The translations under genes and the position numbers were made by a program. The notes under the pieces were generated by a model, which was not told where the DNA came from, made no database searches, and saw only the letters and a program-made list of their open reading frames with translations. From positions 1 to 48,815 of IMG/VR virus record IMGVR_UViG_3300034171_000048: a DNA stretch of 48,815 nt; one strand, 5' to 3'. Numbering within the stretch: the stretch's first letter is position 1; the number at the start of each line of letters is the position of its first letter. Below, in pieces: positions 1 through 48,815 of this stretch. This DNA comes from a virus. Taxonomy: Duplodnaviria; Caudoviricetes.

Positions 1-127
1 GGACATGGTGGGTATGACAATGGTGCAAATAGAGGTAGTGTTTATGAGAAAACTGTAAACCTAAAGGTTGCATTAAAGTTAAAGAAATTCTTAGTTGACC
101 AAGGAATTGATGTTATCATGACAAGAA
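1..127. repeat. Terminal overlap (1-127 identical to 48689-48815); circular assembly, genome 48,688 bp
   Basis: Exact sequence match GGACATGGTGGG...ATGACAAGAA at both ends; the amidase ORF reads through the join. Confidence 0.95.
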
Positions 128-669
128 GTACTGATGAATATACTAGTTTATCAGAAATAACAAATCTTGCAAATGAAAACCATGCTAATTTACTAATTTC
201 AATTCATCATAATGCAGGAGGTGGAGATGGATTTGAAGTCTATCATTCCATATATAATGGTGTTGGATTAGAACTTGCCAATAAGGTTGCAGCTGGTTTC
301 AAGTCACTTAACAATGCTCATGGTATGGCAGTAAAAACTAAAAAAGGTTCTGATGGTAGGGACTATTTTTCAGTTATAAGAAATAGTGTGATGCCTTGTA
401 TATTAACAGAATTTGGTTTTATGGACACAGATGATTATTATGCGTTCAATAGTAATGCTGAGTTACAAGCCGAAGCAAATGCACTAGGTAAAGCAATATG
501 TAATCAACTTGGAGTTAAAATTATCCCAAAGGTTAATTATGTACTGGAAACACAGAAGTTCTTAAATGGATTGGGAATAAAAGATGTTATGGGTAGACCA
601 CTAGTTGAAGATGGCATAATGGGTGTACACACTCAGACAGTACTGGATAGATTAATAAGGAAATTATAA
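1..669 (+). CDS. Endolysin, N-acetylmuramoyl-L-alanine amidase (Amidase_3) with C-terminal peptidoglycan-binding-like segment; true start at 48662 across the join
   Basis: Joined protein MVNKVTINAGHGGYDNGA...EK...ISIHHNAGGGDGFEVY...ILTEFGFMD; C-terminal LVEDGIMG. Confidence 0.92.
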   Translation, partial: GHGGYDNGANRGSVYEKTVNLKVALKLKKFLVDQGIDVIMTRSTDEYTSLSEITNLANENHANLLISIHHNAGGGDGFEVYHSIYNGVGLELANKVAAGFKSLNNAHGMAVKTKKGSDGRDYFSVIRNSVMPCILTEFGFMDTDDYYAFNSNAELQAEANALGKAICNQLGVKIIPKVNYVLETQKFLNGLGIKDVMGRPLVEDGIMGVHTQTVLDRLIRKL

Positions 670-683
670 AGGAGGAAAGTATC

Positions 684-827
684 ATGGAAGTTGGAGAAAG
701 AGTAGAAGTTAAACTATCCAAGGATTGGGTAATGGTTTTAGCCATTATGGATGAAGGAGTATTATGTAGAACCAAAGATTGTAAAGAAGTTTTATTTTAT
801 AATTTTGAACTACGAGAATTAAAATAA
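684..827 (+). CDS. Small hypothetical protein (47 aa)
   Basis: SD AAGGAGG, ATG 684, MEVGERVEVKLSKDW...ELK*. Confidence 0.7.
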   Translation: MEVGERVEVKLSKDWVMVLAIMDEGVLCRTKDCKEVLFYNFELRELK

Positions 828-848
828 GAAGTACAGAGGTGATAATCA

Positions 849-872
849 ATGTGGTTTTGGTTATGGTGGTAA
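849..872 (+). CDS. Putative Trp-rich leader peptide MWFWLWW
   Basis: SD GAGGTGA 836-842, 6-nt spacer, ATG TGG TTT TGG TTA TGG TGG TAA. Confidence 0.5.
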   Translation: MWFWLWW

Positions 873-928
873 TCCAAATGACCTACGAGAAATCGTGGGT
901 TTAACCAAAAAATAGGAGTTGTGACATA

Positions 929-1264
929 ATGAGTGAAGATTCTATTCGTTTAGAACTTGATTATATAAAGCATGATATAGTAGAAATAAAGGCTGAGGCG
1001 AAGGAGTATAGTAACAAGATGAGCATTGACTTGTTGTATAACCATGATGCTAATATTAGAAATGAAATAAAATTAGAAAATATAGAAAAAAGTCAAAACA
1101 GTTTGATTGAAATTGTAACTGAAATAAAAAATAAGCCACTTATGGATTGGCGGAAAATGAGTAATTTTTGGAAGTTTTCCATAATAGGTGCAGTAATTGG
1201 GTTTGTTGTTCCTTGGATAATTGGAAATTTTATGACATTCACTAAAATATTTGGAGGTAATTAA
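929..1264 (+). CDS. Lysis-module membrane protein (coiled coil plus one C-terminal TM; XhlA/holin-like)
   Basis: Helical N-terminus, hydrophobic FSIIGAVIGFVVPWIIG, position between lysin and holin. Confidence 0.6.
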   Translation: MSEDSIRLELDYIKHDIVEIKAEAKEYSNKMSIDLLYNHDANIRNEIKLENIEKSQNSLIEIVTEIKNKPLMDWRKMSNFWKFSIIGAVIGFVVPWIIGNFMTFTKIFGGN

Positions 1265-1447
1265 ATGAATAAAAAATGGTATATGAGTAAAACGTTATGG
1301 GTTAACTTTATAGGCTTTATAGCAATAGGAATCCAAGTAGTAACTGGAGAACAGTATTTTAGTCCAGAATATCAAGCTATGGCACTAACAGTTGTAAATG
1401 CTATATTAAGAATGGTAACAAAAGAACCACTAAAGATTAAGAAATAG
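1265..1447 (+). CDS. Holin
   Basis: 60 aa, KKWYMSKTLWVN, two TM segments, basic C-terminus, lysis module. Confidence 0.75.
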   Translation: MNKKWYMSKTLWVNFIGFIAIGIQVVTGEQYFSPEYQAMALTVVNAILRMVTKEPLKIKK

Positions 1448-1469
1448 ATGCCGAAAGGTGTCTTTTTTT
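1446..1469 (+). terminator. Rho-independent terminator ending the late/lysis operon
   Basis: AGATGCC-GAAA-GGTGTCT followed by a T run. Confidence 0.85.
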
Positions 1470-1470
1470 A

Positions 1471-1530
1471 CTTTCAAATTTTCGTAGCTTTCAAATATTT
1501 ACACCTTTCAAATTTTCGTAGCTTTCAAAT
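1471..1530. repeat. 4x CTTTCAAAT with 17-bp period
   Basis: Copies at 1471, 1488, 1505, 1522. Confidence 0.85.
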
Positions 1531-1584
1531 TATAAATCACTCTCCAAAAATATTTAACAGAAATTTAACATTTGTAATAGTATG

Positions 1585-1651
1585 AATTATCAGAATATTT
1601 AGAATATTACATTTACTTTAAATCTTAAATAAACTGAATCTTCTGATTATT
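1585..1651. promoter_or_regulatory. CodY-box-like sites
   Basis: AATTATCAGAATATT (13/15 to AATTTTCWGAAAATT) overlapping AATATTTAGAATATT; AATCTTCTGATTATT at 1637. Confidence 0.55.
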
Positions 1652-1663
1652 TTAAATATTCAG

Positions 1664-1842
1664 TTGTCACTTTGTCACCATTTGTCACAACTTTGTCACT
1701 ACCCTTAACCCTTGGTACTACTCTCTTTATCTTCTTTTATGACAGAATGACAAAGAAAATATATAAAAGAGTATAAAGTGAAATAGAAGTAATAGTATAT
1801 AAAAAGAGTTTAAAATCGGTTTGTCACAGTGTCAGTTGTCAC
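1664..1842. repeat. TTGTCAC iteron cluster, candidate replication origin A
   Basis: TTGTCAC at 1664, 1672, 1682, 1693, 1821, 1836; inverted TGACA at 1740, 1748; pyrimidine then purine/AT tracts. Confidence 0.55.
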
Positions 1843-1889
1843 GGTTTGAATCCCTTCCATATATAGAGTAATTAATATGGCTAAAACCC

Positions 1890-1918
1890 TTGACTTTCTG
1901 TGGATTACATGATATAAT
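1890..1918 (+). promoter_or_regulatory. sigma-A promoter for sigma-factor/recombination operon
   Basis: TTGACT-17-TATAAT with extended TG. Confidence 0.8.
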
Positions 1919-1948
1919 AGGTTATAGAGTTAATTGAGGTGAAAGGGA

Positions 1949-2425
1949 GTGATAACAATGAGGTTAACAGATAAACAAAGGATAATAGTTACCGAGAATC
2001 ATAACTTGATATATTGGATGATTAATAGAAAACATTTAGAAATGTCAGAATACTACGACCTCTTAAGTTTGGAACTGTGTTATGCGGTAATGAAGCATGA
2101 CCCAAGCAGAGGAAGTTTAGCCAACTATTATAAGTTAAGGTGCGAGGGTGTACTGTATAAGGAGTACAGAAAATCACAAGCACAAAAACGACTTCATACT
2201 AATGTGACGTTAATTGATAATGTGCATACTATTAACAATGATGATTTACAACGAATGGCTGAGTTAAGCGAGTGGATGAATGGTGATGATGGAATTATCC
2301 TACAAATGAAATCAGAAGGTTATTCCCAAACAGAAATCGCCAACCACCTTGGAGTAAGCCAATCATACGTTTCCAAGATACTTAAACGACTTAAAAAAGA
2401 ATTCTATGAAGAGGTGGATTATTAA
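1949..2425 (+). CDS. Phage sigma-70-family (region 2 + region 4 HTH) factor, copy 1
   Basis: NHNLIYW...HDPSRGSLANY region-2-like; GYSQTEIANHLGVSQSYVSKI HTH. Confidence 0.8.
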   Translation: MITMRLTDKQRIIVTENHNLIYWMINRKHLEMSEYYDLLSLELCYAVMKHDPSRGSLANYYKLRCEGVLYKEYRKSQAQKRLHTNVTLIDNVHTINNDDLQRMAELSEWMNGDDGIILQMKSEGYSQTEIANHLGVSQSYVSKILKRLKKEFYEEVDY

Positions 2426-2426
2426 A

Positions 2427-2891
2427 ATGTGTAAACTTACAACGATACAACAGAAAATGATAGAGGATAATCACAATCTCATATATTGGTTCATAAATAA
2501 ATATAAGTTATCGGAAAGTGAGTATTATGGCTTATTAGCAATTGAATTATGTGAAGCAGTCATACACTATGATGAATCCAAGGGTTCTTTAGCGAACTAT
2601 TTTCACCTAGTGTGTAATGGTAGAATATATAAGGAGTATAGAAAATCACAAGCACAAAAAAGGACACATCTTACTGAGACATTAGAATCCAACTTCACGG
2701 TTCCAATCTATGATGATTATAGTGCATTTAAATTGATAGAAGATATAATAGAGGACCCAAACTATTTAATATTTATGCTAAAGAGTACGGGGTATTCACA
2801 ATGCGAAATTGCAAAGAAATTAAATATTAGTCAAAGTTTTGTGTCCAAGATTATATTTAAATTTATGAAGAATTATAAAGAGGAGGAATAG
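2427..2891 (+). CDS. Phage sigma-70-family factor, copy 2 (paralog)
   Basis: NHNLIYW, YDESKGSLANY, KEYRKSQAQKR shared with copy 1; GYSQCEIAKKLNISQSFVSKI. Confidence 0.8.
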   Translation: MCKLTTIQQKMIEDNHNLIYWFINKYKLSESEYYGLLAIELCEAVIHYDESKGSLANYFHLVCNGRIYKEYRKSQAQKRTHLTETLESNFTVPIYDDYSAFKLIEDIIEDPNYLIFMLKSTGYSQCEIAKKLNISQSFVSKIIFKFMKNYKEEE

Positions 2892-2893
2892 TA

Positions 2894-3391
2894 TTGACGG
2901 ATAAGAATTTAGATGATATAATAAAAGACATGGTAGTAATAAGTGATTCCAGAGAGCAAAAGAACAAGCATATCTTGGACTACCTAGATTCAATCAACGT
3001 ACCATATATAACTGAGAAACTTAATAGTGGAGATTATTCATTTATACTTCCACATTACCCACATCTTAATTTGGACAGAAAGATTTTGATAGAAAAGAAA
3101 AACTCGCTTGATGAGATTGCACAGAATTTCACAAGTGGTAGAGATAGATTTTTAAGGGAATTTGAAAGGGTAGCTGATGATGAAACAATGCACCTTGTAA
3201 TTGAACAAGCAACATGGAAGAAGTTACTGAATGGTTCTTATCGTTCTAAGTTTCCAAGCAAATCATTCATGGCTAGTTTGTTAACCTACAGTATAAGGTA
3301 TGATTTTAAAACATGGTTTGTGCAACCTAGTGAGTGTGGCGAGTTGATGTACAATATACTAAAATATTCTTTACGAGAAAGATTAAAATGA
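2894..3391 (+). CDS. ERCC4-domain nuclease (likely resolvase)
   Basis: ISDSREQ, LNSGDYS, IEKKNSLDE motifs. Confidence 0.85.
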   Translation: MTDKNLDDIIKDMVVISDSREQKNKHILDYLDSINVPYITEKLNSGDYSFILPHYPHLNLDRKILIEKKNSLDEIAQNFTSGRDRFLREFERVADDETMHLVIEQATWKKLLNGSYRSKFPSKSFMASLLTYSIRYDFKTWFVQPSECGELMYNILKYSLRERLK

Positions 3392-3415
3392 AATGGTTAA
3401 TAAGGAGGAGTTTAT

Positions 3416-3571
3416 ATGGAAGGATTTCTCACACTGATATATGTATTTTGTTTATCACTAAACGTATATATTGGAATTGAGACTGGATTTACGTTTCTAT
3501 GTATAGTATCAACTATACTAATGTCAGTATGTTTATTATTATCAATCGTAAAACTTATAAAAAATATTTAA
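3416..3571 (+). CDS. Small two-TM membrane protein (51 aa)
   Basis: SD AAGGAGG; MEGFLTLIYVFCLSL...LLLSIVKLIKNI*. Confidence 0.65.
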   Translation: MEGFLTLIYVFCLSLNVYIGIETGFTFLCIVSTILMSVCLLLSIVKLIKNI

Positions 3572-3579
3572 TATAAGCA

Positions 3580-3608
3580 TTGACAACCGAAATTATTCGT
3601 GGTATACT
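3580..3608 (+). promoter_or_regulatory. sigma-A promoter
   Basis: TTGACA-17-TATACT, extended TG. Confidence 0.8.
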
Positions 3609-3637
3609 GTATTTAGAGTTAAGGAGGAGGATGTTTC

Positions 3638-4231
3638 ATGGGAGATATGATTATTAAAGAAGAAAACCAATTAGACATTAAAAGGGAAACAGTAGAGTTA
3701 GATAAGCTTATGGAAATGGCGTCAATGCTTTCCAAGTCAACTATAGTTCCAGTAGCATATCAGAATAGACCAGAGAATTGTTTCATAGCACTTGATATGG
3801 CAAGTAGAATGGGTGTTAGTCCAATGGTTGTTATGCAGAACTTATATGTTATACAAGGTAAACCAAGCTTTAGTGGTTCAGCAATCGCATCAATGATTAG
3901 AAGTAACCCACAGTATACAAATGTTGAACTTAACTATGTTGGAGAAGAAGGTAAAGACACATGGGGAGCATATGTAACTGCTGAGAATAAACACAATGGT
4001 AAAACTATAAAAGGTGCTACGGTAACAATAGCAATTGCAAAGAAAGAAGGTTGGTTAACAAAAGGCGCTTCAAAATGGTTAACAATGCCTGAGTTGATGT
4101 TGGGATACAGGGCTTACACATGGTTTGGACGTATTCATTGTCCAGAAGTAATGATGGGATTGCAAGCTACAGAAGAAATTAGTGATGTAAGTAAACCAAA
4201 GACTGAAGCAAAAAATCCATATACTAAATAG
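3638..4231 (+). CDS. RecT/Redbeta-like single-strand annealing protein
   Basis: IVPVAYQNRPENC...GVSPMVVMQNLYVIQGKP...PELML; adjacent exonuclease. Confidence 0.75.
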   Translation: MGDMIIKEENQLDIKRETVELDKLMEMASMLSKSTIVPVAYQNRPENCFIALDMASRMGVSPMVVMQNLYVIQGKPSFSGSAIASMIRSNPQYTNVELNYVGEEGKDTWGAYVTAENKHNGKTIKGATVTIAIAKKEGWLTKGASKWLTMPELMLGYRAYTWFGRIHCPEVMMGLQATEEISDVSKPKTEAKNPYTK

Positions 4232-4240
4232 GAGGTAATT

Positions 4241-4402
4241 ATGGGAATGTTTTTATTAGCACTATATATTGGGGTTGTTTACACGGCAGTTGCAATATAT
4301 ACAATATTAAGTGAAGAAATTGATAATATAATTATTGGAATAATGATAGGATTTCTAGTCCCAGTTATTTCATTGTCAATATTGGTAATAGGAGGATTGT
4401 AA
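4241..4402 (+). CDS. Small two-TM membrane protein (53 aa)
   Basis: SD GGAGGT; hydrophobic ORF abutting next ATG. Confidence 0.65.
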   Translation: MGMFLLALYIGVVYTAVAIYTILSEEIDNIIIGIMIGFLVPVISLSILVIGGL

Positions 4403-5176
4403 ATGATTAATCCAATCGAACTAGAAAATGACGAATTGTATTTCGCAGATGAAAGTTATATGTCAGTTAGTAGATATAAGAAGTTTAAAAGATGTGAATT
4501 AGGTGGTATTGAACCTTGGGGTAAACCAAGTGATGCTATGTTAATAGGAAGTTATGTTGACGATTATATAAGTGGTATTTTGGATAAATTTAAATTAGAC
4601 CATCCAGAGATTATATCTACCAGAGGTGCAACTAAAGGAGAACTTAAAGCTGACTTTAAGAAAGCAGATGAGATTTGTAAATTTATAGACAATGATATTG
4701 TATTCTCACAATTTCTAAGTGGGGAGAAACAAAGTGTAATGACTGGTGAGATTAATGGTATACCGTTCAAGTGTAAGATGGATAGTTATTCAAAGGGTAT
4801 GGCAATTAGTGATTTGAAAGTTGTAAGAACTGTTACAGACTCCAAAGGTAACTATATAGACTTTGTTACTTCTTGGAACTATGACACGCAGTTAGCATGT
4901 TATCAGGAGATATGTTTTCAGAATACTGGTGAGAGACTACCATGCTATATTTGTGCAGTAACTAAGGAAAGTCCAATCAATAGTGTTATAATAGAAGTAC
5001 CTCAAGTATATTTGGACATGGCATTATATGATGTTGAATGTAATATTGAAAGGTATTATGGAATTAAGATGGGAACAGTTGAAGCAGAAGGTTGTGGAAC
5101 GTGCAAGACTTGTATTGAGGCAAGAACTGAAACTCCAATAATAAGTTTACAAGATATAATCGAAGGAGTGATGTAA
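4403..5176 (+). CDS. PD-(D/E)XK exonuclease (RecE/DUF3799-like)
   Basis: YMSVS, FKCKMD...ISDLK, YDTQLACYQ, C-terminal CGTCKTC. Confidence 0.8.
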   Translation: MINPIELENDELYFADESYMSVSRYKKFKRCELGGIEPWGKPSDAMLIGSYVDDYISGILDKFKLDHPEIISTRGATKGELKADFKKADEICKFIDNDIVFSQFLSGEKQSVMTGEINGIPFKCKMDSYSKGMAISDLKVVRTVTDSKGNYIDFVTSWNYDTQLACYQEICFQNTGERLPCYICAVTKESPINSVIIEVPQVYLDMALYDVECNIERYYGIKMGTVEAEGCGTCKTCIEARTETPIISLQDIIEGVM

Positions 5177-5177
5177 T

Positions 5178-5387
5178 TTGGATTCTGTATTTCTACTAGG
5201 AGAGTTTTCAGAAAATGGTGTTTTCATACGTTATGTAAGAAAGAGTAGAAATAATAATATAGTTGGCTATGATACTCTAAGTTCTGCTAAACGAGGATTA
5301 AGTCATAGTAATAAAAATTCAAACTATACTGGAAAATTTAAAATACTAAAATTTAAACCAAGTTCTATTATAGAAGGAGTGATATAA
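5178..5387 (+). CDS. Hypothetical protein
   Basis: ORF track; tight packing with neighbours. Confidence 0.55.
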   Translation: MDSVFLLGEFSENGVFIRYVRKSRNNNIVGYDTLSSAKRGLSHSNKNSNYTGKFKILKFKPSSIIEGVI

Positions 5388-5540
5388 ATGATAGGAGCAA
5401 ATGACCAATTGGAACTGCACTGGGAGAAAGTACCTACTAACTGTGGGTATGATTTCGATTGTGATAATTGTAATTGTGAATGTATAGAAGATAAAAGTTT
5501 ATTTTTAAAAGTGGGTGATTCTCTTGACAACCGCAGATAA
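5388..5540 (+). CDS. Small Cys-rich protein (50 aa)
   Basis: SD AAGGAGTGA; CGYDFDCDNCNCEC. Confidence 0.55.
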   Translation: MIGANDQLELHWEKVPTNCGYDFDCDNCNCECIEDKSLFLKVGDSLDNRR

Positions 5541-6078
5541 AGATGCTATACTGTTTACAAGGTTAGCAAATGAGTTCATCCAAAGAGATGGATTCGATAC
5601 CCTACTAAATAACATCACCAAGACAGATTTCTTCACTGCTCCAGCTTCGACAAGATTTCATGATTCAGTAGAAGGCGGTTTATGTCATCACTCAATTGAA
5701 GTCTTTCATATCTTAACAGCTGATGTAGGAAATCTCTATTCAGACGAAACACTCACCATAGTATCATTACTTCACGACATATGTAAGATAGGTTATTATA
5801 CGGTAAGTTCAAGGAACGTTAAAGATGAACATGGTAAATGGAAATCAGTTCCTTACTACACAGTAGATGACCAATTACCTTATGGACATTCAGAGAAGTC
5901 CGTATTTATGATTATGCAAGACATGAAACTAACTATGGAAGAATCAATGGCTATTAGGTGGCACATGGGTGCATATGAAGGTGACAAGGTGTGGAGCACA
6001 TTAAGTGCTGCGTATGACAAATTTCCACTAGCATTGCACTTACACATAGCTGATATGAAAGCAACTTATTTAAAATAA
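5524..6078 (+). CDS. HD-domain phosphohydrolase
   Basis: FFTAPASTRFH, GGLCHHS, LLHDICK, GHSEKS, IRWHMG, HIAD; TTG start after GGGTGA SD. Confidence 0.88.
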   Translation: MTTADKDAILFTRLANEFIQRDGFDTLLNNITKTDFFTAPASTRFHDSVEGGLCHHSIEVFHILTADVGNLYSDETLTIVSLLHDICKIGYYTVSSRNVKDEHGKWKSVPYYTVDDQLPYGHSEKSVFMIMQDMKLTMEESMAIRWHMGAYEGDKVWSTLSAAYDKFPLALHLHIADMKATYLK

Positions 6079-6123
6079 TTGTGACATAATATGAGAAAAG
6101 TACGACATATGAAAGGAGAAAAT

Positions 6124-6279
6124 ATGGAAGCATTTCAATGCAGTAGGTGTAAGCAAATGAACATCAATGATACAGATGATACAGTGTTTTGTAAGTATGG
6201 AATAGATACAAGATTAAGATATAGAGATAAAACTGATAAAGAAGAATGTTTAGAATGTTTTGAAGAAGTTGATGCGTAA
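6124..6279 (+). CDS. Small Cys-rich protein
   Basis: SD AAGGAG; CSRC...C...CLEC. Confidence 0.55.
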   Translation: MEAFQCSRCKQMNINDTDDTVFCKYGIDTRLRYRDKTDKEECLECFEEVDA

Positions 6280-6309
6280 TACAAAACAAGTATGAATTAA
6301 AATAAATAC

Positions 6310-6338
6310 TTGACAGAAGATAAATAGTATGTTATAAT
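6310..6338 (+). promoter_or_regulatory. sigma-A promoter
   Basis: TTGACA-17-TATAAT, extended TG. Confidence 0.85.
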
Positions 6339-6405
6339 AAGATATAGTCAATTAGACAATGCCACTCACCGCAAGGGAGTTAACGCAGAGAAGGAGATTA
6401 ATTAT

Positions 6406-6882
6406 ATGGGAAACTTATGGGAACGATTTGAAAATATAGTATCAAAAGATGAAGTACAGGTTGAAAAGCACAAATTTGAGCCACTAGCAATAGGGGAATA
6501 CAAAGTTAAATTAGAATCATTAGTTCCATCAGAATCAAAGAATGGTCTACCAATGTTAAAAGGTCAATTCAGAATGAGTGATAGCAATAGAATAATCTTC
6601 TACAATCAGATGTTACAAAACTTGAACAATCCTCAAATGACCGCAGTTAACATTGCCGAAGCAGTAGCATTTGTAGGAGGATTAGTAGGAGAGTCTCTTG
6701 AATTTGAAGGAATGGGAAGTTTTGCAAACTTAGTTGAAAATGTTCCTTTGGGCAATGAATACAGATTAATGGTAACTTACGGAAATAAAGACTTTGACCA
6801 AAAGTTCCCTAAGCTTAAAGTGTTAGAGAAGATTGAAACCGAAGAAGTATTACCAATAACTGATGCCGATTTAGCTTTTTAA
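6406..6882 (+). CDS. Single-stranded DNA-binding protein (DUF669-like)
   Basis: FEPLAIGEY, SKNGLPMLK, acidic tail ending DADLAF. Confidence 0.7.
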   Translation: MGNLWERFENIVSKDEVQVEKHKFEPLAIGEYKVKLESLVPSESKNGLPMLKGQFRMSDSNRIIFYNQMLQNLNNPQMTAVNIAEAVAFVGGLVGESLEFEGMGSFANLVENVPLGNEYRLMVTYGNKDFDQKFPKLKVLEKIETEEVLPITDADLAF

Positions 6883-6912
6883 TACCAAGGGGGATTAAGT
6901 TCCCTCATACAT

Positions 6913-6987
6913 GGTTTCGTGGCTCAATGGTAGAGCATCTGCCTTGTAAGCAGAAGGTTGTGGGTTCGACTCCCACCGAAACCTCCA
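6913..6987 (+). tRNA. tRNA-Thr(UGU) with encoded CCA
   Basis: Acceptor GGTTTCG/CGAAACC, anticodon stem TCTGC/GCAGA with loop CTTGTAA, T arm GTGGG-TTCGACT-CCCAC. Confidence 0.92.
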
Positions 6988-6989
6988 AT

Positions 6990-7260
6990 AAGACCAACAA
7001 GGCTATGAGATACCAATGACTTTTGAAAGATTGTCTAAGTGTATATTATCCTAAAATGGTTCCACTATAATGTCTTAAGTACAAGGACAACGCTACGAGG
7101 GTCATGTGGTTCGTAGCACTACATAAGTTTTGGTTGCTAGTGTGGGACTCGAGTGTTGGTCCACCTTGCTAAAGGAACACCTCTTATGTCGACTGTCAGA
7201 GGGAGCGATAAGTGTTGAATAAAGTATGAGATTAGCTACTCAGAAAAAATAAAACACATT
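6990..7260 (+). ncRNA. Candidate structured ncRNA downstream of tRNA
   Basis: Many nested helices and two possible pseudoknots; no ORF >=60 aa. Confidence 0.45.
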
Positions 7261-7331
7261 ATGCAGAGGGCAACTAAAATAAAATAAATAGCTATCTTAT
7301 GTGCCAATTGTATGTTATAATATAACTACAG

Positions 7332-9056
7332 TTGGTTTTACATTACAAAAAAAGGAGAGTGATTATTATAATTTTCATAGATTTTGAGGTATTTAAATAT
7401 AATTGGTTAATATCCTGGCTTGATACAGATACAAAGAAAACACATTTTATAGTTGATAATAAGTCACAACTTGAAAATTTTTATGAGCATTACAAGGATA
7501 CGATAATGGTAGGGTATAATTCAAGAAATTATGATAATTATATTCTAAAAGCTATATTATGTGATTTCAACCCTTATGAAATGTCAGATTGGATTATAAA
7601 TAAAGACCGTAAAGGCTTTGAATTTTCTAAACTATTAAATAATTTTCCCATACTCGGATACGATTGTTCAGTAGGATTCAGAAGTTTAAAAGAACTCGAA
7701 AGTTTTCAAGGTCACAGTATAATTGAAACATCTGTTCCATTTGATATTGATAGACCATTAACGAGAAAAGAATTGTTATCTACAATTGAATATTGTAAAA
7801 CTGATGTTATGGAAACATTTGGGGTATTCATTGAAACTCAAACTGAATTTTTATCTCATATGGGATTAATTAAAGAATTTGGACTTGATATTTCATGTAT
7901 TAATAAAACTAAGGTTCAGATGTCAGCTATAATTTTAGGAGCAGTGAAAAAGAAACATGATGATGAATTTGACATTGTATTTCCAGATACTTTAAAATTA
8001 GGTAAACATGAATGGATTAAAGAATGGTATAAAAATTGGGGAGATAATGTAAAAGATTATGAAAAAATGAAATTGGGAACCACCATAAATGATGTGCCAC
8101 ATACTTTTGGAATTGGAGGTTTGCATGGTGCCATAAACAAATACTATGGAGAAGGATATTTTCTGATGGCGGATGTAAGTTCTTACTATCCTGCTATGAT
8201 GATTGAATATAACTATCTATCTAGGAATGTATTGAATCCAAAAAAATATACACAAATACGTGATGATAGATTAATTATGAAAGCTAATAAAGATAAAAGA
8301 CAAGGGCCACGTAAGATTGTACTCAACGGTACGTTTGGAGCCTCGAAGGATAAATATAATAATCTATACGACCCAAAACAAGCGAACGGTGTATGTATAG
8401 CAGGACAGTTACTACTCCTAGACTTGATAAACGCATTAGAAGGTAAATGTCAGCTTATTCAGTCAAATACAGATGGTGTGTTAGTCAAATTATACAGTAA
8501 GGATGATAAAGAGGAGATTGTATCCATATGCAATGAGTGGTCTAAAAGAACAAGAATGGATTTGGAGTTTGACGAATACTGTAAGGTAATTCAACGTGAT
8601 GTAAATAACTATATAATCATGGATGATAAAGGAACTATAAAACGTAAAGGTTCAGTGGTTAAAAAGCTGAGTCCATTGGACAATGATTTACCAATTGTAA
8701 ATAGAGCAGTTGTGGATTACTTCACAAAAGGTATTTCAGTTAAAACTACAGTTAATAAATCTAAGTTATTGCTTGATTTCCAAAAGATAACTAAGATTAC
8801 CAGTAAGTATGAGTATGGTTCACACAATGGCAAGAAAATATATAATAAGGTACAGAGGTGTTTTGCCAGTAAAGACTCTAGTGATGGTACGTTATATAAA
8901 AAGAAACGAGATAAGGACACATTAGATAAAACTGCTTCGACTCCCATATCATGTTTTATAGATAATGGCGATATTACAGAGAAGGGCATTCCATCTAAAC
9001 TAGATAAACAATGGTATATAGACTTAGCACAAAAGAGAATTGATGATTTTGTATAA
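7332..9056 (+). CDS. Family B DNA polymerase with 3'-5' exonuclease (start probably ~7359-7371)
   Basis: ExoI DFEVF, ExoII GYNSRNYD, ExoIII YCKTDV; motif A DVSSYYP, B KIVLNGTFG, C NTDG. Confidence 0.9.
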   Translation: MVLHYKKRRVIIIIFIDFEVFKYNWLISWLDTDTKKTHFIVDNKSQLENFYEHYKDTIMVGYNSRNYDNYILKAILCDFNPYEMSDWIINKDRKGFEFSKLLNNFPILGYDCSVGFRSLKELESFQGHSIIETSVPFDIDRPLTRKELLSTIEYCKTDVMETFGVFIETQTEFLSHMGLIKEFGLDISCINKTKVQMSAIILGAVKKKHDDEFDIVFPDTLKLGKHEWIKEWYKNWGDNVKDYEKMKLGTTINDVPHTFGIGGLHGAINKYYGEGYFLMADVSSYYPAMMIEYNYLSRNVLNPKKYTQIRDDRLIMKANKDKRQGPRKIVLNGTFGASKDKYNNLYDPKQANGVCIAGQLLLLDLINALEGKCQLIQSNTDGVLVKLYSKDDKEEIVSICNEWSKRTRMDLEFDEYCKVIQRDVNNYIIMDDKGTIKRKGSVVKKLSPLDNDLPIVNRAVVDYFTKGISVKTTVNKSKLLLDFQKITKITSKYEYGSHNGKKIYNKVQRCFASKDSSDGTLYKKKRDKDTLDKTASTPISCFIDNGDITEKGIPSKLDKQWYIDLAQKRIDDFV

Positions 9057-9060
9057 ACGG

Positions 9061-9089
9061 TTGACAAATTACCCTTCGTAGTATATACT
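9061..9089 (+). promoter_or_regulatory. sigma-A promoter
   Basis: TTGACA-17-TATACT. Confidence 0.8.
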
Positions 9090-9120
9090 GAGGGTAACAA
9101 ATTAATTAAGGAGGTTTTGT

Positions 9121-11028
9121 ATGGTAGAATTGTTTAAAGGGTATCAGCTTAGTGAGTATAAATCTCCAATTGGAGTAGTTGATGAAGCACATAGACTAAG
9201 TGAAAAACCAGTTGATTGTGATTATGTTGGAATTTTAAAAGATGAATTTGTTCAAATTGATTTTGATGATGATTGGGTTTGTGAGATTGTAAAGCAAATA
9301 GTAATTGATGAAAAGCTACAATGTTGTATGTTACAAAGTGAGAATGGTATTCACTTATATTTTAAAAATGAAGGTAAGGTTAAAAAAACTGGTGTTCATA
9401 AGAATTGTGGTATAGGATTACCAATGGATTTTGGTGTAGCAACTACTAATAAAATAAGAACTGTACCATTGAGAACTACTAAAATTGTAGATGGTATAAC
9501 CACAACTCACTTACGAGAATGGTTATATGCTCCAGATGAAATTGAAGTTATACCAAGTTATTTTATTCCAATATACAGAGAGTTTGACCAAAGTTTAAGA
9601 GTTGCAGAAGGAAGTAGAAATGACCTATTATGGAATCACAATTTCTTCCTTCAAACCTCATTGATGTTCACTTATGACGAGATAACTAAGATAAGTAGAA
9701 TGGTTAACAAATATATGTTTGAAACTCCACTTCCAGATGATGAAGTTAGAAGCATAACAAGAAAGGATGCTTTCTCAGAAGAATTGTTCTTTGGAAAGAA
9801 GGGTAACTTCCTTCATAATAAATTCGCTGACTGGATGTTACTTAATTGTAATATCGTAAAGATTGAAAATATTCCTCATATATACAGTAGGAAAGGATTA
9901 TATACTGCCGAAGATGATGAGTTTAAATGGGTAATGACCAATAAGATACCAACATTAAAAGATGCTCAAAAAGAGGAAACCTTAAAGTTTGTACACTTGA
10001 TGTGTAGTAAGGAACAAAGTTTTGCTAAAGCTAGATATATTGGATTGAAGGATAGTATATTAGATATAAATACAATGGAAGAATTTCCTTACTCTCCAAA
10101 TTGGATTATAACTAATAAGATTGAGCATGAGTATATTCCAAGCGCTTATTCAAAAGTCATGGATATTACTCTGAACAAGGTATCCTGTAATGATAAGCAG
10201 ATAAGATTGATATTAGAAGAAATGATTGGTTATTCTTTATATCGTAAGAATATTATGCAGAAATGTTTTATATTAACTGGTGGTGGTAATAACGGTAAGT
10301 CCGCAGTATTAGACGCAATCAAGTTATTGCTTGGAAATAGCAATATAACTGCTCTTAGTTTACAAGACTTGGAAACAAGGTTCAAACCTGCCGAAATGCA
10401 CAATAAATTAGCCAATATTGGTGACGATATAAGTGCTAAATCAATGGAAACTGCATCAGTATTCAAGAAAGTTGTAACTGGAGAATCATTCTCCGTTGAG
10501 AAGAAGTATGGTCAACCTTTCGATTTATCATCATATGCTACACAGATATTTTGTGCAAATAAATTACCTAAAATCAAAGATAAAACAGATGGTTTTAATC
10601 GTAGAATAGTATTACTTCCATTCAAAGCTAAATTTTCAGAAAATGATGCAGACTACGATATAAATATAGGTGAGAAATTAGCAAGTGAAGAATCTATGCA
10701 GTACCTATTAAAACTTGGAGTAGAAGGTTTAAAGAGAATTATAAATACTAAGAAATTTACAACATCAGACAAAGGTATGGAAGAACAAGAAGAATATAAA
10801 ATAGCAAATAATAGTGTACTAGCATGGATTGACGAAACAGAGTATAAAATACACAATGAAGCTATGACAGATGTATTGCTTGTGTATAAAGTGTGGTGTG
10901 TAGAAGGTGGTTATGTTCCAATGGATAGGGCAAGCTTCAAAACAGAGATATTAAAACTAGGATATAAAGATACAAGAAAGAATATAAATGGTAAAACTAC
11001 AAGGATATATATTAAGGAGGAAATTTAA
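9121..11028 (+). CDS. Primase / SF3 helicase (P4/D5-type)
   Basis: DFD and GIHLYF primase motifs, EGSRND, Walker A GGGNNGKS, IGDD, FCANKLP. Confidence 0.9.
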   Translation: MVELFKGYQLSEYKSPIGVVDEAHRLSEKPVDCDYVGILKDEFVQIDFDDDWVCEIVKQIVIDEKLQCCMLQSENGIHLYFKNEGKVKKTGVHKNCGIGLPMDFGVATTNKIRTVPLRTTKIVDGITTTHLREWLYAPDEIEVIPSYFIPIYREFDQSLRVAEGSRNDLLWNHNFFLQTSLMFTYDEITKISRMVNKYMFETPLPDDEVRSITRKDAFSEELFFGKKGNFLHNKFADWMLLNCNIVKIENIPHIYSRKGLYTAEDDEFKWVMTNKIPTLKDAQKEETLKFVHLMCSKEQSFAKARYIGLKDSILDINTMEEFPYSPNWIITNKIEHEYIPSAYSKVMDITLNKVSCNDKQIRLILEEMIGYSLYRKNIMQKCFILTGGGNNGKSAVLDAIKLLLGNSNITALSLQDLETRFKPAEMHNKLANIGDDISAKSMETASVFKKVVTGESFSVEKKYGQPFDLSSYATQIFCANKLPKIKDKTDGFNRRIVLLPFKAKFSENDADYDINIGEKLASEESMQYLLKLGVEGLKRIINTKKFTTSDKGMEEQEEYKIANNSVLAWIDETEYKIHNEAMTDVLLVYKVWCVEGGYVPMDRASFKTEILKLGYKDTRKNINGKTTRIYIKEEI

Positions 11029-11615
11029 TGACAACTAGAATTAATGGTGTAGACGGTAATTGGAAGAATGTAAAGAATAAGTGTAGGACTACTGTTGGTA
11101 AGGAGTACTCCTCACTTGAATCTACCTCAGAGTTTAGAAGAAAATTGCTCATATCAGAGCACAGTCCAATAAGGCTCATATCGGTGGATTGGACATGGGA
11201 TAATATAGAATATTGGTTATCAACTGAATGGTCGAGACACAAATTTGAGAAGTTTATCAGCACACAGAGAACTGACAGAACTGGGGTCGATAGAGAGGAT
11301 AAACCACAAGGTTCAAGGGTCAAGTTTGATGGGTATGCTAACGCACAGAATTTAATAGATGCTTGGAGAAAGAGGCTATGCAGACAAGCAGACCCAAAAG
11401 CCACTAAGCTAGCATTGGATTTCAAGAGTGCACTTCATGATTTTGAGCCTGAATTGGCGGATATGCTTGTTCCCAACTGTGTATATAGATGTGGCTGCCC
11501 AGAATTTACTGCTTGTGGTTTTTGGGAACGATTCAAGGAGTGTAACTTCGATTGTGCCTTATTGGAAATAGACACAAGGTACGAATCATATAACGAAAAT
11601 TATTATACAACATAG
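11028..11615 (+). CDS. thyX: FAD-dependent thymidylate synthase-like protein
   Basis: SEHSPIR, EWSRHK...STQRTDR, RKRLC, LVPNCVY. Confidence 0.78.
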   Translation: MTTRINGVDGNWKNVKNKCRTTVGKEYSSLESTSEFRRKLLISEHSPIRLISVDWTWDNIEYWLSTEWSRHKFEKFISTQRTDRTGVDREDKPQGSRVKFDGYANAQNLIDAWRKRLCRQADPKATKLALDFKSALHDFEPELADMLVPNCVYRCGCPEFTACGFWERFKECNFDCALLEIDTRYESYNENYYTT

Positions 11616-11617
11616 TG

Positions 11618-11646
11618 TTGACAACCTCCTTTGTATGTGGTATAAT
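11618..11646 (+). promoter_or_regulatory. sigma-A promoter
   Basis: TTGACA-17-TATAAT, extended TG. Confidence 0.85.
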
Positions 11647-11682
11647 TAAGCCAAGTTAAAGAAGGGGAGGGAAAATGGAAAG

Positions 11683-11865
11683 ATGAATTACAAAGACTGG
11701 TTATTTAGTAGATTTACTATAAGTAATGTTAAATGGTATTTTAGGACTAAGAATCATTTAAAAGAGGGAAAATGTGTATTGGTTGATGGGTATACGAATT
11801 TAGTTTTTTACAAAGAAGATAAATGCACATGTGTACTAAATCCATTTAAATATGAACTTAAATAG
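11683..11865 (+). CDS. Hypothetical protein
   Basis: ORF downstream of promoter and G-rich SD. Confidence 0.55.
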   Translation: MNYKDWLFSRFTISNVKWYFRTKNHLKEGKCVLVDGYTNLVFYKEDKCTCVLNPFKYELK

Positions 11866-11908
11866 TGGCATACTTCAAATAGTGTGTGATAACAATAATT
11901 AATAAGGA

Positions 11909-12151
11909 GTGATTAAATTGACAAGAAGAAATGATGTTGATGAAATTAATTTAACAATAGAAGATTTTGAGGTGCGTAAAGATTTTATTAGAATATCATG
12001 GAGTTCTGATATCGGGTTTGGGGCGTATGATTTGATTAAAGGAGAGGATGAGTGGAGGGCTATGAGCGAGTGTATGGATAATAATGAAGATAAAGAATTT
12101 ATAGAAACATTACTTGGATTATTTGCTAAAGAACTAAATATAGTGGAATAG
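11909..12151 (+). CDS. Hypothetical acidic protein (start probably TTG 11918)
   Basis: SD AAGGAGTGA; ORF track. Confidence 0.6.
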   Translation: MIKLTRRNDVDEINLTIEDFEVRKDFIRISWSSDIGFGAYDLIKGEDEWRAMSECMDNNEDKEFIETLLGLFAKELNIVE

Positions 12152-12205
12152 GGGGGGGGTGCGTCACAATACAAAAAACATTGGGAAGTAAATTGAACAC
12201 CATGC

Positions 12206-12234
12206 TTGACATAGATAGTTAAGTGTGGTATACT
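12206..12234 (+). promoter_or_regulatory. sigma-A promoter directly upstream of mazF-like gene
   Basis: TTGACA-17-TATACT, extended TG. Confidence 0.85.
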
Positions 12235-12265
12235 TAAGTCAAGTCAGAGAGGGAGGGTAAAACAA

Positions 12266-12595
12266 ATGAAGCAAGTAGTTAAAGGCGAAATATATTACGC
12301 AGATTTAGGAAGTGGCAAGGGTTCAGAGCAAAATGGTGTACGACCAGTAATTATAATTCAAAATAATCATGAGAACAAATTCTCATCAACAACAATAATA
12401 GCACCAATAACAGGACAATTCAAAAAATTTGATAAAACTCATATAATACTAGATTGCTTGAGAAAAAAATCAAATATACTACTCGAACAAATGAGAGTTG
12501 TTGATAAAAGTAGATTAAAAGAATACATTTGTAAGGTTGATGACAAAACTATGATTGAAATTAATCGTAAAATACTCATTACACTTGGTATATAA
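12266..12595 (+). CDS. mazF: PemK/MazF-family endoribonuclease, no adjacent antitoxin
   Basis: GEIYYADLG..GSEQNGVRPVIIIQN...TTIIAPIT...ILLEQMRVVDKSRL. Confidence 0.9.
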   Translation: MKQVVKGEIYYADLGSGKGSEQNGVRPVIIIQNNHENKFSSTTIIAPITGQFKKFDKTHIILDCLRKKSNILLEQMRVVDKSRLKEYICKVDDKTMIEINRKILITLGI

Positions 12596-12611
12596 ATGTG
12601 AAGGAGGATAT

Positions 12612-12818
12612 ATGATATTATATAGTAATAGTTGCCCAAAATGTAAAATATTAGAGGAAATGTTAATTGATAAAGGATTTATATTTCAGAAAACAAACAA
12701 CTTCGCAAAACTAATACGATTGGGTTTTAGGTCCGCACCAGTATTAGAAATAGAAAATACAGATATACTATTAACGTATGACGAAGCAATAATATATATA
12801 AAAGGAGATAGAATATAA
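12612..12818 (+). CDS. Glutaredoxin/NrdH-like redoxin, copy 1
   Basis: LYSNSCPKC, GFRSAPVL; SD AAGGAGG. Confidence 0.8.
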   Translation: MILYSNSCPKCKILEEMLIDKGFIFQKTNNFAKLIRLGFRSAPVLEIENTDILLTYDEAIIYIKGDRI

Positions 12819-13036
12819 TGGTAATGGTGTTATATAGTAACAACTGTCCAAGATGTATCATATTAGAGAGGGAGTTAGAAAGACTTGGTTTGGATTATGA
12901 AAAGTGCAACAACTTCACAAAAGTAATGATGATGGGGTTTAGGTGTGCACCAGTATTAAAGATACAAGATGGTGTTATGTTAAACTTTGATGAATCATTA
13001 AGGTATTTAGACGAAAAGGAAAAGGGGAGACGATAA
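12818..13036 (+). CDS. Glutaredoxin/NrdH-like redoxin, copy 2
   Basis: LYSNNCPRC, GFRCAPVL. Confidence 0.8.
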   Translation: MVMVLYSNNCPRCIILERELERLGLDYEKCNNFTKVMMMGFRCAPVLKIQDGVMLNFDESLRYLDEKEKGRR

Positions 13037-13038
13037 TA

Positions 13039-14820
13039 ATGGCTAGGAAATTAATAAATTCAAAAGAGATAGTAGAAGGTTATTTATTTGATAAAACGTG
13101 GAGGGTTAAAGAGAACTCAAATTCTCCAAAATCATTTGGTGGGTTGAACAAGTATATAGCTGGAGAAGTTAGTAAAAATTATTGGTTGAATGATGTATAT
13201 ACCGAAAAGATGAAAAATGCTTATCTAAAAGGTGACATGCATATACACGATTTAAGTGGTTTAACCCTTTATTGTTGTGGATTTTCTATGGAGAACATAT
13301 TAAATTTGGGCATTCAAGGGGTAAGCAATATCCCAACGTCGGCTCCTGCTGGTCACTTTGATTCTGCATTAAATCAGATTGCCAACCTTATAACAGTATA
13401 TCAAAATGAAATAATGGGAGCTGTAGCGTTGAATAGCTTAGACACCTTTCTAGCTCCATTCATTGCCAACGATAACCTAACTTACAAACAAGTTAAACAA
13501 TCAGTACAGAACTTCATATACAGTATCAACAGTAATTCAAGAGGTGGAGCAGAACCAGCATTCACCAATGTAACACTTGATGTAACTGTTCCAAGTGACA
13601 TGAGAGATAAAGCCGTTATAATTGGTGGTAAAGCCACTTGTGATACCTACTCGGAGTTCCAAGATGAAATCAACATCTTCAATGATGTATTCTGTGACCT
13701 AATGCTTGAAGGTGACGCAAAAGGTGAGCCATTCGCTTACCCAATAATAACTTATAACATCAGTAAGAGTTTTGATTGGGATAGTGTGACAACCGATAAA
13801 ATGTTTGAATTAGCAGGAAAGTTTGGTTACCCTTATTTTGCTAACTTTATTAACTCTGATATGGAAGAATCTGATATTCGTTCAATGTGTTGTAGGTTTA
13901 GAATTGACCTGAGAGAACTTAGAAGACGCAATGGTGGATTGTTTGGTAGTGGTGATTCAACTGGCTCTATAGGGGTGGTAACGATAAATTTACCAAGGAT
14001 AGGTTATGAAGCTACTAGCGAGAAAAACTTGTTCAAACGGTTAGATAAAGTGCTTATATTGGCTAAAGATTCTTTGGAATTGAAACGCACATTCCTAAAG
14101 GATATAATATTGGATGGTGGTATGATTCCTGCATATAGCAGATATGTAGGTACACTGGATAATCATTTCAGCACTATCGGAGAGATTGGTAAGAATGAAA
14201 TGTGTGAGAATTTCCTTGGAGAAGATTGTGATATACTATCAGAAGAAGGTAGTGCATTATCACTAAGAGTTGGGGAATTTTTCAGAACGAAGTTAGCTGA
14301 TTTTCAAGAGGAAACTGGAAGTCCGTACAACTATGAATCAACTCCAGCAGAGGGAACATCTTACAGACTAGCCCTTAAAGATAAGCTACAATACGCAGAT
14401 ATAATAACAAGAGGTACGGAGGATGCCCCATACTACACAAACTCATGTAACATCCCAGTAGCCAAGATTACGAGCATACACGATACCTTTGAGCATCAAG
14501 ACGAGTTTCAGACACAATATACTGGTGGCACAGTGGTTCACAACTATCTCAATGGTGCTATTAGTGGGGCAAAGGCTAAACACATCATTAGAACTATACT
14601 CACGAAGTATAAAGCACCATATACAGACATATCTCCAATAAATAGATACTGCGAGGAACATGGATATATTGAGCAACATGTAGACGTATGCCCAGAATGT
14701 GGTAAAAAAGTAGAAATGTATCAAAGGGTCACGGGCTATATAAGAAAAGTTTCAAATTTCAATGTAGGAAAATCACAGGAGTTCAAAGAAAGAAACCAGT
14801 TAGATGGAAATAAACAATAA
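13039..14820 (+). CDS. nrdD: Anaerobic (class III) ribonucleotide reductase, no ATP cone
   Basis: HIHDL, YCCG, SMCCR, TPAEG, YYTNS, CPECG, glycyl-radical motif RVTGY. Confidence 0.95.
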   Translation: MARKLINSKEIVEGYLFDKTWRVKENSNSPKSFGGLNKYIAGEVSKNYWLNDVYTEKMKNAYLKGDMHIHDLSGLTLYCCGFSMENILNLGIQGVSNIPTSAPAGHFDSALNQIANLITVYQNEIMGAVALNSLDTFLAPFIANDNLTYKQVKQSVQNFIYSINSNSRGGAEPAFTNVTLDVTVPSDMRDKAVIIGGKATCDTYSEFQDEINIFNDVFCDLMLEGDAKGEPFAYPIITYNISKSFDWDSVTTDKMFELAGKFGYPYFANFINSDMEESDIRSMCCRFRIDLRELRRRNGGLFGSGDSTGSIGVVTINLPRIGYEATSEKNLFKRLDKVLILAKDSLELKRTFLKDIILDGGMIPAYSRYVGTLDNHFSTIGEIGKNEMCENFLGEDCDILSEEGSALSLRVGEFFRTKLADFQEETGSPYNYESTPAEGTSYRLALKDKLQYADIITRGTEDAPYYTNSCNIPVAKITSIHDTFEHQDEFQTQYTGGTVVHNYLNGAISGAKAKHIIRTILTKYKAPYTDISPINRYCEEHGYIEQHVDVCPECGKKVEMYQRVTGYIRKVSNFNVGKSQEFKERNQLDGNKQ

Positions 14821-14897
14821 ATAATGATTGACAAGTCCTACAAGGTAGTGTATTATATATCTTGTATGCAAATAAAAACAACGGGGGGGAATGTAAA

Positions 14898-15467
14898 ATG
14901 AATATTAAATATAAATTTATAACACATGAGGTACTTGGTGATGCCGTTTTTGTGGGTGCTACAATAGTGGCAGATGGATGTAAGTTCAAATGCAAGAATT
15001 GTCATAACAAAGGGTTGAAGAAAGAAAAATCTGTAACAGATAGTGCAGAGAATATTATAGCTGAGATTAAACAGAATTCATTCAACGAAGGAATAATCCT
15101 AAGTGGCTTAGAGTGGAGTTTACAACCATTAGAACTTATTGAACTATGCAGACTAGCATCAGATAATGAACTTAAAGTTGCAATCTATACAGGTTGCGAA
15201 TTGACACAGTTCCATCAGAGACTAGGTATGGCTTGTGCTAAGAAAACTGGATTGATGGTAGAAGTTGAAGCTGGTATTGAAACTGAGAATGATAGATTGG
15301 TGTATGCTTATATTGGAAGTACAGTATTGGATGAATATATAAAAGACGAATATTATATAAAAACTGGTCTGTACGATGAAACAAAACTTGTTGATGATAA
15401 CACACCATTTGGAATAAAACTTGCCAGTAGTAATCAGCAAATCTACAAAATAAAGGCGGTTAAATAA
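14898..15467 (+). CDS. nrdG: Radical-SAM activase of class III RNR
   Basis: GCKFKCKNCHN CxxxCxxC, IYTG, ASSNQ; follows nrdD; own promoter TTGACA-17-TATTAT at 14828. Confidence 0.85.
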   Translation: MNIKYKFITHEVLGDAVFVGATIVADGCKFKCKNCHNKGLKKEKSVTDSAENIIAEIKQNSFNEGIILSGLEWSLQPLELIELCRLASDNELKVAIYTGCELTQFHQRLGMACAKKTGLMVEVEAGIETENDRLVYAYIGSTVLDEYIKDEYYIKTGLYDETKLVDDNTPFGIKLASSNQQIYKIKAVK

Positions 15468-15973
15468 TGGACATTAATGTTAAATATTTCGGTGATGATG
15501 TACCAAGACTTGTTAAGAAAGATAGAGCAGATTGGGTTGATTTATCAGTAGCAAATGTCTTTATAGTAGACAATAATGAACATAACATTAAATTAGCTCT
15601 TAAGCATAGAATGGTTGACCAGTGGGGTGATAATGATAGACTATGGTTTGATAAAGGTAGTGTAATTGTTATGAGATTTGGTATAGCAGTAGAGTTACCA
15701 CATGATAAGAAAGCTAATGTACTGGTAAGAAGTAGTTTATTCGCTTCATATGGCCTGATACTAACCAACGGTGTTGGATGTATAGACCATGTATATAAGG
15801 GAAATGATGACGAGTGGATTGGTGTATTCTACTGTACTAGAGAAGGATATATAACACAGTATGACAGGGTGTGTCAGTTTGAAGCAACAGATAGAATGGA
15901 TGCTACACTCCATGAGGTAGATGAATTAAATAATGTTGACAGAAATGGATATGGTCAGAGTGGTAAACAATAA
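15467..15973 (+). CDS. dut: Trimeric dUTPase
   Basis: RSS, NGVGCIDHVYKG, DRVCQF, RNGYGQSG. Confidence 0.88.
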   Translation: MDINVKYFGDDVPRLVKKDRADWVDLSVANVFIVDNNEHNIKLALKHRMVDQWGDNDRLWFDKGSVIVMRFGIAVELPHDKKANVLVRSSLFASYGLILTNGVGCIDHVYKGNDDEWIGVFYCTREGYITQYDRVCQFEATDRMDATLHEVDELNNVDRNGYGQSGKQ

Positions 15974-15999
15974 GTCGAAATTGAAAGGAAGATTAATTT

Positions 16000-16152
16000 A
16001 TGTTAGAAAAATTAGCCAAATGGTATTTAATTAGATGTATGAAAGGGTTAAAAAGCACTGAAATAGTTATTAATGAAGAATTTTGGACTTACAGAAAGAG
16101 GAATAAAGAGAGAGAAGAGTCTATAAAAAAGACATTAGCTTTAATAAAATAA
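16000..16152 (+). CDS. Small hypothetical protein (50 aa)
   Basis: SD AAAGGAAG; MLEKLAKWYLIRC...*. Confidence 0.55.
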   Translation: MLEKLAKWYLIRCMKGLKSTEIVINEEFWTYRKRNKEREESIKKTLALIK

Positions 16153-16255
16153 TAGGGGACAGCACGGGGAGAAATCCCCTTACATAATTTAAAATAGTTG
16201 TTGACATTGATTCAAAATGATGATATACTGTATTTAATGAAGGGAGACAGTTAAT

Positions 16256-16575
16256 ATGAATTTAACAATTAAATATGATGTTAGTGCAACGGACTATTGT
16301 GGTGAATTTGTTGAGCCAAATATAATTAAAATTTATGTGAATCAATGCAGAAAGGTTAAAAGAAGCATAAAAAATGTAATTGCACATGAACATGTACATT
16401 ATATTATTTATAATATTAATATTCTGCATTATTTAATTAATAAACTAAACGGCCACAGTATAAAAAATGTAGGAACAAAGGAATTATAAATCCTGATGAA
16501 GTTTATAAATATTTGATTGAGGAAAATATATGTGATTTTATAGCAAATATAATAAGCAAAAGATACTATAAATAA
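16256..16575 (+). pseudogene. HExxH metallopeptidase (ImmA/IrrE-like) split by a -1 frameshift
   Basis: IAHEHVH in frame 0 (stop 16489); EENICDFIA in -1 frame (stop 16575); A AAA AAT at 16462-16468; promoter TTGACA-17-TATACT at 16201. Confidence 0.55.
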
Positions 16576-16597
16576 AATTATAAAAGGGGAACTGGTT

Positions 16598-16759
16598 ATG
16601 AAAGAAAGAAGTTGTGAAGATTGTGGTTACTGTAAAGAACATTTATATTTTAGTTATTGTGGTTGCTATGAAAGACAAGACCTTGTTGCATCAAAAAGTT
16701 TAGATTACAGCGAAGCAGAAACTTGTGAGTTTTATGATGATGATAGTTGGATGAAGTAA
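16598..16759 (+). CDS. Small Cys-rich protein (53 aa)
   Basis: SD AAGGGG; CEDCGYC...CGC...CEFY. Confidence 0.6.
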   Translation: MKERSCEDCGYCKEHLYFSYCGCYERQDLVASKSLDYSEAETCEFYDDDSWMK

Positions 16760-16774
16760 GGAGGGTATAATTAT

Positions 16775-16885
16775 ATGATAAACGATATAACATTAATATT
16801 ACAAGTGGCTTGGAAGATGCATTGGTTATGGATACCCGTAATATTTATATTGTTAGCAGAAGTAATTTACGAAAATAAAAAATAG
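16775..16885 (+). CDS. Small membrane peptide (36 aa)
   Basis: SD AAGGAGGG; WLWIPVIFILLA. Confidence 0.5.
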   Translation: MINDITLILQVAWKMHWLWIPVIFILLAEVIYENKK

Positions 16886-16947
16886 TTCTTGACAAGCTGA
16901 ACGATAAGCTGTATAATGAATTTAGAGTTAAGAGGGGGGAATTATAA

Positions 16948-17121
16948 ATGGAAGATGTTAAAGACTTAAACTGTGGAGATTGCAAAGAGAGAAATTGTGC
17001 TAAGGATGACCACAGAGTACCATGTTGCTTATATTGTAAACATATTATGGAACACATTATATGCTCTAAATGTAGAGGAATAACTAATAGTTTGGATTGT
17101 AAATTTAAGGAGGTAGAATAA
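16948..17121 (+). CDS. Small Cys-rich protein (57 aa)
   Basis: Promoter TTGACA-17-TATAAT at 16889; CGDC..C..CCLYC..CSKC. Confidence 0.6.
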   Translation: MEDVKDLNCGDCKERNCAKDDHRVPCCLYCKHIMEHIICSKCRGITNSLDCKFKEVE

Positions 17122-17276
17122 TGAAAAATATATATGAAATTTCTTGTCCGTTATGCACGAGTAAATTAGAAGTGAAAGAAGTTTATGATGGCATGAGAGA
17201 ATTTAAGTGTGTTAATTGTGGATGCAAAGTTCAGTTTAAAAGTTGGGAACAACAAGGAATGTTTACTGGAAAATAA
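17121..17276 (+). CDS. Zinc-ribbon protein (51 aa)
   Basis: SD AAGGAGGT; CPLC...CVNCG. Confidence 0.6.
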   Translation: MKNIYEISCPLCTSKLEVKEVYDGMREFKCVNCGCKVQFKSWEQQGMFTGK

Positions 17277-17326
17277 AGGGGTGTTACAATGAAGAAATTA
17301 GAGTTGAGAAGGAGGAATTATTACTG

Positions 17327-17665
17327 ATGAAAATAAATGCTAATGGTACAATAACGGTGACTAGGGAAGAAGCACTATATCCAAAGTTCATAAAAGAAGT
17401 CTTGAACCTCATGGTGAGAGCAGAGTATAATGATGGAGAGATAATCCATAGTAGATGGTCTACACTATACAATGCGTATGACATGATGTACGATTGTGAT
17501 GTAAGGAAGAGTTTTAAAGCTTATAGATATGACGTTAATATGGTTAATATGTTGGAGTATTTAGCTAGAAGGGGTGAGCTAACTTCACTGCTTATGGTAG
17601 CTTGTAAGATATACCCAAAAGAATTTGAAATACACAGATATTTAAATGTGGATGGGTGCGAATAA
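17327..17665 (+). CDS. Hypothetical protein
   Basis: SD AAGGAGG; start MKINANG. Confidence 0.6.
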   Translation: MKINANGTITVTREEALYPKFIKEVLNLMVRAEYNDGEIIHSRWSTLYNAYDMMYDCDVRKSFKAYRYDVNMVNMLEYLARRGELTSLLMVACKIYPKEFEIHRYLNVDGCE

Positions 17666-18165
17666 TGATGAAAAAAGTAATTATAGTAGTTGTAGTTGCA
17701 ATGAGTGTTGCAATAATTACCACAAATATAGAAAGACATAAAGAACTAGTAAAACCACAAACCGAAACTGTAGGTAAATACCGTAAGGCAGTTCCGATAG
17801 TGGAAGAAGTTATTGTTCCAAAAATAGTGGAAAAAGAGCCAATTATAGTGTGTGAGGTCGCTCCTAAGCCCTCTAAGAAGGTGAGGGTGGACAATCGTAT
17901 CTCCATGACAGTGTTATCAACCGCTTATGCACCAACAGGCAACCTAACTTACACAGAAACAGTTCCTATGGAGGGTAGAACGATAGCAGTGGATAAAAAC
18001 GTAATCCCACTTGGAACTAAGGTGCATATAAAAGGATATGGAGATTATATAGCAGAGGACACTGGCGGATTGGTTAAAGGAAAGCGAATAGATATATTTA
18101 TGGACTCAAAACGAGATTGTATCGAATTTGGGGTTAAGCATTTAGAAATTAGTTTTGAAAGGTAG
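17656..18165 (+). CDS. 3D-domain cell-wall protein (lytic transglycosylase-like) with N-terminal membrane anchor
   Basis: STAY...TIAVDKNVIPLGTKVHI.GYG.YIAEDTGG.VKGKRIDIF. Confidence 0.88.
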   Translation: MRIMMKKVIIVVVVAMSVAIITTNIERHKELVKPQTETVGKYRKAVPIVEEVIVPKIVEKEPIIVCEVAPKPSKKVRVDNRISMTVLSTAYAPTGNLTYTETVPMEGRTIAVDKNVIPLGTKVHIKGYGDYIAEDTGGLVKGKRIDIFMDSKRDCIEFGVKHLEISFER

Positions 18166-18174
18166 GGTGTATAA

Positions 18175-18639
18175 ATGAAACAGTTAATTAGTCCTTGTGG
18201 TAAAACAATATTAGTTGATGATGATTGTTTTGATTATCTCAATCAATGGCAATGGAGTTTAAATCCAAATGGATATGCTAGAAGAACTATCAGAACAAGC
18301 TCTGGTGGTGCTAGTCTTAAACTTCATAGAGTAATCATGAATACACCCAAAGACCTTGTAGTAGACCATATAAATGGGAATCCCCTTGATAATAGAAAGT
18401 GTAATTTGAGAATATGTACTCGTTCTCAGAATCAAATGAATCGTACAAAAGTTGCCACACACAATAAAAGTGGAACAACTGGTGTATGTTGGATTAAGTC
18501 TAGGTCAAAATGGAAAGTTCAAATATCAATTGAGGGTAAGAATAAACACATTGGATATTTTGATGATTTAGATAAGGCTATACTAATTAGAAAAGACGCA
18601 GAGTTAAAATACTATGGTGTATTTGCACCAACATTATAA
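18175..18639 (+). mobile_element. Free-standing HNH-AP2 homing endonuclease gene
   Basis: VVDHINGNPLDNRKCNLR; AP2 SGTTGVCW..RSKWKVQI...HIGYFDD; flanked by CATTTAGAAATTA direct repeat. Confidence 0.88.
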
Positions 18640-18678
18640 AAGAAACATTTAGAAATTAAATTTTAAGGAGGTGTTAAT

Positions 18679-18819
18679 ATGTTTATAGACAATGATGTGA
18701 TTGAATTTATTTGGGATAGCGAGGAATGGTTTGGACTTAAACATTTAGATGTAGATGCAATGGATTACGAGGATATAGTTGAATATGTAGAATGGTTAAA
18801 TTATCTTTGGGCAAAATAG
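18679..18819 (+). CDS. Small acidic/aromatic protein (46 aa)
   Basis: SD AAGGAGGTG; MFIDNDVIEFIWDSEEWF... Confidence 0.6.
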   Translation: MFIDNDVIEFIWDSEEWFGLKHLDVDAMDYEDIVEYVEWLNYLWAK

Positions 18820-19035
18820 TTTATGAAGGTGGTGATTAATATTAAAACATATTACGTACGTCTTAGATGTGGAATATGTGGAGAGGTAATGCGGACAAAA
18901 TGGCATAAGAGCAGGACACTACTTTGGATTGAAAAGAAAATTATAATTAAAACTCATAAATGTAAGAAATAACTTGACTTCATTAAATATATATGATATA
19001 CTGTATTTAGATTAAAAAAAAGGAAGTGGTTGTCA

Positions 19036-19206
19036 ATGGCTAGAATGACAAAGAAGGAAGTGTTAGTAGAGCAAGAATCATTTCTCGTAAACAAGAAAGG
19101 TGAATATCAGTACAGTCCAAAATGTATAAGATGTGTTAAAGATTGTAAGCAGAGTTTCAGAGTAACAATTGAGTATTGTCCATATTATAAAAAGGCGGTG
19201 AAATAG
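19036..19206 (+). CDS. Small Cys-containing protein
   Basis: Promoter TTGACT-17-TATACT at 18974; CIRCVKDCKQS...CPYY. Confidence 0.6.
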   Translation: MARMTKKEVLVEQESFLVNKKGEYQYSPKCIRCVKDCKQSFRVTIEYCPYYKKAVK

Positions 19207-19371
19207 ATGAATCATAGAAAAGGTATAGAGATATGTAATGAATGTTTTCAGGAAGCTGAGTGTTTGGTGGTGACTCATATGAAATACTCATTCTGTAGTA
19301 GCACAGAAGTGGATTACTGCTTGTGTCAGAGTTGCATTGATGATGTTATGAGTGGTGATTGTAGTGAGTAA
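19207..19371 (+). CDS. Small Cys-rich protein
   Basis: CNEC...CLCQSC. Confidence 0.55.
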   Translation: MNHRKGIEICNECFQEAECLVVTHMKYSFCSSTEVDYCLCQSCIDDVMSGDCSE

Positions 19372-19549
19372 TAAAAGCAAAGTTTTAGCCACGATACACA
19401 TTGATGGGAAAAAGTTGCTTATGAACAGAAGTGGCAAGGCTAACAGACATGATGATGATGTTACTAGGGGATGTGGCACTCACGTTCCAAAGAAGCACAA
19501 AGAAAAGAGTAAACAAAAAATAAAAAATAGCTTGAAGGAGGAATATTAA
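19352..19549 (+). CDS. Small basic protein
   Basis: RGCGTHVPKKHK; ORF track. Confidence 0.5.
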   Translation: MVIVVSNKSKVLATIHIDGKKLLMNRSGKANRHDDDVTRGCGTHVPKKHKEKSKQKIKNSLKEEY

Positions 19550-19550
19550 A

Positions 19551-20000
19551 ATGGGAAAAATGAGCGAATTAGATATAATATTAAAAGATTTACTAGATGG
19601 TACAGAGGGGGATGAAATTATTATAGCAATGGCAGGTGACTATGAGGATATGCAAGATGCAATGTCATATAAAGTAATGATGGCCGAAAAAGGGGAAAGG
19701 CTTGCAAGAGCTAGCGAAGAGCAAGTGAAAAATGAAATAGCAGAAAAAGAAGAAGCCCAGAGAGTAGAAAAGGAAAAAGCAGAAAGAGCAGAAAAGGAAA
19801 AAGCAGTGTCAGAGAGAGACAATCAAGCTGATGTGTTGGATTTATTCACAGTAGGTATACTCGGTTGTGACATGGTAATAAAAATCGACTCGGGGCTTAG
19901 ATATATGGTAGATAAAGAAACCTTTATGACTAATGACGAATATGATACCATAAAGGCTATTGTTGGACATATCACTGGAAGAATTGGAGGTCATGAATAA
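19551..20000 (+). CDS. Hypothetical protein with coiled coil
   Basis: SD AAGGAGG; EKEKAERAEKEK repeats. Confidence 0.7.
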   Translation: MGKMSELDIILKDLLDGTEGDEIIIAMAGDYEDMQDAMSYKVMMAEKGERLARASEEQVKNEIAEKEEAQRVEKEKAERAEKEKAVSERDNQADVLDLFTVGILGCDMVIKIDSGLRYMVDKETFMTNDEYDTIKAIVGHITGRIGGHE

Positions 20001-20536
20001 TGGATAGATTAAGAAAGTATAAGGTTGGGGATTTGGTTGAATGTGTAGCTATCACACCATGGAATGTGGAGAAACTTTGTCTTGGTGCATACTACAGTGT
20101 TGAAGGTTCAACATTTCTTGTAGATGATGTAGTGTACTCTGTTAAGAGTATAGAAACTGATAAAATATATTACTCTATAGATAGATTTGAAAGGGTTGGC
20201 GAGGTTGTACGGCACGCTGATGGACATGAGGAGGAGTATCCAAACGCTCCCGAAGAACTTGACATAATCAGCGAGACGATACCAACACATCCAGATTCTA
20301 CGTTCGCTAGGGTCAACCACCCAAAGCACTACAATTCATATGGGGGATTCGAGGTAATAGACGTCATTGAACAAGTTACGGAGCATCTGAAAGGCATTGA
20401 GTGTGTATGTATTGGAAATGTAATCAAGTATGTGCTGCGATATCAGTTCAAGAATGGTGTAGAAGATTTAAAAAAGGCTAGATTTTATTTGGATAAGGTA
20501 ATAAAGAAGTTGGAAAGGGACAATAATAAGGTATAA
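20000..20536 (+). CDS. DUF3310-domain protein (T7 gp1.7-like nucleotide kinase family)
   Basis: VNHPKHY..FEVIDVI...GNVIKYVLRY.FKNGVEDLKKARFYL. Confidence 0.82.
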   Translation: MDRLRKYKVGDLVECVAITPWNVEKLCLGAYYSVEGSTFLVDDVVYSVKSIETDKIYYSIDRFERVGEVVRHADGHEEEYPNAPEELDIISETIPTHPDSTFARVNHPKHYNSYGGFEVIDVIEQVTEHLKGIECVCIGNVIKYVLRYQFKNGVEDLKKARFYLDKVIKKLERDNNKV

Positions 20537-20618
20537 CTGCAATGTCGTGCAGTACACTCTATTTAGAGTGGAAAGGGGTGGTCTATTTCTAGTCTTATCT
20601 GGAACTGGAGGTGATACC

Positions 20619-20690
20619 GTGGCATTTAAAAAGAAAGATGTAAAGAAAGATAAAAAGAAAGAAGAAAAGAAAGATAAAAAGAAAAAATAA
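20619..20690 (+). CDS. Lys-rich micropeptide MAFKKKDVKKDKKKEEKKDKKKK
   Basis: SD GGAGGTGA, GTG start, 23 codons. Confidence 0.5.
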   Translation: MAFKKKDVKKDKKKEEKKDKKKK

Positions 20691-20693
20691 TGG

Positions 20694-20722
20694 TTGACAT
20701 CCTCCTTTATCCATGGTATAAT
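20694..20722 (+). promoter_or_regulatory. sigma-A promoter
   Basis: TTGACA-17-TATAAT, extended TG. Confidence 0.85.
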
Positions 20723-20729
20723 AAGTTAT

Positions 20730-20995
20730 AGCTTAGATAGGGGAGGGGTACTTGGTCGGGATGAAGACTTAAAACTCAATCCAAGGCCAGAGTAAACTGT
20801 GAAAAATCGTTTTAATAGAGGTTGTGAAGCCTACCAAAATCATATTGTAATACGTAGTTTTAGTGCTAACCTACTACAAAACACTATCTCAACACATAAG
20901 AGATTAAATATGTCGTGGTTTATAACTTAGTACCCACGCAAATAAGCAAAGTCGTGTATCCTGCGTTAATGGAAACTTTAATAGATACGGAGGAG
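20730..20995 (+). ncRNA. Candidate structured RNA / long 5' leader
   Basis: Series of hairpins and H-type pseudoknots after a strong promoter, no ORF >=60 aa. Confidence 0.4.
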
Positions 20996-21003
20996 GGTTT
21001 ATA

Positions 21004-21159
21004 ATGACAAAGTATGTGGTAACTTATGACGAGGAAATGGATACTATATCATCCTCATATGTAGCAACTTCAACCATAGTAATCAGTGGTCCAGACTTAC
21101 AATATATGATTGACCATAATAGCATTGCAATTAAATTAATGGTAGAATTAAAATCTTAA
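21004..21159 (+). CDS. Hypothetical protein (51 aa)
   Basis: SD GGAGGAGG. Confidence 0.6.
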   Translation: MTKYVVTYDEEMDTISSSYVATSTIVISGPDLQYMIDHNSIAIKLMVELKS

Positions 21160-21178
21160 TTGGACGGAGGTGGTTTAA

Positions 21179-21373
21179 ATGGGTAAAATGGGATTCATAA
21201 CTGATGAGACGGACACAACGGATAGTGAGGTTGAACCATTGGACCTCAATGATACCATCCGACAAGCTATCAACACACTTGGCGAGTATATGATGGATGA
21301 TAATAGTGTGATTAAAGGAATATCGGTTTCAGTAAATGTGAACGGCGAGTACACGTCCAATATAAAATATTAG
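21179..21373 (+). CDS. Hypothetical acidic protein
   Basis: SD GGAGGTGG; ORF track. Confidence 0.6.
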   Translation: MGKMGFITDETDTTDSEVEPLDLNDTIRQAINTLGEYMMDDNSVIKGISVSVNVNGEYTSNIKY

Positions 21374-21381
21374 GAGGGCGA

Positions 21382-21549
21382 ATGATGTTAAATATAATAA
21401 GAGAGAATTTGAAGAAGGTTGTGAATAATATGTACGGGTGTCCAAAAGATTTTGGCTTAGTTAATGTTGGGTGTAGGATTAAGAACAAAGTGCCAAATAT
21501 GAGCTGTAATGAATGTTGGACTAAAGCGATTATGGAGGAGGAAGAATAA
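21382..21549 (+). CDS. Small Cys-containing protein
   Basis: GCPKDFGL...C...CNECW. Confidence 0.6.
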   Translation: MMLNIIRENLKKVVNNMYGCPKDFGLVNVGCRIKNKVPNMSCNECWTKAIMEEEE

Positions 21550-21550
21550 T

Positions 21551-21829
21551 ATGATAAATGTAGATAAAGAACAAACAGTGGTGGAATTTGGGTTTGGTGA
21601 TGTAATAATGACGAGTTGTACTTCAAATACTATTGATGGTAGAATACGAGGTGTATTGGGTATGCGAGAGGGCCCCATGGGTGTATGTGGAACCGTTGTT
21701 AAAGTAAACAAACAAGGTGCCATAAGTAATTCTCCAGTAGTGCTAAGTTTTAATAATGTAAACAGTATAGATGTGCTTATAGCCTCGCTAGAACGTACTA
21801 AAAAATTATTACTTGGAGGTGTTTGTTAA
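21551..21829 (+). CDS. Hypothetical protein
   Basis: SD GGAGGAG; VEFGFGDV...SIDVLIASLE. Confidence 0.6.
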   Translation: MINVDKEQTVVEFGFGDVIMTSCTSNTIDGRIRGVLGMREGPMGVCGTVVKVNKQGAISNSPVVLSFNNVNSIDVLIASLERTKKLLLGGVC

Positions 21830-21996
21830 TGGCAGTTTTAGTAGCAACATTGCTCACTTTAATCGGAGTTGAATTACTCATGGCATGGTTACTACAAACT
21901 ATACTATTAGCTTTTGGATTTTCAATAGGCTATTGGTTATGCCTTGGAATACTATTCTTGGTAAGTGTGATATTCAATTCAAAGGGAGGTAAATAA
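21829..21996 (+). CDS. Small two-TM membrane protein
   Basis: SD GGAGGTG; hydrophobic 55 aa. Confidence 0.6.
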   Translation: MAVLVATLLTLIGVELLMAWLLQTILLAFGFSIGYWLCLGILFLVSVIFNSKGGK

Positions 21997-21997
21997 T

Positions 21998-22186
21998 ATG
22001 AAATTAACTAAATTAGAGGTATTGGCATTGAGTTTCCTGGAAAGCGAATGTGATAATGAATGTAGTTGTGATGATTGTGGTGCAAGTGAGTTCTGTGGTG
22101 AGATATGTGTGTATTTTGAGAAAAACGGACTAAGAAATTGTGATGAAGTGGATACCCAATGTGACGATAATAGGGAGGTAAAGTAA
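21998..22186 (+). CDS. Small Cys-rich protein
   Basis: CDNECSCDDCGASEFC. Confidence 0.6.
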   Translation: MKLTKLEVLALSFLESECDNECSCDDCGASEFCGEICVYFEKNGLRNCDEVDTQCDDNREVK

Positions 22187-22187
22187 T

Positions 22188-22643
22188 ATGGGAAAATACA
22201 GAAAGTTGCCAGTAGTTATTGAGGCAGTACAGTTAGGTTGGTCAACTTGGTGTGAGATTTGTGATTTTGTGGACTATGATTCATTTGAAGGAGTTTGTCA
22301 CATTGATTCTATGGGCGCTGAACTACCAAAAAACACTTCTAATAATGGTACTGGGTTAAGGATTAAAACTCTCGAAGGTATAATGATAGCAAGCGAAGGT
22401 GACTATATAATAAAAGGTGTAAATGGTGAATTTTATCCATGTAAACCACAGATATTTGAAAAGACATATGAAGCAGTTTTGACAGATGAGGAGGAAGAGC
22501 TTGCAGAAATTGAAAAAGCCAATGAATCAGCTGATGAATATTTAGTCAATGATTGGTCAGATAATACGCAGTATTCAGAGGAAGATGAGAGTATTATGCA
22601 TAAAATTGATATGGAAATTAAAAGGAAGAGGCACATATGTTAG
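22188..22643 (+). CDS. Conserved phage protein (RKxPVVIEA...GDYIIKGVNGEFYPCKPxIFEKTY family) with acidic tail
   Basis: Recognisable widespread phage motif; function unknown. Confidence 0.7.
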   Translation: MGKYRKLPVVIEAVQLGWSTWCEICDFVDYDSFEGVCHIDSMGAELPKNTSNNGTGLRIKTLEGIMIASEGDYIIKGVNGEFYPCKPQIFEKTYEAVLTDEEEELAEIEKANESADEYLVNDWSDNTQYSEEDESIMHKIDMEIKRKRHIC

Positions 22644-22897
22644 AGTGCATAGTTAATACGAACCGTACCTACAGAGTTAAAGATTCAAATATAGAATTGT
22701 GGATGGCTGACTTTGGTTTTGGAGATACAGTGGAAGAAGCAAGAGAGAATTATCTCCATAATGTTGAGGTATATGTTAGCAAAGTAATTAGGGCATCTTC
22801 CAAAATTAGGATGGAGCAGGCATTGGAAATGAAAATGACTGTAATGGAAATGGCTGATTTTGCAATAAATGTATGTGGGTTGGAACTAGATTCTTAA
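22637..22897 (+). CDS. Hypothetical protein (weak HicB-like GDTVEEA motif)
   Basis: GFGDTVEEARENY. Confidence 0.5.
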   Translation: MLECIVNTNRTYRVKDSNIELWMADFGFGDTVEEARENYLHNVEVYVSKVIRASSKIRMEQALEMKMTVMEMADFAINVCGLELDS

Positions 22898-22899
22898 AT

Positions 22900-23213
22900 T
22901 TGTCACTACTTTGTCACAGTAACAATGAGGCAAGTAGTGGCTTTAAAAAAGGCTATGACTAACTTGTCACTACTTTGTCACTATTTTGTCGAGTGCTAAT
23001 AGCCTCATTCTAACCCCTTTTTACCCTCTTTTTACCTCTTTTTCTTAGTGACAAATAGAAAAGAGAAAAAGAGTATATAAATAGAAATAGAGGTATAGAA
23101 TAGTATAAAGGATGGGGAAAACGCGTCATATTTGTAATGGCAACGTTCAAAGTGAGTGAGAGCCCCAGAGAAGGTTGACAAACCGAATTGTCATTTTTGT
23201 CACACAGCAATCT
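22900..23213. repeat. TTGTCAC iteron cluster, candidate replication origin B
   Basis: TTGTCAC at 22900, 22911, 22964, 22975, 23207; inverted GTGACAA 23048; same layout as 1664-1842. Confidence 0.55.
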
Positions 23214-23254
23214 AATAATTTTACTTGGAAAGGGACATAATATAACTGAATGAG

Positions 23255-23812
23255 GTGATTACAATGGCGAGAACGTATAAATCAAAGAATATTGGTACAA
23301 AACCAAGTATGAGTGGAGGTGATAATATGGGAAAAGAGTATGAAGACAAGCATAAGGAAAAAGGCGAGGATGATAAAGGATTAGGCTTTATGGCTGACTT
23401 GTTCAGGCTATCCGTTTCAAAAATGCACATTGACCACTCAGCATGGAAAGTTGAGGATGTAGCAAGGGAAGTTGCAGGATACTTTGAATACTGTGAGATA
23501 AAACAATTGAAACCGTATATGAATGGAATTTGTCTTTATATGGGAATGTCAAAGTCTACCATGTACGAATGGATGGCTAACCCTCAAAAGTACGGGGCAA
23601 AATCGGACATTTTAACCCAAGCGAAGATGATTTTGGAAGGTCAATATATCGACAGAGCAGAGAAATACCCTACTGCGAACCTGTTTATGCTGCGTGCAGG
23701 ACACAATTATATTGAGACTAGTAAATTGGATGTACAAACTACTCCAAATACGGTACAGAACGTGGACGAAATAGCAGAAGCAGTTAAAAAGTTAGGATTG
23801 GACAAGAAATAG
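23255..23812 (+). CDS. terS: Terminase small subunit (gp3-like DNA packaging protein)
   Basis: YFEYCE..KPYMNGICLYMGMSKSTMYEW...NLFMLR. Confidence 0.75.
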   Translation: MITMARTYKSKNIGTKPSMSGGDNMGKEYEDKHKEKGEDDKGLGFMADLFRLSVSKMHIDHSAWKVEDVAREVAGYFEYCEIKQLKPYMNGICLYMGMSKSTMYEWMANPQKYGAKSDILTQAKMILEGQYIDRAEKYPTANLFMLRAGHNYIETSKLDVQTTPNTVQNVDEIAEAVKKLGLDKK

Positions 23813-23911
23813 TAGTATTGAGGTGGGAAATGGCTCCCCATACGCCGTGAAAATGGTTATCAGAGATGTAGGATACGCCGACCTACTAATACTAATGTTA
23901 AGTACGAAATA

Positions 23912-23960
23912 AGCGATTTTCACATTGGGGCTATGAGCTGGATGTGGAGGTCGCTTTTTT
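23912..23960 (+). terminator. Long-stem terminator after terS
   Basis: AGCGATTTTCACATT / GATGTGGAGGTCGCT 15-bp stem (with GU pairs) plus T run. Confidence 0.7.
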
Positions 23961-24060
23961 CTAAATATCGATTCTAAGCGATTTAATACCTATTCCCCTT
24001 ACGATTGTACCTCGAGAGAAAACGATAGGCTTAGAATCGACGTGAGGAATTAAAATGAGA

Positions 24061-24155
24061 TTTCAAATCGGCTTTTTCTCACCTTTCAAATCGGATGTTT
24101 TCAAATCGGCTTTATAAGAGTTTTCAAATCGGTTATGGCACAGATTTCAAATCGG
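24061..24155. repeat. 5x TTTCAAATCGG direct repeats
   Basis: Copies at 24061, 24084, 24099, 24122, 24145. Confidence 0.9.
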
Positions 24156-24165
24156 TTTTATGGAC

Positions 24166-24516
24166 GATTCTCATTCTCACACGAGCGCTGCCATCAACTG
24201 CAACTGAGAATCAGTCTCGACTGAGACATAGCCTCACTTCACTACATTAAAGTGCTGCACTTCACACTTCTACACTTCAACGTGCTAAAGTGAATTGTGT
24301 GAATATTCAGAATTGTTTGTATTGTTTGACACAATTAGAATATTCAGAATTGTTTACCATAGCAAGTTTCATGCCAACTTTTATGCACTAATAATGCATA
24401 AAACCTAAGAGGTATTCGATACTACATTCATGCAAGTTCCAAATCCAAAACTTGCAGAAATAAGTCTTGACATATCCAAATAAAAGGAGTATAATCACAC
24501 GCGCGCACACACGTTC
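24166..24516. promoter_or_regulatory. Array of host-regulator-like binding sites (Fur-, CodY-, sigma-54-, ArgR-, LexA-like, plus orphan palindromes)
   Basis: See finding; strongest match is TTGGCATGAAACTTGCT (minus, 24361-24377), sigma-54 -24/-12 consensus. Confidence 0.5.
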
Positions 24517-24619
24517 TATTATTTGAAGCGAAAATTAATTTGAACTATTTCACTGAAATGTATTGACAAACGCCAAAATAAATGAGATAATGTTATTAGA
24601 AAGAGGGGAGGCGAACAAG

Positions 24620-24760
24620 ATGTACAATATGAGTATGGAAAAAGCAGGAAACGCATATACAGTTCAATTTGATAATGTTGTGGTAAAGTTTGACAGCAAG
24701 GAGTTAGCAATGGAATTCATAATTAAGGTATTGGTTGAAACTGGCAGAATGGGTTACTAA
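24620..24760 (+). CDS. Small early protein
   Basis: SD GGGGAGG; MYNMSMEKAG... Confidence 0.6.
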   Translation: MYNMSMEKAGNAYTVQFDNVVVKFDSKELAMEFIIKVLVETGRMGY

Positions 24761-24944
24761 AAAGAATTTTAATAAAAGGGTTGACAACCAAACGAATACA
24801 TGTTATTATATAGGTAGTGGCAAGGACAACAACTTAATTTTATCCAACTAAGCAAGGACTTCTAGTCCTAAACGGTGTTAAAAGAAAGTTGTTGACAAGT
24901 GGCAAAATACATGGTATAATAAATATAGAAAGGTGGTGGTGCTC

Positions 24945-25064
24945 ATGTTAGTAAAATTATATAATAAGATTACTGAAAAACAGTTAGTATCGGTGGCATT
25001 ATATTTCACAACAGTTATTATTGGATGCATGTTATATGTTTATAAATATAATTATCAAGGATAA
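24945..25064 (+). CDS. Small early membrane peptide (39 aa)
   Basis: SD AAGGTGGTGG; LVSVALYFTTVIIGCMLYVY. Confidence 0.55.
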   Translation: MLVKLYNKITEKQLVSVALYFTTVIIGCMLYVYKYNYQG

Positions 25065-25143
25065 GCTTGACAAGTGATGAAGTACATGATATAATGTAGT
25101 TAGTAGCAAAGCAGCAACAAAATAAATACATGGAGGTCTAACA

Positions 25144-25632
25144 ATGGACATTGAAACAATGATTTCTGAACTAACAAAGAATTATGATTTGAAAACTTGT
25201 GTATTAGCAGAGACAGTCGAGGAGGTTGCGTTTGACGGAACTAAGGAGTATACAATAGTAACAACGTACTTTGATACTAACATTGGTGAAATAGCATATG
25301 GACATGATGGAGTTATAACCCTACTCGAGTCCAGAGAAACGGAGGCTGTAATAATGGAAAATATAAGGATAACACAAACAACAAGTAACTACGCAAAAAG
25401 AGGTAATAAGTGGGTTGAAATGGCTAGTTATAAAACTATAGTTGACGAAAACACATATGACAATGTTGTAAATAGCAAATCATTCTTCGCTAATTTAGGT
25501 GCACATGAACGGTATACAAAGAGCTACACATGCAAGGGTTATATAGTAACTAGGATTAATTCAATCTCACCTAATAGACAGAATAAAACGGTTTATAACT
25601 TTGAATTTACAAATATTAAGGAGGTTTTATAA
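25144..25632 (+). CDS. Early hypothetical protein (possible in-frame second start MENIRIT)
   Basis: SD GGAGGT; internal GGAGG-N9-ATG. Confidence 0.65.
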   Translation: MDIETMISELTKNYDLKTCVLAETVEEVAFDGTKEYTIVTTYFDTNIGEIAYGHDGVITLLESRETEAVIMENIRITQTTSNYAKRGNKWVEMASYKTIVDENTYDNVVNSKSFFANLGAHERYTKSYTCKGYIVTRINSISPNRQNKTVYNFEFTNIKEVL

Positions 25633-25859
25633 TGAAGAAAGCAGAATTTAGCGTATCACATGGTGACGTATCAATACACGACGTAACAATGGTAAGAGAG
25701 GGCAACACTCTATGGATATATAAGAAAGGTGTATTAGTTACTAATATAATGTTGAGATTCAATAAACTAGTATTCTTCTTCTCCGACTATAGTAGTGACC
25801 ATACAACAAAGGAAATATACTTCCACATAGTGAAAAACGACGCTTGGAGGTCAGAATAA
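25632..25859 (+). CDS. Early hypothetical protein
   Basis: SD AAGGAGGT, coupled. Confidence 0.65.
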   Translation: MKKAEFSVSHGDVSIHDVTMVREGNTLWIYKKGVLVTNIMLRFNKLVFFFSDYSSDHTTKEIYFHIVKNDAWRSE

Positions 25860-26056
25860 TGAATAATTTAGAGAGAGCAGAAGCCGTGTGGCTAACGCCA
25901 CCAGAAACAATGCAAGTTTGTGAATGTCAGCAATGTGCTGGGGAGTTATACGAAGGCGATACAATATATAAATTTGATAACATGGATTTTTGTTCTAAGG
26001 AGTGCATAGTGGAGTGTTTAATTACTAATGGAGATGTCGAAGAAACACAAGAGTAA
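25844..26056 (+). CDS. Zn-finger-like early protein
   Basis: CECQQCAGELYEGD...FCSKEC. Confidence 0.65.
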   Translation: MEVRIMNNLERAEAVWLTPPETMQVCECQQCAGELYEGDTIYKFDNMDFCSKECIVECLITNGDVEETQE

Positions 26057-26106
26057 AAAATAAAGTTCGCTGGTTCATCTAGAAAGCCAGTAAAAAGGAG
26101 TTATAC

Positions 26107-26418
26107 ATGGATAATATAAAAGTTGGCAATATGATATCAGATAAAGGAAATGTAGTAGCAAATCAATTTGTAATGAGCATCAATGGAGTTCAATATTTCC
26201 AGAGTTACTCAAGTATGATAGCGAAGTGTGATGGTGCTAAGTTGACATTGGGTGCAAATTGGGACTGTTCAATCACTACTATGAAGCATCTATATGCATG
26301 GTTAGACGGCAACTGTGGTTGGTTTATATCTACATTACCACGTAAAGCATCTAAGAGGGCAACTATACAGCATGCAATTGACACAGGGCTAATTCAATAT
26401 GATGGAGGTATGAGCTAA
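26107..26418 (+). CDS. Early hypothetical protein
   Basis: NQFV...YFQSYSSMIA...WDCSITTMKHL conserved-looking phage motif. Confidence 0.7.
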   Translation: MDNIKVGNMISDKGNVVANQFVMSINGVQYFQSYSSMIAKCDGAKLTLGANWDCSITTMKHLYAWLDGNCGWFISTLPRKASKRATIQHAIDTGLIQYDGGMS

Positions 26419-26717
26419 TGATTAAACATAAAAGAAATTTATTAATTAAACCTCATTTCCTAAAGGACAATACTGCGAGTCTATGTTTGAATAACTGGGG
26501 TGGAATAGTTATCCAACTAACTGAGGATTGTGAGGGTGTAAAGTATCAATTTAATTTTGGAGATAATAAACCAAGTGAAATATTAGAAAGTGAAATAATA
26601 TATGAGATTAATGAGGACTTCCCAAGTGAGGATGACGACGAATATCAACCATGTTTTTATACATCCAATAATGAGAGGTATTTTATAAATGAATTTATGA
26701 GGGATGATATCAGATAA
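26418..26717 (+). CDS. Early acidic hypothetical protein
   Basis: ORF track; coupled start. Confidence 0.65.
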   Translation: MIKHKRNLLIKPHFLKDNTASLCLNNWGGIVIQLTEDCEGVKYQFNFGDNKPSEILESEIIYEINEDFPSEDDDEYQPCFYTSNNERYFINEFMRDDIR

Positions 26718-26838
26718 CTAATGAGGGTATAAATAGCATATGACAATATAGAAAGTAGGTGATAAAATGTTGTTAATAATACCAATTATATTCTTTATGG
26801 AATTAGTTAAAATGTGTAATAGTTAGTACATGATAGAG

Positions 26839-26865
26839 AGGAGTGCATAATAGCACTTCTTTTTT
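26839..26865 (+). terminator. Terminator ending early module
   Basis: AGGAGTGC-ATAATA-GCACTTCT plus T run. Confidence 0.8.
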
Positions 26866-27157
26866 AATGCTATATATTACTTAACAATTGTTATTACTTA
26901 GCAGCATATACTACATGATAACATATAGTACGGGATATTATATATTATATGATAGTTGTTATTGATTAGTAATGTGTATAACATGATAGTTATTATTAAC
27001 AAACAATTATTATTACTTAGCATAGTTCATTAAACAATAATTATTATTAGGTAGTAACCCCTATTTCAAACTCACTATATGTCACAGCTTACCCCTCCGA
27101 GTAACTCCGAGAAAAATTTGAAAAAATGACTTCCATTTTCTCCCAAAGCCAACTCAG

Positions 27158-27241
27158 TTATTTCCATCTCACTGTGAGTATTATTGCAAGTACAACTAAA
27201 GCAATCATTATCCAATAAAGTATATGCAAAATTAATATCAT
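27158..27241 (-). CDS. Membrane micropeptide MILILHILYWIMIALVVLAIILTVRWK
   Basis: SD GGAGGTG on minus strand; single TM, basic C-terminus. Confidence 0.6.
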   Translation of the reverse strand: MILILHILYWIMIALVVLAIILTVRWK

Positions 27242-27254
27242 TTTCATCACCTCC

Positions 27255-27326
27255 CTAAATGTTAAATGCACAAAATATCAGTTCGCCTAGAATTATTATT
27301 AGTATAACCCAAAGTGTTATTGGCAT
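27255..27326 (-). CDS. Membrane micropeptide MPITLWVILIIILGELIFCAFNI
   Basis: SD AAGGGG; directly downstream of minus-strand promoter. Confidence 0.55.
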   Translation of the reverse strand: MPITLWVILIIILGELIFCAFNI

Positions 27327-27347
27327 TTCTATCAACCCCTTATGTAT

Positions 27348-27376
27348 ATTATAGCATTAACGCAACAGAAAGTCAA
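27348..27376 (-). promoter_or_regulatory. Minus-strand sigma-A promoter
   Basis: Reverse complement TTGACT-17-TATAAT with extended TG. Confidence 0.8.
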
Positions 27377-27384
27377 GATTTATT

Positions 27385-28221
27385 TTGGAAAACGAGATAT
27401 TTTATTGGCTTGAAGGGTATTATATACTGAAAAGAAATGAACTGGAGGAGGAGATTAAAATTAAAAAAGATTTTGATATGATAGTTAGTAAGTTGAGTGA
27501 AGATATAGAGTGTGTAAATATTTATCCCTTGGGTGACGTCCATATTGGGTCAGCAGAATTTAGCCAAGGGTTATTCGATAAGTGGATGAAGATGGTTTCG
27601 GATGATGTTAATGGTTATGTTGTTATTATTGGAGACATGATTGATAATGGCTTAAAGAACAGTAAAACGAACGTATACGAAGCTACAATGAGACCAAGAG
27701 ACCAGAAAGAATGGCTTAGAAAGGCTCTCTCACCGATAAAACATAAGATTCTAGGCGCTTGTAGAGGAAACCATGAAATTAGGTCTACTTTGGAAAGTGA
27801 TGATTGTCCGTTATATGATGTTATGAGTAAATTAGATTTGGAGGATTTATATCGTGAAAATATGGCATTTCTTAAGGTTAATCTTGGGTATCGCAATAGA
27901 GATAGGCAGTTCAGTTATACTATTGTACTTGCTCATGGTGGTTCTAAAGCAAAGACCTCTAAGTTCGGATACGCTATTGATGGTATGGATATATTGGTTA
28001 CTGGACACACACATTCCCCAGAATCTAATTTCCCAACCAAGGTTATTATGGACACAAAGAATGAAGTTGTAAAATTACAAGATTATGCTCACATAGTTGT
28101 ACCATCCTTCGCAGAGTTCGGTGGGTACGCGTTAAGAGGTATGTATATGCCACAAAGTAATAAATTTCCCATCATTAGATTGGATGGAGAAAAAAAAGGA
28201 GTTGAAATTAAATGGGTGTAA
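27385..28221 (+). CDS. Calcineurin-like metallophosphoesterase (start likely ~27460-27478)
   Basis: GDVHIG, GDMID, GNHE, AHG, GHTH motifs. Confidence 0.88.
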   Translation: MENEIFYWLEGYYILKRNELEEEIKIKKDFDMIVSKLSEDIECVNIYPLGDVHIGSAEFSQGLFDKWMKMVSDDVNGYVVIIGDMIDNGLKNSKTNVYEATMRPRDQKEWLRKALSPIKHKILGACRGNHEIRSTLESDDCPLYDVMSKLDLEDLYRENMAFLKVNLGYRNRDRQFSYTIVLAHGGSKAKTSKFGYAIDGMDILVTGHTHSPESNFPTKVIMDTKNEVVKLQDYAHIVVPSFAEFGGYALRGMYMPQSNKFPIIRLDGEKKGVEIKWV

Positions 28222-28454
28222 GAAATATATTTTTAATAATAGACCCAAATATATTTAGTGAAGATGATGTAAGGAAAATAATAAGAGAAGAAGGTTGGGG
28301 ACATAGTTTTTTATTTCCAACAATGTCTGAAAGGTCCGATAATAATTCTCAATTAAAAATGGCAGATGAGGTTTGGTGTTTTGGTGAAGTATCAAGTCAA
28401 AGAGATTATAAAATTGCAGTAGAACTTAGTTGTGATTTATGGCAAATGGCTTAA
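28212..28454 (+). CDS. Hypothetical protein
   Basis: ADEVWCFGE motif; coupled to neighbours. Confidence 0.6.
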   Translation: MGVRNIFLIIDPNIFSEDDVRKIIREEGWGHSFLFPTMSERSDNNSQLKMADEVWCFGEVSSQRDYKIAVELSCDLWQMA

Positions 28455-28467
28455 GGGGAGTGTTATA

Positions 28468-30012
28468 ATGAACAGAGAAGAAATAGATAATTACACAGAA
28501 GTGATAATTCCAAATATAGAGCGAGAACTTATGAATGAAAATCTTCTAGATAATGAGAAGTTAGAAATATATAACTTATATCATGATGTATTGAGAGCAG
28601 TAGCACCTTATAATTTCATTGTTTATAATATGTATTTAGAACTTGAAGAAGATAAAACCTTAGATTCAAAAGGCTTCTATCATCACCGAAAGGAGCACAT
28701 GGGAGAATTATTCCAAACACTAGATGATATGGAAAGTAAAGATATGTATGATATATTGATTGTAACTATGCCACCACGAACTGGGAAAACAACAAGTGGC
28801 ATAAGGTTCCTTTCATGGATAATGGGAAAGTACCCAGAATACACACAGTTAGCTACCTCGTATTCAGACAGTATAACTACTTCGTTTTATATTGGTACAA
28901 TGGAAGTTGTACAAAGCCAAGCTTTCAAAGATATTTTCCCAGATGCACCCTTGGTAAATCAAAATGGTAAACGAGAGGAAATTTGGCTTAAAGTATTTAA
29001 ACGATATCCCACAATAACCTATGTACCCATAGGGGGTTCAATGACAGGTAGGGCAGAGTGTAGTAAATATCTATACTGTGACGATTTAGTTAGTGGTATA
29101 GAAGAAGCATTAAGTGTTACAAGATTAGAAAAGTTAGTACAAACTTATAATGTAAACTGTAAACAAAGAAAAAAAGATGGTTGCAAGGAAATTCATGTAG
29201 CTACACCTTGGTCTGTCCATGATGTTATTGCTAATGTTACTGGAATGAATGAAGGAAACCCAAGATGTAAGGTAATTGCAATGCCTTGTTATGACGAAAA
29301 GGGAGAAAGTCAATTTGATTTTGTTGGTGGATTTTCTACTGCATATTATGATGATATGAAAAAATCTATGGATTCTGCTAGTTTTAGTGCATTATATCTG
29401 CAAGAACCAATTGAAAGAGAAGGGTTATTATACCATCCAGACGATATGAAATATTATATGAGCTTACCAAATGAAGCACCAGATACTATTGTGGCAATAT
29501 GCGATAGTAAGAATTTAGGAAATGATTATGTTGCTAGTCCAGTTGGTTATATTTATGGTGATGATGTATATATTGTGGATGTAGTTTATAATAATGGTTT
29601 ACCAGAAATTACAAGACCACTTGTGGCAAATAAATGGTTGGAACATAAAGTAGTAAGAGCAGATATAGAACTTAATAATGGTGGAAATTATTATGCAGAG
29701 GATTTAGATAAACTAATAAAAGATGAAGGTGGCAAAACAAGTATAAAAATATTCTATAGTGGTAATAATAAGTTGACTAAGATTATAACTTATTCGGATT
29801 TTGTTAAGAAAAACTTCATTTTTAAAGATATTAGTACGTATTCTCCTCATAGTGAATATGCTAAGTTTATGAAAGATATGTTTAGCTTTACACAAATGGG
29901 AAAGAATAAACATGATGATAGTGTAGATTCTATTGCTATGTTAGGGCAAATGGTACAAGAAATCGGTGGAAATACAATTAAATTCTTAGACAGACGAAGA
30001 TTAGGATTATAA
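28468..30012 (+). CDS. terL: Terminase large subunit
   Basis: MPPRTGKT Walker A, LYCDD Walker B, ATPWSVHD, LYLQEP, KHDDSVDS nuclease. Confidence 0.93.
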   Translation: MNREEIDNYTEVIIPNIERELMNENLLDNEKLEIYNLYHDVLRAVAPYNFIVYNMYLELEEDKTLDSKGFYHHRKEHMGELFQTLDDMESKDMYDILIVTMPPRTGKTTSGIRFLSWIMGKYPEYTQLATSYSDSITTSFYIGTMEVVQSQAFKDIFPDAPLVNQNGKREEIWLKVFKRYPTITYVPIGGSMTGRAECSKYLYCDDLVSGIEEALSVTRLEKLVQTYNVNCKQRKKDGCKEIHVATPWSVHDVIANVTGMNEGNPRCKVIAMPCYDEKGESQFDFVGGFSTAYYDDMKKSMDSASFSALYLQEPIEREGLLYHPDDMKYYMSLPNEAPDTIVAICDSKNLGNDYVASPVGYIYGDDVYIVDVVYNNGLPEITRPLVANKWLEHKVVRADIELNNGGNYYAEDLDKLIKDEGGKTSIKIFYSGNNKLTKIITYSDFVKKNFIFKDISTYSPHSEYAKFMKDMFSFTQMGKNKHDDSVDSIAMLGQMVQEIGGNTIKFLDRRRLGL

Positions 30013-30027
30013 AAAGGAGGAATAAAG

Positions 30028-31557
30028 ATGATTTTGAAGGGCAGAGAAAAAATAGTAACTGAGTTTAACTCAGAAGATTTAAAAGATTTTGAAAATCTGA
30101 GAACATTACTGAATACTAGTCGAGCAACACATTTAGAAAACAAAGCTGATATTGATTATCTTATAGCATATCGTAACGGTATTCAACCAGTATTGCTTAA
30201 AGAAAAGGTTGTAAGAGACGAAATAAACAACAAGGTGGTAATTAACCATGCACAAATGGTAACTAGAAATGTTATTGGTTATTTTCTGGGTAATCCAATC
30301 CAATATATCCAAGCAGGGGCAAATGGTAAGGACGAAATAGACTTACTCAATAAGTATGTAGCCTATGAGGATAAATACTCCGTAGATAAAGAGATAGGAG
30401 AGTTTCAGAGCATCTGTGGTACGGCTTTCCGTATAATCTACACGGATGGTGTATATGGAGACGAAGTTCCATTTGAAGACAAAGCATTAAACCCTGCATC
30501 AACGTATGTTGTATATGAAAATAATATAGCAGAAAGACCTATTATTGGAGTGACATATTACACTTTATTGAATGATGAAGGAGAAGTTAAAGGTACAAAA
30601 GTATATGCCTATACTGACTTTGGACTGTATGAAGTGGAAGTGGATACTGATGGACTTGTAATAACTCCAGATGATGTACAGTTCTCACCATATAATGTAG
30701 GTGGAGTCCCAATTATAGAATATCCTAACAATATGTGGAGAATAGGTGACTGGGAACTATGCATTGGTCTTATGGATGCAATCAATAGCTTGCAGAGTGG
30801 TAGACTTGATGATATAGACCAAGTTATACAATCTCTTTTGGTATTTGTTAATGCTGACATTGATGTTGATGGATATGATGAAATGAGAGAAAGAGGAGTT
30901 GTACTTCTTAAGAATAACTCTGGAAATCCAAGTTCGGTTGACTCAATAACTAACACATTAGACCAATCAGGAATGAATCAGTTCTCACAAGAACTCGAAG
31001 CACTATTGTACGCACTTATTGGTATTCCAGATAGAAATAGTCGAAGTGGTGGTGGTGGAGATACTGGTCAAGCCGTTGAACTTAGAGATGGATGGGCAGA
31101 TTTGGAAATCCTTGCTAGAAATAAAGAATTGATATACAAGAGGTCTGAGAAAATGGCTTTGAGGATTATTCTTAAAATAATGAACAATAAAGAATCTATG
31201 GACTTATCACTTATGGATATAGATATTAAATTCACTAGAAACAAGAATAATAACTTGATGATAAAATGTACTAGTTACTCAACGTTATTAGCTACTAAAA
31301 CTTTGTCACCAGCTGATTGTTTAACTATTGTGGATTTGGTTTCAGATGTAAATGAGTATATTGCGAGAGGAGAAGTATTTTGGGGTGATGGTTTTGCAGG
31401 ACAAATTGAAAATAACAATAGGGTTGAGATGTCAAATGTTCAATTGGAAACTGCTAAGAATCCACCAGAGCAAGTAGAAGGAGAAGTAGTTCAACCCGTA
31501 GCACCAGTTAAATCTGAAAAGAAAATATTAGAAAGTAAAGTACAAGGAGGTAAATAA
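30028..31557 (+). CDS. Portal protein (SPP1-like)
   Basis: NNKVVINHA...GYFLGNPIQY, VPIIEYPNN, IKFTRN. Confidence 0.9.
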   Translation: MILKGREKIVTEFNSEDLKDFENLRTLLNTSRATHLENKADIDYLIAYRNGIQPVLLKEKVVRDEINNKVVINHAQMVTRNVIGYFLGNPIQYIQAGANGKDEIDLLNKYVAYEDKYSVDKEIGEFQSICGTAFRIIYTDGVYGDEVPFEDKALNPASTYVVYENNIAERPIIGVTYYTLLNDEGEVKGTKVYAYTDFGLYEVEVDTDGLVITPDDVQFSPYNVGGVPIIEYPNNMWRIGDWELCIGLMDAINSLQSGRLDDIDQVIQSLLVFVNADIDVDGYDEMRERGVVLLKNNSGNPSSVDSITNTLDQSGMNQFSQELEALLYALIGIPDRNSRSGGGGDTGQAVELRDGWADLEILARNKELIYKRSEKMALRIILKIMNNKESMDLSLMDIDIKFTRNKNNNLMIKCTSYSTLLATKTLSPADCLTIVDLVSDVNEYIARGEVFWGDGFAGQIENNNRVEMSNVQLETAKNPPEQVEGEVVQPVAPVKSEKKILESKVQGGK

Positions 31558-33173
31558 TGCGTGATATAATAGTAGACTTAAATAGTCTTGATACTAGGAT
31601 AATATTTAGTGAAAACTATATAAAAGAGGGAGAAAACAAGGCATCTAATCTTATTATTACTCTTAATCCCGAATTTATAGATATTGCTTATTCATATAAG
31701 ATTAAATTCAAATTGAATGATAATGCCCCAGTTTTAACAGAAGATTTAGTTCCAGTTGAAGATGTAATAACGTATACTATCACTAATGTTAACACTTTTG
31801 AAATGGGAAGTCTTAGATGTGAATTACAAGCATATGATATAGATAACACTTTACTGAAAAGTGCAAGTATAACTCTAAATGTAATAGAATCTGTAGATGG
31901 TCTTGCAGTAGAAGTACCAACAGACTATGAGATTTATATTACCATGATAGAGCATTATATGGACAATGTACTCTATGACCCAAGTCTAAAAGAAGTTGAT
32001 GTTTATGATATGGACAATATGGATGAAAGTGCAACTAAGAAAATATATACCGTAATTGAAAGAGCCAAACTAGATGATATAATTGGTGATGTAAATGCTA
32101 ATCCCGATACTTATGTTATTAGGGATGGTATAGGTGGAACTCAAATTGGTCACATTGACTTTGATACTAATCCAACTGCCGACCCATTAGAGATTGGTAG
32201 GATGCAATGGAGTGAAACAGATGGTACTGTTACCATTGGTATTGGAACTGCCGAGATAGAAATAAATCAAGCACAGTTTATGAAAGCACAGAATCTTGTT
32301 GGTAGAACTATACAAGTTGGAGAAGTTGTTGCTATTAATGGTTCTAATAATGATGTTCCAACATTTATATTGGCAGATGCAGATGGAAGTAATCTTTCTA
32401 AAAATGTATTTGGATTAGTTTCAATCGAATCAGTTATTGATGGTGATATAGGTTCTGTATTGACACAAGGAATGGTGCATAATGTTGATACGAGTTTATT
32501 TGTAGATGGTGATGAATTATACCTAGATGTTGTAGGTGGTCAAATGACAACTATTATGCCATTACCTCCTGCCGAGCCTATATTCGTAGGTTACTGTATA
32601 AAGGCTTCATTACAAGGTGAATATGATGGTATCATATATGTTATTCCAGTTAAGTACCCAAGTGCAACTAAGGTATCTGTATTTGATGACCTTGGTTATT
32701 ATGATGGAACAACTGCTGAAAGTGTATTTGAAGAAATAGGATATAAACTGCAAAAGGGATATGGTGAGATATATACCAATGTAGGTGCAACCCCACAGAC
32801 AGTTTTAACTGGTGCAGGATATACAAAATTGACACCAGTATGTTCAGTTGGATTAGCAGTTAACGCAACTCCTTCTGCACTAAACCAAAATATAACAATA
32901 GATTTAGATGGTGTATATAATTTAAGTTATACTGCAAGTAGTGAAGTTAGTGTAAATGCAGTTTTATATTACACTATATTTAGAAATGGTGTTCAACTTC
33001 AAAATATAAGTGCTAGTGTAACAAGAACTAAAAATATATATAATGTAATAGCTATTGGTGGTATAGTGGAATGTCAAAGTGGTGATGTACTCGATATTAG
33101 ATTTAGACATAATGCAGGGGTTAGTGTAATTATAACACAATATTATACTAATTTTAGTGCATCAATAGTATAA
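31557..33173 (+). CDS. Virion fibre/decoration-like protein with BppU-like N-terminal domain
   Basis: EGENKASNLIITL...LRCELQAY; beta-rich; GDELYL motif; C-terminal jelly-roll-like region. Confidence 0.55.
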   Translation: MRDIIVDLNSLDTRIIFSENYIKEGENKASNLIITLNPEFIDIAYSYKIKFKLNDNAPVLTEDLVPVEDVITYTITNVNTFEMGSLRCELQAYDIDNTLLKSASITLNVIESVDGLAVEVPTDYEIYITMIEHYMDNVLYDPSLKEVDVYDMDNMDESATKKIYTVIERAKLDDIIGDVNANPDTYVIRDGIGGTQIGHIDFDTNPTADPLEIGRMQWSETDGTVTIGIGTAEIEINQAQFMKAQNLVGRTIQVGEVVAINGSNNDVPTFILADADGSNLSKNVFGLVSIESVIDGDIGSVLTQGMVHNVDTSLFVDGDELYLDVVGGQMTTIMPLPPAEPIFVGYCIKASLQGEYDGIIYVIPVKYPSATKVSVFDDLGYYDGTTAESVFEEIGYKLQKGYGEIYTNVGATPQTVLTGAGYTKLTPVCSVGLAVNATPSALNQNITIDLDGVYNLSYTASSEVSVNAVLYYTIFRNGVQLQNISASVTRTKNIYNVIAIGGIVECQSGDVLDIRFRHNAGVSVIITQYYTNFSASIV

Positions 33174-33249
33174 GATTTATCCATACTAACATTGTTTGTA
33201 AATGGGAATAATAATGTTGGTATGAGTATGAATAAAAGGAGGAATTATA

Positions 33250-34107
33250 ATGGCAATCACACAAATCTCTATAGAAAATGGAGTTAACAAAGTTAAACGA
33301 TATAATTGCCTAACTACTGATTTACAGAGTGCGTATCCTACGGATGGTGCAGACGGTTCTGTAATGGTAATAATAGGAGCAGTTAGTGGAAAAGCTAGTG
33401 GTTATTGTACGTTACTAAACGGTCAATGGATACCAGTAAAAGTTAAGCCTAATTTGGAAGGAGTAATTGCATTTGTTCCAATTGCAGATTTAGTAGGGGA
33501 TTTAACAATTGACTTTGAAGATGCAACTATCAAGAATGTAGTTATGAGTACCCCATTTGATATTGCACAAGTAGAAACTGCAACATTGGTTGGAACTATA
33601 ACTGGTGCAGGAGATATTACAGTAACAATTACAAGCGAAATCGTAGTTGGAAGTCCTTTAGCAGTTCAAGTGGCAGTATTGGTTGACGATACACCATCTG
33701 ATGTGGCAGAAAAGATTAGAGTGGCTTTACAAATTGAAAGTGCAGTATCTACACATTATGTTGTTAGTAAAGATGGGGACGATATCATATTAACTGTAAA
33801 AGTTATAGCAGATGATGATACAACATTAAATATTGCAATCGCAGATGATACAGCAGTAGGAGTTACAGCAGTAGTAAGTTCGGTAGATACAGTTAGTGGT
33901 GGAATCAATGCTAAGACAATTGGATTGGCTAATGTGCCAAATATCTGTAAGTTAAATCTACAAATCATGGAAACTAATGGTTCAGTAATAACTTGGTTCG
34001 CAGGAATAACTTGGTTAGGTACAACTTTAGTTCCTGCAATTAATACACTATACGATTTAGAATTTGCCACTTTTGATGGTGGAACTTCTTGGATAGAACA
34101 AGCATAA
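33250..34107 (+). CDS. Virion fibre-like protein carrying a 112-aa inserted domain
   Basis: C-terminal ITW..ITW...FATFDGGTSW; insert homologous to one in tail tube 1. Confidence 0.55.
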   Translation: MAITQISIENGVNKVKRYNCLTTDLQSAYPTDGADGSVMVIIGAVSGKASGYCTLLNGQWIPVKVKPNLEGVIAFVPIADLVGDLTIDFEDATIKNVVMSTPFDIAQVETATLVGTITGAGDITVTITSEIVVGSPLAVQVAVLVDDTPSDVAEKIRVALQIESAVSTHYVVSKDGDDIILTVKVIADDDTTLNIAIADDTAVGVTAVVSSVDTVSGGINAKTIGLANVPNICKLNLQIMETNGSVITWFAGITWLGTTLVPAINTLYDLEFATFDGGTSWIEQA

Positions 34108-34242
34108 TTTAGATTTATTGAGAGAAATTAAAACCTCTCTCTCTCTTATGCATAATTTGTACACTTAATAGGTATTATAATAATGAAATAAATAATGTGT
34201 TGGAGAAGTGATTCTATGACATGGTATTAGGAGGAATAAATA

Positions 34243-34842
34243 ATGGCAGAATTTACACAAGAGCAAATAGACGAAATGATAAACAACAAAGTAACAGAGG
34301 CAAGGAAAGGCTTATTCTCAGAGGAAGAAGTAAACAAAAGAGTTACTTCTGAAACTGATAGGAGAGTCGAAAGTGGAATCCAGAAAGGTCTGGAAACAAG
34401 CAAGTTGAAATGGGAAACCGAATATTCTGAAAGGGCGAAACTTAGTGCTGATGAATTAGCTAAAAAAGAATATGATGAAAAATTAAAAGATGTTTCTTTA
34501 AGGGAACAAAATATAAAAAAGAGAGCTAATAATCTTGAAGCAAGAGATATGCTATCAGAAGCACAGATACCCAAATCGCAATATGATAAATTAATGACCA
34601 TGCTTGTATCTGATGACGTTGATATTACAAAATCTAATGTTCAGAACTTTATTGACAGTTATACAAGTTCAAAGAGTGAAATCGAAACAAGAATTAAGAG
34701 CGAGTACACAAAAGTACCACCTCCAAAAGTAGGTCCAGGAAACGAAGTAGTAACAATTAAAGAATTTGCTAAAATGGGTTATGGGGATAAATTAAAATTT
34801 AAAACTACAAATCCAGAACAGTATAAAGAATTTATAAAATAA
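34243..34842 (+). CDS. Capsid scaffolding protein (DUF4355-like)
   Basis: FTQEQIDEMI, coiled coil, precedes capsid. Confidence 0.85.
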   Translation: MAEFTQEQIDEMINNKVTEARKGLFSEEEVNKRVTSETDRRVESGIQKGLETSKLKWETEYSERAKLSADELAKKEYDEKLKDVSLREQNIKKRANNLEARDMLSEAQIPKSQYDKLMTMLVSDDVDITKSNVQNFIDSYTSSKSEIETRIKSEYTKVPPPKVGPGNEVVTIKEFAKMGYGDKLKFKTTNPEQYKEFIK

Positions 34843-34871
34843 TCTAAGATAAAAAAGGAGATAGAAATATT

Positions 34872-35897
34872 ATGGCAGGAACAAATTTAAGTTTTCCCTT
34901 TGATGCAGAACTATTCAACTATTCATGGAGAAATGTACCAGATTTAGTATTAACATCAATGATAGAATCTGGAGCAGTAGTAAACGATAGCGAAATCGCT
35001 GGAATGATATCTAATGGTTCTAACTTTTACACAGTACCTTTTTATAATGTACTAACTGGAACAGAAGATGTATATAATGGTGTAGATTCATTTACTGGTG
35101 GTTCAATTACTGGTGGAACATATAGTGGTGTTGTATATGGTAGAATGGCTAAATGGAGTGCAATATCTTTCATTAAAGACTTCAACTCTGGTGCAGACCC
35201 AATGGCTCAAATCGTTAGTGGAGTAGCAAACTTCTATATCAAAGCTAGACAAACTAGACTTTTAGGAATACTAGCAGGAGTATTTGGTATCACTGGTAAT
35301 GCAGAATGGACTAAGCATATTACAGATATATCAACTGCACTTAGTACTACAGACCCATTAATAAATAAAGTTGGAGCAACTACAATTGCAGATGCTTGTG
35401 TTAAGGCTTGTGGGGATAATTCTCAAGATTTCTCTCTAGTAATTATGCACTCAATCGTTGCAAGTAGATTCGCTAATCTTCAATTGCTAGAATTTAGTAA
35501 GTATACAGATGCTAGTGGAATAACTAGAGATTTACCAATTGGTACAATCAATGGTAAGACGGTAATCGTTAATGACGGAGTTCCAGTAACTGCAAATGCT
35601 ACTGATACAGACGAGTTCGATTATGTAACTTATATCCTTGGTATGGGTGCAATTCATTATGCAACTGCCCCAGTAGATGTACCATCTGAAATGGATAGAG
35701 ACCCAAATGCAACTGGTGGTGTTGATTTAATATACACTAGAGTAAGGGAAACACTTGCACCTTATGGATTCTCATTCACTGGGGACGTAACTACAGATGT
35801 TGGTATGCCAGATGCAAACTTATTCCTAGCAACAAACTATGCAATAAAAATGCCAGAGAAATCAATAATGATGGCTAAAATAATCTCTAATGGTTAA
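34872..35897 (+). CDS. Major capsid protein
   Basis: 341 aa after scaffold; VIMHSIVA, IGTINGKTVIVNDGVP, TYILGMGAI. Confidence 0.85.
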   Translation: MAGTNLSFPFDAELFNYSWRNVPDLVLTSMIESGAVVNDSEIAGMISNGSNFYTVPFYNVLTGTEDVYNGVDSFTGGSITGGTYSGVVYGRMAKWSAISFIKDFNSGADPMAQIVSGVANFYIKARQTRLLGILAGVFGITGNAEWTKHITDISTALSTTDPLINKVGATTIADACVKACGDNSQDFSLVIMHSIVASRFANLQLLEFSKYTDASGITRDLPIGTINGKTVIVNDGVPVTANATDTDEFDYVTYILGMGAIHYATAPVDVPSEMDRDPNATGGVDLIYTRVRETLAPYGFSFTGDVTTDVGMPDANLFLATNYAIKMPEKSIMMAKIISNG

Positions 35898-35919
35898 TTG
35901 AAAAAAAGGAGTGTTTTGA

Positions 35920-36261
35920 ATGTACGTTTATCAGAATGGTAAATTGTATCGTCAAGACGGTGAAAAACTAGTCGGGGTTAACATATACCCCGATAAAGTT
36001 TTACTTATTGAAGGTACTGAGACAACAATCGCAGAGGAATATAAAATGTATTCACACTATGAAGTAAGATGTAAATTTCAAACAGATGCAGTTCCATATA
36101 TATTCCCTAGAGAACCAAAAGAAGAATTAAAAGTAGAACCTAAGAAAGTAGCACCAAAGAAAGCAGCTAAGCAAGAAGTGAAAGTGGAGGTAGATAATAA
36201 TGAGCCAACTAAGTCAGTTAGAAAAACTAAAACTACTCCTAGGAAATCCACTAGAAAGTGA
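35920..36261 (+). CDS. Hypothetical head-module protein, basic C-terminus
   Basis: Position; ORF track. Confidence 0.6.
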   Translation: MYVYQNGKLYRQDGEKLVGVNIYPDKVLLIEGTETTIAEEYKMYSHYEVRCKFQTDAVPYIFPREPKEELKVEPKKVAPKKAAKQEVKVEVDNNEPTKSVRKTKTTPRKSTRK

Positions 36262-36523
36262 TTCTCTACTAACTCTTTATTTGGATAACGCAAGTGATAT
36301 AATTTGTGATTTAAGAAATTCAAATCTTGTAGAAGTTGTATATCTGAATTTACAAGTTAAAATGGCAGTAGAAATGTACAATAAAATAGGAGCAGAAGGT
36401 CAGTTATCTCATAGTGAAAATGGAATAGCTAGAACATATCAAACTGCTGATATTTCAAATAGTCTATTATGTCAAGTCATGCCAATGGCTAAGACACCTT
36501 TCTCTAATATAAGGGTGGTGTAG
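36200..36523 (+). CDS. Head-tail connector (SPP1 gp15-like)
   Basis: LEKLKLLL...YNKIGAEGQLSHSENGIARTY. Confidence 0.82.
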   Translation: MSQLSQLEKLKLLLGNPLESDSLLTLYLDNASDIICDLRNSNLVEVVYLNLQVKMAVEMYNKIGAEGQLSHSENGIARTYQTADISNSLLCQVMPMAKTPFSNIRVV

Positions 36524-36525
36524 TT

Positions 36526-36879
36526 ATGAGAACTCTAGCTAGAAACAAAGTTAAACTATGGCTAGTTACTCCATTGACTTCATCACCTTTATTTGATATT
36601 GATGGATATGATACTGGAGAATTTACACTTAATTATGCTATTCCAACAATTGTTTATATTAGTTTATTCCCATCCAATAGTGCTGTAACCGAACGAATAT
36701 TTGGTAAAGACTCGCAATTGGATATGATATCTGTCAGTAATGAAGTTGCGTTAACCGAGGATGATTTGCTGTTCTTAACTGAACCACTTGATAATTTTGG
36801 AACAACCTATGACTATAGATTGACAAGTATACAAAAGAGTATCAACACTTATAATTATGGATTTAGGAGAAGAACGTAA
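36526..36879 (+). CDS. Head closure protein
   Basis: MRTLARNK...DGYDTGE; synteny. Confidence 0.65.
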   Translation: MRTLARNKVKLWLVTPLTSSPLFDIDGYDTGEFTLNYAIPTIVYISLFPSNSAVTERIFGKDSQLDMISVSNEVALTEDDLLFLTEPLDNFGTTYDYRLTSIQKSINTYNYGFRRRT

Positions 36880-37457
36880 TGGGAAATCCAGTAACTAGGG
36901 GATATCAAAGTTCCTCAGATTTACACTTTACAGTTGATATGAATAATTTATCCAGAAGTATTACACAATGGAGACATTTAGAAATTGCATATGATAAAGG
37001 TGTTCGTAAAGGAATAGAAGAAGTAGCTGATAGACTTAAAGATAAGATAATTTTTAATCTTGGTAAATATGGATTGGCCAATAGTGAAATAGCACATAGT
37101 ATATCAGTGGTTGATAATGGAAAAGGAATATCAGTAATAATTGGTAGTGACTATGCAATCTATGTAGAATATGGAACTGGTGTAGTCGGTAAAACGGGTA
37201 AACAACATCCTAAATTAAAATTGGGATGGGTATATGATGAAGGTGATAACGGTGAGCGAGGGTGGTTTTATCCAACAACACAATCAGACCCAAACCCTAA
37301 TAAGCATACCTACAAAGGTCAATTATATGGGTGGACAAAAGGTGAAGAATCAAGACCATTTCTATACGATTCTTGGAGATGGGCAAGAGCAAGTTTCACA
37401 CAAATTATATCAAAAAATGTAAAAGCAGAGGTAAAAAAAGTTAGAGGGGTGAGATAA
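36879..37457 (+). CDS. Neck/tail completion protein (HK97 gp10-like)
   Basis: YAIYVEYGTG, TKGEESRPFL. Confidence 0.78.
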   Translation: MGNPVTRGYQSSSDLHFTVDMNNLSRSITQWRHLEIAYDKGVRKGIEEVADRLKDKIIFNLGKYGLANSEIAHSISVVDNGKGISVIIGSDYAIYVEYGTGVVGKTGKQHPKLKLGWVYDEGDNGERGWFYPTTQSDPNPNKHTYKGQLYGWTKGEESRPFLYDSWRWARASFTQIISKNVKAEVKKVRGVR

Positions 37458-37850
37458 ATGGTAATAGATATTATCAATGAGATTTATACAAATTTAAAGA
37501 CAACACTTACTGATGTTACAGTATTACAGAATTATCCATCCACCACTCCAATCTTCCCATGCTTAGTGATAGAGGAAATAAGTAACACAAGTAATTTGAA
37601 TACAATTAACACTTTAGGGGAACAATATAACGATATAACGTTTGAGATAAATATATTCTCAGATAAGACAAATAAATTATCAGAAGTAAAGAAGATTCGG
37701 GGAGAGGTAGATGCCATAATGAGTGGGCAGTATAGAATGAGCAGAAGTTCATCAAATTCAATTCCAAACTATCTTGATACGGATGTATATAGATATAATC
37801 TTAGATATGATTGTACTATAGGGGAAACAAAACAATTATTTAGGAGGTAA
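37458..37850 (+). CDS. Tail terminator
   Basis: FPCLVIEEISN, FEINIFS; precedes tail tube. Confidence 0.75.
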   Translation: MVIDIINEIYTNLKTTLTDVTVLQNYPSTTPIFPCLVIEEISNTSNLNTINTLGEQYNDITFEINIFSDKTNKLSEVKKIRGEVDAIMSGQYRMSRSSSNSIPNYLDTDVYRYNLRYDCTIGETKQLFRR

Positions 37851-37855
37851 GTAAT

Positions 37856-38596
37856 ATGGCAATGTCAACTGCAACAACAACTTTGAAATATGCTACTTCT
37901 TCTGCTCTACAGATAGAAACTGCTACTGTTGTGGGTACGATTACCCAGGCAGGAAACGCTACAGTAATAGTCACTGGCAGAGATATAAGTGGTAGTCCAA
38001 TAACTAATCAAGTGGCAGTAGCTTTGGATGATACTGCTTCACAAGTAGCAGAAAAGATACGAGTAGAATTATCATTACTTCCAGATATAACAAATGTTTA
38101 TACTGTTGGTGGAACAACTAGTGATGTTATTTTAACTAAGTTAGTTGCAACCAATGATGATACTACTTTGAATATATCTGTAGATAATGGAACTTGTACT
38201 GGAATAACAACTGCTTTAACATCTGTCGATACGTTAGCAGGGGGGACTTATTTAAGTCTAGTAGCAATCAATAGTTATCCAGATATGGGCTCAACTCCAT
38301 CTAAATTAGATACTACTGATATGGCACAATCGACTTACAAAACTAGTATTCTTGGATTACAAGAAGTGCCAGACTTGACATTTGAATGTAATTATGATGA
38401 AACAATTTTTAACACTATAAATAGCCTTAATGCCAGTAATTATTTCTTTCAGTTAGTATTTGGAATAGCAGATGGCAAATTCGATTGGCAAGGTCAAGTT
38501 AAAATATACGCAATGGGTGGGGGAGTAGACGAAGTTAGGAAGATGACAGTTACACTCTCTGCATCTACACCATTAGTATTTGGAGTAGTAGCTTAG
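37856..38596 (+). CDS. Major tail (tube) protein, copy 1, with 112-aa insertion
   Basis: SYPDMGSTPSKLDTTD...ILGLQEVPDLTFECNYD...GGGVDEVRKMTVTLSASTP. Confidence 0.85.
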   Translation: MAMSTATTTLKYATSSALQIETATVVGTITQAGNATVIVTGRDISGSPITNQVAVALDDTASQVAEKIRVELSLLPDITNVYTVGGTTSDVILTKLVATNDDTTLNISVDNGTCTGITTALTSVDTLAGGTYLSLVAINSYPDMGSTPSKLDTTDMAQSTYKTSILGLQEVPDLTFECNYDETIFNTINSLNASNYFFQLVFGIADGKFDWQGQVKIYAMGGGVDEVRKMTVTLSASTPLVFGVVA

Positions 38597-38615
38597 TAAA
38601 AAAGGAGGAATTAGA

Positions 38616-39008
38616 ATGGCAATATCAACTGCAACAACGAGTTTAGATTATGGAACAGACGGAGTAGCTTATGATAAACTAATAGACATAATTTCATATC
38701 CAGACATGGGTTCTACACCATCTAAATTAGATACAACTGATTTGGGAGCATCTGTATACAAGACAAGTATTCTTGGATTACAAGATGTACCAGACCTAAC
38801 ATTTGAAGCTAATTATGATGAGGGAGTATTCAATACAGTAAACAATTTAAATGCACCATCTTATTATTTCAGATTAACATTTGGAACTGCTGATGGAGTA
38901 TTCAAGTTTCAAGGTCAAGTAAAAATCTATGCTATGGGTGGGGGAGTAGATGAAGTCCGTAAAATGACAATTACACTATCTGCTTCAACCCCAATAGTAT
39001 TCAGTTAA
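38616..39008 (+). CDS. Major tail (tube) protein, copy 2
   Basis: Same motifs as copy 1, no insertion. Confidence 0.85.
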   Translation: MAISTATTSLDYGTDGVAYDKLIDIISYPDMGSTPSKLDTTDLGASVYKTSILGLQDVPDLTFEANYDEGVFNTVNNLNAPSYYFRLTFGTADGVFKFQGQVKIYAMGGGVDEVRKMTITLSASTPIVFS

Positions 39009-39023
39009 GAGGAGGAATAAATT

Positions 39024-39443
39024 ATGGCAATGTCAACTGCAACAACTTCACTATTAACTAGTGCAACGCAAGGTGGAACATATGCAAGTCTAGTTGATAT
39101 AATCAGCTATCCAGATATGGGTTCAACTCCAAGTAAGCTAGACACAACTGATTTATCAGCATCCGTATTTAAGACTTCCATTCTTGGATTACAAGACGTT
39201 CCAGATTTAACTTTCGAGTGTAATTATGATGAAGCAACTTATAATACAATAAATACTATTACTGGAACACAATGGTTTCATTTAGCTTTCGGAGAAGTTA
39301 CTCTTGGAGCAGGAGAATTTGGAACATTTGAATGGTCTGGACAAGTTCAGATTTATGCAATGGGTGGAGGTGTTGATGAGGTTAGAAAAATGACAGTAAC
39401 TTTATCAGCTTCAACTCCATTAACTTTCATTCCAGTAGCATAA
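39024..39443 (+). CDS. Major tail (tube) protein, copy 3
   Basis: Same motifs, short loop insertion. Confidence 0.85.
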   Translation: MAMSTATTSLLTSATQGGTYASLVDIISYPDMGSTPSKLDTTDLSASVFKTSILGLQDVPDLTFECNYDEATYNTINTITGTQWFHLAFGEVTLGAGEFGTFEWSGQVQIYAMGGGVDEVRKMTVTLSASTPLTFIPVA

Positions 39444-39527
39444 TTTAAAGCAATATAGGTTATAATAATGTTGGGTGAGGTAGATGAAAATATCTCACCA
39501 CAATTAAATTCGTAGGAGGAGTAGGAA

Positions 39528-39848
39528 ATGATAATTACAATTAAAGGAAAAGAATGTGAATTAGGGTTTACTTTTAACTCATTCAAGTATATGGAAAATT
39601 TTGATGTAAAAGCAATGGATGATATTGAAAACAAACCATTTATGGTTATAGGTGTATTAGAAACACTTTTAATGGGTGCAGTTAATACTTCACCAAAAGT
39701 TAAATATTCTATGAATGATGTTTCAGCTTTTATTGAAGAATATATTGAAGAAGAATCAATCACAGAATTACTATCAGACTTAATGGAATTACTTCAAGAG
39801 TCAAGTTTTTTCAAGTCACTTCAAAAGACAACAAAGAAAAAGAAATAA
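39528..39848 (+). CDS. Tail assembly chaperone (G)
   Basis: ITIKGKECELGF; ends SSFFK with T TTT TTC slippery site 39806-39812. Confidence 0.8.
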   Translation: MIITIKGKECELGFTFNSFKYMENFDVKAMDDIENKPFMVIGVLETLLMGAVNTSPKVKYSMNDVSAFIEEYIEEESITELLSDLMELLQESSFFKSLQKTTKKKK

Positions 39849-40234
39849 CTGTTGCCGAACCTTTTGAAGATAAAGAATCAGATGATGTAAAACTTTCATT
39901 TATAGAACACATAACAAGTGAATTATTACCAAGTGCCTTAATGATGGGTGTTGATTATGAGTTATTTTGGACATTGAATCCGAAATCATTATCACCTTTC
40001 ACTAAGGCTTTTTCTTTAAAACAGAAATATGATGATTCTATGGCATGGCAAAGTGGAGTTTATATCAGAATGGCAATAGTTAGTTCACTTAATAAAGAAG
40101 CTAAGTACCCTAAAAGACCAATGATGGCAGATAAGGTCAAAGAAAAAGGGATGAGTTCTGAGGAAATTAAAAACAGAGTTATGGCACAATCACAGAAAAT
40201 AAATGCCAAGTTTGAGAAAAAAGGAGGAAACTAA
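39806..40234 (+). CDS. Tail assembly chaperone frameshift extension (T part of GT)
   Basis: -1 frame open from slippery site through MGVDYELFWTLNP to 40234. Confidence 0.75.
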   Translation, partial: FFQVTSKDNKEKEITVAEPFEDKESDDVKLSFIEHITSELLPSALMMGVDYELFWTLNPKSLSPFTKAFSLKQKYDDSMAWQSGVYIRMAIVSSLNKEAKYPKRPMMADKVKEKGMSSEEIKNRVMAQSQKINAKFEKKGGN

Positions 40235-43200
40235 ATGAGTGAGAATATGTTTGTAAATATCCAAGGTAATGCCGATAGCCTACGACACTCTTTGCGTGGA
40301 GTCGGAAATAGTTTAGGTAACTTGGATAGAACTACTGCTAGAACAATGGGTAGTATGACAAATTCATTTCAAGGTTTGAATAGAATAATTGGAATAGGAA
40401 TGATGTATAAATTTGCTAGAGGAATGGCTAGTGCAGTTAAATCTGCATTGGACATGATTGAAGTTAACAATTTATTTGTGGTTTCATTAGGTAACCTGAC
40501 AGAAGAAGCTATGAAAACTGTTGATTCACTACAACAAGTTTATGGACTAGACCCAACCAATCTAAAAAGTGCTATAGGTGGATTTGCATTACTTTCTAGG
40601 TCTATGGGAATGACTACCAAACAAGCAGAAGTTCTATCAACAAATACAACAAGACTTGCTTTGGACTTATCATCTTTAACAAATGTTCCAATCCAACAAG
40701 TTATGCAAGATTTAAGGTCTGGATTAGTTGGACAATCTGAAACAGTTTACAAGTATGGTATTGATGTAACAGAAGCTGGACTTAAAACCGAAGCTATGAA
40801 TCAAGGTATAACTGAATCTGTAAGAAACATGAGCCAAGGTGAAAAGATGGCTTTACGTTATGCTACAATGCTTAGACAAACTACGTTGGCACAAGGAGAT
40901 TTCGCTAGAACGATTAATGCTCCTGCCAATCAATTAAGGATATTATCAGAAAGATTTGTAACTCTTAGTAGGGCAATAGGAACAATCTTCATGCCTATGT
41001 TAAAAGTTGTATTACCTTGGTTAAATGCATTAGTTATGGTACTTACTGATGTTGCTAATAAAATTGCTAGTCTATTTGGATATGAAGCACCTACAAATGC
41101 TACTGGATTAAATCAAGTTGGAGAGGATGCAAAAAATTCATCAGATGCATTAGATGGTACTACCAAAGCAGTAGATGGGACAACTAAGGCATTGAAGAAA
41201 ATGAAAAGTGCCACTCTTGGTTTTGATGAACTTAATATACTACCTAAACCAACAAGTCCCAGTGCAGGAAAAAATGCAGGTGCAGGAGCAGGATTGGATG
41301 GAGGTGCTGGAGGAATTTTAAGTGGTATGGAATTACCAACTCTTGGAGAATTACTAGGTGATGTTCCACAAATATCAGATGAACTTAAAAAGAAATTACT
41401 TCCAGTATTAGATGGTATATTAGATTTGGTAACATTGATTGGTGTGGGATTTTTAGCATGGAAATTAGCACCATCTATAGCAAATATGTTTTTTGGTGCA
41501 AAGGCTCTTGGATTAGCAAGTATATTGGGAAAGGTAAAGGACCTACTGTTTACTGGTGGAAAACTTACAACTGTTAGATTTTTTAGTAGGGTTGCATACC
41601 TTCCAATGGCATCCATATTAACTGCTATATCGGGAACACTTATTGTTATGATAGGACGTTTTGTTGACTTGCTTAAGAATAGTGAAAATTTTAGGAACGG
41701 TCTTAAAGTTATAAATGATTGGCTTGCTGATGCTACAATTGAGGCATTAAAATTTGTAGGTGCGTTTGAATTTCCACCATTGTTCCAAAAAACACTGGGT
41801 AAAATTGGAATAGATTTTGAAGATTTGGCATTAACAATTCTAGGGATAGCATTACTGTTTACACCATTTGGTGCATTTGGAGTAGCTATTCTAGCATTTG
41901 AAGCGTTCACATTACTAGTAAGAGGAGTTGGGAAACTTTTTTCTCCTGCTATTGAATCCGTGGATGTTCTTGGGGAAGGTATATCAGATGTAACTAACAA
42001 GAAGATGAAACCATTTATGAAAGCAGTTGATGATGTAAGAAGCTCATTTACTGAATTGGGTTTTACTGGAGAAATAATTGATGATGAAACTCTTAAAGAA
42101 TTAAAAAAAGATGTTAAAACTGTAACACAAATAATAGTTGATGAACTTGATGCAGATAAAAATGAAGCATTAAAAAACTTAGAACCGTTAAGAGATGTAA
42201 TGTCAAAAGAAGATTTCGACCAAATGAGACGAGATGCTGAAAATTATTATGAGGGAGCAAAAACAACAGTTGCAGATAATGAGGCTGAAATATTAAGAAT
42301 AATAACAACTGCAAATGAAGCTGGTGTAGAAGTATCAGATGAAAACCTTAAGAAAATAGCAAAATTAAATGAAGAATCAAATGCAATAGGAGTTACCAAT
42401 CTTGTTGATAACAATGCAGAACGTATGACAATAATGAGACGAATGGGTGCTAATACAGCTGCATTAACTGTTGAAGAGGCTAGTAAGGTATTGATTGAAC
42501 AAAAGAAAGCAAAAGAAAAGGTTATTGAAAATGCTGAAAATCAATATTCAAGACAATTACTGTTGGCAACTGCTTGGTATGGTGAAAATGGTGTTAATAA
42601 CAAAGAAGCCTATGATGCAATGGTACTGGCTGCTGATGAAAATAAAGAAGCTATAGTTGAAAGTGCTGAAAAAGGTTATGAAAAAATAAATAAAAAAACA
42701 AGAGAGAAGTTAGGAGAAAATGCAAAATTTATTGATGAAAACAATAATGAAGTTCTTGGTATTTGGGACAAATTTTGGATAAAATTAGATGGTGGGCGTA
42801 GTGCTGCACAAGAGGAGCAGGCTAGAAAGAATAAAGAGGCCAATGCTAAAATGTTAACAGGTTTTAAGGAATATTTTAAGAATGTCGGTATTGAACTTGA
42901 AAAGTGGAGGGTTAATAGTAATAAAGAGTTACAGAAATGGGAAGATAAAACGTCCCTTAAGCTTGCAGAAGGATGGGCAAGATTCATGAAAGGCTGGAGT
43001 GGCTTTTGGACAGAATTAGGTAAGGGTCATGCCGAATCACAAGAAGAACAGATAGAAAAGAATAACAAAGCAAACGCTAAAATGTTAGAAGATTTCAAGG
43101 GATATTTTAGTGATAGACTTACTGCGTTTGAAGAATGGAGAGTACAAAGCAATAAAGATTTGGATAAATGGTCAGAGGAACAATCTATTAAAATTGGTCA

Positions 43201-43972
43201 ATGGAAAACTAGAATGTTATTAAAAGCAGAAGAAGGTTGGGTAGACTTTGCAAGGGGATGGAACTCAACACTTGCGACTATGGGTGGATGGTACAATGAT
43301 ATGTATCAAATTGGTGTAGATTTATTAGATGGATTATTTGAAGGTCTTAAACCATCTAACTGGAAAATATACAATTGGGGAGTAAGATTTATAAATGAAT
43401 TTATTGCTAACTTACCTCATTGGATGGATAGAATGAAATTAGTAGGTAAAGATTTGCTAAGTGGATTATTTGGAGGTCTTAAACCATCTAACTGGAAAAT
43501 ATGGGATTGGGGAAGTAGTCTTATAAATAGACTAAAAACTAGACTTGGTATTCATTCTCCTTCAACAGTTATGCGTGACGAAATAGGTAAATTCATGGGA
43601 TTGGGTTTAGCCATTGGACTTGGAAATACCACAAAAGATATTGTTGGAACTGCTGGACGCATAGTTGATGGTATAAAGGGTCAGTTTGCAAATGTTAACT
43701 TAACTCCAACTAGTGACTTCTCTGCTACTGATATGGCATTAAAAGATATTGATAATAAGGTATCAACTACTGCAACAATGAACGTAGATAACACAGACTT
43801 TTCAAAATCAGTTTATGATTCTGTTTATAGTGCAATAGACAATGCAATGAAATCCCCAGACAACTCGCAAGAAGTAGTATTAAATGTTGGTGGAAGTGAA
43901 TTTGGTAGAGTTGCAATAAACACAATCAATAAGATTACGAAAAGTGAAGGAAGATTGGCATTAAATATTTAG
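40235..43972 (+). CDS. Tape measure protein
   Basis: 1245 aa helical; QGDFART..PANQLRIL; LGIHSPS. Confidence 0.92.
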   Translation: MSENMFVNIQGNADSLRHSLRGVGNSLGNLDRTTARTMGSMTNSFQGLNRIIGIGMMYKFARGMASAVKSALDMIEVNNLFVVSLGNLTEEAMKTVDSLQQVYGLDPTNLKSAIGGFALLSRSMGMTTKQAEVLSTNTTRLALDLSSLTNVPIQQVMQDLRSGLVGQSETVYKYGIDVTEAGLKTEAMNQGITESVRNMSQGEKMALRYATMLRQTTLAQGDFARTINAPANQLRILSERFVTLSRAIGTIFMPMLKVVLPWLNALVMVLTDVANKIASLFGYEAPTNATGLNQVGEDAKNSSDALDGTTKAVDGTTKALKKMKSATLGFDELNILPKPTSPSAGKNAGAGAGLDGGAGGILSGMELPTLGELLGDVPQISDELKKKLLPVLDGILDLVTLIGVGFLAWKLAPSIANMFFGAKALGLASILGKVKDLLFTGGKLTTVRFFSRVAYLPMASILTAISGTLIVMIGRFVDLLKNSENFRNGLKVINDWLADATIEALKFVGAFEFPPLFQKTLGKIGIDFEDLALTILGIALLFTPFGAFGVAILAFEAFTLLVRGVGKLFSPAIESVDVLGEGISDVTNKKMKPFMKAVDDVRSSFTELGFTGEIIDDETLKELKKDVKTVTQIIVDELDADKNEALKNLEPLRDVMSKEDFDQMRRDAENYYEGAKTTVADNEAEILRIITTANEAGVEVSDENLKKIAKLNEESNAIGVTNLVDNNAERMTIMRRMGANTAALTVEEASKVLIEQKKAKEKVIENAENQYSRQLLLATAWYGENGVNNKEAYDAMVLAADENKEAIVESAEKGYEKINKKTREKLGENAKFIDENNNEVLGIWDKFWIKLDGGRSAAQEEQARKNKEANAKMLTGFKEYFKNVGIELEKWRVNSNKELQKWEDKTSLKLAEGWARFMKGWSGFWTELGKGHAESQEEQIEKNNKANAKMLEDFKGYFSDRLTAFEEWRVQSNKDLDKWSEEQSIKIGQWKTRMLLKAEEGWVDFARGWNSTLATMGGWYNDMYQIGVDLLDGLFEGLKPSNWKIYNWGVRFINEFIANLPHWMDRMKLVGKDLLSGLFGGLKPSNWKIWDWGSSLINRLKTRLGIHSPSTVMRDEIGKFMGLGLAIGLGNTTKDIVGTAGRIVDGIKGQFANVNLTPTSDFSATDMALKDIDNKVSTTATMNVDNTDFSKSVYDSVYSAIDNAMKSPDNSQEVVLNVGGSEFGRVAINTINKITKSEGRLALNI

Positions 43973-44045
43973 AACACAAATTGGTAATTATAAGATAGAG
44001 GTATGTTGATTCATTCCTCTATTTAAAATATTGGAGGAGATTTTA

Positions 44046-45569
44046 ATGGGTAGAATAAATTTAACAACTGCTGAAATAAATGCAAGATTAATACAAACTG
44101 AAACTAATACAGATGAATTAATAGACCATACGTCGCAGTTGGTAGATATGGCGAAAATAAACATTAATTTTATCACAAAAGGTGGAAAGGTTAATGATAA
44201 CACTTATGATTCAACGATATTATTACAAAGTTTAACTGATGAATTATTTACTCTAGGTGGTGGAACTATTCAATTCCCTAGTGGTAAATTTTATTTTAAA
44301 GGCACTTATATTGCAAAAACAGGTGTAGTAATAAGTGGTGCCTTAGAAGGTCAATCATGGAGTGGTAACGCCGGAGTAGGAACTACTACAGGCACAACCT
44401 TTTATCATATACCAACCGTAGTAGATACTGATTTCATTACTTTAGACCAAGTAAATTTATTAGTTGGTTACGTTGGCAATATAAACATTAAAAATATATA
44501 TATTATTGGTTCAACTAATTCTAAAATAGGTTTGTATGTAAAAAATGCAGTTAATTCTACGTTTAAAAATATGATTATAATTGATTTCAAAGATAATATA
44601 CAAATTGATGGTGTAATGAATATTAAATTTTCAAACGTTACGTCACAAAGGGCAACAATACATTGTTTATATGTAACAGGTGAGTTAAGCACTACTGTAA
44701 CATATGACAATTGTTATTTTGGACAGACAAAAGCATATATAAATTCAATTCCTGTAGAAGTGGGGTTATACAAAATAATAGGTTTAAGTTTTAATAATTG
44801 TATATTTGAATCTACTGAAAAAGGACTAAAAATAGATAGTGATAATACAGTTTCTTTTAATAATATTTACGTTGAAAACATTCCAAATAGTTCGGCTTCC
44901 CCTACCTTTGATGTAGGTATGAGTGTACCAAGTTCAGTCTCTAAGGGTGGTATTAATTTTAATGGTGGAATAATACAAGGAACAATCTCAACAATTATAG
45001 ATGGTATGTCTATATTTAATGTAAATTATAGCGATACTGTTAATTTAAGTGGGGTAACTTTAAAAAGGTCAAGAAATGTAATATTTTCAACAGCAAATTC
45101 AAAAGGGATAGTATTTGTTGGTTGCAATGAAACCTCTATAACTAATAATATTGAAGTATGCGACACTTTAAAAAAAATAGCTAGAATAAATCATGTTTGT
45201 GGTTCAACCACTTTACTAAATTCAACTTTTTTACCCATGGTTAATTGGATAACACCTACATTGTTAAATGGGTGGACAACGTATAGCGGAGGTAATAAAT
45301 ACAGAAAAAATAGTCTTAATCAGATTGAATTAGTCTTTAGTGCGACAAGTGGAACAATAGCGGTTGGAACTATTATAGCAACTTTACCTATTGGTTACAG
45401 ACCTTTATCCGATACCGTATTTCCTTTATTCGACCTTACTGCATTCAGAACAAACGGATATACAATTTCAATAAATACAAATGGTGACATACAAATATTA
45501 AACTCTGTTATATCACTTGTTACGAGTACGGTTTATACTGGCAGTATTATATTTATTGCATCGTCATAG
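44046..45569 (+). CDS. Tailspike / beta-helix (pectate-lyase-like) receptor-binding protein
   Basis: GGGTIQFPSGKF, Asn/Ile-rich beta-helix repeats, C-terminal TLLNGW...TLPIGYRP. Confidence 0.75.
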   Translation: MGRINLTTAEINARLIQTETNTDELIDHTSQLVDMAKININFITKGGKVNDNTYDSTILLQSLTDELFTLGGGTIQFPSGKFYFKGTYIAKTGVVISGALEGQSWSGNAGVGTTTGTTFYHIPTVVDTDFITLDQVNLLVGYVGNINIKNIYIIGSTNSKIGLYVKNAVNSTFKNMIIIDFKDNIQIDGVMNIKFSNVTSQRATIHCLYVTGELSTTVTYDNCYFGQTKAYINSIPVEVGLYKIIGLSFNNCIFESTEKGLKIDSDNTVSFNNIYVENIPNSSASPTFDVGMSVPSSVSKGGINFNGGIIQGTISTIIDGMSIFNVNYSDTVNLSGVTLKRSRNVIFSTANSKGIVFVGCNETSITNNIEVCDTLKKIARINHVCGSTTLLNSTFLPMVNWITPTLLNGWTTYSGGNKYRKNSLNQIELVFSATSGTIAVGTIIATLPIGYRPLSDTVFPLFDLTAFRTNGYTISINTNGDIQILNSVISLVTSTVYTGSIIFIASS

Positions 45570-45699
45570 GAAAATAGTACCACATAAGTATAATAAAAAT
45601 ATACTTATAATTTGATATTAATAATTAAAAAAATGGTAATTATATAAGTAGAGGTGTGGGTAAAAACTTCATCTCTTTATCAATTAAGGAGGTATTATT

Positions 45700-46056
45700 A
45701 TGGCATTGTTAACCATAAATTTAACAGCAGTAAAGACACCAAGCAAACTGCAAGTTGATATAAGTGATATAGATGGAGAAAGCACTAGAAATGCTAATGG
45801 AAATCTCATTAGAGATAGAATTGGAACTAAACGAAAATTAAATTGTGAGTTTCCTCCAATGAGCCAAAGTGATATGGCAACTTTACTTGGAGCAGTATCA
45901 GATGTATTTTTTGAAGTAACATATCAGGACCCAATATTAGGAGTAACAACAAAGACTTTTTATGTTGGAGATAGAAATTCTCCAATGTATAGATTTGGAA
46001 ATGGAACAACCGATTTATTATGGGAAAGTTTAAAAATGAATTTTGTAGAACAGTAG
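45700..46056 (+). CDS. Distal tail protein (Dit-like)
   Basis: RNANGNLIRDRI..KRKL...VTYQDP...FYVGDR. Confidence 0.7.
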   Translation: MALLTINLTAVKTPSKLQVDISDIDGESTRNANGNLIRDRIGTKRKLNCEFPPMSQSDMATLLGAVSDVFFEVTYQDPILGVTTKTFYVGDRNSPMYRFGNGTTDLLWESLKMNFVEQ

Positions 46057-46068
46057 GAGGTGTAAACT

Positions 46069-48351
46069 ATGTTTGATATAACATCAAATTTTTTAACAGA
46101 AATAAAAAAATCAACAAGAACAGTAAATGCTAGAATTGGAATTGGAGATATATTATATGATATAAATGGTAGTTTATTATATGATATAAATGATGAACAA
46201 TTATACTCTACTGAAAATCCAGAAGTATTTATGGATACAGATACAATAGTTGGTTTTGATATTGAAAGTTCATTTGGAAGTAATAATATTCCAACATTAG
46301 GTGGAGTTATATCTAACAAATTAATATTAGAATTTGTAAATACAGTAGATATACCATCTATTTTAGTGGGTGAACCATTAGTTGTATTTGTTGGAATTGA
46401 TGTAAATGGTATTTTTGAATGGGTTCAGATGGGAACATTTTATCCTAGTTATGGTGATGTAGTAAAAGGAAAATTAACAACTAAATTAGAAGCGTATGAT
46501 GTAATGATAGACTATGATAGTTATAGATATGATTCAGCTTTAGCTTTTCCTGCTACAATACAGGATATGATTTCTGAAATAACAACTGATTATGGAATAG
46601 TTTTTGAAATTCAAACTTTACCCTCTGTTAGTTTTCCAACAAAACCTATAGGAACTGTTAGACAAGTTATTGGAATGATAGCATCTTTATGCACAACAAA
46701 TGCTACTATAAATTGTTATGGAGAAGTATCGTTTAAGTTTTTAACTTATAGTGGATTTGGATTTGATGCAGATAATTATATTGATTTTAAATTAACTAGT
46801 GATACTATAGTTAGATTATCACAATTATCAATTACAACAGATGATGAAGAAGTTGATATAATAGCTGGGGATGGAACTGGATTTGCTTTAGAATTTGAAA
46901 ATAGTGCAATTACAAATAGTAGTGAATTACAAACAGTACTCAATAGGGAATTTCCATTAGAATTTTATGCATATAAATTAACTGCACAAGGTATGCCACA
47001 TTTACAAGTTGGTGATACAATTGAATTTACAGATTCACTAAATGTTATTAGAACTTTGGCCATTGTAAATCACAAGTTTTCGTATAATGGTGGAATGAAA
47101 AGTATATTTACAGTAGATTGTCCGAGTAGCACGAACACTACTATAACGATAACTGGAGGGTCAACTCTAACAAAGGCAATATCACAATCATATGCTGATT
47201 TAAATGTGGCAATCGCAAATGCAACCAATTTAATAACTGGCGCAGACGGTGGATATTTAAAAACACTATATGATAACATTAGTGGATTACCTTCTGGCTT
47301 AGCTATATCAGATAATGAAGATTTGGATTTAGCAAGTAAAGTATGGGTATGGAATGAGAATGGGTTTGGTTTTTCAAGCACAGGATACAGTGGAACGTAT
47401 GGACTAGCAATGACTATGGATGGTCAAATTGTAGCAGATTTTATAACAACTGGAACCTTGAATGCTGCTCTATTAAATGTAGAAAATTTAGTTGTAGGTG
47501 ATAATGTTACCATGGGTACTAATGCATATATATCTTGGGATAATGTAACTAGTCAACCATCAATTCCAACACAGTACACAGACCTAATGGCTTTAGATAC
47601 AATTAATGCAACTTATATAGATGTTAATGGTATCTGGACTCCTAGTGTATATGCTGAAAATATAAGTACACTTAATGCAAGTATATCTACTGCACAGATA
47701 GAAACTTTAACAGTAGGAACTAATGTAATTATGGGAGCAAATGCATATATATCTTGGGATAATGTAACTAGTCAACCAACAATACCAGTTCTTCCATCAT
47801 ATATACAATCCACTTATATAGATAGTACAACTATATACAGCCCAACAATAAGTGGCGGAACTATAACTGGTACAACAATAAGAACCTCAAACACAGCTGA
47901 TTATTTTTCAGTAAAAGACCAATATGTTGATTTCTATGCCGATAATATAAAAAATATTAGAATTGGAATTGATGAAACTTGGGCATACGATAAATATCCA
48001 TTTATTTCATTTGGTCCATATGCAGGAGACGTGCTTACTATGAAAAATTATATATGGTATGCACAAGGTAGTGTGGGTGGTCAAGATGGTGGTAAATTAA
48101 CTATGAAAGGTTCAGAGACATTGACTCTAATATCCAATGGTACAACAACAGTTAATGCTTCACAAGAAATATATATTAATGCACCAAGTGTTAATATAAA
48201 CGGTGGAGATATTATAAATTTACCAAACGGCTGTTTTTTAGAATGTTTGACAAACAGATTAATTTTACACGCAAATGCAGGTTCTTACTTAGACATAAGA
48301 GATACAGGCACATGGTTATATGCGAGCAGTGGAACAAGTAAACAACTTTAA
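46069..48351 (+). CDS. Tail tip / Tal-like protein with fibre extension
   Basis: PHLQVGD; WVWNENGFGFSSTGYSGTYGLAMTMDGQIVADFITTGTLNA; 39-bp internal repeat 47521/47740. Confidence 0.8.
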   Translation: MFDITSNFLTEIKKSTRTVNARIGIGDILYDINGSLLYDINDEQLYSTENPEVFMDTDTIVGFDIESSFGSNNIPTLGGVISNKLILEFVNTVDIPSILVGEPLVVFVGIDVNGIFEWVQMGTFYPSYGDVVKGKLTTKLEAYDVMIDYDSYRYDSALAFPATIQDMISEITTDYGIVFEIQTLPSVSFPTKPIGTVRQVIGMIASLCTTNATINCYGEVSFKFLTYSGFGFDADNYIDFKLTSDTIVRLSQLSITTDDEEVDIIAGDGTGFALEFENSAITNSSELQTVLNREFPLEFYAYKLTAQGMPHLQVGDTIEFTDSLNVIRTLAIVNHKFSYNGGMKSIFTVDCPSSTNTTITITGGSTLTKAISQSYADLNVAIANATNLITGADGGYLKTLYDNISGLPSGLAISDNEDLDLASKVWVWNENGFGFSSTGYSGTYGLAMTMDGQIVADFITTGTLNAALLNVENLVVGDNVTMGTNAYISWDNVTSQPSIPTQYTDLMALDTINATYIDVNGIWTPSVYAENISTLNASISTAQIETLTVGTNVIMGANAYISWDNVTSQPTIPVLPSYIQSTYIDSTTIYSPTISGGTITGTTIRTSNTADYFSVKDQYVDFYADNIKNIRIGIDETWAYDKYPFISFGPYAGDVLTMKNYIWYAQGSVGGQDGGKLTMKGSETLTLISNGTTTVNASQEIYINAPSVNINGGDIINLPNGCFLECLTNRLILHANAGSYLDIRDTGTWLYASSGTSKQL

Positions 48352-48371
48352 AAAAATAGGAGGAATATAAA

Positions 48372-48581
48372 ATGGTAGTGGAAAGAAGTATAAATTTAAA
48401 AATTGAAGATGCAAAAGCAAGTATTTTAAAGGAAATGGTGAGTGCAAAACTTCCAGCAACTATACTAAGACTTATTCTAATAGAAATAAAACAAATAATT
48501 GATAATGAAACAAGTGAGATAATTAAAAAAGAACAAGTAGACTATCAAGAACAGGTAACAAAAACCATGGCAGAAAAATAA
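48372..48581 (+). CDS. Small conserved tail-module protein
   Basis: SD AGGAGG; helical, LPATILRLIL. Confidence 0.65.
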   Translation: MVVERSINLKIEDAKASILKEMVSAKLPATILRLILIEIKQIIDNETSEIIKKEQVDYQEQVTKTMAEK

Positions 48582-48661
48582 ATGGTATAAAATATTATGT
48601 GGGTTCGTTGGTAATAATACTATGAATCCACATATTAAATAAAAGGTTGGAGGTATTAATT

Positions 48662-48815
48662 ATGGTAAATAAAGTAACCATTAATGCAGGACATGGTGGG
48701 TATGACAATGGTGCAAATAGAGGTAGTGTTTATGAGAAAACTGTAAACCTAAAGGTTGCATTAAAGTTAAAGAAATTCTTAGTTGACCAAGGAATTGATG
48801 TTATCATGACAAGAA
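48662..48815 (+). CDS. N-terminus of endolysin (continues at window start)
   Basis: SD GGAGGT; MVNKVTINAGHGG. Confidence 0.9.
   Translation, partial: MVNKVTINAGHGGYDNGANRGSVYEKTVNLKVALKLKKFLVDQGIDVIMTR

Follow-up and report, generated by a model that had tools for sequence, protein, structure and literature searches.

What is the role of a reading frame of seven sense codons, four of them for tryptophan, that stands behind a strong ribosome site and immediately ahead of two small membrane-protein genes in a phage? The initial annotation had seen here a Trp-rich leader peptide of the trpL kind with an alternative RNA structure in front of holin genes, by which lysis timing might be coupled to tryptophan or charged-tRNA supply. 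The frame was analyzed in its window, i.e. the whole stretch of DNA studied (48,815 bp), which is a complete IMG/VR virus record with 33% G+C and a direct terminal repeat of 127 bp. All long ORFs of the window are on the + strand. The window contains a single tRNA gene, tRNA-Thr, and the phage has no tRNA-Trp of its own. The DNA runs that contain the stretch are labelled brine and marine metagenomes, and contigs of four DNA runs show no variant in 836-918; the listing of public runs includes no RNA run with the stretch.

The leader and the genes around it

The first positions of the window (1..669, + strand) encode the C-terminal 222 residues of an Amidase_3 endolysin (Pfam PF01520, 1.1e-35; phrog_435, endolysin), whose gene starts at ATG 48663 and spans the 127-bp terminal repeat of the record. 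Between endolysin and leader lies a 47-aa ORF (684..827, + strand) without a match in the Pfam, PHROG and NCBIfam libraries. Two genes follow the leader on the same strand. The first (929..1264) encodes a protein of 111 aa whose sequence indicates an N-terminal helical/coiled part and a C-terminal hydrophobic stretch at residues 80-104. It is situated between the Amidase_3 endolysin and the second gene (1265..1447), which begins 596 nt downstream of the endolysin stop and encodes a small membrane protein of 60 aa with a hydrophobic stretch at residues 10-28. A terminator-like hairpin followed by a T run (1446..1463, + strand) closes the cassette, and is also present in a related lineage, L019, described below. 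The 69-aa ORF that precedes the endolysin lacks a hydrophobic stretch, which leaves the two downstream proteins as the only membrane candidates next to this gene. Both genes are likely lysis genes, and we infer the holin role of the second from its position and size. The architecture of the 111-aa protein, a soluble helical N-terminus with one C-terminal TM segment, encoded beside holin and amidase, is one that we take to recall XhlA. The expression "holin genes" of the initial annotation agrees with the size and position of the 60-aa protein and with its nearest ESM Atlas clusters, which are viral and one of which is automatically named "Holin family protein" (score 0.95), but not with the family models: no holin or XhlA model of Pfam, PHROG or NCBIfam matches either protein, and at E up to 1 the Pfam XhlA model matches none of the 9 members of alignment A2 and gives no match to the window protein.

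The mini-ORF itself, ATG TGG TTT TGG TTA TGG TGG TAA, occupies 849..872 on the + strand (stop at 870-872) and reads MWFWLWW*. Its SD, GAGGTGA (836..842, + strand), is located 6 nt before the ATG and belongs to an 8-nt stretch that, in the window and in L019, matches the 16S tail motif perfectly. With a duplex energy of -13.1 kcal/mol the SD ranks in the top 10% when compared to those of 52 long ORFs and in the top 1.8% for 1464 ATGs, the SD duplex energies being calculated with an assumed 16S tail (anti-SD) motif. The combination of an ATG start, up to 13 codons, an SD-like motif and at least 3 TGG is found only once on the two strands of the window. In 300 dinucleotide-preserving shuffles of the window such a frame never appeared with at least 4 TGG, and appeared four times with at least 3. 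Trp accounts for 144 of 12669 residues (1.1%) in the long + strand ORFs, compared to 4 of 7 in the mini-ORF.

A hairpin, ACCTACGA-GAAA-TCGTGGGT, follows on the + strand at 881-900 (880..901 with an extra G880-U901 pair); it has 8-9 bp and an energy of -12.0 kcal/mol. It is enclosed by a second stem, whose 5' arm TTTTGGTTA (855..863, + strand), inside the mini-ORF, is the exact reverse complement of the 3' arm TAACCAAAA (902..910, + strand). The SD of ORF 929, AGGAG (914..918, + strand; duplex -9.8 kcal/mol), comes next, and the ATG is at 929. Folding of the RNA 828-935 gives -27.0 kcal/mol (z = -3.19), a value reached by none of 200 shuffles. The mini-ORF with its hairpin is real and non-random. 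The SD, the ATG at 849, MWFWLWW, the stop at 872, the hairpin, the 9-nt arms, AGGAG at 914-918 and the ATG at 929 had all been placed correctly by the initial annotation, and each can be read in the sequence. As to its two reservations, the hairpin, said to have only a weak U tail, is not called as a + strand terminator in the window, and the other short frame announced at GTG 851 exists, this codon being in frame within a GTG frame at 839..904.

Several other explanations of the interval were considered and set aside. The frame 839..904 (MIINVVLV...) begins within the SD, not at a proper distance from one, and differs in length between lineages (21, 18 and 13 codons); we judge it less likely than the Trp frame to be the one translated. 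Frameshifting or read-through into ORF 929 meets stops at 902-904 in the frame of ORF 929 and at 879-881 in the Trp frame. For translational bypass, a conserved landing UGG is absent. No Rfam family matched any part of 836-918 at E up to 10 when 600-2000 was searched.

Conservation and linkage in three lineages

Neither blastn nor tblastn found a match among isolated phages. IMG/VR contains three contigs identical to the window over the region, which are uninformative, and one contig, L011, that encodes a relative of the 111-aa protein. A scan of the full IMG/VR for the Trp pattern with the hairpin signature returned only these four known contigs, and the IMG/VR scan A4 found nothing. When 15 of the 64 IMG/VR parts were scanned for ATGTGGNNNTGGNNNTGGTGG, the matches listed comprised, besides the known contigs, only out-of-frame coding matches. 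The 401 genomes of the phylum of one holin-bearing MAG yielded 2 marginal matches, without Trp frames, and two MAGs yielded no match. The 111-aa family is rare as well, with 11 relatives among 1.84 billion representatives in an exhaustive HMMER search and zero matches in a word-index protein search; further relatives of the 111-aa protein (P0003-P0009) and holin-like variants (P0016-P0018) exist.

With the 60-aa protein as query, metagenome and genome contigs yielded 54 loci. Among them L018 corresponds to the window, L021 to L011 (100% identity over 4993 nt), and L019 and L020 to a third lineage. L019 comes from a metagenome, and L011 is a phage in which the cassette lies inside the tail operon. 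The cassettes of L019 and L011 contain the mini-ORF, the hairpin, the coiled-coil/TM protein and the 60-aa holin-like protein. The layout common to the three lineages is as follows: a strong SD, 6 nt, an ATG, M-W-(F/Y)-W-L-W-W-(I)-stop, a spacer of 7-12 nt, the GAAA hairpin, 12-20 nt, a second SD and a gene of the 111-aa type. The 47-aa ORF 684..827, which is present in L019 and absent from L011, lies outside this mobile cassette.

In L019/L020 and L011/L021 the mini-ORF reads MWYWLWWI*, the ATG, all four TGG and the early TAA being kept. The SD of L019 is identical to that of the window, that of L011 is GGAAGTGA, and the 6-nt spacing holds in all three. Compared to the window, the differences are a synonymous TTA>TTG, a Phe>Tyr change (TTT>TAT) and one additional ATT, in frame, just ahead of the stop, and all three fit a translated reading frame. 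Codons 3 and 5, which do not encode Trp, have hardly changed either (4 of 6 nt kept; p ~0.06, estimated from one independent comparison). L011 and L019 have mini-ORFs identical at 27 of 27 nt, with flanks that cannot be aligned and hairpin blocks that, by our own count, are identical at 14 of 26 positions. The proteins of the 111-aa type (106-111 aa) are 41-42% identical in pairs (44/107, 45/105 and 44/106 aligned residues), and the 60-aa holin-like proteins 68-75%. Over 3.6 kb, L019 and the window share 83% identity, yet the product of its 111-aa-type gene is only 41% identical. The sample amounts to two mini-ORF alleles and three hairpin variants, all metagenomic; because there are only two mini-ORF alleles, the statistical weight of their agreement is modest.

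The hairpin was examined on a 26-column alignment (A7); a whole-leader MAFFT alignment misplaces the hairpin of L011. Over the three lineages all 27 of the 27 cells are standard pairs, and 5 of the 9 pairs are changed on both sides, which 1 of 500 shuffles equals; when the hairpin partner is slid by 1-3 columns, pairing falls to 21-48%. The GAAA loop is invariant. This covariation, together with the retention of the loop, indicates that the hairpin functions as + strand RNA. It starts 7-8 nt past the mini-ORF stop in the window, 9-11 nt in L019 and 12 nt in L011, the spacer being AU-rich and unpaired in all three, and ends 21-28 nt ahead of the next ATG, at the 5' edge of the corresponding ribosome site and 12-20 nt from the SD. 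In L019 and L011, as in the window, it is not called as a + strand terminator. The 3' tails are TAACCAAAAA in the window, AATTAAAGGG in L011 and GTTTTTG in L019; only the last is U-rich, and the hairpin seems terminator-like in one of the three lineages.

The enclosing stem behaves differently. Its duplex energy is -14.9 kcal/mol in the window, which 4% of shuffles match, compared to -5.3 kcal/mol in L019 (61%) and -4.0 kcal/mol in L011 (73%): the stem is window-specific and at chance level in the two other lineages. The distance from the mini-ORF stop to the next SD is 41 nt, including the hairpin, in the window and, by our own count, 40-45 nt in the relatives. The mean probability that this SD is unpaired is 0.37, 0.64 and 0.84 over the three lineages; it is predicted to be mostly open in two of them, and its sequestration to be inconsistent among lineages. 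The proposals of the initial annotation thus separate at this point. The four TGG codons, the SD, the ATG and the early stop that it singled out are retained in L019 and L011, the only other lineages found; loss of the Trp codons in relatives, by which its proposal would have been refuted, is not observed. Of the stems, the inner hairpin covaries (27/27 and 5/9) and the enclosing one does not rise above chance in L019 or L011, and the pairing of 855-863 with 902-910, which had been proposed as the alternative structure, is a property of the window only.

The mini-ORF is linked to one particular gene. Among the 54 loci it is present in exactly the 4 with a gene of the 111-aa type, as defined by an HMM built from A2. 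Six of the other 50 contain some frame with at least 3 TGG, in no case within 500 nt upstream on the strand of the gene, and 47 of these 50 have more than 500 nt of upstream sequence. In L011 the cassette is found between a tape-measure gene (phrog_8462, 1.6e-39) and distal tail genes, and the 19.6-kb fragment carries no Amidase_3 gene. The leader moves with the cassette, to which it belongs rather than to the endolysin, and is tied to the 111-aa family. The element is rare, small (about 95 nt) and portable between genomic contexts.

Candidate modes of action

The mini-ORF with its hairpin is likely a translated control element. We consider it a well-founded lead, drawn from three metagenomic lineages, rather than a demonstrated regulator. 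The mode of action that we put forward, with more doubt than confidence, is that of a cis-acting translated leader in which the dwell of ribosomes at the UGG codons would tune the downstream genes. Ribosomes would load on the very strong SD, would need to decode UGG four times in a stretch of seven or eight codons, and would stop 7-12 nt ahead of the conserved GAAA hairpin. Their dwell time would be set by the supply of charged tRNA-Trp, which would be the scarcest decoding resource, and would decide the fate of the downstream message, through processing or stability at the hairpin (nuclease access) or through ribosome entry at the next start. The output of the likely lysis proteins would in this way follow the translational state of the host. 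Translation, action in cis, Trp supply as the signal, the direction of the effect and the lysis role of the downstream genes are all elements that we infer. The conserved frame, the changes compatible with it, the strong SD, the covarying hairpin and the linkage to the cassette all argue for ribosome dwell, and the hairpin is placed slightly too far downstream for a terminating ribosome to reach and directly 5' of the next ribosome site. Sensing through ribosome dwell on a very short leader ORF has precedents in RtpLP and MsrDL, both described below, MsrDL being the closest working model in which a single hairpin is used. In the life history of phages lysis timing is a central trait, and the rate of holin translation is known to affect it (10.1101/2025.05.14.654169). 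Should charged tRNA-Trp or translational load be what the mini-ORF senses, host physiology and the moment of lysis would be linked directly at the molecular level.

Against ribosome dwell in cis, there is no conserved pairing from the mini-ORF to the hairpin or to the downstream SD. Since no alternative pairing is conserved, the hairpin is rarely terminator-like and the SD is mostly open, no known read-out mechanism is visible in the sequence, and the absence of a visible read-out step is the main weakness of this proposal. A ribosome at the stop would come into contact with the lowest base pairs of the hairpin at most. A pure codon counter does not require the near-constancy of codons 3 and 5, and the genes supposed to be regulated are unrelated to tryptophan.

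A leader ORF with clustered Trp codons is a known device. What is new here is its place in a mobile phage membrane-protein cassette, its Trp density and the single non-terminator hairpin; no leader-peptide or uORF control of a holin or a lysis cassette was found in open-access papers and bioRxiv. The element resembles trpL attenuators by its SD, its short ORF and its clustered Trp codons upstream of genes. Unlike these (Rfam Trp_leader), it has no conserved terminator or antiterminator, no Rfam match and no trp genes downstream. As terminator, antiterminator and masked SD are not conserved, it is not a trpL-type attenuator; the attenuator first envisaged is reduced to its conserved leader ORF of Trp codons, and loses the terminator, the alternative pairing and a consistently masked SD.

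The phage lambda S holin gene has an RNA stem-loop just upstream, which shapes initiation by choosing between two start codons of one gene. The present hairpin is likewise an RNA stem-loop just upstream of a lysis-timing gene (here of likely lysis genes), whereas lambda has no upstream ORF or Trp codons. As for a holin, the small membrane protein is encoded beside the endolysin in the window; in L011 the cassette is not beside an endolysin. In RtpLP, the leader peptide of the B. subtilis rtpA (anti-TRAP) operon, the leader stop adjoins the SD of the next gene. Here 41 nt and a conserved hairpin stand between stop and SD, so that the arrangement defining RtpLP is not found; the genes behind are those of phage membrane proteins and not of tryptophan regulators, and 4 of 6-7 sense codons are Trp. 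The likeness lies in a very short multi-Trp leader ORF in a Gram-positive-type setting: RtpLP, with three Trp codons, exerts its control on translation, in that translating the leader to its end prevents translation of the next gene, by ribosome position and not by a metabolite-binding RNA (PMC2311275).

A second proposal, rather improbable in our opinion, gives the activity to the peptide. As a micropeptide active at the membrane interface, fMWFWLWW or fMWYWLWWI would be the product of the first gene of a three-gene membrane cassette, and the hairpin an intercistronic stabiliser or a divider of expression. Every residue, not Trp alone, is conserved or conservatively replaced; the top-decile SD, the ATG and the TAA are like those of a real gene, and the frame co-travels with two membrane proteins. 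The peptide consists solely of residues that rank highest for partitioning into the membrane interface (W, F/Y, L, I and M), but U/G-rich codons yield hydrophobic residues regardless of function, which makes composition weak evidence. To our knowledge no lysis system has a functional peptide of 7-8 residues that is directly encoded, and a search of open-access papers and bioRxiv found none. A leader peptide with its own function has been reported, peTrpL (10.1101/606483); very short ORFs are described as prone to peptidyl-tRNA drop-off (PMC2490762). A peptide active by itself would represent a new class of lysis component. The more specific version, in which MWFWLWW itself would be a lysis factor, an abundant interface-seeking Trp peptide made from a ribosome site of top strength that primes or perturbs the membrane for the two downstream membrane proteins, is unlikely; if true, no smaller functional gene product would be known from a phage lysis cassette.

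We would also give little credit to an arrest peptide, i.e. a hydrophobic heptapeptide that would stall the ribosome at termination, perhaps on a small molecule in the tunnel, and so alter the fate of the hairpin. Such a peptide would be of the MsrDL type, after a Firmicute system in which a ribosome stalled on a hydrophobic six-codon leader obstructs a single downstream hairpin (10.1101/2021.11.29.470318). The geometry is similar, with a hydrophobic/aromatic ORF of 6-8 codons, a UAA stop and a single hairpin directly behind, and codons 3 and 5 seem constrained in addition to the Trp codons. However, MsrDL has a hairpin proven to be an intrinsic terminator and responds to a macrolide, whereas here the hairpin is not a conserved terminator, 2 of 3 lineages lack a U tail and the setting is a phage cassette. 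With a spacer of 7-12 nt from stop to hairpin, the ribosome would abut the stem and hardly open it. The mini-ORF contains no TTNTTT pause motif, in two of the three lineages the additional Ile that precedes the stop alters the C-terminal residue, usually critical for termination arrest, and no ligand suggests itself.

The element could act as RNA without being translated, the SD, the G/U-rich tract and the hairpin forming a 30S-binding stabiliser, a processing signal or a site for a UGG-repeat protein. The 8-nt perfect match of the SD to the 16S tail motif in the window and L019 is compatible with such a role, as is the identical spacing of the UGG triplets in the three lineages; cleavage in the AU-rich unpaired spacer, present in all lineages, would leave a protective 5' hairpin on the downstream RNA, and this hairpin ends at the 5' edge of the next ribosome site, 21-28 nt before the ATG. 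We consider this improbable, given that the ATG, the frame and the early stop are all kept and that the sole change in length is an in-frame insertion of 3 nt right before the stop. The search of 600-2000 gave no Rfam match at E up to 10, and a two-tier G-quadruplex with the loop lengths available here was rejected as unfavourable, by a hand calculation with the ViennaRNA energy rule.

Very unlikely, to our mind, is a minigene that would sequester tRNA-Trp, in which, late in infection, drop-off of short peptidyl-tRNA-Trp from a heavily initiated ORF of 7 codons would deplete the only tRNA-Trp species and throttle both host and phage translation. The strong SD, the share of Trp (4 of 6-7 sense codons) and the phage gene content, with tRNA-Thr and no tRNA-Trp, are consistent with it. 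There is also a precedent: minigenes of 3-8 codons with hungry codons sequester tRNA as peptidyl-tRNA, with a larger effect for a shorter ORF (PMC2490762). In that work the effect needs limiting peptidyl-tRNA hydrolase; moreover, the last sense codon is Trp in the window but Ile in L019 and L011, and the conserved hairpin and the link to the cassette would be left unexplained. Finally, that a frame without function arose by chance in a G/T-rich spacer is hardly credible: out-of-frame Trp-rich frames are common in Gly-rich coding DNA, a comparable run of four TGG is located at 31041-31052, where there is a long + strand ORF, and 56 of the 121 ATGTGGNNNTGGNNNTGGTGG matches listed for the 15 of 64 IMG/VR parts are closed within 12 codons, but no such frame arose in the 300 shuffles, the partner hairpin covaries, the frame is kept while the neighbouring protein is only 41-42% identical, and among the 56 listed short frames an SD with a hairpin accompanies only the two rows of known contigs (L100 and L130), as judged by reading the flanks by eye.

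Further features of the region

A second tiny Trp frame, ATG TGG GTT CGT TGG TAA (MWVRW*), is present at 48597-48614 of the window, in the spacer before the endolysin ATG 48663. It has no SD (-2.9 kcal/mol) and begins 5 nt past an extended -10-like site, TGgTATAAA (48583-48591), which means that it could be leaderless. Frames with at least 2 TGG are found in 3 of the 658 + strand ATG frames of up to 9 codons, and 2 of these 3 precede the two units of the lysis region. The counterpart of MWVRW* in L019 is MWVHW*; this region is 95% identical to that of the window and hence carries little information.

The gene of the 111-aa type in L019 (2153-2500), compared to 929-1264 of the window, represents the mosaic replacement of one gene, leader and hairpin being left in place. 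In L011 the whole cassette (2387-3150; G403 16121-16890) forms an insert between the tape-measure and distal tail genes, and a terminator-like hairpin follows at 3042-3065. L011 has a possible promoter of its own, TTGATA-18-TATAAA, just before the SD of the mini-ORF; this is our own reading and was not called by the promoter scan. A conserved promoter just upstream of the leader was considered and rejected, such a site being plausible in L011 only.

Downstream of the cassette, the interval 1471-1530 of the window, directly past the terminator, consists of three overlapping direct repeats of 26 nt placed 17 nt apart, i.e. CTTTCAAAT with a period of 17 nt. The motif TTGTCAC occurs 16 times in the window, compared to a mean of 7.4 in shuffles, 2 of 100 of which reach 16. 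Six copies are clustered at 1664-1842, where a spacer separates the lysis cassette from the first sigma-like gene, and six others at 22900-23203; these clusters look like operators of a phage regulator. Two adjacent and overlapping paralogous genes (1949-2425 and 2406-2891; 158 and 161 aa) have sigma-70 region 4 / HTH matches (Sigma70_r4, 1.8e-05), and the first also matches phrog_351, RNA polymerase sigma factor (5.4e-09). Upstream of these two genes lies the best promoter-like site of the region, TTGACT-17-TATAAT (1890-1918).

Follow-up and report, generated by a model that had tools for sequence, protein, structure and literature searches.

What use could a phage have for a short, gene-free stretch of DNA that is filled with sites for unrelated regulatory proteins of its host? 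The question arises from a window of 48,815 nt, by which we mean the whole stretch of DNA analysed here, and which holds a complete phage genome of 48,688 bp (48.7 kb plus a 127-nt assembly overlap). The gene set is that of a siphophage, lies on one coding strand and includes an anaerobic ribonucleotide reductase, an amidase endolysin and sigma-like proteins, and the host is probably a clostridial Firmicute. The window is present in 20 of 22 listed public runs, mainly brine metagenomes, of which nine carry a mark as possible source, and no RNA run with the window is among these 22. The order along the genome is terS, a skipping-rope RNA, five short repeats, the array, five sigma-A promoters, small genes, a second non-coding stretch, a phosphoesterase gene, terL and the structural genes (Table 1), such that the gene-free array sits between the 7-mer repeats on the terS side and the promoters. 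The original prediction described it as a back-to-back series of binding sites for many different host proteins, which would serve as a landing pad at the leading end of the incoming DNA. In what follows, L-numbers are labels of related or matching loci and X-numbers denote public runs.

Table 1. Features in and around the operator array, with positions in the window
Feature	Position	Strand	Remarks
Small terminase subunit gene (terS)	23267..23812	+	phrog_606, PF16677; relatives found by profile; anchors the upstream side of the cassette in every relative
Probable long direct terminal repeat, ~3 kb	23800..27100		edges approximate; from contig depth
Skipping-rope RNA (Rfam RF02924)	23813..23894	+	Rfam scan; first base adjoins the terS stop codon
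Five copies of a short repeat	24061..24154	+	7-mer core
Three Fur-like sites, degenerate	24165..24236		12, 11 and 9 of 15
Predicted HisR (YerC, TrpR-family) operator 1	24235..24254		13/14 consensus positions (available text of PMC9413887); matrix p 1e-6
Predicted HisR operator 2	24273..24292		13/14 consensus positions (same source); matrix p 6e-8, best in the genome
CodY-like boxes	24293..24353		pair at 24293 and 24302 (9-nt offset); second copy at 24339
Sigma-54 -24/-12 site	24360..24377	-	matrix p 1e-7, best in the genome; oriented toward the genome end
Palindrome, spacing wrong for an ARG box	24379..24403		ArgR matrix p 3e-3, rank 154
Conserved element	24406..24425	+	also in L015, L017 (twice) and L014
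8-10-8 dyad	24431..24456		lies just ahead of promoter 1; L015 and L017 have exact copies
Sigma-A promoter 1	24467..24495	+	12/12 consensus match
LexA-like site, weak	24504..24517		over the predicted start of promoter 1; p 3e-5
Further sigma-A promoters	24563, 24781, 24892, 25067	all genome-inward	11-12/12
Small early genes, function unknown	24563..26717	+	phrog/Pfam-type annotation and ORF list
Second dyad-rich non-coding stretch	26860..27120		ends in GC-rich/A-tract element shared with relatives; probable far repeat edge

Every motif string listed in the original prediction is present where it was placed. The array itself is real; about half of the labels given to its elements had to be corrected. 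In the 330 nt that follow the last repeat, 28 dyads were counted against a shuffle mean of 9.1, with 0 of 60 shuffles reaching 28, and in a comparison of 440 overlapping genome tiles the AT-rich tiles at 16.2-16.4 kb equal or exceed the array in dyad score. Scoring matrices were learned without phage input from the non-coding DNA around hisR, sigma-54 activator, lexA, dnaA and argC genes of Bacillota genomes, with training yields of 21/28, 19/27, 22/29, 29/29 and 26/30 loci, respectively. Neither 29 feoA loci nor 7 iron-binding-protein loci gave a Fur matrix, and argG loci gave none for ArgR, whose matrix comes from the argC loci. The CodY-like and Fur-like labels come from hand counts against published consensus sequences.

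Motif scoring with controls, as the prediction had proposed, places the best HisR and sigma-54 sites of the genome in this array and leaves several other labels at the level of chance. The notion of an array for many host proteins thus holds for several unrelated regulators on the basis of the host-learned matrices, and is not supported for the ArgR, LexA and cre labels or, in this genome alone, for the Fur label. An RNA reading of the array was also considered and was set aside, given that Rfam matches only tRNA and the skipping-rope RNA, both of which lie outside it.

The 20-mer that had been called an orphan element is present twice, as claimed. Its copies are the two best matches to the HisR matrix in the whole phage genome, and therefore the sequence is no orphan and is identified as a predicted HisR operator. 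Like the Firmicute HisR (YerC) operators described in the available part of Ashniev et al. (2022, PMC9413887), each copy is a 20-bp dyad that agrees by hand count with 13 of the 14 specified consensus positions and fits the matrix derived from hisR loci. Unlike the operators in that account, the phage sites lie at probable phage ends, 210-270 nt from a promoter, and have no his gene or hisR next to them, nor does this phage carry such a gene elsewhere; with no regulon promoter at hand, they read as operator-type sites outside any regulon. In the reverse test, matches to site 2 turned up in 4 of 29 hisR loci, compared with 0 of 150 loci of other kinds. In an alignment of site 1 with L015, both changes are confined to the spacer. 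This phage encodes no protein of the TrpR/HisR family, and no TrpR-family gene over the cut-off was found in 5 other records. In the portions of PMC9413887 at hand, the HisR of R. gnavus binds its own site in a histidine-dependent manner, and the HisR regulon is small, comprising few operons. Because HisR controls only few operons, the description of the bound host proteins as 'abundant' is doubtful, and HisR may instead be scarce in the cell.

A closely related 20-mer has a single exact match in the species-genome collection (L119), right after a -10-like element and upstream of a gene that by eye resembles the one for dehydroquinate synthase. This perfect HisR-type dyad at the promoter of the likely dehydroquinate synthase gene (L119, 1475-1520) suggests a TrpR-family regulator of aromatic amino-acid synthesis in that genome.

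The sigma-54 site was correctly recognized as having exact -24/-12 spacing and no gene behind it. In the reverse test, it has counterparts in 7 of 30 activator loci, compared with 1 of 149 others, and all minus-strand ORFs in the ORF list between it and terS are 40 aa or shorter.

CodY operators consist of 15-bp boxes that often form overlapping pairs. The CodY-like boxes in the array score 12/15 and 11/15 by hand count against the consensus in the available text of PMC5314169, with chance expectations of 0.15 and 1.0 per 350 nt. Taken alone, the label is therefore near chance. The boxes gain weight because L017, L014 and L018 have four to six clustered copies of the same 15-mer in their arrays, in many cases spaced by 9 nt, and pairs with this 9-nt offset recur both in relatives and in cultured phages. 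We consider them plausible CodY sites.

The remaining labels fared less well. Compared with the C. difficile Fur consensus, as given in the accessible part of PMC6311696, the three Fur-like sites of this genome alone are at chance level, a score of 12/15 being expected 0.9 times per 350 nt; by the same hand count, Fur boxes reach 13/15 at the homologous place in L015, 14/15 in L017 and 15/15 in L032. The ArgR label at 24379 fails on matrix score and rank. At the homologous place, L015 carries two good ARG boxes (p 9e-7 and 4e-6), and the palindrome is likely a collapsed remnant of these two boxes from which the middle was lost; matrix-grade ARG boxes are found in L015 (two sites) and in L014 (three). 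The LexA-like site is weak and ties with three other sites of the genome, a matrix-grade LexA box being found in L032. The hexamer AGCGCT, which had been read as a cre core, showed no enrichment in six regulon sets, none of them that of CcpA.

No host factor could be assigned to the conserved element at 24406 or to the dyad at 24431. The dyad is present in 35 viral loci, two of which carry two copies ~65 nt apart, and in 11 of 301 bacterial genomes versus 6 for a reversed control. Its three exact bacterial matches all fall in one orthologous intergenic region.

These unassigned elements, together with the 7-mer repeats, which are likely terminase or packaging sites, are the natural ground for a different explanation, namely that phage proteins (the terminase and two sigma/HTH proteins) bind the palindromes for packaging or repeat formation, or that the array is neutral, operator-like filler. 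The phage does encode two HTH/sigma-like proteins, and several of the labels first assigned are at chance. However, one or two phage proteins cannot account for the exact fits seen across the family to five host motifs that were learned independently, and the same HisR site is found in phi29-like phages with unrelated replication machinery. We therefore judge this explanation highly unlikely, and phage proteins or chance would account for at most the elements that lack an assigned host factor.

Among the relatives, a terS profile recovered 37 loci. After removal of duplicates, near-duplicates and two loci that end ~150 nt after terS, ten distinct usable arrays were analysed, with terS proteins 30-83% identical to that of this phage. 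In all ten, terS is followed by two to seven copies of the 7-mer core, by non-coding DNA and then, where the contig extends that far, by early promoters. Because L015 is too close to this phage, it was left out of the pooled counts.

The contents of the slot differ widely among these phages. By matrix, the L017 array holds four HisR and three DnaA sites, L014 three ArgR sites, L018 and L036 three DnaA sites each, L032 two sigma-54 sites and a LexA site, L023 a sigma-54 site and L035 two HisR sites. L032 also has three perfect Fur boxes by eye. The L038 array contains no site from any of the five matrices; by eye it carries repeats that we take to be Zur-like and response-regulator-like. Over nine phages, the five matrices at p<=1e-5 yield 25 sites within the arrays, which total 5,067 nt, and 12 in 100,204 nt outside them, and the arrays of 8 of the 9 phages have at least one such strong site. 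With four matrices at p<=5e-5, the counts are 28 sites in arrays versus 54 elsewhere. The nominal p of 1e-24 for this enrichment is an overstatement, because the region and the regulators were chosen post hoc and tandem copies are not independent. A figure for column conservation was set aside as circular, given that the matrix itself had selected the sites.

Even in the closest relative, L015, the array is identical at only 139 of 275 positions, against 327 of 343 and 111 of 120 in its flanks. Words shared with the array of this phage exceed the largest control tile in L017 (147 of 365 nt), L014 (130), L018, L032 and L036, but not in L023 or L035, and none are shared with L038 (controls, 0-18 tiles). 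A clear excess of dyads (0 of 60 shuffles) is seen in 5 of the 10 arrays and is absent in L035 by the same shuffle test. These comparisons show that relatives exchange the regulator set within the same slot. No cultured close relative emerged, given that BLAST searches of GenBank phages with the region and with terS returned short matches or none, and phage Maintenon (TerL 42%) by eye has no such array.

This exchange bears on the possibility that the sites serve nutrient-dependent control, in which the sigma-A promoters would be subject to repression, roadblocking or activation by the regulators, and development would start only when the host is in a suitable state. Histidine is needed for HisR binding in the available part of PMC9413887, and CodY, which responds to branched-chain amino acids and GTP, can act as a roadblock. 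In addition, the 24431 dyad and the LexA-like site flank promoter 1. However, the predicted start is ~125-270 nt downstream of the HisR, CodY and sigma-54 sites, no strong matrix site accompanies the four inner promoters, which are just as strong, and the regulator set varies even among near relatives. Most sites are 100-270 nt upstream of the first promoter, in agreement with the earlier remark that such unrelated operators are ill-suited to the control of one promoter. We consider nutrient-dependent control unlikely, although it may coexist with a landing pad.

Where the array lies relative to the physical end of the DNA was assessed from read depth, which here is contig-level depth and not copy number. 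Of four runs, three (X4, X15 and, for a variant strain, X17) have roughly twice the depth between about 23.8 and 27.1 kb. In X4, which is possibly the source sample, depth is 11.3 upstream, 16.1 across 23245-24120, 23-29 over 24091 to 26717 and 12.8 beyond 26786. In X15, it is ~1,800 up to 23566, 2,739 across 23537-23930, 3,700-4,700 inside and 1,371 from 27122. The X17 variant strain rises from 4,200-5,300 before 23566 to 7,300-12,100 at 24774-26815, and the patchy coverage of X20 reveals no depth step. The drop on the right side falls between about 26.7 and 27.1 kb, where a GC-rich/A-tract element at ~27.1 kb recurs in relatives.

This pattern agrees with a direct repeat of ~3 kb whose left edge would lie 200-700 nt before the array, and so the slot is probably located just inside the left physical end. 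The 'direct terminal repeats' class given in the record most likely reflects the 127-nt assembly overlap. Because the sigma-A promoters face inward, we infer that the left end would enter the cell first. The proposed position near an end thus gains indirect support from contig depth, but the wording 'leading end' is too narrow, because CodY-like clusters are also found at the far edge of the putative repeat in L014, L017 and L018.

That far edge has features of its own. It is dyad-rich and carries CodY-like boxes in L017 (8600-8800), L014 (2790-3030) and L018 (8970-9190), and in this phage (26860-27120) as in these three it ends in the common GC-rich/A-tract element. Presumably Spo0A-like 7-mers are also seen there in L017 and L014. 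At the opposite edge, the skipping-rope RNA lies near the putative left end of the terminal repeat, and besides this phage it was detected in L015 only, among 13 related loci scanned.

Sites of the same kinds occur beyond this family. A search with an exact 18-mer from the L017 HisR site yielded 78 viral loci. In 74 of these, the site is at a contig end, with a median distance of 55 nt from the end, although these 74 loci were selected by motif and comprise only four sequence types. All five loci tested encode a DNA polymerase B of the protein-primed type, and four fall in the class with inverted terminal repeats; we take these loci to derive from phi29-like phages that are unrelated to this phage. 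When phi29-like records were instead found by their polymerase, one of three had a HisR site in its first 1,500 nt. LexA-matrix matches adjoin the HisR sites in 5 of the 74 end loci, and dyads that by eye we assume to be Rex-like also adjoin HisR sites in such loci.

The L017 array also recovered CodY-like clusters in cultured phages. In Bacillus phage Mater, the cluster begins and ends 50-145 nt inward of the annotated edge of the repeat; in phage Anthony, it falls within the first 750 nt; and SscS-F1 has one as well. Also recovered in this way was the T7-like Shigella phage A7, whose record (L305, 1-150) starts with seven DnaA-matrix matches interleaved with its short terminal repeats. A limit on the link to ends is set by the large phage contigs L063, L100 and L310, in which 11-16 HisR-type sites are scattered over 1.3-5 kb and not packed. 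With L085 included, the count is 6-16 HisR-type sites per 3-6 kb; L085 additionally has LexA boxes, and L310 has many CodY-like boxes. None of the three tested among the four has a TrpR-family gene over the cut-off.

Scattered sites of this type, which require no end, would suit a decoy, whereby replicated copies of the array titrate repressors of amino-acid synthesis, iron uptake and DNA repair, as well as DnaA, and thereby increase the supply of precursors. ArgR, Fur and LexA are repressors and are counted in favour of this idea. HisR and CodY likewise repress biosynthesis or starvation genes, as far as the available parts of PMC9413887 and PMC5314169 describe them, and a repressor with a small regulon such as HisR should be easily titrated. 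Titration is independent of position at the tip, yet the sites hug the ends in unrelated lineages. Moreover, even if the terminal repeat is real there would be two copies per genome, which are few when set against a regulator such as CodY that governs more than 100 genes (PMC5314169, in the text at hand), and the outward-facing sigma-54 site is left unexplained. Titration of this kind strikes us as somewhat unlikely, though it too may operate alongside a landing pad.

It is quite possible, and we hold this view tentatively, that the mixed host-operator cassette works as a landing pad at the probable left tip of the DNA. Host regulators, including HisR, sigma-54 and likely CodY, would bind the tip as the phage DNA enters. 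The bound proteins could keep the leader from slipping back, in the manner of a ratchet, and could delay nucleases that attack free ends, in the manner of a shield. Host RNA polymerase might then load on the five sigma-A promoters behind the pad and drive further entry. The analysis establishes the sites, their enrichment and their exchange between relatives, and we infer that proteins bind, where the end lies, which end enters first and that the phage benefits.

Selection on a landing pad would be for tight occupancy by any host protein and not for one particular signal, which would be why relatives fill the slot with sites for DnaA, ArgR, LexA, Fur, CodY, HisR or sigma-54. This occupancy reading is suggested by the exchangeable content, the multiple copies, the distance from promoters, the outward sigma-54 site and the closeness to ends in unrelated lineages. 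In phi29-like phages, a terminal protein caps the ends, as described in the available text of PMC11476376, and therefore the idea of a shield is weaker there; most of the non-coding space also lies at those ends, which likewise counts against a landing pad.

The landing pad can also be imagined as a sensor, because HisR, CodY, ArgR and Fur occupy their sites only under a good supply of histidine, branched-chain amino acids/GTP, arginine and iron, respectively. Naked incoming DNA would then sense the nutrition of the host before any expression, and entry or commitment would follow only in a well-fed cell. We regard such nutrient gating as distinctly improbable, and the broader picture that it implies, of exchangeable operator cassettes acting as a general entry device at the tips of unrelated phages, as a long shot.

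How phage DNA is taken up and survives once the capsid pressure is spent is an old open question. To our knowledge, the idea of a ratchet made of host proteins has so far had no defined sequence to mutate. The present cassette is short, involves named host proteins, comes with natural swaps and has cultured counterparts in Mater and Anthony, and thus is directly testable; it would also give meaning to unannotated repeats at many phage ends. The competing explanations would be new as well if true, since they would mean either that decoy DNA derepresses host biosynthesis or that nutrients are sensed before the phage expresses any gene.

Early regions of the T7, T5 and SPO1 type have terminal repeats followed by tandem strong host promoters. 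The present locus is similar in having short repeats, several near-consensus host promoters that face inward and then small genes, but differs by the operator cassette that separates the repeats from the promoters. Also familiar are host sites close to phage ends, as with the Spo0A boxes by the phi29 origins, the IHF sites in lambda cos and the LexA boxes in GIL01. Those cases resemble this one in that a host DNA-binding protein is used at or near an end or at early promoters. In each of them, one factor has a specific role, whereas several unrelated factors seem to be interchangeable here.

Another close parallel concerns the injection-stop region of T5, for which the available text of an in-silico proposal describes eight DnaA boxes (Davison, bioRxiv 10.1101/866236). 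As in that proposal, host-protein sites lie in the non-coding part of a probable long terminal repeat and have a proposed role in entry, and the relatives L017, L018 and L036 have three DnaA boxes each. The T5 boxes, so far as that text goes, are of one type, keep a conserved order, lie at the inner repeat edge and are proposed to halt entry, whereas the present array lies at the probable outer tip and has mixed regulators that are exchanged between relatives. Among the matches listed for this phage, no DnaA-matrix match is found in the array or at 26.8-27.1 kb, and thus the eight-box set of T5 is absent. A literature search, with most subscription papers outside its reach, returned no description of multi-regulator arrays at phage ends, and the available portions of PMC11476376 and PMC13330545 contain nothing on host operators at phage ends.

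Several minor observations were made in passing. Upstream of terS, an 11-nt tandem repeat family (22897-23000) is kept in L001, and other relatives have comparable repeat-rich blocks ahead of terS. Promoter 1, which has no gene of its own, is followed by an alternating purine-pyrimidine run (24496-24512); the run is identical in L015, and similar runs occur at the Mater repeat edge and in Anthony. Two dyad-rich, AT-rich stretches of the genome (16170-16720 and 45430-46300) score as high as the array. Three tandem genes at 37856-39443 all belong to the same major-tail-protein family, phrog_158. Finally, L311 (1380-1700) has four copies of the same 7-mer, followed by CodY-like boxes and by a dyad that we take to be Rex-like.
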